In this document: in pieces, positions 1 to 18,962 of the stretch
How the letters are laid out: each line of letters starts with the position of its first letter
Numbering within the stretch: the first letter of the stretch is position 1
Virus genome (UHGV): UHGV-0190812
Direction: 5' to 3' (one strand)
Length of the DNA stretch: 18,962 nucleotides
Source: a virus
Translations under genes and position numbers: made by a program
The notes under the pieces: model-generated
Database searches by the model: none
What the model was told of the DNA's origin: nothing
The model's input: the letters and a program-made list of their open reading frames with translations, nothing else

Positions 1-61
1 AATATATATTCTAATCACACAGTGGCAGGAGGGGACCTCCTGCCACCTCAGGGTTGTCATA

Positions 62-592
62 ATGAGTTCTGTAATGAAATTTTCTGTTGTTAATGCAGTA
101 GTGCTGCTGTTGCTGATTGTACTTACTGGTGTTTTTTATATGAAAAAGTCAAAAGAAATTGCAGTTGTTAATATCGATACTATTTATAATCAGTCTACCG
201 CCGGAGACATGGCCAGAAAGCATCTGAATGAGGTTAAGAGTATTCTTGAAAAAGGATATGAGGATGCGCAAAAAGCATTCGCAGATAACGCGAATAAAGA
301 GGCGCTGCTTCTTGATGCCAGACAAAAACTGGAACGACAATATGTTATTGAGGAAAATAGCGCAAAAATGGTGTTATCCCGTGCGATAGATAATGCCATA
401 GGCACATGGAGAAAAGACAATCCTAAAAATATTGCCGTATTGTCTTCAGGTGTTGTGCTTGCGCATAACGAGTCAGCTGATATCACCAAAGAAGTCATGA
501 CTCTGGTTGAAAAAGAAAATCTGGTTTTTAATAAATTACCCAAAGTGGAAGTGCACAATAAGAATGAAGAGAAACCAGAACAAAGTAAGTAA
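62..592 (+). CDS. Skp/OmpH-like periplasmic chaperone family protein with N-terminal hydrophobic anchor
   Basis: 176-aa ORF. Hydrophobic N-terminus (VVNAVVLLLLIVLTGVF) followed by segments resembling E. coli Skp as recalled (IAVVNIDTIY vs IAIVNMGSLF; C-terminal AVLSSGVVLAHNESADITKEV vs [23 protein letters not shown]). Similarity judged by eye from memory, not searched. Confidence 0.55.
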   Translation: MSSVMKFSVVNAVVLLLLIVLTGVFYMKKSKEIAVVNIDTIYNQSTAGDMARKHLNEVKSILEKGYEDAQKAFADNANKEALLLDARQKLERQYVIEENSAKMVLSRAIDNAIGTWRKDNPKNIAVLSSGVVLAHNESADITKEVMTLVEKENLVFNKLPKVEVHNKNEEKPEQSK

Positions 593-1117
593 TCACTAGA
601 TTCTGACGATTTCCAGAAGGGAGATTCAGCAGGCCAGCATCTGTAATCATTCAGATTTGCTGGCTTGCTGCTAAATATGGTTGGTAAGAAAAATAGCAGG
701 CCAGTAATTTATTTAGATTACTGAATATAATAATTTTTCAGGAACGGTTATGCTGAAGGTAGTATGTTTAATCGACACAATTATTTGCTGTGTCTAATAT
801 GAGGTGACATTTTTATGATCACTGACCAGCAAGACTGACCCGTATTGATTAGCCTGATTATTGGCAACTTATTGGGGTAGTCATTTTGACATCCAATGGG
901 GGAGGTTTCCAGTTAAGTTCACGAATGCATGATGATTTGCGTTCACATATCGAAGTACTGGTTGACTATACTAAGGATTTTAAGATAACTCACTGATTGT
1001 AACTGGGTTATTGCGAGGGGGATGATAGATGGTGTCCCCTGCAGACATCTACTTGAAGCAGCAGGGGATTGATTGGAATGGTGTTTTTTAGATGTGAGAA
1101 ATATTTTACCCGCTATT

Positions 1118-1318
1118 TTACCCATTGGCGCGGCTTAAGAGCTTATTTTTGAATTCACAATGGTCACGATATAACCATCTTGCTCGCCCGTGGATAACTT
1201 TGGCTTTTGGCAGGTCGCCGGACTTAATCCGGTCATAGATGAAGGTTTTACCAAAGCCAGTATCAGCCATGATGAATTTCAAATCAACCAGTGAATCAGG
1301 CTGTAGTTCGTGTTGCAT
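1118..1318 (-). CDS. AlpA-family small DNA-binding protein (excisionase/regulator-like)
   Basis: 66-aa ORF; DLKFIMADTGFGKTFIYDRIKSGDLPKAKVIHGRARW is typical of the prophage AlpA/Xis-type helix-turn-helix family. GGAGA Shine-Dalgarno 8 nt upstream of the ATG. Confidence 0.7.
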   Translation of the reverse strand: MQHELQPDSLVDLKFIMADTGFGKTFIYDRIKSGDLPKAKVIHGRARWLYRDHCEFKNKLLSRANG

Positions 1319-1421
1319 GAGTGCTATCTCCGAATAGGGAATCGAACCTGCAAATCAGGTAATAAAAATACGCTCTATGACGGCGATGGTAGATCAGGAT
1401 ATTTTAAGAAACTGACAGGCC

Positions 1422-1700
1422 TCATCGAGTGTGAGGCTGTATGATTCCATGGTTACCTCTGCTTTTTGAACGCATGTCACGTAACTTCTTAATGTGTTCT
1501 GCCGTTTCGATCTCTTCTGCTATCCGATCTGCATCAGCTTTATTCACAGGTTCAAAGTCATGATTAAAGCGGAACATGCTGGCGATACATGTTCTGCCTT
1601 TTCGGATGTAGTGAACTTTGTTGTGGGTAGAACGCAGGATTTTGCAGGGAGTGCCGTGGTGGTCGACGTACCAGGTGTTAGGAAAAATGATTCTGAACAT
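1422..1700 (-). CDS. hypothetical phage early protein
   Basis: 92-aa ORF, co-oriented with the early-left operon; GAGGTG Shine-Dalgarno about 7 nt upstream of the ATG at 1700. No family recognised. Confidence 0.5.
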   Translation of the reverse strand: MFRIIFPNTWYVDHHGTPCKILRSTHNKVHYIRKGRTCIASMFRFNHDFEPVNKADADRIAEEIETAEHIKKLRDMRSKSRGNHGIIQPHTR

Positions 1701-1747
1701 TTTTACACCTCAGTTGGACGATGTTGAAATTTGCTGCTTTGAGGCCA

Positions 1748-1966
1748 TCACAGTCCCCATTGTTTGTTCTTAAGTTCGATCTCCTCCTGGCAACTTGCAC
1801 AAGTCCGACAACGCTGAACAGCCAGGCGTCTTCGCTCATCTATCGGATCGCCACACTCACAACAATGAGTTGCGGATACAGTCTGGTAGTTCTGACGACG
1901 CATTTTTATTGCTGTATTGCGCTGTAATTCTTCGATTTCTGATGCTGAATCAAAGATGTCTGCCAT
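1748..1966 (-). CDS. TraR/DksA-family C4 zinc-finger protein
   Basis: 72-aa ORF with CxxC-(17)-CxxC (CCECGDPIDERRRLAVQRCRTCASC), the usual spacing of phage/plasmid TraR-like proteins. Confidence 0.75.
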   Translation of the reverse strand: MADIFDSASEIEELQRNTAIKMRRQNYQTVSATHCCECGDPIDERRRLAVQRCRTCASCQEEIELKNKQWGL

Positions 1967-2064
1967 CTTCCATTAATCCCTGAATTGTTGGTTAATACGC
2001 TTGAGGATGAATGCGAACAATAAAAAAGGAGCCTGTAGCTCCCTGATGATTTTGCTTTTCATGT

Positions 2065-2280
2065 TCACCGTTCCTTAAAGACGCCGTTTAACATGCCGAT
2101 CGCCAGGCTTAAATGAGTCGGTGTGAATCCCATCAGCGTTACCGTTTCGCGGTGCTTCTTAAGTACGCTACGGCAAATGTCATCGACGTTTTTATCCGGA
2201 AACTGCTGTCTGGCTTTTTTGATTTCAGAATTAGCCTGACGGGCAATGCTGCGAAGGGCGTTTTCCTGCTGAGGTGTCAT
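2065..2280 (-). CDS. hypothetical small protein (start uncertain)
   Basis: ORF in the early-left operon; 71 aa from the ATG at 2280 (MTPQQENALRSIARQ...). In-frame upstream starts at 2346 (ATG) and 2379 (TTG) would overlap the end of the methylase gene. No family recognised. Confidence 0.45.
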   Translation of the reverse strand: MTPQQENALRSIARQANSEIKKARQQFPDKNVDDICRSVLKKHRETVTLMGFTPTHLSLAIGMLNGVFKER

Positions 2281-2356
2281 TGAACAAGTCCCATGTCGGC
2301 AAGCATAAGCACACAGAATATGAAGCCCGCTGCCAGAAAAATGCATTCCGTGGTTG

Positions 2357-2914
2357 TCATGCAGCCTCCCGACGGGCAAGAATCCTTGAGCCGAACGCCA
2401 TCAACTCTCCACGATCAACGGTCGTAAAGTGGCAGTGTGTACGGGGGTATGGGTGCCAGATAATGAGCATCGAGCCTTTATTATTTCCACTGACGGGTTT
2501 CTCAGTGAGTGGGTTAATAAATGCCAGTCGTCCTGCCGTGATGAATCTGACCTCACTGGCGGTTTGTATCGCTTCATGAAACCATCCGACAGATGTGTCA
2601 GCAGGCAATAACATTACACATCCCACACTACTGAATTTGTTTTCAGTGGCTGCCTTTTTCACAAAAGGGGAAATATTGCTGTATGGTGGATTCAACCAGA
2701 CATAACCAGAGGCATATCCCATTGCTTCAGGCCATGAAGTGGTTAATGTGTTCTGCTCCTGTGAGATAAAAAGCCGACATAGTCGGTTTTTTTCGCTGGC
2801 GGCAGCATCAAGTTGAAAAACGAACTCTGCATTAAGCGCAGCAAAAATCTCTGGTGGTGTGCGCCAGCTGTCGCGATGTTCGGCAGGAGTATTGCTTCCG
2901 GTGAAATCAGTCAT
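2357..2914 (-). CDS. phage-type DNA N6-adenine methyltransferase (Dam family)
   Basis: 185-aa ORF with WRTPPEIF, LDAAAS and NPPYS motifs characteristic of phage Dam-type MTases (motif I / motif IV DPPY-like). Confidence 0.85.
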   Translation of the reverse strand: MTDFTGSNTPAEHRDSWRTPPEIFAALNAEFVFQLDAAASEKNRLCRLFISQEQNTLTTSWPEAMGYASGYVWLNPPYSNISPFVKKAATENKFSSVGCVMLLPADTSVGWFHEAIQTASEVRFITAGRLAFINPLTEKPVSGNNKGSMLIIWHPYPRTHCHFTTVDRGELMAFGSRILARREAA

Positions 2915-3068
2915 ACAGCCCCCGTTTATTATTTATCGCCTCAGCCAGCCGCTGTGCTTTCAGTGGATTTCTGATAACAGAAAGGCCGGGAAATACCCAG
3001 CCTCGCTTTGTAACGGAGTAGATGAAAGTGATCGCGCCTACCCGGATATTATCGTGAGGATGCTTCAT
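2907..3068 (-). CDS. small hypothetical protein, translationally coupled between exo and the methylase gene
   Basis: 53-codon ORF below the ORF-track size cut-off. Its ATG overlaps the exo stop (ATGA) and its stop overlaps the methylase ATG (ATGACTGA), as read by hand from the sequence. Confidence 0.3.
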
Positions 3069-3745
3069 CGCCATTGCTCCCCAAATACAAAACCAATTTC
3101 AGCCAGTGCCACGTCCATTTTTTCGATGAACTCCGGCACCATCTCGTCAAAATTCGCCATGTACTTTTCATTCCGCTCAATCACGACATAATGCAGGCCT
3201 TCACGCTTCATACGCGGGTCATAGTTGGCAAAGTACCAGGCATCTTTTCGCGTCACCCACATGCTGTACTGCACCTGGGCCATGTAAGCCGATTTTATGG
3301 CCTCGAAACCACCGAGCCGGAACTTCATGAAATCCCGGGAGGTAAACGGGCATTTCAGTTCAAGGCCGTTGCCGTCACTGCATAAACCATCGGGAGAGCA
3401 GGCGGTGCGCATACTTTCGTCGCGATAGATGATCGGGGATTCAGTAACATTCACGCCGGAAGTGAATTCAAACAGGGTTCTGGCGTCGTTCTCGTACTGT
3501 TTTCCCCAGGCCAGCGCCTTAGCATTAACTTCCGGAGCCACACCGGTGCAAACCTCAGCCAGCAGGGTGTGGAAGTAGGACATTTTCATGTCAGGCCACT
3601 TCTTTCCTGAGCGGGGCTTTGCTATCACGTTGTGAACTTCTGAAGCGGTGATGACGCCGAGCCGTAATTTGTGCCATGCATCATCCCCCTGTTCGACAGC
3701 TCTCACGTCGATCCCGGTACGCTGCAGGATAATGTCCGGTATCAT
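3065..3745 (-). CDS. exo: Red-alpha 5'-3' exonuclease (lambda Exo)
   Basis: 226-aa translation is near-identical over its whole length to lambda Exo as recalled ([54 protein letters not shown]...). Stop/start overlap with bet. Confidence 0.95.
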
Positions 3746-4527
3746 GCTGCCACCTTCTGCTCAGTGGCTTTCTGTTTCAGGAATCCAAGAGCTTTCACTG
3801 CTTCGGCCTGTGTCAGTTCTGACGATGCGCGAATGTCGCGGCGAAATATCTGGGAACAGAGCGGCAATAAGTCGTCATCCCATGTTTTATCCAGGGCGAT
3901 CAGCAGAGTGTTAATCTCCTGCATGGTTTCATCGTTAACCGGAGTGATGTCGCGTTCTGGCTGACGTTCTGCAGTGTATGCAGTATTTTCGACAATGCGC
4001 TCGGCTTCATCCTTGTCATAGATACCAGCAAATCCGAAGGCCAGACGGGCACACTGAATCATGGCTTTATGCCGTAACATCCGTTTGGGATGCGACTGCC
4101 ACGGCCCCGTGATTTCTCTGCCTTCGCGGGTTTTGAATGGTTCGCGGCGGCATTCATCCATCCATTCGGTAACGCAGATCGGATGATTACGGTCCTTGCG
4201 GTAAATCCGGCATGTACAGGATTCATTGTCCTGCTCAAAGTCCATGCCATCAAACTGCTGGTTTTCATTGATGATGCGGGACCAGCCATCAACGCCCACC
4301 ACCGGAACAATGCCGTTCTGCTTATCAGGGAAGGCGTAAATTTCTTTCGTCCACGGATTAAGGCCGTACTGGTTGGCGACGATCAGCAATGCGATGAACT
4401 GCGCATCGCTGGCATCACCTTTAAATGCCGTCTGGCGAAGAGTGGTGATCAGTTCCTGTGGGTCGACAGAATCCATGCCGACACGTTCAGCCAGCTTCCC
4501 TGCCAGCGTTGCGAGTGCTGTACTCAT
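3742..4527 (-). CDS. bet: Red-beta single-strand annealing protein (lambda Bet)
   Basis: 261-aa translation matches lambda Bet as recalled ([66 protein letters not shown]...). Confidence 0.95.
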
Positions 4528-4532
4528 CCGTT

Positions 4533-4829
4533 TTATACCTCTGAATCAATATCAACCTGGTGGTGAGCAATGGTTTCAACCATGTACCGGATGTGTTCTG
4601 CCATGCGCTCCTGAAACTCAACATCGTCATCAAACGCACGGGTAATGGCTTTTTTGCTGGCCCCGTGGCGTTGCAAATGATCGATGCATAGCGATTCAAA
4701 CAGGTGCTGGGGCAGGCCTTTTTCCATGTCGTCTGCCAGTTCTGCCTCTTTCTCTTCACGGGCGATCTGCTGGTAGTGACGCGCCCAGCTCTGAGCCTCA
4801 AGACGATCCTGAATGTAATAAGCGTTCAT
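4533..4829 (-). CDS. gam: Gam, RecBCD inhibitor (short GamS form)
   Basis: 98-aa translation matches the C-terminal 98 residues of lambda Gam as recalled ([21 protein letters not shown]...[10 protein letters not shown]). AGGAG Shine-Dalgarno upstream. Confidence 0.95.
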
Positions 4830-4904
4830 GGCTGAACTCCTGAAAATGGCTGTGAAAAAATCGCCCGCGGAATGCCAGGCTGATTCGGAAAACAGGAAAG
4901 GGGA

Positions 4905-5111
4905 TTAGTGATTCAGACCGTTGCCGCGTCCGTCGAGAAAAACTTCCACGAGCAAGTCACGGGTATAAGTGCGCTCAATGCCGCGATGCAGATAAAGTCG
5001 TCCGCGTAAATTAGCTGATGCAGTCCAGGTACCATCTTTGCGTTTGACCAGCATTCCTGGCATGACCGCACCGCGATTAACGGTCTGCGTTCCGTAATGT
5101 TGATGAACCAT
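4905..5111 (-). CDS. Kil-family (KilR-like) cell-division inhibitor, putative
   Basis: In-frame ATG at 5111 preceded by AGGAG (5-6 nt spacer) gives 68 aa: MVHQHYGTQTVNRGAVMPGMLVKRKDGTWTASAN...VFLDGRG. This resembles Rac KilR as I recall it (HHFGTDE...TYIASAN...VFLGRDG). It is the first gene downstream of pL. The track ORF extends to 5195 with a weaker RBS. Confidence 0.5.
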   Translation of the reverse strand: MVHQHYGTQTVNRGAVMPGMLVKRKDGTWTASANLRGRLYLHRGIERTYTRDLLVEVFLDGRGNGLNH

Positions 5112-5388
5112 AAAAACTCCTGCCCGTAAGCTGGGCTGCTGAACATATAAAGACTTCTGCGCGTATTCAGGCGGTGGATGGCCGCCGGTTGTCATAACTA
5201 AGCCGCCTCGTTGAAGCGACTAAGGTATGAAATGTTGAGTTGATTTCAGCTGGTCACACCGACGTTCACGCGTCCGTTTCATCCCTCGCACTCCCCGAAG
5301 CCTGCTGAAATTCAAGCTGCGGATCTAAGCGGTCATCGCAACGGTGAATCAGGTGGTTGCCGTATCGTTGTGTTGTTGCGATATGGTG

Positions 5389-5431
5389 ATAATAGCTATT
5401 GCTATTGGTGATATCAATACTTATTGCTATT
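5389..5431 (-). promoter_or_regulatory. pL-like promoter with OL operator repeats
   Basis: Minus strand TTGATA (5412-5417), 17-nt spacer, TATTAT (5389-5394). TATTGCTATT copies at 5397-5406 and 5422-5431, the same motif seen at OR. Confidence 0.45.
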
Positions 5432-5556
5432 AGTTGATGTGTTTTGATATTAAATGTTTGATAGCAAAAAGAATTAATTTTGTGACTTGCATCGCATAGC
5501 GATAACTGAAGTGAGGTTATGGTGGTTTTTTTAACGGTGTGTGTGATGAGGGGAGG

Positions 5557-5594
5557 GCAAAAGAAAACCCGGCACGGTGGCCGGGGGCTTTTTA
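5557..5594 (-). terminator. rho-independent terminator closing the repressor operon (tImm-like; bidirectional)
   Basis: Perfect 6-bp GC stem CCCGGC/GCCGGG (5568-5585) with 6-nt loop. On the minus strand it is followed by TTTTCTTTTG, 24 nt downstream of the 5618 stop; on the plus strand by GGCTTTTTA. Confidence 0.6.
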
Positions 5595-5617
5595 TAGTGT
5601 GTTAGGTAAATAGAATA

Positions 5618-6475
5618 TCAGCCTACTGTTCTAAAGATGAGAAGTGGTGTCATCCCATACGAATCACTTCCTCTACCAGCTTGTACCTTGACCATATCCA
5701 GGAAGGATTGTAATCCTGACTTGAGATCGTGTTCAGGGAAATCAGGGTTATTGATATTCTGATCTTGTACAGAATCTGGCAAGGCATCAATCAATCCAAT
5801 GACATGCCAGGTACCCGGTATGGTGCCACCATATTTTAAGGCTAAGTCATCAGGATTAATTGTTAAATATTCTTTATCAATAGACATCCACATCAGGTTG
5901 CCATTCTCATCAATAAAATCAACCTGGAGGATGTTGGGAACGATATTAATGAGTTTCTTAACTACACCAATGGTAAGCCCTGGAGATATCTCAATTTCAT
6001 CTGGGGTGAGTTTTCCTTTAAGCTTCGCTTTGGCTTTTGGGGGAAGGTTGACCGTGTTTAATTGTGCTTGGGCTATCTCACCAAAAATAGGCATAATTTT
6101 CTGAATAGTTGACACATCAAAAATGCGCATTTTTCCAACAGAATGAACAACTGAACCAAGATTCTCACCATTAAGTCCAGTTTTAATCATTCCTGCTTCA
6201 TCTAATTTATCGAGAAAATTAATTGGTAATGACCATGAAGCGTCGAAAGTTTTCTCTTGCGAATGTGTTAAGGTGTCGTCAGTCCCCACTTTTCCTTTAA
6301 GAATCTTGACGCTCAATTCAACGGATTTATTAGATTTATCTGTGTCAGAAGTAGTTTGTTTTACGCTCGTCACTACACCAGCATTGTGAAGCTGGGCTGT
6401 GAGGGAGCTAACGCGTACACGGTCTATGTAAAGAAAATCAAATAGTGAATCTGTGCTTTGTTGTTCGAGCTCCAT
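5618..6475 (-). CDS. hypothetical protein, 285 aa (304 aa if started at 6532); repressor-linked cargo, function unknown
   Basis: Long minus-strand ORF between the cI-like gene and pL. ATG at 6475 with AGAGAGGA about 8 nt upstream; alternative ATG at 6532. Appears AT-rich by eye relative to flanking modules. No motif I can assign (no kinase, nuclease, ATPase or TM signatures noted). Confidence 0.6.
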   Translation of the reverse strand: MELEQQSTDSLFDFLYIDRVRVSSLTAQLHNAGVVTSVKQTTSDTDKSNKSVELSVKILKGKVGTDDTLTHSQEKTFDASWSLPINFLDKLDEAGMIKTGLNGENLGSVVHSVGKMRIFDVSTIQKIMPIFGEIAQAQLNTVNLPPKAKAKLKGKLTPDEIEISPGLTIGVVKKLINIVPNILQVDFIDENGNLMWMSIDKEYLTINPDDLALKYGGTIPGTWHVIGLIDALPDSVQDQNINNPDFPEHDLKSGLQSFLDMVKVQAGRGSDSYGMTPLLIFRTVG

Positions 6476-6617
6476 TTTGCCAATCCTCTCTAAATTTTTC
6501 TTTTTCCTCGCGAATTCTTTTTTGCTTTTCATCTATCTCATCGAAAAGTTGAATGAGTTCATCCACACCATGTGAAGGCGTCTCTGATTTCACTTTCTTC
6601 AAAATTTTCTTGAACAT
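6438..6617 (-). CDS. small charged hypothetical protein (59 aa), possible partner of the downstream 285-aa protein
   Basis: First ATG of the 6438-6695 ORF (MFKKILKKVKSETPSHGVDELIQLFDEIDEKQKRIREEKEKFREDWQNGARTTKHRFTI). Overlaps the 5' end of the next gene in another frame. No convincing Shine-Dalgarno. Confidence 0.3.
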   Translation of the reverse strand: MFKKILKKVKSETPSHGVDELIQLFDEIDEKQKRIREEKEKFREDWQNGARTTKHRFTI

Positions 6618-6766
6618 GATGATTTTCCATAGAGAACTGACTGTACAAATTATGTTCTCTTTGTCACATGAAAGCAACTGCACCAGGACAAGCAAAGTGT
6701 GTCTCCAAAGATCGCTTTAATCACATGTTACAGCTTTTTTGTCAGCTTTGGTCCCATGAAGACGCT

Positions 6767-7459
6767 TTACCCATGCTTCCTGTATGTCTGCGGCATGCTC
6801 CCAATAACCTTACCGAAGATGAACACCCGGTTCATCTCGTCTTTCTCGATCGGGTCCCACGGTGAGTAGCTCTTGTTATCAGAGATAACCAGCAGCTTAT
6901 CCTTCATCATTTGCAGGCGCTTTACATGGGCTGTGTCGTCGTACAGAAACGCATAGATACCATCACCGTCGAAAGATTTAACCGTGATATCAACGAACAG
7001 CAGATCACCTGGTTCGATCGTTCCTGACATGCTGTCACCACGCACGTTAATGATGCGGATATTTTCCGCCTTCCTGCCATCGAACATGTGACGAGCATCG
7101 TCAAACGAGTACTCAACCGAGCGTAGAACTTCTACAAACTCACGGTTGATTACACCCGGCCCGGCACTGACTTCTATATCAAGAACGTCAATCTTGAAGT
7201 ATTTTGAATGGCTGACAGCAGGCTTCCCTGATTGTTGACCGTCATTTCTCATCGGGCCTATGCCTGATGAGAGCCATTCTGTTCGAACACCCAATGCATT
7301 AGCTATTTCAACAATTTTTGTTGAGCCGCGCGCGTTGCCGCTTGTCAGTCTCCAGATTGTGGGTTGAGCTACGCCAGACGCCTTTGCAAGAGCGCCTTGA
7401 GACATTCCAGATTGTTCCATCGCTAGGTTTAAGCGATCAGCAAGAGTTTCTTTTTTCAT
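6767..7459 (-). CDS. cI: CI-like prophage repressor (HTH N-domain plus S24 LexA-like autopeptidase C-domain)
   Basis: HTH segment (MSQGALAKASGVAQPTIWRLTSG); Ala-Gly cleavage site (EVSAGPG), Ser in GDSMSG and Lys in HVKRL consistent with RecA-stimulated self-cleavage. ATG at 7459 sits right after a pRM-like promoter, giving a near-leaderless mRNA as in lambda; the track start at 7495 is a TTG inside the promoter. Confidence 0.85.
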   Translation of the reverse strand: MKKETLADRLNLAMEQSGMSQGALAKASGVAQPTIWRLTSGNARGSTKIVEIANALGVRTEWLSSGIGPMRNDGQQSGKPAVSHSKYFKIDVLDIEVSAGPGVINREFVEVLRSVEYSFDDARHMFDGRKAENIRIINVRGDSMSGTIEPGDLLFVDITVKSFDGDGIYAFLYDDTAHVKRLQMMKDKLLVISDNKSYSPWDPIEKDEMNRVFIFGKVIGSMPQTYRKHG

Positions 7460-7461
7460 AA

Positions 7462-7560
7462 GTTTTAATTTATACGCTTGCGTATTGATGGTCAAAACAC
7501 GTTTTGCTATTGCTTGAATTAATACGCATTGCTATTATTCATTCATTGCAATACCAATAG
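7462..7560. promoter_or_regulatory. OR region: divergent pRM-like and pR-like promoters with operator repeats
   Basis: pR (+): TTGCTT 7510-7515, 17-nt spacer, TATTAT 7533-7538. pRM (-): TTGACC (rc of 7490-7495), 16-nt spacer, ATAAAT (rc of 7468-7473). TTGCTATT motif at 7504-7511 and 7529-7536 overlaps pR -35/-10; a third palindromic site CATTGCAATA near 7544-7553. Confidence 0.5.
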
Positions 7561-7563
7561 GAA

Positions 7564-7797
7564 TTGATAATGACAAATCAAACCATTCAACTCGCAATCA
7601 GTATTACAGGTAGTCAAAAACGACTGGCAGATCTATGCGGTGTAGCCCAACCCACAGTTTGGCGTTGGCTACACGGTGGCGGAATTGATGCCCGCTATGT
7701 AATGAAAATTGTCTCAGCCACTGGTGGAAAGATTAAACCAGCAGATATTCGTCCCGACCTCGCACCATTGTTTAACGCGAGTAATTCTGCCGCCTAA
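7564..7797 (+). CDS. cro: Cro-like repressor (YdaS/Cro HTH family)
   Basis: 77-aa ORF immediately downstream of pR; HTH segment SQKRLADLCGVAQPTVWRWLHGG; AGGA Shine-Dalgarno. Confidence 0.75.
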   Translation: MIMTNQTIQLAISITGSQKRLADLCGVAQPTVWRWLHGGGIDARYVMKIVSATGGKIKPADIRPDLAPLFNASNSAA

Positions 7798-7821
7798 ACT
7801 GCGGCGTTAACTGATAAGGCA

Positions 7822-8367
7822 ATGACTATGCAACCACTTACATACCAACAGACTAGCGGATTTAGCCCGACTGCGGTGATAAATCGTTCTCAAACAAAAC
7901 AGGCGCCAGGCCACGAAAAAATCCGTGATGCCGTTCGCGCCTGGTCGGCTGCAGATAATCAGGATGTTGTTGCCGCACTCATTGTGAATGAGTATCGGGA
8001 GCAGGGCGGCGGCACCATCGATTTCCCTGATGATGTCAGCCGTGCACGCCAGAAGCTGTTCCGCTTCCTCGATAACAAATTCGATTCTGAAAAATACCGA
8101 AATAACGTGCGTGAACTGACCCCGGCAATTCTGGCGGTACTACCGCTGGAATATCGCGGCCACCTGGTTGAGCAGGATAGCTACATGGCTCGGCTGGCTG
8201 AAATGGAAAAGGAACTCAGTGAGGCAAAACAGGCTGTCATTCTCAACGCACCACGCCACCAGAAACTGAAGGAGATGAGTGAAGGCATTGTGTCGATGTT
8301 TCGTGTGGACCCGGATTTGGCTGGTCCACTGATGGCGATGGTCACCACCATGCTGGGGGCAATATGA
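7822..8367 (+). CDS. YdaT-family protein in the cII position (putative lysis-lysogeny regulator)
   Basis: 181-aa ORF between cro and O. EYREQGGG and PAILAVLPLEYRGHL segments resemble Rac YdaT as recalled from memory. Stop overlaps the next ORF (ATGA). Confidence 0.6.
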   Translation: MTMQPLTYQQTSGFSPTAVINRSQTKQAPGHEKIRDAVRAWSAADNQDVVAALIVNEYREQGGGTIDFPDDVSRARQKLFRFLDNKFDSEKYRNNVRELTPAILAVLPLEYRGHLVEQDSYMARLAEMEKELSEAKQAVILNAPRHQKLKEMSEGIVSMFRVDPDLAGPLMAMVTTMLGAI

Positions 8368-8453
8368 CAGGTTCGGAAATGGCGAAAGCCGGTCTGCGCG
8401 AACAGAACCGACTTTCAGGTGCAAATCGTAACACACTCATTGCGGGAGGAATT

Positions 8454-9383
8454 ATGGCAAACACTGCTGAGATATTCAATTTTCCAGTGCCGGATGTGGC
8501 ACAAAAGGAGCGGCGCGTGGCAGATCTCGACGATGGTTATACGCGCATTGCAAATGAGTTGCTGGAAGCTGTGATGCTGGCCGGATTAACACAGCACCAG
8601 CTTCTGGTCTTCCTGGCTGTCATGCGCAAAACATATGGCTTTAATAAAAGACTGGATTGGGTGAGCAACGAGCAACTTTCCGAATTGACCGGGATATTGC
8701 CGCACAAGTGTTCTGCTGCAAAAAGCGTTCTGGTAAAGCGTGGGATTCTTATTCAGAGCGGGCGGAATATCGGCATTAATAATGTGGTCAGTGAATGGTC
8801 AACATTACCCGAATCAGGTAAGAAAAATAAAGTTTACCTGAAAGAGGTAAATTTACCTGAATCAGGTAAGAAAAGTTTACCCAAATCAGGTAAAGGCGTT
8901 TACCCGAATCAGGTAAACACAAAAGACAAACTAACAAAAGACAATATAAAACCTTTTTCGTCCGAGAATTCTGGCGAATCCTCTGACCAACCAGAAAACG
9001 ATCTTCCTGTGGTGAAACCGGATGCTGCAATTCAGAGCGGCAGCAAGTGGGGGACAGCAGAAGACCTGACCGCCGCAGAGTGGATGTTTGACATGGTGAA
9101 GACCATCGCGCCATCAGCCAGAAAACCGAATTTTGCAGGGTGGGCTAACGATATCCGCCTGATGCGTGAACGTGACGGACGTAACCACCGCGACATGTGC
9201 GTGCTGTTCCGCTGGGCATGCCAGGACAACTTCTGGTCCGGTAACGTGCTAAGTCCGGCCAAACTCCGCGACAAGTGGACCCAGCTCGAAATCAACCGAA
9301 ACAAGCAACAGGCTGGCGTGACAGCCGGCAAACCAAAACTCGACCTGACGAACACTGACTGGATTTACGGGGTGGAGCTATGA
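8454..9383 (+). CDS. O: replication initiator O (lambda O family) containing the origin iterons
   Basis: From the ATG at 8454 (GGGAGGA Shine-Dalgarno) the N-terminus MANTAEIFNFP...RVADLDDGYTRIANELLEA...LLVFLAVMRKTYGFNK parallels lambda O (MTNTAKILNF...NVADLDDGYARL...VLLAILRKTYGWNK). An in-frame upstream start at 8364 is also possible. Confidence 0.85.
   Translation: MANTAEIFNFPVPDVAQKERRVADLDDGYTRIANELLEAVMLAGLTQHQLLVFLAVMRKTYGFNKRLDWVSNEQLSELTGILPHKCSAAKSVLVKRGILIQSGRNIGINNVVSEWSTLPESGKKNKVYLKEVNLPESGKKSLPKSGKGVYPNQVNTKDKLTKDNIKPFSSENSGESSDQPENDLPVVKPDAAIQSGSKWGTAEDLTAAEWMFDMVKTIAPSARKPNFAGWANDIRLMRERDGRNHRDMCVLFRWACQDNFWSGNVLSPAKLRDKWTQLEINRNKQQAGVTAGKPKLDLTNTDWIYGVEL
8805..8917. repeat. 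ori iterons: four to five ~18-bp internally palindromic repeats TTACC(C/T)GAATCAGGTAA(G/A) followed by an A/T-rich stretch
   Basis: Copies at about 8805, 8853, 8877 and 8900 (23-24 bp or multiples apart), plus a degenerate copy at about 8834. The A/T-rich run 8917-8955 lies immediately downstream. Same architecture as the lambda origin inside O. Confidence 0.7.
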
Positions 9384-10081
9384 AAAACATCGCCGCACAG
9401 ATGGTTAACTTTGACTGTGAGCAGATGCGCCGGATCGCCAACAACATGCCGGAACAGTACGACGAAAAGCCACAGGTACAGCAGGTAGCGCAGATCATCA
9501 ACGGTGTGTTCAGCCAGTTACTGGCAACTTTCCCGGCGAGCCTGGCTAACCGTGACCAGAATGAACTGAACGAAATCCGCCGCCAGTGGGTTCTGGCTTT
9601 CCGGGAAAACGGGATCACCACAATGGAACAGGTTAACGCTGGAATGCGCGTAGCCCGTCGGCAGAATCGACCATTCCTGCCATCACCCGGGCAGTTTGTC
9701 GCCTGGTGCCGGGAAGAAGCATCTGTTAACGCCGGGCTGCCAAACGTCAGCGAGCTGGTTGATATGGTTTACGAGTATTGCCGGAAGCGTGGCCTGTATC
9801 CGGATGCAGAGTCTTATCCGTGGAAATCGAACGCGCATTACTGGTTGGTTACCAACTTGTACCAGAACATGCGGGCCAATGCGCTGACTGACGCGGAATT
9901 ACGGCGCAAGGCTGCCGATGAACTGACCTGTATGACAGCGCGAATTAACCGTGGTGAGACGATACCTGAACCAGTAAAACAACTTCCTGTTATGGGCGGT
10001 AGACCTCTAAATCGTGCACAGGCTCTGGCGAAGATCGCAGAAATCAAAGCTAAGTTTGGGCTGAAAGGAGCAAGTGTATGA
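9380..10081 (+). CDS. P: replication protein P (DnaB helicase loader)
   Basis: 233-aa translation is near-identical to lambda P as recalled (MKNIAAQMVNFD.EQMRRIANNMPEQYDEKPQVQQVAQIINGVFSQLLATFPASLANRDQNE...). Confidence 0.95.
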   Translation: MKNIAAQMVNFDCEQMRRIANNMPEQYDEKPQVQQVAQIINGVFSQLLATFPASLANRDQNELNEIRRQWVLAFRENGITTMEQVNAGMRVARRQNRPFLPSPGQFVAWCREEASVNAGLPNVSELVDMVYEYCRKRGLYPDAESYPWKSNAHYWLVTNLYQNMRANALTDAELRRKAADELTCMTARINRGETIPEPVKQLPVMGGRPLNRAQALAKIAEIKAKFGLKGASV

Positions 10082-10262
10082 CGGGCAAAGAAAGATTCTT
10101 CGTTACTTGAAGAAATACAGTGTTTATTGTTCTTTTGAGATGTTGCGAAAACAGGAATTACCACGGTAAACATTTTGTAGCTGACCCATGCATTGATGAA
10201 ATATTGTGGGTATTTAATAGAGCATAATTATCAAGTTGCGTAAGATGTGGAGTAATGGTATG

Positions 10263-10288
10263 GGCGGTGTTAGCACCGCCTTTAATTA
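10263..10288. terminator. hairpin between P and the 115-aa gene (possible weak terminator)
   Basis: GGCGGTG-TTAG-CACCGCC perfect 7-bp stem followed on the plus strand by TTTAATT; weak U-tract. Confidence 0.3.
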
Positions 10289-10633
10289 AAGCTCAGAAAG
10301 CTGTAATAATATTTTTTCTGGAGTGGTTTCGTTGGAAATGCTAAATAATACAGCACCTTTGACTGATTCATCTCTCATTTCAATTTCACATGAATTATGG
10401 TTGTATGAGATTGCATAATTTTTTAATGTTCTTTCGCTTTGCCACCACACCATATTTGCAAGACTTCCGTTATACGTTCTTATCTCGATTGATCCGGGCA
10501 GGGCTTTCCAGATAACACCTCCTAGCAATGTAAGAGCGGCTGCACCAACATTTTTTGCATGATGGTTAGAACGTTCCATTACCCCTTCAGCATAACGATG
10601 AAGAATCTCTATGTCAGTCGCTTTGATAGTCAT
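10286..10633 (-). CDS. hypothetical protein, 115 aa; reverse-oriented AT-rich moron in the ren slot
   Basis: ORF opposite in orientation to the flanking replication and nin genes, with visibly lower GC and an AT-rich upstream region (10634-10860) containing an extended -10-like TGCTATATT on the minus strand. No family recognised. Confidence 0.55.
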   Translation of the reverse strand: MTIKATDIEILHRYAEGVMERSNHHAKNVGAAALTLLGGVIWKALPGSIEIRTYNGSLANMVWWQSERTLKNYAISYNHNSCEIEMRDESVKGAVLFSISNETTPEKILLQLSEL

Positions 10634-10862
10634 GTTATTTCCATGTAATTGCTGTGTGAAACGTAGTGTTAGTTAGGTGTTAGCAGAATATAGCATCAAA
10701 GTCGAAACCGGTAGAAAAAATATTGGTGATTATTTCGCTGCATTTGGAACTGGAACAACAATGATTATTAGCATGATTGCTTTTTCCAGTCATAAGAATG
10801 AGTCGTGTTAATTTTTTCTATTCAATAGGAAATTATCATGTCATCAGAATATGAACAACTAT

Positions 10863-10960
10863 GGTGACTTCTGCGCTAAACGGGGACGTTTATGCGCACA
10901 TACAATCCAAACTCTCTTCTCCCTCCACAGATGCAGAAATACACCTGCGATTTTTTGCAT
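10863..10960. repeat. ~98-bp direct repeat, copy A (tR2-like terminator module upstream of the cassette)
   Basis: About 95% identical by eye to 13348-13446 (GGTGACTTCTGCGCTAAACGGGGACGTTTATGCGCACA...CACCTGCG-T(7)-GCAT); contains a short GC stem plus T-run. Confidence 0.8.
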
Positions 10961-11111
10961 TCGGTGTTTTTGGCAGCCAAGAACAGGGAGTCTCTGTTTG
11001 TCTGGCGGCTAAAGGTGATATGGAAATCGTGATGTCTTAGCCTAAAGTAGTTGCAACAGTTGGAGCGATTATGGTGGTAGTAGTGATCATCGCGCCCCCC
11101 ATATGCAAGGG

Positions 11112-11224
11112 TTGACGACATTATTTATCCGGCGCTATATTCTGTGCGTTGCCGCAAAATCGGCACACGGGATTGGCGTCCCGGAATACTACTCAACGCA
11201 TACCGCGTTAAGCGGTTTTTTTAT
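11112..11224 (+). promoter_or_regulatory. promoter plus ~75-nt structured leader ending in an intrinsic terminator (attenuator or small RNA) upstream of the Bro-N gene
   Basis: TTGACG (11112-11117), 18-nt spacer, TATATT (11136-11141). Downstream stem-loops TGCCG/CGGCA and CGGGA/TCCCG, then ACCGC-GTTAA-GCGGT followed by T(7) at about 11202-11222. Confidence 0.35.
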
Positions 11225-11378
11225 GCGCTAAGCACGGCTACGCCCAAATTATGGTGGGCTGTGTGAGGGCTTCTTCGGGAGCGCCGGGTTTGAGTAGCCG
11301 GTTACGCCAACCTTGCACAGTTCACCACCAGTCGATTGGCGTCGTTGGTGGTGATGGTTAACCTGATGAGGTGATACT

Positions 11379-11939
11379 ATGACTACTCAATTAGCATTCC
11401 ACAAAACGACGTTTACCCCAATTTGCCACAATAACAGAATTTGGCTTACTGCCACTGAAGTTGGTTTAGCTCTGGAATATGCGGACGATAAAGCAGTTCA
11501 GCGCATTTACTCTCGTCACTCAGATGAATTTACAGATATGATGACAAGGGTGGTCAAAGTGACCACCCCTCGTGGAATGCAGGAGTCTCGAGTATTTAGC
11601 CTTCGCGGAGCCCATTTGATCGCCATGTTTGCACGAACTCCTGTAGCCAAAGAGTTCCGCCGCTGGGTTCTGGATATTCTCGATCGAGAAGTTCAACAAT
11701 CCCCAATCATAAAACAATTCACTGATAACGAACTTTGCACACTTGCTTGGTTATGGCGAGCAGGGGATGTGATGTTAACCGCCTGCCAGAATGTTACTCC
11801 ACTTCTTCAGGTTGCGGAGCACCGCGAAGCTGGTCGCTTTACTTCTATCGGGCAAGAATATCCCCAGATACTACATAAGGCGCGCGAAATCCTTGCCAGA
11901 GAAACGGCACCATGTAAAACTCCAGCCTTGGCAGGATAA
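11379..11939 (+). CDS. Bro-N domain protein (putative antirepressor-like)
   Basis: 186-aa ORF. N-terminal FHKTTFTPICHNNRIWLTATEVGLALEY...IYSRHSDEF...VFSLRGAHLIAMFARTPVAKEFRRWVLDIL fits the Bro-N fold motif pattern of phage antirepressors. GAGGTGA Shine-Dalgarno. Confidence 0.7.
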   Translation: MTTQLAFHKTTFTPICHNNRIWLTATEVGLALEYADDKAVQRIYSRHSDEFTDMMTRVVKVTTPRGMQESRVFSLRGAHLIAMFARTPVAKEFRRWVLDILDREVQQSPIIKQFTDNELCTLAWLWRAGDVMLTACQNVTPLLQVAEHREAGRFTSIGQEYPQILHKAREILARETAPCKTPALAG

Positions 11940-12150
11940 TAAGTGGAGCAGGGTGTTGCCACATTTGCGTCAGGATAGATTGCAATAGTTTTACATATTA
12001 GGCGCTGAATGGATGCAATCAGATAGCGCACTGGGCGGCAATGATTAAGGCTTCAGATAAGCCAAGTAAGCACTGAAAAAGTTCAATGTAATCAAATTCT
12101 CTTTATGGTATTTTCGTTAGACATCTCATACGCTTAGATGGAAATTTGAA

Positions 12151-12351
12151 ATGATGTATTCAGTAACTTTCGATGAAACTGGACGAGTAGAAGATATTGA
12201 ACTAGAGCGTGAGGTTAGAGCCGGAGATAGACTCTCGCTTAATATTGATGGTCTTGATGGTATTTATATAGTCATGACTGTTAGCGGCCCTATCTATGAA
12301 AATGTTTGTGTGCCAATGAATATCCGGGTTCAAAAGTATTGGAAGCAATGA
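12151..12351 (+). CDS. hypothetical small protein (66 aa)
   Basis: ORF within the repeat-flanked cassette, followed directly by a hairpin terminator. Weak Shine-Dalgarno; no family recognised. Confidence 0.3.
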   Translation: MMYSVTFDETGRVEDIELEREVRAGDRLSLNIDGLDGIYIVMTVSGPIYENVCVPMNIRVQKYWKQ

Positions 12352-12356
12352 TGTAT

Positions 12357-12385
12357 AATCCCCTCAGATGATCGAGGGGATTTTT
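12357..12385 (+). terminator. intrinsic terminator hairpin whose 3' arm contains the Shine-Dalgarno of the next ORF
   Basis: ATCCCCTC-AGATGAT-GAGGGGAT stem (8 bp) followed by TTTTT, then the ATG at 12386; the GAGGGGA in the 3' arm is the only Shine-Dalgarno for that ORF. Confidence 0.45.
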
Positions 12386-12559
12386 ATGTCAGATTGGAAC
12401 ATTGCAGCAAAACCGCAAGAGGAACGTGACAATGTTAACTTTGACCTTGCTGCGTCTGGTGTTGCATATAAAGAACGCTCCAAAATTCTCGTCATAGCCG
12501 AAGTGGTGATGTGCCAGCAACCAGAGCATCTTTGTGATTACTTCATGGAGCGCGTCTGA
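12386..12559 (+). CDS. hypothetical small protein (57 aa)
   Basis: ATG at 12386 with GAGGGGA 5 nt upstream; the track ORF starts 18 nt earlier at 12368. No family recognised. Confidence 0.35.
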   Translation: MSDWNIAAKPQEERDNVNFDLAASGVAYKERSKILVIAEVVMCQQPEHLCDYFMERV

Positions 12560-12631
12560 CTTCTCCATTGAGCATAGCATCACCCAGCCTAAAACATCTG
12601 ACCCTAGATATATGAAACAGGAGGAAGATAA

Positions 12632-13264
12632 ATGAAATTCTCTCGAATTGAACAAAGCCCAACAACGGATGAGGGTAATTACGTGAAAATCGATCATGAC
12701 TTTGGCTATTTTCTAGATCCTAATAAAATGGCCTCGATAGCTAACTATGAGGATGAGTCTGCCGCGCTATTAAAATTGATGCTAATTCATGAGGACTTTC
12801 TTCGGGTTGTTATTGAAAACTTACGACCTGATGGCTCTGAAAAATACAATTCGATAAGAAGCTATAAGTATTTTGCGTCAAAGCTGTCTGCCGCAGTTCT
12901 GTTAGGGCTTCCTGTCTCGCTTGCAGACGCTATGGCTGAGCTCAACACAATACGTAACAAGTACGCTCATAAAATTGAATATGTAATTACAAATGAAGAG
13001 GTTGATAAACTCGCAGAATCGATTAAAAACATAAAGTTAGAAGAGATTAACCATGGTGGCTACGTGCATCAAGTTGTTGAGCCAATTCTCAAGGATGGAA
13101 TCTACGCTATAGCGTTGATGAAAGAGCTACCTCCTGATCTTGAAGAAAATCGCATTCGTATTTGTAAGTTAGTCACTAGCGCGCATTGTATGTGTTTGCT
13201 CGGGGCCTTCTGGTTAATTAACACTCTGCACGTAAAGGGTAAGCTCAAGCTTTCCAAGGCCTGA
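12632..13264 (+). CDS. hypothetical protein (210 aa) with HEPN-like Rx4H motif; candidate abortive-infection or toxin RNase
   Basis: Strong AGGAGG Shine-Dalgarno. Markedly AT-rich by eye. Contains ELNTIRNKYAHK (R-x4-H in an RN..AH context, as in HEPN families such as Abi_2 or DUF4145). The assignment is inference from this one motif. Confidence 0.6.
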   Translation: MKFSRIEQSPTTDEGNYVKIDHDFGYFLDPNKMASIANYEDESAALLKLMLIHEDFLRVVIENLRPDGSEKYNSIRSYKYFASKLSAAVLLGLPVSLADAMAELNTIRNKYAHKIEYVITNEEVDKLAESIKNIKLEEINHGGYVHQVVEPILKDGIYAIALMKELPPDLEENRIRICKLVTSAHCMCLLGAFWLINTLHVKGKLKLSKA

Positions 13265-13347
13265 GTAGATCAATCGTATCATTTTCGCAAAATTGATTCT
13301 CCGTAATCAATTCGCCATAATTGTATCACCGGAGCCTGAACAACTTC

Positions 13348-13446
13348 GGTGACTTCTGCGCTAAACGGGGACGTTTATGCGCACACACAATCCAAACTCT
13401 CTTCTCCCTTCACAGATGCAGAAATGCACCTGCGTTTTTTTGCATC
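13348..13446. repeat. ~98-bp direct repeat, copy B (tR2-like module immediately upstream of ninB)
   Basis: Near-identical to 10863-10960 with about five mismatches. Confidence 0.8.
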
Positions 13447-13474
13447 CAGCGTCTGACCTCTACGGAGGTGAAGC

Positions 13475-13930
13475 GTGAACCTCCCACAAGACGGCATCAA
13501 ATTGCATCGCGGTAACTTCACCGCTATCGGTCGGCAGATCCAGCCTTATCTGGAGGACGGCAAATGCTTTCGCATGGTGCTTAAACCGTGGCGAGAGAGA
13601 CGCAGTCTTTCCCAGAATGCACTCAGCCACATGTGGTACAGCGAAATCAGTGAATACCTCATCAGTAGGGGTAAAACGTTCGCTACTGCAGCATGGGTAA
13701 AAGATGCTCTCAAACACACATACCTCGGTTATGAAACCAAAGAACTGGTTGATGTCGTAACTGGTGAAATCACTACTATCCAGTCGTTACGTCATACTTC
13801 CGATCTTGATACCGGAGAGATGTATGTCTTCCTGTGCAAGATTGAAGCCTGGGCGATGAATATTGGCTGTCACCTGACTATTCCGCAGAGCTGCGAGTTC
13901 CAGCTGCTGCGCGACAAGCAGGAGGCGTAA
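13475..13930 (+). CDS. ninB: NinB-family recombination protein
   Basis: 151-aa ORF (GTG start in the track, GGAGG upstream). [17 protein letters not shown] resembles the lambda NinB segment RSLDQNRKLWACLGDVS as recalled; position after the tR2-like element. Confidence 0.7.
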
Positions 13931-14100
13931 TGGCTACACCGCTTATTCGTGTCATGAACGGGCACATCTACAGAGTATCAAATCGTCGTAAGCGTAAGCC
14001 TGAGCTGAAACCATCCGAAATACCAACACTGCTCGGATATACCGCCAGCCTGGTTGATAAAAAATGGTTGCGACTGGCAGCAAGGAGGAATCATGGCTGA
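13930..14100 (+). CDS. ninE: NinE-like small protein
   Basis: 56-aa ORF below the track size cut-off. ATG overlaps the ninB stop (TAATG). C-terminus [24 protein letters not shown] resembles lambda NinE ([21 protein letters not shown]) as recalled. Confidence 0.45.
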   Translation: MATPLIRVMNGHIYRVSNRRKRKPELKPSEIPTLLGYTASLVDKKWLRLAARRNHG

Positions 14101-14383
14101 TTTGAGAAAAGCAGCGCGTGGTCGGGAATGCCAGGTAAGAATCCCTGGCGTATGTAATGGCAATCCTGAAACGTCAGTACTGGCACATATCCGGCTGGCT
14201 GGATTGTGCGGTACCGGTATCAAACCGCCAGACCTGATTGCCACCATTGCATGTTCTGCCTGCCACGACGAAATCGACCGTCGCACGCATTTTGTTGACG
14301 CTGGATATGCAAAAGAATGTGCGCTGGAAGGTATGGCGAGAACACAGGTTATCTGGCTGAAAGAGGGGGTAATTAAGGCGTGA
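14093..14383 (+). CDS. YbcO-like (DUF1364-type) Cys-rich nin-region protein
   Basis: 96 aa from the ATG at 14093 (AGGAGG Shine-Dalgarno); Cys cluster CQVRIPGVC...CSAC; lies between NinE-like and RusA as in the DLP12 gene order I recall. Confidence 0.55.
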
Positions 14384-14748
14384 ATACTTACTGCATCACA
14401 CTACCCTGGCCGCCGAGCAATAACCGCTATTACCGCCATAATCGCGGGCGCACGCACGTCAGTGCAGAGGGGCAGGCATACCGCGATAACGTCGCCCGAA
14501 TCATTAAAAACGCAATGCTGGATATCGGCCTGGCTATGCCTGTGAAAATCCGCATTGAGTGCCACATGCCGGATCGCCGTCGCCGTGACCTGGATAATCT
14601 GCAAAAAGCCGCTTTTGACGCACTCACTAAAGCAGGTTTCTGGCTGGATGATGCTCAGGTCGTTGATTACCGCGTTGTGAAGATGCCCGTTACCAAAGGT
14701 GGGAAGCTGGAGCTGACCATCACCGAACTGGGAATGAATGATGTTTGA
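14380..14748 (+). CDS. rusA: RusA Holliday-junction resolvase
   Basis: 122-aa translation is near-identical to E. coli DLP12 RusA as recalled ([91 protein letters not shown]...). Confidence 0.9.
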
Positions 14749-14878
14749 GTCTTATATGGCAGAACGTCTTCGCCACCGCAGGATGCGCCTGCGCTTATAT
14801 CGTTTCCCCGGTTCTGTTTTGACCGATTACCGGATACTGAAGAATTACGCCAAAACACTGAAAGGAGCTGCCGCATGA
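14741..14878 (+). CDS. ylcG: YlcG-like small protein
   Basis: 45-aa ORF below the track cut-off ([45 protein letters not shown]). Overlaps the rusA stop and the Q start (ATGA). Matches DLP12 YlcG as recalled. Confidence 0.5.
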
Positions 14879-15564
14879 ATACCCAATATTTACAGTATGT
14901 CCGCGAGCAACTCATTGTGGCTACTGCTGATTTGAGCGGAGCAACGAAAGGCCAGCTTGAAGCCTGGCTGGAGCATGCACAATTTGATACTGGTACATAT
15001 AAACGAAAGAAGCCGCGCATTCTGGATGAGGTAACGGGCAAGATGATTACGCTGGATAATCCGCCGATTTCCGGTAAGCAGTCGTACGCAAAAGGTTCAT
15101 CCATTGCACTGGTCAGCCAGGTTGAGTTCTCAACATCTTCATGGCGCCGCGCGGTTCTGTCTCTCGAAGAACATCAGAAAGCGTGGTTGCTGTGGAGTTA
15201 CAGTGAAAACATCAGCTTTGAATACCAGGTGGCGATCACCCAGTGGGCGTGGTCTGAATTCAGGGGGTATCTCGGCGCGAAGAGGGTGGCAGGCAAGACC
15301 ATGGAGCGCCTGAAGAAGCTGATATGGCTGGCAGCGCAGGATGTCAAAGCAGGGTTGGTCGGGAAAGATGCCTACGAATACCAGAAGCTGGCGGAACTGG
15401 TTGGCGTGGCGAAATCCACCTGGACAGAGACATACCTGCCTCACTGGTTGGCAATGCGTAGCTGCTTTATGCGACTCGATAGCGGTGCGCTTATCTCAGT
15501 AACGCGATCACGTTCACAACAAAAGGCGACAAGTTCGCACGTAAGTCTTGCAAAACCGAACTGA
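14875..15564 (+). CDS. late-gene antiterminator Q (QuuD-like)
   Basis: 229-aa ORF directly after rusA-ylcG, upstream of a candidate late promoter and the lysis cassette. Assignment by synteny and length; no motif independently verified. Confidence 0.6.
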   Translation: MNTQYLQYVREQLIVATADLSGATKGQLEAWLEHAQFDTGTYKRKKPRILDEVTGKMITLDNPPISGKQSYAKGSSIALVSQVEFSTSSWRRAVLSLEEHQKAWLLWSYSENISFEYQVAITQWAWSEFRGYLGAKRVAGKTMERLKKLIWLAAQDVKAGLVGKDAYEYQKLAELVGVAKSTWTETYLPHWLAMRSCFMRLDSGALISVTRSRSQQKATSSHVSLAKPN

Positions 15565-15693
15565 AACGCTTATATTTCATGTAAATCTGATATCGTCGCC
15601 ATAGCTTTGTTGGTCGACAAAGAATTAACAGCCTCGCCATCGTGCGGGGCTTTTACTTTACATGCTGTGAACACAAAAAAAGTAACTTTTATG

Positions 15694-15722
15694 TTGATGT
15701 AGAAGCACTTCATGCGTAATAT
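15694..15722 (+). promoter_or_regulatory. candidate late promoter pR'
   Basis: TTGATG (15694-15699), 17-nt spacer, TAATAT (15717-15722), about 130 bp downstream of the Q stop. Confidence 0.4.
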
Positions 15723-16367
15723 TTCGCGCCATCATGTTTACGAACAGATATCAAATTGAAATTAGCGCGAAAGACTTGTCATTCTGATCTACATTCGTTA
15801 GGTTGGATGAGCAGACAGTACTTATCGGACTGCTAAGGAAGCGAAATGCAAAACATTCAAGCAAAAGTTACTTATTTCATGGCCTTTGTCGTAGTACCCG
15901 TCTGGGGTGTATGGATGTGTTCGCTCGTTAAATAATCGATCAATCAGTTTCTTCTTAAAATTCCAAGGTTTTCTATTCCTTATCCAGTTACAATGTTGCC
16001 GAATCTAACGATCTGCGCAGACGTTGGGTAACTTTAACTGGCATAAGGTGCACTTTATCGACGAAACTCCAAACACTGCTTCCGGAACAAAAGTCTGGGT
16101 TCTCAACTTTATGGTTGGGATAACTATGTTAGTTGTAGGCTTTTTCGGTACACGCTTGATTAACCAAGTTGATGATATTGATAAGTCTCTCCAGACGACA
16201 CGAGAAGTACAGGCGGCCCAAACAGAAATTATTAAAGGTCTTCAGCGCGACCTTGATAAAAAAGGGCAAGACATTGAAAAACTTAAAAACGATGTTGATC
16301 GCCTGAAAGAAATCAACGCTGAATTGAAGGCGAAGCTGAAAGTATCCAGCACGCTAGATACCTCGAA

Positions 16368-16395
16368 GGTCGCCGATGGCGGCCTTTTTTTGTTT
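16368..16395 (+). terminator. intrinsic terminator (first of tandem pair, tR'-like)
   Basis: GGTCGCC-GAT-GGCGGCC stem (one G-U pair) followed by TTTTTTTGTTT. Confidence 0.55.
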
Positions 16396-16422
16396 CTAAG
16401 CACTTTGCGTTACCCTCACATT

Positions 16423-16448
16423 GCCAGCCTGTCGCTGGCTTTTTTATT
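16423..16448 (+). terminator. intrinsic terminator (second of tandem pair)
   Basis: GCCAGC-CTGTC-GCTGGC perfect 6-bp stem followed by TTTTTTATT. Confidence 0.65.
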
Positions 16449-16550
16449 CCAGGCTTGTGGGGATCTTCAACTCCGTGCTTTGTCGTTAAATTACCCCGTG
16501 AGTCTGTTCCCTATCATTTAGAGTCCCGATCATCCGTCGGCGGCAAAATC

Positions 16551-16868
16551 ATGGCTATTCATATGCACGAAAAAGAGAGCATTGCCGGGATGTCCTGGCT
16601 CGTTCTGCTGATCTTCGCGTGCTGGGGCGGGCTTGTCCGTTACCTGATTGATGTGAAGCAGAGCAAAGCAACATGGAGCTGGATTAATGCTCTGGCTCAG
16701 ATAGTGGTATCGGGTTTTACCGGTGTTATTGGTGGCCTGATAAGTATCGAAAGCGGATTTAGCATTTACATGATTCTCGCCACAGCAGGGATCAGCGGTG
16801 CAATGGGTTCAGTTGCGCTGACTTACTTCTGGGAACGACTGACAGGGGTGAAAAATGCAAAACCTTAA
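16551..16868 (+). CDS. putative holin (about 105 aa, multiple TM segments)
   Basis: Directly upstream of and overlapping the endolysin gene. Hydrophobic segments WLVLLIFACWGGLV, IVVSGFTGVIGGLISI, IYMILATAGISGAMGSVALTYF. Several in-frame Met codons near the start (M1, M5, M14), compatible with holin/antiholin dual starts. Not similar to lambda S as I recall it. Confidence 0.6.
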   Translation: MAIHMHEKESIAGMSWLVLLIFACWGGLVRYLIDVKQSKATWSWINALAQIVVSGFTGVIGGLISIESGFSIYMILATAGISGAMGSVALTYFWERLTGVKNAKP

Positions 16869-17331
16869 TCCTCAGCGTAAAGCCTTCCTCGATATGCTGG
16901 CGTGGTCAGAAGGAACTGATAACGGATGGCAGAAGACCAGAAATCATGGTTATGACGTTATCGTTGGTGGCGAACTGCTTACTGATTACTCCGATCATCC
17001 ACGTAAGCTGGTTACGCTTAACCCGAAACTGAAATCCACCGCCGCCGGGCGTTATCAACTGCTGTCGAAATGGTGGGACGCCTACCGTAAACAGCTTGGA
17101 CTGAAAGATTTCTCCCCGAAAAGCCAGGATGCGGTGGCGTTACAGCAGATTAAAGAACGCGGCGCGCTGCCGCTGATTGATCGGGGTGATATTCGTCAGG
17201 CTATTGATCGTTGCAGCAATATTTGGGCTTCATTGCCCGGTGCTGGCTACGGTCAGTATGAACACAAGATCGATAGTCTGATTGCCAAATTCAAAGAAGC
17301 TGGCGGGGTGGTTAATGAAACTTCGCTATAA
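16855..17331 (+). CDS. R: endolysin R (lambda-type lytic transglycosylase)
   Basis: 158-aa translation near-identical to lambda R as recalled (NQRKAFLDMLAWSEGTDNG.QKTRNHGYDVIVGGEL.TDYSDHPRKLVTLNPKLKST.AGRYQLLS.WWDAYRKQLGLKDFSPKSQDAVALQQIKERGALP...). Confidence 0.95.
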   Translation: MQNLNPQRKAFLDMLAWSEGTDNGWQKTRNHGYDVIVGGELLTDYSDHPRKLVTLNPKLKSTAAGRYQLLSKWWDAYRKQLGLKDFSPKSQDAVALQQIKERGALPLIDRGDIRQAIDRCSNIWASLPGAGYGQYEHKIDSLIAKFKEAGGVVNETSL

Positions 17332-17707
17332 GCTGGTTATTTCTGCTTTCCTCCTGACTTTATTCGGTTCTCTCGTCTGGTCAGCTAACCACTACCACAG
17401 CAAATACCAGCGCGAAAAGAAACGTGCTGATGAGGCTGTACAAAATGCCGAATCGGCAACCGCTATTACCAATAACGTCCTGCAATCACTGCAAATCGTC
17501 AATACAGTTCTGGAGGCTAACCAGCATGCAAAACAGCAGATCGCACTGGAGTCACAGAGAACCCAGGCTGATATCAAAGTGGCTGTTGCGGATGATGATT
17601 GTGCTGTACGCCCTGTGCCTGCTGCCGCTGCTGACCGGTTGCGAAAGTTCGCGGACAGTTTACGTGCCAGTTCCGGCTATACCGTTACCGGCGAGTCTGA
17701 CCGCTGA
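17315..17707 (+). CDS. Rz: Rz-like i-spanin
   Basis: ATG at 17315 with GGGGTGG Shine-Dalgarno, overlapping the R stop. N-terminal TM segment (LVISAFLLTLFGSLVWSANHY, compare lambda Rz ...CLSWAVNHY) followed by a charged helical periplasmic domain. Confidence 0.6.
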   Translation: MKLRYKLVISAFLLTLFGSLVWSANHYHSKYQREKKRADEAVQNAESATAITNNVLQSLQIVNTVLEANQHAKQQIALESQRTQADIKVAVADDDCAVRPVPAAAADRLRKFADSLRASSGYTVTGESDR

Positions 17708-17867
17708 AACCCCGCAACCAGCCATTTCTGAACCGCTGACTTATGCGGGTAGCCTAGATTTGAATGTCAGTCTGTTGTCGGCGCTAGGGCAGTGCAATCT
17801 GGATAAAGCGGGGATCAGAAGGATAGAGGCGAGCCGGTCAGGTAGAAGTGAATCAGGCTCAAAGTGA
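17592..17867 (+). CDS. Rz1: Rz1-like o-spanin lipoprotein (overlapped architecture)
   Basis: +1-frame ORF starting inside Rz. MMIVLYALCLLPLLTGC lipobox followed by a Pro-rich segment (VPVPAIPLPASLTAETPQP). Runs 160 nt past the Rz stop, hence overlapped rather than embedded. Confidence 0.5.
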   Translation: MMIVLYALCLLPLLTGCESSRTVYVPVPAIPLPASLTAETPQPAISEPLTYAGSLDLNVSLLSALGQCNLDKAGIRRIEASRSGRSESGSK

Positions 17868-18237
17868 AGCGGAAAAGGTCTTCGGCATAAGGTGACGTAG
17901 TAATAATTACAGTCAACTGACTTTTGGAACGAAGCATGTTGAACCTCCTTAATTGATGTTATTTGAGTGAGGAAGGCATTCTGTCCTTCTAAAGTGTCAC
18001 CTAAATCATGTAGGCAACTCGTCCAACGCGTTGGACATGCCTCCCCATTAGTGAGTCGTATTGATTGCGACTCTTCAAAGAATTCATTACTGGAGATATG
18101 AAAATGGTTTCACTACGTATGGAGGAGGCTGTGTTTATCAGTCCCGCAGGTATTCAATGGGTGCCTGCAATAATGTTTGTGGCGGTAAACGTGTCGTGAT
18201 GGGATTTTGGTGTCTCGAAAGCAAAGGAGACACCAAA

Positions 18238-18432
18238 ATGAACTATTCAAACATTATCTGCCCAACCAACCGTCTGCAGGTGACCATTCTGCATGAAAAA
18301 GATGTGCTGACTGGTATCGGTGATGCCATCGGCGAATTGCACACATACCAATGTTCACGGGAGCACGTGTGCAGCTATAGAGAAACGACGGAATGTATTG
18401 TAAGAAAGCGGGAGATTCTTCAAAACAGGTAA
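18238..18432 (+). CDS. hypothetical small Cys-containing protein (64 aa)
   Basis: ATG at 18238 with AAGGAG 8 nt upstream; followed by a strong terminator. The track ORF (18061) extends upstream without a Shine-Dalgarno. Confidence 0.4.
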   Translation: MNYSNIICPTNRLQVTILHEKDVLTGIGDAIGELHTYQCSREHVCSYRETTECIVRKREILQNR

Positions 18433-18443
18433 GAACAATCAAA

Positions 18444-18471
18444 GCCATCGGTTATCAACCGGTGGCTTTTT
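18444..18471 (+). terminator. rho-independent terminator
   Basis: About 10-bp stem GCCATCGGTT / AACCGGTGGC (one G-U pair) with a 3-nt loop, followed by TTTTT. Confidence 0.55.
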
Positions 18472-18484
18472 CATTGGAGTAGAT

Positions 18485-18835
18485 ATGCCGCCACGAACAC
18501 CAAAAGCCTGCCGCGTTCGCGGTTGCCGCAATACCACTACTGACCCGTCAGGCTATTGTGAAAGCCATAAAAGCGAAGGCTGGAAGCAATACAAGCCAGG
18601 ACAATCCCGTCATCAGCGCGGTTATGGTTCGAAGTGGGATGTTATCCGCGTGCGTGTCCTGAAGCGTGACAAAGGCCTGTGTCAGCTATGTCTGCGTGCT
18701 GGTGTGGTGCGTGAGGCGAAAACTGTTGACCACATCATCCCTAAAGCGCATGGCGGCACTGATGTTGACAGTAATCTGCAGAGTCTGTGCTGGCTGTGTC
18801 ATAAGACGAAGACGGCCCGTGAACGGTTGAAGTGA
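18485..18835 (+). CDS. HNH endonuclease (packaging-associated type found next to cos/terminase)
   Basis: 116-aa ORF with Cys pairs CRVRGC, CESH, CQLC, CWLCH and the VDHIIPKAHGG...N HNH core; GGAG Shine-Dalgarno. Location just before a cos-like region is as in HK97-type phages. Confidence 0.85.
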   Translation: MPPRTPKACRVRGCRNTTTDPSGYCESHKSEGWKQYKPGQSRHQRGYGSKWDVIRVRVLKRDKGLCQLCLRAGVVREAKTVDHIIPKAHGGTDVDSNLQSLCWLCHKTKTARERLK

Positions 18836-18854
18836 TAATAATTCTCAACTTCCT

Positions 18855-18925
18855 GAGGGGAGGGGCGGGTCAAATCCCTGCGGCCTGACGTCTTCCGGAC
18901 TGCCCGCCCCATCGTTTTTTTATAC
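18855..18925 (+). other. GC-rich inverted repeat with T-run: terminator and/or cos packaging-site candidate
   Basis: GGGGCGGG (18861-18868) and CCCGCCCC (18902-18909) flank a 33-nt loop containing a GACGTC palindrome, followed by T(7). GGGCGG recalls the start of the lambda cohesive end. AGGAG lies near the window end, as for a following terminase gene. Confidence 0.3.
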
Positions 18926-18962
18926 CCGCGAAAAATGAAATTTAACCAGGAGTGCCGCATAT

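Follow-up and report, generated by a model that had tools for sequence, protein, structure and literature searches.

A ribosome-binding-site hairpin with an overlapping TATAAT hexamer before a decayed theta (Hot) gene in a lambdoid Escherichia coli prophage

The mRNAs of the IS10 and IS50 transposases are reportedly subject to fold-back inhibition, which acts against read-through from outside, and accessory genes of the "moron" type are said to be bracketed by a promoter and a terminator of their own. Lambdoid nin regions contain terminators (tR2-tR4 in lambda) that are passed under antitermination. Intercistronic hairpins that sequester a Shine-Dalgarno sequence until upstream ribosomes open them are known from several E. 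coli operons and from RNA phages, while in the lambda N leader a Shine-Dalgarno sequence is unmasked by RNase III processing. The element analyzed here is, on the whole, of such an ordinary kind, with one modestly interesting twist. Searches of the literature on prophage theta, holE start sites, phage HK639 and fold-back inhibition yielded no direct treatment of it.

The window, i.e., the whole 18,962-nucleotide stretch of UHGV virus genome UHGV-0190812, is a lambdoid E. coli prophage, and the element lies between ren and ninB in its nin region; all features given below are on the plus strand. The stop codon of a 66-aa ORF (ORF66), TGA at 12349-12351, is followed after 5 nt by a 9-bp upper stem, of which the 5' arm AATCCCCTC (12357-12365) is the anti-Shine-Dalgarno strand and would occupy positions -9 to -1 of an inferred promoter. 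The 3' arm GAGGGGATT (12374-12382) includes the Shine-Dalgarno sequence GAGGGG (12374-12379) of the theta ORF, which starts with ATG at 12386-12388. The arms given by the first-pass annotation, ATCCCCTC and GAGGGGAT, are the 8-bp core of this stem. Between the arms, the 8-nt loop AGATGATC (12366-12373) holds A12366 and a second, in-frame ATG at 12368 without a Shine-Dalgarno sequence; the latter is not a conserved start, because it is absent from the loops of the relatives (AAATCATC, AGGCCATC and others). The T5 run at 12381-12385 is both a terminator-like U-tract and the spacer from the Shine-Dalgarno sequence to the AUG, and the start codon breaks it, so that the tail reads UUUAUGU counted from the 9-bp stem, or AUUUUUAU counted from the G-C core. 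Directly 5' of the upper stem, and overlapping it, is the hexamer TATAAT (12354-12359), which resembles a consensus -10 box. We tentatively read this arrangement as a leader module acting through the sense-strand RNA, by which read-through transcripts would be terminated and/or masked and promoter-borne RNA would escape, and our confidence in this reading is somewhat short of even.

The hairpin was the top match of a terminator scan (9 pairs, 5 to 6 of them G-C, loop of 8), although the number of terminator-like sites in 10500-14500 was not above chance (5 vs. 3.0 ± 2.1 in shuffles). The 91-nt region around it folds at -25.5 kcal/mol (z = -3.23), with 1 of 200 shuffles equal or better. In isolation the hairpin has a computed free energy of -14.3 kcal/mol, and the 6-bp CCCCUC/GAGGGG core one of -10.4 kcal/mol. 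RNAfold also predicted an extended form of -20.4 kcal/mol, with a stem of about 16 bp including an internal loop, in which UGAUGUA (12349-12355), holding the ORF66 stop, pairs as a lower stem with UAUGUCA (12385-12391), holding the theta ORF's AUG and Ser codons; the upstream stop is thereby brought into pairing with the downstream AUG. The pattern CCCCTC-N8-GAGGGG with at most 2 mismatches is expected 0.30 times per window, and a lone 9-bp inverted repeat in 19 kb is unremarkable by itself. The hairpin was judged real because of its placement and its conservation in relatives.

The thermodynamic prediction depends strongly on where the RNA begins. For transcripts begun at or before 12349, the unpaired probability is 0.001 for the Shine-Dalgarno sequence and 0.02 for the AUG, vs. 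0.73 and 0.61 for an RNA begun at 12366. Within 20 nt of ATG 12386, GAGGGG is the sole Shine-Dalgarno-like sequence. The first-pass annotation had described a terminator-like hairpin after the 66-aa ORF, the 3' arm of which alone provides the next ORF with a Shine-Dalgarno sequence, so that a read-through transcript would have an occluded ribosome-binding site. The first two statements hold for the 9-bp, T5-tailed structure described above, and the third agrees with the computed pairing, as a thermodynamic prediction only.

By database comparison, the ORF behind the hairpin (12386-12559, 57 aa) is a homologue of DNA polymerase III theta and of phage P1 Hot. It matched PF06440 with E = 4.2e-20 and 71.7 bits (Pfam gathering cut-off 34.6) over profile positions 2-55 of 70, P1 Hot (PDB 1se7/2ido) with E = 1.7e-20 over residues 1-57 of 83, and theta with E = 3e-12. 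The reading frame noted at first pass is a truncated allele: the relatives are 80-85 aa long, and in an alignment to intact 82-aa ones the frame is shifted by a 1-nt insertion behind codon 57. The remainder of the gene (...SDFSIEHSITQPKTSDPRYMKQEEDK*) is found in the +1 frame only, at 12560-12635, and its stop overlaps the ATG at 12632 as ATGA. The RefSeq entry for 12386-12635 likewise reads "DNA polymerase III subunit theta, frameshifted" and is flagged as a pseudogene. Judged from these alignments, the theta of the window is a broken, decayed copy of a full-length gene. The dN/dS of this allele is uninformative on recent decay, with saturated synonymous sites (dS > 1 or undefined). After theta follows a cargo gene, ORF210 (12632-13264; phrog_5712), with weak HEPN/DUF4145 similarity only. 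A functional unit of theta and ORF210, suggested by the ATGA overlap, was rejected, since more than 20 unrelated gene families fill this slot among the relatives.

On the other side of the hairpin ends a transcription unit with its head at 11112-11332, where a promoter scan found TTGACG-18-TATATT (11112-11141), followed by an IsrK-like RNA (11150-11222; Rfam isrK, 60.7 bits) and a C4 antisense RNA (11247-11332; Rfam C4, 72.7 bits), both above their gathering scores. The unit continues with a 186-aa antirepressor-like ORF (11379-11939), which has Pfam Bro-N and P22AR C-terminal domains, matches PHROG anti-repressor families and, set against the 202-aa protein of strain 95-3322, has a frameshifted C-terminus. 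Its last gene is ORF66 (12151-12351; phrog_38858; a hypothetical protein in RefSeq), for which searches of Pfam, NCBIfam and PADLOC gave no match and no toxin, antitoxin or defence-system family was found.

These identities bear on the proposal, made from the sequence at first pass, that ORF66 and the 57-aa ORF resemble a toxin-antitoxin pair with its stoichiometry set by the hairpin. The sole support for such a pair is the presence of two small adjoining ORFs with a structured junction. The second of them is a theta/Hot homologue, frameshifted in the window; neither matches toxin-antitoxin or defence families; and the ORF66-theta pairing is not conserved, a distant ORF66 homologue (50% identical) being followed by a canonical terminator in the same place and no theta. 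The analogy was consequently given up on gene identities and the lack of conserved pairing, and we leave it practically no chance. The practical message of the window is an ordinary regulatory or terminator element before a decayed phage theta (Hot), with no toxin-antitoxin system.

The hairpin belongs to a module of about 45 bp, composed of a stop codon, TG, TATAAT, CCCCTC, a variable loop, GAGGGG, a U-run and ATG-TCN. Among 80 theta loci collected by protein similarity alone, the module is directly 5' of theta in 23, and in another 17 it lies before a 60-aa ORF joined to theta by a TAATG overlap; the hairpin is missing from half of the theta loci, where a TAATG overlap simply couples theta to an upstream gene. 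Theta with the module was found behind at least five unrelated upstream genes (ORF66 and those ending in ...AAPQQE, ...FLEIVD, ...KVNIDG and ...MQRLA). An exact-pattern scan returned 87 module copies, and the module also heads at least five unrelated cargo ORFs of 60, 82, 101, ~165 and ~168 aa. Nearly all genes behind it, irrespective of their kind, have Ser (TCN) as their second codon. A megablast search of complete E. coli genomes found 20-22 genomes, which, with a search too strict for this divergence, is not an estimate of prevalence.

Within the module, the stems are constant and the loops are not: the 78 exact-match relatives have 21 different loops, and loop length in the relatives varies from 5 to 8 nt (arm spacing of 4-6 in distant relatives). 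In the leader alignment, 88% of cells are paired, a figure that falls to 43-67% once the partners are displaced by 1-3 columns. In a MAFFT alignment of 25 distinct leaders of the E. coli-type class, all one-sided stem changes are G.U and none is A.C; two-sided changes are absent, and this class offers conservation and G.U changes only. The lower stem, pairs 7-13 with 47-53 of alignment A2, is also retained by most relatives. Leaders of other genera have a different arm and, with it, a different Shine-Dalgarno sequence (CTCTCC/GGAGAG, TCCTCC/GGAGGA, ATCCTCT/GGAGGAT and ATCTTCC/GGAGGAT). The arms fold with their own partners at a mean of -10.7 kcal/mol, which 0 of 20000 permutations attained, vs. 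-7.5 kcal/mol with swapped partners, in a statistic which ignores kinship. The claim of covariation accordingly comes from this between-lineage comparison and is uncorrected for phylogeny. As far as alignments can tell, selection acts on pairing of the sense-strand RNA.

The same variation bears on a processing or protein-binding site, in the form either of an RNase III or RNase E target dividing the cistrons or of an operator in the DNA with two 9-bp half-sites. An extended stem of ~16 bp with an internal loop and an AU-rich single-stranded UAUAAU beside it might suit such nucleases, and the lambda N leader is a precedent. However, 16 bp is short for RNase III, and no Rfam family matches the site: none of the Rfam 15 covariance models hit 12340-12400 at E ≤ 1, and the Rfam matches in 10600-13600 were limited to isrK, C4 and a1b1, all at 11135-11332. 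The operator variant was rejected, since variable arm spacing (5-8 nt, or 4-6 in distant relatives) and one-sided changes restricted to G.U agree with RNA pairing but not with a dimeric protein on the DNA. Altogether, processing or protein binding is a very improbable account of the element.

A simpler view is that of a plain intrinsic terminator of the C4-RNA/antirepressor/ORF66 unit (in other phages, of the preceding nin gene), where the overlap with the Shine-Dalgarno sequence would be a by-product of tight packing and the downstream gene would be expressed only by way of a phage antiterminator. The site is the best terminator-like one of its region, with a G+C-rich stem of -14.3 kcal/mol ahead of T5. 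A T-rich tail (GTTTT, ATTTTT, GTTTTT, ATTTTTT and others) follows in nearly all of the 78 E. coli-type copies, the record of phage HK639 labels the same hairpin "terminator", and the canonical terminator after the distant ORF66 homologue occupies the same place. Lambdoid nin terminators which are read through under antitermination are, moreover, well known. On the other hand, Serratia, Rouxiella, Ewingella and other relatives keep the Shine-Dalgarno hairpin without the U-run; since the distant relatives have the one and lack the other, masking appears to be more deeply conserved than termination. For a mere terminator, the pairing of the AUG by the lower stem would be superfluous, and this view offers no explanation of why TATAAT and the A that opens the loop are conserved. 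A terminator and nothing else is therefore unlikely, though it keeps an appreciable chance. As for the terminating part of the masking module itself, the U-run is short, interrupted by the ATG and missing from distant relatives, which speaks against it.

In the translational coupling put forward by the first-pass annotation, a ribosome at the upstream stop would open the hairpin; a variant has it reinitiate at the AUG held beside that stop. In either form, output would be proportional to upstream translation. A stop 5 nt before the stem is shared by the window and 37 of the 78 exact-match relatives, where the upstream genes are of several kinds, and the lower stem joins the stop-codon region to the AUG. 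The codon at this position is TGA or TAA, and TAG as well in a wider sample. The TAATG overlap at hairpin-less theta loci implies, in addition, that coupling is the norm for theta. The distance is 8 nt in another 6 of the 78, whereas in ~43% the stop is at least 20 nt away (20, 36 and up to 116 nt) or there is no upstream ORF, which counts against coupling. The helicase position of the ribosome is ~11 nt from the P site, and a ribosome at 12349-12351 should reach only to about 12357-12360, i.e., the lower stem and the first few upper pairs; the 6-bp CCCCUC/GAGGGG core would stay closed. Coupling also gives the TATAAT no role. Conditional translation is a reasonable inference from a conserved arrangement, while melting of the hairpin by terminating ribosomes is possible in the window but not general, and as the principal function of the module, coupling seems improbable.

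Across 27 leader contexts from several genera, the hexamer occurs as TATAAT, TATACT, TACAAT or TATCAT, with T1, A2 and T6 invariant, and is followed by six pyrimidine-rich bases and then, in 21 of the 27, by A. In the window this base is A12366, the seventh after the hexamer and the first of the loop; with C at -1 and A at +1, it is the predicted transcription start under general rules of start-site selection. Conserved -35 boxes or extended -10 elements were absent from the phage leader contexts tabulated, the best -35 matches being 1-4 of 6, which chance would be expected to give at three spacings. Because the best -35-like hexamer of the window is TTCAAA at a 19-bp spacing, any promoter there would be weak. 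In part, the conservation of TATAAT may reflect RNA pairing instead, as the upper stem joins AAU to AUU and the lower one UA/UAU to the AUG.

The chromosomal counterparts give this hexamer a context. In E. coli K-12, the boxes TTGCCA-17-TAACTT of holE end 28 nt from its ATG; in many of the other chromosomal holE genes examined (e.g., those of Cedecea, Pantoea and Erwinia), boxes of the form TTGnnA-17-TAnnTT end at a distance of 23-26 nt. The hexamer of the window ends 26 nt before ATG 12386 and is thus within ~2 nt of the chromosomal -10 position. A better -10 together with an absent -35 in the phage copies would fit compensation. P1 hot also carries an annotated promoter of its own, LPhot, and in L237 the cargo gene needs its own promoter, because the module there follows a canonical terminator. 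TATAAT is the putative promoter element of the gene behind it. Two further observations concern the chromosomal genes: the upstream neighbour of K-12 holE, yobA, is divergently oriented, and in some chromosomal holE genes (Erwinia, Cedecea) an arm is likewise complementary to the Shine-Dalgarno sequence, which a fold-back model leaves unexplained.

The preferred reading joins these elements as follows; the structure with its conservation, the gene identities and the hexamer position are observed, and promoter activity, termination and masking are its inferred parts. The module heads "moron"-type accessory genes of lambdoid prophage nin regions, theta (Hot) being the commonest. In RNA coming in from the C4-RNA/antirepressor/ORF66 unit or from the early operon, the anti-Shine-Dalgarno arm would pair with the Shine-Dalgarno sequence and the upstream stop region, through the lower stem, with the AUG. 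The structure, together with the U-run, could end transcription of this RNA, and any molecule passing the terminator would keep a masked ribosome-binding site. Initiation at A12366, 7 nt past TATAAT, would produce an RNA without the 5' arm; because this arm is missing, such an RNA should neither terminate nor be masked, and translation would therefore depend on where the transcript starts, which parallels fold-back inhibition in IS10 and IS50. Hairpin-less theta loci coupled by TAATG indicate that theta expression from the early operon is not generally avoided, a point against this reading.

A broader version, possible but on the doubtful side, would make the module a mobile and self-contained "insulated expression head" derived from the promoter and leader of chromosomal holE, which at once terminates, masks and embeds a -10 element. 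Masking would cover the read-through that occurs, for example, under antitermination in lytic growth, and the RNA started inside the hairpin would be the only efficiently translated form. Whatever gene recombines behind the module would then acquire lysogen-specific translation, and the shared block from TGATGTATAAT to ATGTC would be the homology arm by which nin-region cassettes are exchanged. If true, this composite would show temperate phages making accessory genes "plug-and-play", with one short leader that both shields the cargo from phage early transcription and provides an origin-dependent translation switch. It would also supply a signature of cargo boundaries in lambdoid prophages, namely TATAAT, the anti-Shine-Dalgarno arm, loop, Shine-Dalgarno sequence, U-run and ATG.

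Among known systems, P1 hot and E. coli holE encode the same protein family as the theta gene behind the module. Directly upstream, P1 hot too carries a promoter of its own, and the chromosomal holE leader resembles that of the window, with -10 boxes within 2 nt of each other. The allele of the window differs from both in ending at residue 57 of ~82, and neither the P1 nor the K-12 leader has a strong anti-Shine-Dalgarno hairpin, the K-12 leader folding no better than its shuffles (z = +1.3). With the hairpins of coupled cistrons the module has in common the pairing of the distal Shine-Dalgarno sequence and AUG and a proximal stop a few nucleotides from the stem, whereas its stop-to-stem distance is unconserved in 43% of the copies and its strong core lies beyond the reach of a terminating ribosome. 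The ren-ninB site, the G+C-rich stem with a U-run and the location at a boundary of exchangeable cassettes recall the nin terminators of lambdoid phages and the moron genes. Here, however, terminator, -10 box and ribosome-binding site overlap within ~45 bp, and the stem of the terminator doubles as the Shine-Dalgarno sequence for the gene that follows.

The likeness to IS10 and IS50 concerns the switch itself. In each case, the sequence just 5' of the element's own transcription start, which in the module is a predicted one, complements the ribosome-binding site. The resident start lies, or in the module would lie, between the arms, and only RNAs begun further upstream would fold back and mask that site. 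The host of the module in the window is the leader of a prophage accessory gene and not an insertion sequence; its hairpin has a U-run and may also terminate; its resident promoter is inferred only, from a consensus -10 without a -35; and the module is common to several unrelated genes. If the proposed switch operates, these leaders would apply to phage cargo the same logic that insertion sequences use against outside promoters.

The window is an E. coli prophage of lambdoid type, in which the stretch 12100-12640 is 100% identical to strain 95-3322 (surrounding 4 kb, ~96%) and the hairpin lies within the nin region, with ren on one side and ninB/ybcN on the other. The 57-aa ORF starting at ATG 12386 is, judged by homology, a DNA polymerase III theta subunit: it matches PF06440 (E = 4.2e-20, well over the gathering score) and PHROG families labelled 'DNA polymerase III theta subunit', and the closest solved structure is phage P1 Hot (E = 1.7e-20, residues 1-57 of 83). 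Its relatives are 80-85 aa long; here, a 1-nt insertion after codon 57 creates an in-frame TGA, while the last 26 codons (...SITQPKTSDPRYMKQEEDK) stay open in the +1 frame to 12635, where the stop shares ATGA with the ATG of the next ORF. RefSeq labels 12386-12635 'DNA polymerase III subunit theta, frameshifted'.

The upstream 66-aa ORF (ORF66, 12151-12351) has an unknown-function PHROG as its sole family assignment, and a defence-system search gave no match. With a promoter-like site (11112-11141), an IsrK-like RNA (Rfam isrK, 60.7 bits), a C4 antisense RNA (Rfam C4, 72.7 bits) and a Bro-N/P22AR antirepressor ORF (11379-11939, 186 aa) all lying 5' of it, ORF66 is the last gene of a P1-immI-like C4-antirepressor unit. 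The antirepressor ORF directly follows the RNA matches (11135-11332), which include an a1b1 target of C4 RNA (40.6 bits, below the gathering score). The segment 11112-11939 resembles an antirepressor module under RNA control, of the P1 immI or Gifsy IsrK/AnrP type, within a lambdoid nin region. Compared with its 202-aa counterpart in 95-3322, the antirepressor has a frameshift at the C-terminus (...ILARETA followed by PCKTPALAG* vs HVKLQPWQDNKWSRVLPHLRQDRLQ*); counting theta, 1.3 kb of the window contain two decayed genes. A 160-nt direct repeat (10808-10967 and 13293-13452, 83% identity), with a terminator-like hairpin in both copies (10932-10949 and 13414-13437), brackets the antirepressor-ORF66-theta-ORF210 block, which suggests insertion through recombination between repeats of this type. 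The second copy corresponds to the phage 82 (X92588) region annotated as 'putative promoter, possible regulator-binding site, orf33', 5' of ninB/orf151.

Behind the ORF66 stop (TGA, 12349-12351), AATCCCCTC (12357-12365) pairs with GAGGGGATT (12374-12382) around the loop AGATGATC; a T5 run (12381-12385) and ATG 12386 come next, as the first-pass annotation had described. Its claim that the 3' arm provides the only Shine-Dalgarno for this ATG also held, GAGGGG being the sole such sequence; an in-frame ATG at 12368 sits in the loop and is not kept in relatives. A consensus scan ranked the hairpin first among the terminator-like sites in 10500-14500, whose number (5 vs 3.0 +/- 2.1 in shuffles) was not above chance. 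Independent support for the terminator part comes from a 50%-identical ORF66 homologue with a canonical terminator at the equivalent place. The folding energy of the 91-nt region was -25.5 kcal/mol (z = -3.2), that of the isolated hairpin -14.3 kcal/mol and that of an extended form -20.4 kcal/mol, in which UGAUGUA (12349-12355, with the upstream stop) is base-paired to UAUGUCA (12385-12391, with the AUG). In RNA entering from upstream, the predicted unpaired probability is 0.001 for the Shine-Dalgarno and 0.02 for the AUG. The first-pass interpretation is partly supported: as predictions, masking of the ribosome-binding site and conditional translation are well supported. It had also been proposed that a ribosome at the upstream stop opens the hairpin. 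Such coupling is possible in the window, where 5 nt separate the end of the stop from the stem and the lower stem brings stop and start together, but it can be no general rule, since the stop is 20-116 nt away or absent in ~43% of copies and the strong stem core is out of the terminating ribosome's expected reach.

Theta loci were gathered by protein similarity alone, which leaves the sample unbiased as to the leader (TATAAT, the two arms, U-run and ATG). Among 80 such loci on viral contigs, the leader stands immediately 5' of theta in 23 and 5' of a 60-aa ORF with a TAATG overlap with theta in another 17; the remaining 40 lack it, theta mostly overlapping the upstream gene by TAATG. The genes upstream of leader-bearing theta differ, with five or more unrelated C-termini among them. 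A search for the exact pattern TATAATCCCCTC-N8-GAGGGG returned 87 copies, each with a short T-rich tail and then ATG, in front of theta, the 60-aa ORF or unrelated ORFs of 82, 101, ~165 and ~168 aa; the second codon is nearly always Ser (TCN), in keeping with the lower stem. The record of phage HK639 labels the same hairpin 'terminator'. With neighbours this varied on both sides, the hairpin is a portable leader and not a property of one gene pair. The suggested likeness to toxin-antitoxin pairs is therefore rejected, the second ORF being a theta homologue and ORF66 having no defence match. The gene 3' of theta usually overlaps its stop (ATGA or TAATG), and in relatives this position (12632-13264 in the window) is taken by >20 unrelated families; theta thus forms the 5' border of a hypervariable cargo slot. 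The window's occupant, ORF210, has weak HEPN/DUF4145 similarity and no PADLOC match; in phage PhiR26_1, the defence gene PD-lambda-1 lies between ren and ninB, 5' of the antirepressor (Rha) gene.

In the E. coli-type class, 21 distinct loops are carried by essentially invariant stems, and loop length ranges from 5 to 8 nt. Across a 25-sequence alignment of this class, 88% of cells were paired, compared with 43-67% when partners were slid; two-sided changes occurred in no pair, so the stems show conservation, not covariation. All one-sided changes gave G.U and none A.C, which fits pairing in sense-strand RNA and is at odds with a structure in DNA or in the antisense strand. Between genera (Kluyvera, Citrobacter, Klebsiella, Raoultella, Phytobacter, Serratia, Rouxiella, Ewingella and Pectobacterium), arm and Shine-Dalgarno vary jointly: CCCCTC/GAGGGG, CTCTCC/GGAGAG, TCCTCC/GGAGGA, ATCCTCT/GGAGGAT and ATCTTCC/GGAGGAT. 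Cross-lineage 5'/3' chimeras averaged -7.5 against -10.7 kcal/mol for native pairs, a value reached by 0 of 20000 permutations, in a test that ignores relatedness. The U-run is present in nearly all E. coli-type copies and absent from distant ones, which keep the pairing; predicted masking is thus the more deeply conserved property, and the terminator-like tail belongs to the E. coli-type subfamily. Synonymous sites of theta alleles have diverged to saturation (dS > 1 or undefined), but between the same loci the leader stems and the first ~30 nt of theta are near-identical, suggesting that mosaic boundaries fall within the 5' end of theta.

A -10-like hexamer directly precedes and overlaps the arm in every version (mostly TATAAT, several TATACT, one TACAAT and one TATCAT); T1, A2 and T6 are unchanged in 27/27 contexts, and six pyrimidine-rich bases follow, with an A after them in 21/27. 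The hexamer ends 26 nt 5' of ATG 12386. In E. coli K-12 holE, TTGCCA-17-TAACTT ends 28 nt 5' of the ATG; in many of the other Enterobacterales examined, holE has TTGnnA-17-TAnnTT ending at 23-26 nt, and for Pectobacterium and some further genera the top-scoring site is 33-42 nt upstream. Given this position and the similarity of the K-12 leader GAATGATGAGGAGATT to AGATGATCGAGGGGATT of the window, the phage leader looks as if promoter and leader had been captured from holE and the -10 box brought up to consensus. Two points speak against this: no -35 box is conserved in the phage contexts, and RNA pairing could account for part of the hexamer conservation. A promoter is favoured by P1 hot, with its own annotated promoter directly 5', and by one locus (L237) where the module lies 3' of a canonical terminator, so that its cargo gene needs a promoter of its own. 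Some chromosomal holE (Erwinia persicina L149/L150; Cedecea and Enterobacter L148/L152/L172) have an anti-Shine-Dalgarno 3' of the -10 box and 5' of the predicted start (CCCCTT/AGGGGG; CTTCTGCG/TGCAGGAG), which the fold-back model leaves unexplained; K-12 holE has no hairpin, and the gene upstream of it lies in divergent orientation.

Decay seems to be frequent among prophage theta genes: nonsense or frameshift changes truncate them to 12-58 aa in 7/167 loci (L055, L056, L080, L110, L120, L124 and the window), the L080 stop at codon 59 adjoining the window break at codon 58, and two more (L002, strain B1S11, 3260-3330, and L007) are broken near the start by a TAG and an insertion of 4 nt behind codon 4. 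This last lineage is also the only one to have lost A2 of the hexamer (TATAAT to TCTAAT) and has an A-to-T change in the 3' arm, which would fit a loosening of constraint on the leader after theta loss. Since the theta allele regulated in the window is itself decayed, the element may have lost its importance for this prophage.

Sigma-70 RNA polymerase prefers to start at the 7th base 3' of the -10 box. If the hexamer works as such, transcription is predicted to begin at the first loop base, A12366 (C at -1), and the RNA would lack the 5' arm; its predicted unpaired probability is 0.73 for the Shine-Dalgarno and 0.61 for the AUG. The most parsimonious interpretation is a junction with three functions in one, in which the hairpin would end or silence incoming transcripts and the embedded promoter would give an unmasked, non-terminating RNA. 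The element falls into known classes, as an intrinsic-terminator-like hairpin, a masked ribosome-binding site and a moron boundary; a possibly new aspect is that these are combined, in a conserved and portable form, with a putative embedded -10 box. In the fold-back inhibition of IS10/IS50, incoming transcripts are silenced, while the RNA of the resident promoter is unmasked, and the proposed junction would share this logic.

Follow-up and report, generated by a model that had tools for sequence, protein, structure and literature searches.

Organization of the locus

The window, that is, the whole 18,962-nucleotide stretch of DNA that was analysed, covers the early and middle regions of an E. 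coli-type lambdoid prophage. It carries, in order, a Dam-like methyltransferase gene, exo, bet, gam and kil, a DUF6414 gene, a cI-like repressor gene and a cro-like gene. These are followed by ydaT, O and P, a variable island, ybcN/ninB, ninE, ybcO and rusA, Q, the lysis genes and an HNH endonuclease gene. The gene under study, whose product is named hypothetical protein in RefSeq, is found at the right-hand margin of that island. The features around and within it are the following:

10092–13291, no strand: variable accessory island, from the replication gene P to the nin genes, bounded by blastn breaks
12151–12351, plus strand: 66-aa ORF (phrog_38858), a variable neighbour and not a conserved partner
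12357–12382, plus strand: GC hairpin with a T run after it, resembling a terminator and separating the 66-aa ORF from the theta gene (pattern match only)
12386–12635, plus strand: frameshifted gene for DNA polymerase III theta (HolE/HOT-like; Pfam DNA_pol3_theta, 6e-20)
12619–12624, plus strand: Shine-Dalgarno sequence AGGAGG, 6/6 match, 7-nt spacer to the ATG
12632–13264, plus strand: HepS-like gene, 210 aa plus stop
12632–12694, plus strand: N-terminal segment, aa 1–21, the counterpart of the N-terminal strand region that binds the trigger in HepS
12953–12970, plus strand: codons of R108-N109-K-Y-A-H113, the HEPN R-x4-H catalytic motif, corresponding to HepS R100, N101 and H105
13238–13261, plus strand: C-terminal segment, aa 203–210, corresponding to the trigger-binding C-terminal strand of HepS
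13414–13437, plus strand: terminator-like hairpin followed by a T run, 3′ of the HepS-like gene and before ybcN/ninB (pattern match only)

The 210-aa ORF is real and starts with ATG, as the preliminary description of this DNA had stated. Its ribosome-binding site, presented there as the strongest of the cassette, is indeed the best placed among the neighbouring genes, the only other 6/6 match being that of ninE, with a 4-nt spacer. The AGGAGG is contained in the ancestral reading frame of theta, at its 3′ end, and the segment is kept in the copies of the gene found in Enterobacter and in SCU-113-type prophages. The statement on base composition held in part: the ORF is AT-rich (GC content of 0.404 vs 0.467 for the window) but it is not the lowest in the window, as four ORFs lie below it, at 62–592 (0.373), 10286–10633 (0.382), 12151–12351 (0.388) and 5618–6532 (0.393). 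A simple promoter scan of 12383–12631 gave no promoter-like (sigma-70) site directly upstream of the gene; during lytic growth it would be transcribed from pR under antitermination. The two terminator-like hairpins (12357–12382 and 13414–13437) flank the theta and HepS-like genes and recall the nin-region terminators that lambda passes by antitermination.

The limits of the island were defined by comparison with the prophage of E. coli strain EC21Z-137 (L021), where the blastn match to the window ends at 10091 and restarts at 13292. The P-to-nin interval is a swap site between prophages. This near-isogenic prophage carries at the interval (L021, 9198–11351) a lone gene on the minus strand, encoding a 472-aa hypothetical protein, which stands in place of a Bro/P22AR-like gene, the 66-aa ORF, theta and the HepS-like gene. 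Also within the island of the window, at 10286–10633 on the minus strand, is a 115-aa ORF (GC 0.38) that matches the integron cassette protein family VCH_CASS14 in Pfam (5.6e-20).

Several other genes of the window deserve mention. The ORF at 62–592 (plus strand), at the left end, encodes 176 aa, has the GC minimum of the window (0.37) and gives sub-threshold Pfam matches to OmpH-like and DUF1993. The gene at 2357–2914 (minus strand), upstream of exo, encodes an N6-adenine methyltransferase of the phage Dam-like, orphan type (Pfam Dam, 2e-56; PADLOC orphan MTase). A 304-aa DUF6414 protein is encoded at 5618–6532 (minus strand; GC 0.39), between kil and the cI-like repressor, and has no PADLOC match. 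In sister prophages the same slot holds DUF7946/DUF7947, HipA_2 with DUF3037, DUF6932, SIR2 or DUF3800, and it seems to be a second hotspot for defence genes or morons.

The window protein belongs to the HepS family

The preliminary description had proposed a HEPN ribonuclease on the basis of an R-x4-H motif. The peptide in question, ELNTIRNKYAHK, is present in the protein and holds its sole R-x4-H (R108…H113). Since 0.23 such matches are expected by chance in a protein of this composition, the motif on its own is weak evidence. In Pfam, where membership was judged by the gathering threshold of each family, nothing scored above threshold, and the sub-threshold matches all belong to the HEPN clan: DUF4145 (E 0.011, 16.2 bits vs a cutoff of 23.1), RiboL-PSP-HEPN (E 0.038, 14.3 bits vs 28.4) and Swt1-HEPN (E 0.05, 14.3 bits vs 27.5). 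Abi_2 did not match the window protein, and the relatives of the window protein reached Pfam families with a best E of 2.5e-4. The specific assignment to Abi_2 or DUF4145 was therefore dropped. PADLOC returned Csm6 at 0.011, below threshold, and NCBIfam an irrelevant match to MPN121 alone, with none at threshold. In PHROGs, there is a strong match to phrog_5712, a family without known function.

The placement came from larger searches. A search of 5.8 billion proteins yielded 16 clusters in two groups, one from E. coli, Citrobacter, Enterobacter and Klebsiella, with 75–100% identity to the window protein, and the other from Salmonella, with about 51% identity. The profile of these clusters, compared with the PDB, matched entries 9oij and 9oik, which correspond to HepS, with an E of 4e-105 over residues 1–210. 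Independently, the family profile reached the HEPN domain of Csm6′ (E 3e-4). The lack of any HEPN-like fold in profile or structure searches had been named in advance as an outcome that would count against the proposal, and this outcome did not occur. BLASTP against Salmonella HepS gave 51% identity over 208 aa (E 2e-74), the numbering of the HepS sequence used agreeing with every residue named in the published work (PMC13043305). Among 1.84 billion representatives, an exhaustive HMMER search recovered 120 relatives at E < 1e-3, mainly stand-alone proteins of 160–220 aa, in agreement with the 393 HepS homologues reported (PMC13043305). The window protein is thus a member of the HepS family and not a new type of system; with the sequences from E. 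coli, Citrobacter, Enterobacter and Klebsiella it forms a separate clade.

HepS is the product of STM14_3211, in the prophage Gifsy-1 of Salmonella Typhimurium 14028 (PDB 9oij and 9oik; Sargen et al., Nature 2026, PMC13043305), for which a HEPN domain had been predicted in an earlier paper (PMC9879122). It is described as a self-sufficient "HEPN solo" abortive-infection protein, expressed constitutively, whose gene has its own promoter and no co-occurring partner gene, and whose overexpression is non-toxic (PMC13043305). At rest it forms an inactive tetramer that keeps R100 and H105 buried; its activator is the siphovirus tail-tip protein J, of which residues 902–933 of the lambda protein are enough, F924 being critical (PMC13043305). 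J docks on a composite β-sheet formed by the N- and C-terminal segments of HepS, and the change is passed to the active site by Y20 and I107 (PMC13043305). Activity needs R100 and H105, as well as each of the tetramer-interface residues F66, K78 and L83, and the active enzyme cleaves the anticodon loops of tRNA-Thr(GGT) and of a few other tRNAs (tRNA-Ile/Ser) (PMC13043305). The phages Gifsy-1, Gifsy-2 and Gifsy-3 escape HepS, as their J has I for F, and changing this I to F in the J of Gifsy-1 nearly abolishes its own particle production (PMC13043305).

Predicted structure and residue conservation

The structure of the window protein was predicted with AlphaFold2. With a 60-sequence alignment the model reached a pLDDT of 88.5 and a pTM of 0.85, whereas a shallow alignment of 11 sequences gave a pLDDT of 60.8. 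The model superposes on the HepS crystal structure and next on other HEPN domains, in agreement with Foldseek; the structural check proposed at the outset therefore points to the HepS/HEPN fold. As in the HEPN superfamily at large, the predicted fold is all-α, with the R-x4-6-H motif on the catalytic helix. Residues 1–11 are disordered in the model, and the strand 18–20 pairs with the strand 207–209, the same pairing of N- and C-terminal strands from which the trigger site of HepS is made.

The residues assigned a role in HepS have the following equivalents in the window protein:

HepS R100, N101 and H105 (catalytic; N101 also tRNA contact): R108, N109 and H113, conserved
HepS Y20 and I107 (allosteric relay): Y26 and I115, conserved
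HepS K71 (tRNA contact): K79, conserved
HepS L83 (tetramer interface): L91, conserved
HepS F66 (tetramer interface): Y72, conservative change
HepS K78 (tetramer interface; K78A inactivates HepS): S86, changed
HepS D15 (trigger bonding): D21, conserved
HepS S13, S202 and T203 (trigger bonding): K19, K209 and A210, changed

E54, R108, N109 and H113 are invariant in 60 relatives, with identity down to about 20%, and Y26 and I115 are invariant in the close alignment of 11 sequences. The regions expected to contact the trigger have another pattern. Three of the four trigger-bonding residues differ from HepS and D alone is retained; a 6-aa insertion, DEGNYV, separates the conserved MKFSRIEQS start from the IDH motif, and at the C-terminus HepS extends seven residues further. 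Common to both proteins in this sensor region are the first nine residues (MKFSRIEQS vs MKYSRVEQS), the IDH motif and the C-terminal GKLK. Judging from the aligned residues, the catalytic engine and the relay are conserved, and the sensor surface has diverged, possibly together with the oligomer interface. Because of S86, of K19, K209 and A210, of the insertion and of the shorter C-terminus, both the oligomeric state and the trigger may differ from those of HepS. The divergence of the sensor strands concerns trigger specificity, not homology.

In addition, the gene is under strong purifying selection. The dN/dS ratio is 0.05 against an Enterobacter allele; for more distant alleles synonymous sites are saturated, and pN is 0.06–0.10 inside the clade.

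A single-gene cassette in lambdoid prophages

Two small ORFs precede the gene, of 66 aa (12151–12351) and 57 aa (12386–12559), as described earlier, where they were put forward as candidate antitoxins. Frame analysis and alignment to the intact 82-aa gene of Enterobacter prophages indicate that the second of them is the 5′ part of a frameshifted theta gene and not an independent small gene. Frame 0 ends at 12559 after 57 aa, the conserved C-terminus lies in the +1 frame, and the TGA of that frame overlaps the ATG of the HepS-like gene (ATGA). In the Enterobacter prophages the intact theta gene shows a 4-nt overlap with the HepS-like start codon, and the E. coli copies of theta are marked "frameshifted" in RefSeq. 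Theta is the ancestral upstream neighbour of the HepS clade of the window.

Neither neighbour is constant. The 66-aa ORF is absent from the SCU-113-type and Enterobacter contexts, and in the SCU-113-type prophages it has been replaced together with the 5′ part of theta, these prophages matching the window solely from 12544 onwards, 88 nt upstream of the ATG. The neighbours of Salmonella hepS are unrelated, encoding a dATP/dGTP pyrophosphohydrolase and DinI. No MNT nucleotidyltransferase gene was found next to the HepS-like gene, which is flanked by the theta homologue, phrog_38858 and, downstream, ybcN/NinB. The DNA common to different prophage backbones extends from 88 nt before the ATG to 27 nt past the stop codon; the HepS-like gene moves between lambdoid prophage backbones as a single-gene cassette of roughly 750 bp. 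At 210 aa, prophage-encoded and with no conserved partner, its product has the attributes by which the HepS family is delimited (<250 aa, prophage-encoded, no conserved partner).

Regarding its distribution, the exact protein is recorded in 323 assembly blocks. The gene is rare, being present in 18 of 5,426 complete E. coli genomes, always chromosomal and in single copy, and the ORF is at least 99% identical across these 18 genomes. A tblastn search of 50,697 phage records gave no match to the HepS-like gene, and the GTDB species representatives (about 185,000 genomes) gave one, on a 4.4-kb contig of an Enterobacter MAG. The carrier prophages have at least three different late-gene modules and differing immunity regions. 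Near-identical copies in at least three prophage backbones and at several chromosomal sites imply continued exchange. An Enterobacter prophage that carries a HepS-like gene (L017) encodes, at 14909–15592, a separate 227-aa DUF4145 (HEPN-clan) protein between its lysis and terminase genes.

The trigger peptide of J in the carrier prophages

The window stops at the HNH/terminase region, before the tail genes, and J was therefore read from sister E. coli prophages with the same allele. The non-triggering J of a HepS host, with I for lambda F924, was found in none of the nine carrier prophages checked: F is kept at this position in all nine. In eight of them (strains SCU-113, S1-KEN-03-A, JCKP02, 20KM0223N, A2, YA-1, ij001 and MEI1A-0323) the 32-aa equivalent of lambda J 902–933 is identical to that of lambda, and in strain 95-3322 the peptide has nine substitutions with the F still there. 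Several of the F924-bearing carrier prophages look intact. Damage is seen in others, in the form of a capsid gene interrupted by an inserted element, a stop codon within the protease gene or, in JX2, truncation of the prophage.

The element found within the major capsid gene of lambda-like carrier prophages is about 10.5 kb long (L008, 3937–14204, in strain 95-3322; L011, about 21000–31650, in S1-KEN-03-A; and L024, in MB06231). Its genes encode an integrase, an Icd-like protein, a primase, an SSB, a major capsid protein, a head decoration protein and a small terminase. The element resembles a capsid-forming phage satellite that has inserted into the capsid gene of its helper and thereby disrupted it.

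If the lambda-type peptide activated the window protein as it does Salmonella HepS, these carriers would abort their own lytic cycle. The most likely explanation, given the changes in the sensor strands, is that this clade has a different or re-tuned trigger. It is also possible that the prophage supplies an inhibitor, or that the carrier prophages are effectively locked in. An inactive protein is disfavoured by the conservation of the gene and the selection acting on it.

Discussion

We consider it probable (about 0.8) that the ORF encodes a HepS-family "solo" HEPN ribonuclease, i.e. an abortive-infection defence made up of one gene, which the lambdoid prophage carries as a moron in its P-to-nin slot. 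The homology to HepS over the full length, a model that superposes on HEPN structures and an R-N-x3-H motif that is invariant in the family all favour the HEPN-type ribonuclease and abortive-infection function proposed in the preliminary description. By homology with HepS we infer the RNase activity, the tRNA targets, the oligomeric state and the defence phenotype of the window protein. In the resting state it would be an inactive oligomer with buried R-x4-H sites. A late phage protein would then bind the N- and C-terminal segments, zipping both into a small β-sheet, and the Y26 and I115 relay would realign R108 and H113 of paired protomers. The sites thus opened would cleave the anticodon loops of particular tRNAs, halting translation and the production of phage particles in the infected cell. 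No antitoxin would be involved in this mechanism.

The shared catalytic core could also belong to a HEPN-fold protein that has become catalytically silent or been repurposed, for example as an MtlR/YggD-like regulator, and that acts neither as a nuclease nor in defence. Such a protein would not be expected to keep R-N-x3-H invariant in 60 relatives or to be under strong purifying selection; the window protein is moreover 51% identical to a proven nuclease, retains all the catalytic and relay residues tested in it and is encoded at a location typical of defence morons, all of which makes a silent protein highly improbable. The least probable reading is that of a toxin whose antitoxin is encoded by one of the two small upstream ORFs. 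HEPN toxins do commonly have small antitoxin partners, and the 4-nt overlap between theta and the start codon in Enterobacter suggests translational coupling. Against this, the 57-aa ORF belongs to a theta homologue that is frameshifted while the nuclease is intact, both upstream ORFs are replaced in SCU-113-type prophages, the genes next to Salmonella hepS are of other kinds and no MNT-type nucleotidyltransferase is nearby. A neighbour that is broken or swapped beside a nuclease at least 99% identical in 18 genomes is not an essential antitoxin. HepS itself is partnerless and non-toxic on overexpression, and the toxin–antitoxin reading, with the small ORFs as antitoxins, was rejected on these grounds.

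It is harder to dismiss that the protein works exactly like Salmonella HepS, its response to the lambda-type J peptide around F924 included, and that the carriers either restrict themselves, being locked in and passed on vertically, or are shielded by an inhibitor or an expression threshold. The conserved catalytic, relay and tRNA-contact residues are in line with such a protein, as are the MKFSRIEQS/MKYSRVEQS start, IDH and GKLK shared in the sensor region, and some carrier prophages are visibly damaged. We nevertheless regard it as rather unlikely: the peptide equals lambda J 902–933 in eight of nine carriers, several of them intact-looking, the presence of the gene in at least three backbones and at several chromosomal sites implies continued exchange, and three of the four trigger-bonding residues are changed. 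Instead, the E. coli/Enterobacter HepS clade, with its remodelled sensor strands, may have another trigger specificity than Salmonella HepS, or another mechanism of self-tolerance, a proposal that we see as about evenly poised. Either would account for lambda-like host prophages that carry the exact lambda J peptide, F924 included.

Among known systems, HepS of Gifsy-1 is the closest. Both proteins have 210 aa and are 51% identical end to end, with the same R-N-x3-H site, the Y and I relay and the tRNA-contact K and N, and both are partnerless single-gene units in a lambdoid accessory slot between the replication and the nin/antitermination genes. The clade of the window differs in being about 51% identical to HepS and 75–100% identical among its own members, in having theta as ancestral upstream neighbour, and in the J of its carriers, with F in the E. 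coli prophages at the trigger position where the Gifsy phages have I. Tha is likewise a prophage-borne HEPN RNase defence turned on by a phage tail structural protein, but it is described as an unrelated system: its RNase is non-specific and responds to another tail trigger, and the prophage that carries Tha represses it during its own replication (PMC13043305). The HEPN toxins of HEPN-MNT systems (HepT-MntA; SO_3166, PDB 5yep, 7ae2 and 8xdj) are minimal domains of about 130 aa that an adjacent MNT nucleotidyltransferase neutralises, either by AMPylation or by forming a complex, whereas the window protein is larger, has N- and C-terminal sensor strands and has no MNT gene nearby. The HEPN proteins Csm6/Csx1 of type III CRISPR systems are also activated allosterically by a ligand that binds at a distance from the active site; there the activator is cyclic oligoadenylate and a CARF domain is fused, while the window protein has no CARF domain and its activator is presumed to be a phage protein. 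Finally, PrrC, RloC and RemN (of the RemAIN system of Gifsy-1) also cause abortive infection by cutting tRNA anticodon loops when a phage attacks, but work with partner proteins (EcoprrI, an ATPase or an immunity protein), in contrast to the solo HepS type.

The link to HepS gives an unnamed gene a concrete hypothesis of function, namely phage-triggered tRNA cleavage. According to the published HepS model, a carrier prophage must mutate the trigger residue of its own tail tip, and the E. coli carriers do not. Because they keep F924, the clade constitutes a natural experiment on how HepS trigger specificity is encoded and on how prophages avoid autoimmunity. The clash between the published rule of self-tolerance and the J sequences of the carriers makes the trigger specificity of the family directly testable. 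If the clade does have another trigger specificity or means of self-tolerance, HepS would be a re-targetable sensor-nuclease scaffold whose specificity resides in two short terminal segments.

Follow-up and report, generated by a model that had tools for sequence, protein, structure and literature searches.

A mobile cassette between the Q and holin genes ends inside its larger open reading frame, whose stop codon may be gated by a transcription terminator

The spacer between the antiterminator gene Q and the holin gene in virus genome UHGV-0190812 consists of three layers: the late transcription unit that belongs to Q, a mobile moron cassette of about 710 bp, and resident DNA. The window analysed here is the whole stretch of 18,962 nt. 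The 3' boundary of the cassette lies inside the larger of its two open reading frames (ORFs), and the mobile unit therefore never carries the stop codon of that gene. We propose that this stop codon is gated by the cassette's intrinsic terminator, T1, through which Q-modified RNA polymerase would read. Taken as a whole, this account of the spacer has about even chances of being correct. A broader formulation is put forward tentatively, as one that seems somewhat likelier to fail than to hold. It describes a phage gene family whose stop codon lies outside the gene and whose completion is switched by Q antitermination or by exhaustion of tmRNA. Such a family, with its conserved AUA/AUC start, would be a second natural class of non-stop mRNA after arfA. 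The features of the region are as follows.

14875-15564, + strand: antiterminator gene Q, phage-82 type, 229 aa (PF06323, E 9.9e-92; phrog_304)
15548-15576, + strand: probable late promoter pR', TTGCAA-17-TATATT, 9/12 consensus positions, with its -35 element within the last Q codons
15580-15653, + strand: IsrJ-family short leader RNA (6S/StxS-type pR' transcript), about 75 nt, Rfam RF01393 (isrJ)
15630-15660, + strand: tR', predicted intrinsic terminator of the leader, an 8-pair stem with 6 GC pairs followed by TTTTACTTT
15690-16397 (approximate), + strand: moron, a mobile cassette running from promoter to terminator, rare in E. coli and missing in relatives
15694-15733, + strand: P1, predicted cassette promoter, -35 TTGATG (15694-15699), 17 nt, -10 TAATAT (15717-15722) and GCGCC (15726-15730), invariant columns in an alignment of 23 sequences
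15834-15935, + strand: Shine-Dalgarno sequence TAAGGA (15834-15839) and 29-codon gene (15846-15935) for a hydrophobic single-helix peptide, MQNIQAKVTYFMAFVVVPVWGVWMCSLVK
15989-15994, + strand: invariant TAnAAT (here TACAAT) in the same alignment, with an invariant AAG at 15965-15967 and no good -35 element
16007-16025, + strand: covarying stem-loop 5' of the large ORF, with pair changes on both sides, which would sequester TTG 16024
16044-16059, + strand: invariant Shine-Dalgarno sequence TAAGGT (16044-16049), 7 nt, then the Ile codon ATC (16057-16059), a candidate near-cognate start
16057-16392, + strand: conserved part of the large ORF, about 112 codons; the formal ORF runs on to TAG 16519-16521
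16365-16391, + strand: T1, the cassette's predicted intrinsic terminator, within and in frame with the large ORF, with a 10-pair stem (16365-16387) and a T7 run (16385-16391)
16405-16550, + strand: resident holin-proximal leader including terminator T2 (stem 16423-16439, T6 run to 16445), present in insert-free relatives
16551-16868, + strand: LydA-type holin gene, superfamily III, with in-frame ATG codons at 16551 and 16563 (PF16083, E 1.7e-22; phrog_785)

The Q gene ends at 15564 and the first holin ATG is at 16551, giving a spacer of 986 nt. An initial annotation of this DNA described it as nearly 1 kb, and all of the features listed there are present in the sequence. It also called the spacer unusually long. 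The insertion does lengthen it, from about 321 nt in relatives without the insert, but 1 kb is not extreme in itself because the Q-S spacer of lambda is about 680 nt. Between positions 14800 and 17000, a scan found six terminator-like sites compared to 2.2 +/- 1.6 in shuffled sequences. Only one promoter-like site in the same interval, at 15548-15576, reached the reporting threshold of 9/12 consensus positions. The isrJ family is the sole Rfam match (E <= 1) in positions 14500-17500, with none inside the cassette, and no tRNA genes were found in the window. Among 50,697 cultured phage genomes, blastn with the spacer gave matches to two of its parts only, isrJ and the holin leader.

Q, which PGAP names 'bacteriophage antitermination protein Q' in identical E. 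coli loci, is directly followed by a promoter, a short transcript and an intrinsic terminator (15548-15660), as in a lambdoid late unit. The pR' and tR' elements were absent from the initial feature list. The leader matches isrJ over its full length (1-75; 64.9 bits against a gathering score of 37, E 5.6e-11) and is 84-92% identical to sequences of Gifsy-1 and Enterobacter phages. Short transcripts from pR' promoters are a known class of small RNAs (PMC7547250). The unit resembles those of lambda 6S RNA, StxS and IsrK/IsrJ, which are short constitutive transcripts from Q-regulated late promoters (PMC7547250, PMC4825925), in placing a promoter, an RNA of about 75 nt and a terminator directly after Q, and in scoring above the Rfam gathering threshold. 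It differs from the Gifsy-1 arrangement, where isrK-orf45-anrP lies between Q and isrJ; here, the isrJ-like leader abuts Q.

Gifsy-1 isrJ shares the pR' promoter and the first ~22 transcribed bases (CATGTAAATCTGATAT), as do loci of Klebsiella and E. coli and relatives that lack the insert. This promoter and these bases stay with 82-type Q genes whether tRNAs (locus L002), the moron (the window and L006) or nothing (L060 and L061) is found downstream. A literature search for the pR' sequence of phage 82 gave nothing usable. Judged by sequence, the Q-dependent late unit is this one and not the promoter at 15694. The latter is not inherited together with one Q family: it is found beside Q genes of PF06323, PF06530/DUF1133, PF03589 and an unannotated family. 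Because it accompanies the cassette beside these four Pfam-distinct or unannotated families, it is not a Q-specific qut promoter.

The initial annotation had pointed to the Q-holin gap as a site of moron insertion and had suggested comparing the spacer among related phages; a moron is indeed present here and missing in relatives with the same Q and holin genes. Only 3 of 5,426 complete E. coli genomes carry the cassette. E. coli 2012C-4221 (NZ_CP027437.1) is an example of a lysogen with this prophage. Its GC content (0.385-0.435) is below that of the flanks (0.48-0.56). Across 51 homologous loci, similarity begins at the -35 element and stops at the T-run. Homologues are found in prophages of Klebsiella, Enterobacter, Raoultella, Kosakonia and Serratia, where the cassette neighbors Q genes of at least four families (PF06323, PF06530, PF03589 and the unannotated one) and holin genes of at least four families. 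It always occupies the part of the late operon that separates Q from the lysis genes. The next gene downstream varies, being an N6/N4 methyltransferase in Serratia and Kosakonia loci and a holin in E. coli, Klebsiella and Enterobacter.

The moron concept, in which an inserted unit of promoter, gene and terminator separates genes that lie side by side in relatives, reportedly goes back to the work of Juhala and Hendrix on HK97 and HK022. The cassette resembles the morons of lambdoid phages, including the Stx and tRNA insertions 3' of Q, in its presence/absence polymorphism at the Q-holin junction, its low GC content and its carriage among unrelated phage backbones. It also has what are predicted to be a promoter and a terminator of its own, the conserved P1 and the covarying T1. 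It differs from them in bearing two genes for very small membrane proteins, from a family not described before, and in having a 3' boundary inside the larger ORF. A literature search for a described moron of this kind found nothing usable.

The two consecutive terminators noted initially are both present, but they have no shared origin: the one at 16365-16391 belongs to the cassette, and the one at 16423-16445 is resident and already there in relatives without the insert. More than 800 E. coli genomes share the holin-proximal leader containing the resident terminator, at 82-86% identity. For the holin gene in identical E. coli loci, PGAP chooses the start equivalent to 16563.

P1 would be the cassette's own sigma-70 promoter, with a probable transcript start near A15731 and a GC-rich block that resembles an rrn P1 discriminator. 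The initial annotation called this promoter strong. Its hexamers are present and conserved in 23 aligned relatives, which match 10-11 of 12 consensus positions (11/12 at locus L024 and 10/12 at L003), but 'strong' overstates the window copy because its 8/12 match lies below the 9/12 threshold of the scan. Further downstream, the invariant TAnAAT at 15989-15994 could serve as an internal promoter, P2, or as an RNA element. The stem-loop at 16007-16025 varies on both sides in six of its seven pairs among the 23 sequences. Its partners are paired in 96% of alignment cells, whereas slid partners give at most 47%, a figure that applies to the whole structure.

The smaller gene of the cassette was identified in the initial annotation as an ORF with a Shine-Dalgarno sequence and a hydrophobic 29-aa product, and it is a real gene under purifying selection. 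It has 29 codons and the same stop position in all 22 aligned relatives where it could be located, with ATG or TTG as the start codon, and 30 codons in a divergent outgroup (L062). Its pN/pS ratio is 0.31 in frame, compared to 0.97 and 1.73 in the other two frames. A type I toxin-antitoxin system was considered and set aside, with no minus-strand promoter-like site between 14800 and 17000, no conserved minus-strand -10 element in the 23-sequence alignment and no Rfam match, which together weigh only lightly against it.

The larger ORF proved to be the most interesting feature, and it does read in frame across both terminators from 16024 to 16521, as first noted. Its pN/pS ratio of 0.36 in frame, compared to 1.0 and 1.4 out of frame, rules out a non-coding sequence. 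Immediately 5' of the T1 hairpin, the segment IPLTLN has four invariant positions, each with three or four synonymous codons in use. Because these residues are invariant while their codons vary, translation reaches the hairpin.

The encoded protein has an N-terminal membrane helix, a coiled coil of about 70 residues and a short C-terminal motif. AlphaFold models it as a single helix over residues 7-106 (pLDDT 76). No Pfam family reaches the cut-off, and the only sub-threshold matches are to coiled coils. Profile matches from Pfam, PHROGs, PADLOC and PDB, including an Rz-like spanin (7e-4), Csx27 (0.005) and Abraxas (0.003), were rejected as compositional. An Rz-type i-spanin in particular is disfavored: the phrog_739 match is weak (E 7e-4), there is no embedded lipoprotein ORF, and a separate Rz/Rz1 pair lies 3' of the endolysin gene. 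By tblastn, the protein has no match in the 50,697 cultured phage genomes. Among 1.84 billion representative proteins, only about 16 clusters of true relatives were recovered, together with remote membrane-anchor/coiled-coil proteins of 90-110 aa, one of which (P0032) comes from ~1-kb marine metagenome contigs. The protein is probably a small inner-membrane factor that acts late in infection.

The only conserved start codon of the large ORF is AUA or AUC, and ATC 16057 is its probable start. An AAGG sequence followed after 7-8 nt by ATA or ATC is kept in all 34 variants whose match starts at that position. In relatives, GTA replaces the GTG at 16048 or the codon is out of frame, and in 7 of 28 upstream variants no ATG, GTG or TTG lies in frame 5' of the conserved N-terminus. 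Use of AUC is not compulsory in the window copy because in-frame TTG (16024) and GTG (16048) codons exist. Near-cognate initiation is familiar from E. coli, where infC and pcnB use AUU. As in those genes, a conserved codon other than AUG, GUG or UUG lies at the optimal distance from a conserved Shine-Dalgarno sequence, which implies low, IF3-sensitive expression. The case differs in the codon, AUA or, in the E. coli clade, AUC, and in being drawn from comparative sequence. Existing annotations of the gene, such as WP_032172870.1 with its GTG start and a junk tail of 45 residues, probably misplace both of its ends.

At the position of T1, a hairpin (dG -13 to -17) followed by a T-run is present in all 38 distinct variants, with compensatory changes in the stem. 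Nine pairs change on both sides, and 95% of cells are paired compared to at most 47% with slid partners. The residues encoded by the hairpin vary (VADGG, AAPRGG, PPSGG, AASGQ) while its pairing is retained. None of the 38 main-clade variants has a stop codon before T1. Their first stop codons start 8-166 nt past the T-run, at a mean distance of 64 nt, which equals the random expectation of 64 nt. The tails encoded beyond T1 are unrelated sequences, differing entirely even between close relatives.

The divergent outgroup has an ordinary TAA 13 nt 5' of its terminator. A normal stop codon is therefore compatible with a working protein core, and its lack in the main clade could be a derived state that is tolerated. 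Two mechanisms at the T-run, programmed frameshifting and transcriptional slippage, were also considered. The T-run lies 177, 181 or 183 nt after the EVQA codons, in different frames by clade. Because of this difference, and because there is no conserved out-of-frame stop codon, such a mechanism was rejected as a conserved feature.

These observations suggest the following mode of operation. In the lysogen, the pR'-tR' unit would yield its short RNA only. T1 would stop transcription from P1, and T2 behind it would give the lysis genes a second layer of protection; the 29-aa membrane peptide would be well translated from the P1 transcripts. The large ORF on the same transcripts would be a non-stop mRNA: ribosomes would reach the 3' end, and the product would be tagged by tmRNA and degraded. 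After induction, Q would load onto RNA polymerase at the pR' unit, and the resulting terminator-resistant polymerase would pass tR', T1 and T2. Read-through would supply a downstream stop codon (here TAG 16519-16521), and untagged protein with an arbitrary tail would build up just before lysis. The weak start would limit expression in the lytic phase too, and it fits awkwardly with a rationale of purely late expression. A ribosome closely coupled to polymerase could also suppress T1 itself.

There is precedent for a terminator of this kind: an intrinsic terminator placed within an ORF leads in vivo to non-stop mRNA and to tagging by SsrA, and natural regulation of this type is seen in arfA (PMC3989581). 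The arfA gene encodes alternative ribosome-rescue factor A and is expressed from a non-stop mRNA under the control of tmRNA (PMC3989581). In both genes, a conserved RNA hairpin shortens the transcript 5' of any in-frame stop codon, and the C-terminus made by read-through is hydrophobic and not conserved. For the large ORF, this placement of the truncating element holds in 38 of 38 main-clade variants, the outgroup with its earlier stop being the exception. In contrast to arfA, the truncating element is a canonical intrinsic terminator and not mainly a site for RNase III, the encoded protein, for which tmRNA tagging is predicted, is a coiled coil anchored in the membrane, and the gene sits 3' of an antiterminator gene that could restore the stop codon. 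The large ORF is also unrelated in sequence, and no ArfA family is among its Pfam matches; the claim is therefore that it works like arfA, not that it belongs with it.

The alternative that survives best, although it is unlikely, is that the cassette is an ordinary moron whose nearby stop codon was lost or never needed. T1 would be leaky or suppressed by coupled ribosomes, the junk tail would be tolerated, and tmRNA would have no regulatory role. The neutral distribution of tail lengths and the wholly different tails of close relatives agree with this explanation, and the conventional stop just after the coiled coil in the outgroup indicates that the core fold does not need the C-terminal end. 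However, a strong canonical terminator (an 8-10 bp GC stem with UUCG-type loops and T5-T7) has been kept by compensatory changes across 38 variants, and strong terminators within ORFs are known to give non-stop mRNA (PMC3989581). Synonymous sites are near saturation, yet no main-clade stop codon has been gained in the ~20 codons 5' of the hairpin. In addition, hydrophobic Phe/Leu-rich tails like those encoded by T-runs are generally destabilizing.

Two other explanations are improbable to a similar degree. The large ORF might act as a sensor, with truncated, untagged protein accumulating only when trans-translation is saturated or blocked, as by mass mRNA cleavage in stress or by infection with another phage. 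It would then serve as a membrane effector of abortive infection or as a lysis trigger. The arfA-like layout, in which a conserved RNA element cuts the ORF before any stop, is shared with this reading. A weak AUA/AUC start and a membrane-anchored coiled coil would suit a dose-sensitive, potentially toxic effector, and the cassette's own promoter would make transcription independent of Q. Against it, no defense family is matched significantly (the best PADLOC hit, E 0.005, is in coiled-coil regions), and a lytic-cycle role is indicated because the cassette always sits between Q and the lysis genes.

The second of these explanations is a translation-coupled attenuator, in which a ribosome close behind polymerase blocks the T1 hairpin, so that P1 transcription enters the downstream gene only if the ORF is translated. 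The ORF spans the entire hairpin in every variant, and the strength of the start codon, the hairpin over TTG 16024 and the Shine-Dalgarno sequence could jointly tune such coupling. The N6/N4 methyltransferase that comes next in several loci would also be useful in a lysogen. However, the downstream gene is not conserved, and where it is a holin, read-through in the lysogen would be harmful. A second terminator comes next in the window, and with a near-cognate start, tight coupling would be rare.

Formation of a UAA stop codon by polyadenylation of the terminated RNA is conceivable as well, but it would hinge on the reading frame and the exact 3' end. Finally, the initial model takes 15694-15722 as the late promoter that depends on Q, and the 650 nt up to terminators at 16395 and 16448 as a pR'-tR' leader of unusual length. 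It suits the position between Q and holin and the existence of promoter-like hexamers, but it is scarcely credible given the complete isrJ-matching unit already found at 15548-15660, a promoter that goes with a cassette beside four unrelated Q families, and two ORFs under purifying selection between that promoter and T1.

Three results hold whatever the mechanism. Besides the probable misannotation of the large gene at both ends, the true late-promoter unit of this 82-type Q has been relocated and tied to the Salmonella small RNA IsrJ, and two small membrane proteins that had not been described, and that occur only in Enterobacterales prophages, have been defined as a pair. If the transcripts terminated at T1 are non-stop mRNAs, then antitermination would control the protein output of the large gene in a new way: the product of a single ORF would be degraded when made from ordinary transcripts and stable only when made from Q-modified ones. 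This would provide a natural example beside arfA that links phage late control to ribosome rescue, and its combination of a terminator-gated stop codon with a near-cognate start would constitute a compact, portable device.

The window holds the region of a lambdoid prophage that governs late control. The anatomy of the cassette between Q and the holin gene was read from a 23-sequence alignment, and the main features are as follows.

14875-15564: Q, of the phage-82 type (PF06323)
15694 on: P1, the cassette promoter, with TTGAT(A/G), 16-17 nt, TAnnAT, 3 nt and an invariant GCGCC (from the alignment)
15846-15935: small ORF of 29 codons, with an invariant CTAAGGA just 5'
15989-15994: invariant TAnAAT (from the alignment)
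16007-16025: stem-loop with double-sided changes at six of seven pairs
16551/16563-16868: LydA-type holin gene
3' of the holin gene: lambda-R-like endolysin gene and Rz/Rz1

The spacer between Q and the holin gene is long (986 nt), and every feature listed in the initial annotation was found where it had been placed. These comprise a promoter-like TTGATG-17-TAATAT at 15694-15722, the 29-codon ORF behind TAAGGA, two intrinsic terminators (T1, the cassette terminator, 16365-16391, and T2, 16423-16445), and a large ORF (16024-16521) that reads through both. The proposed moron site and the small ORF stand, whereas the assignment of the late promoter does not. Two start codons share the holin reading frame, four codons apart (ATG GCT ATT CAT ATG, 16551-16565), and the first of them is TTG in two relatives that lack the insert (L060, L061). 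The pair looks like the dual-start holin/antiholin motif of lambda S105/S107.

Q appears to have its own late unit upstream of the cassette. A promoter scan flagged TTGCAA-17-TATATT at 15548-15576, over the last Q codons, and a terminator was flagged at 15630-15651. The RNA between them is a full-length match to Rfam isrJ (64.9 bits; gathering score 37; E 5.6e-11). This isrJ-type stretch of approximately 90 nt is 84-92% identical to Gifsy-1 and Enterobacter phages. The promoter and the first approximately 22 transcribed bases (CATGTAAATCTGATAT) also lie behind 82-type Q in other E. coli and in Klebsiella, and the downstream neighbour varies: three tRNAs, the cassette, or nothing. Short constitutive RNAs from Q-regulated promoters, such as lambda 6S, StxS and IsrK, are a recognised class (PMC7547250). 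Because of the promoter, the isrJ match, the linkage to 82-type Q and this known RNA class, 15548-15660 is assigned as pR', leader and tR', where we infer Q binding and Q-dependent read-through.

Gene order in Gifsy-1 is Q - isrK - orf45 - anrP - isrJ. Its isrJ unit, located 3' of anrP (L059 2456-2606 versus window 15520-15670), retains a -35 element and flanks equal to the last Q codons of the window (..TTGCAAAAC..). This arrangement suggests either an insertion of isrK-orf45-anrP or a duplication of the 3' end of Q, placed between Q and the original late unit.

In a set of 5,426 complete E. coli genomes, only 3 carry positions ~15655-16400, and more than 800 have the ~145 nt directly ahead of the holin gene. 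In relatives that share this holin and this type of Q, the spacer measures 321 nt and consists of pR', a tR', ~90 nt, and a terminator (GCCAGC...GCTGGC-T6) that is the second one of the initial annotation. Since T2 is present in these shorter spacers, it is resident DNA, and the insert sits between tR' and T2. GC content is 38.5-43.5% in the insert versus 48-56% on either side. The insert in the middle of the spacer is a moron, and the layered architecture of the spacer is close to certain.

Protein and locus searches recovered the cassette at 51 loci, with 38 different sequences among them, in Klebsiella, Salmonella, Enterobacter, Raoultella, Kosakonia and Serratia and in IMG/VR viral contigs. 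In every locus with context inspected it lies between antiterminator and lysis genes, sometimes with an intervening DNA methyltransferase gene. Four antiterminator families adjoin it, namely PF06323, PF06530/DUF1133, PF03589 and one without annotation (214-223 aa); the holins represent at least four families. In Serratia, a short promoter-terminator unit belonging to the resident Q-position gene lies 5' of the cassette.

These Serratia-type Q-position genes (L003 2788-3432, L010 2796-3467, L015 2797-3468, L062 1862-2512) follow ninG and precede the short unit. Their 214-223-aa products have no Pfam match on record and may constitute an undescribed antiterminator family. In Serratia and Kosakonia (L003, L010, L012, L013, L015, L062) this junction carries a second cargo, an N6/N4 DNA methyltransferase gene located between the cassette terminator and the holin gene.

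P1 matches 10-11 of 12 consensus positions in relatives. The window copy, described initially as strong, matches 8 of 12 and was not flagged by the promoter scan. The GC-rich block after the -10 element, like the spacer of 16 nt seen in most copies, presumably resembles rrnB P1; the likeness of the GCGCC block (within window 15717-15733) to the rrnB P1 discriminator hints at stringent or growth-rate control. In the divergent outgroup L062, direct repeats (TGGTTCTAGA four times, AACGATACTAA twice; 2650-2740) replace P1 5' of the small ORF and may be operator-like.

The small ORF, which starts with ATG or TTG, keeps its 29 codons and stop position in all 22 aligned relatives where it was located. 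Its pN/pS (0.31 in frame versus 0.97 and 1.73 in the other two frames) marks it as a real gene, predicted to encode a single-helix peptide with the consensus M-N-x-I-Q-P-x-V-V-Y-x-M-T-F-x-x-I-P-x-W-G-x-W-L-x-S-L-I-K.

Purifying selection also acts on the large ORF (pN/pS 0.36 in frame versus 1.0 and 1.4 out of frame), including its conserved N-terminal motif, xASGxKVW. Of 28 distinct upstream variants, 7 lack any in-frame ATG, GTG or TTG from the preceding stop up to this motif. An isoleucine codon stands 7-8 nt beyond an invariant AAGG; most variants have ATA here, and the E. coli clade has ATC. The frame between the Shine-Dalgarno sequence and this codon is not kept. Judging from the alignment, all members can be accommodated only by a near-cognate AUA/AUC start. 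RefSeq WP_032172870.1, the PGAP call on this ORF (157 aa, GTG 16048 to TAG 16521), is suggested to be artefactual at both ends: relatives show GTA instead of its GTG or have that codon in another frame, and its last ~43 residues are unconserved read-through. The product has a membrane helix followed by a coiled coil of ~70 residues; an AlphaFold model gives one helix (residues 7-106). It matches no curated protein family and was not found in a search of 50,697 cultured phage genomes, and its family is very small (~16 representative clusters among 1.84 billion proteins).

All 38 distinct sequences carry a GC-rich hairpin (dG -13 to -17 kcal/mol) and T5-T7 located 177-189 nt past the EVQA codons, and in all of them the large ORF runs in frame through both with no earlier stop codon. 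Stems differ between clades by compensatory change (GGTCGCC/GGCGGCC, AGCCACC/GGTGGCT, GGCTGCC/GGCAGCT). Hairpin and terminator helices jointly have 95% of cells paired, versus at most 47% when partners are slid. Translation extends to the hairpin, since the IPLTLN segment just 5' of it spells each of its four invariant positions with three or four synonymous codons. Residues encoded by the terminator stems vary freely. Past the T-run, homology ends in DNA and protein alike, and the first in-frame stop begins 8-166 nt beyond (mean 64 nt, identical to the value expected at random). The terminator is therefore where the mobile unit ends, and the gene's stop never travels with it. The layout of L062 is conventional, with TAA directly after the coiled coil and a terminator 13 nt later, which marks the hairpin as a gene-end terminator. 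L062 also shows that the stop-less state, old and stable as it is, is not a requirement of the protein core.

A non-stop mRNA results when an intrinsic terminator lies inside an ORF; the protein made from it receives an SsrA tag and is degraded, and arfA is naturally controlled by such in-ORF truncation (PMC3989581). By analogy, P1 transcripts, or leaky ones from pR', would stop at T1. The 29-aa peptide would be made normally from them, and the large protein would arise in tagged and unstable form only. Polymerase modified by Q would pass tR', T1 and T2 to reach a stop codon behind the large ORF, giving stable large protein late in infection. This composite of a layered spacer, a T1-ended non-stop mRNA and a Q-supplied stop, with tmRNA and Q gating the large protein, has about an even chance of being right. 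A functionally neutral C-terminus behind a leaky terminator is an unlikely, if serious, rival. An ArfA-like sensor of trans-translation capacity is improbable, and a translation-coupled attenuator feeding the downstream gene has a similarly slim chance. The long pR' leader of the initial annotation is barely credible: P1 accompanies four Q families and so cannot be a Q-specific qut promoter, which rules out the initial assignment of 15694.

The cassette thus combines known kinds of element, a moron and, by analogy, a gene that may be regulated through non-stop mRNA, and carries an undescribed two-gene family. Two of its conserved features are unusual: the lack of a stop ahead of the terminator and the putative AUA/AUC start.
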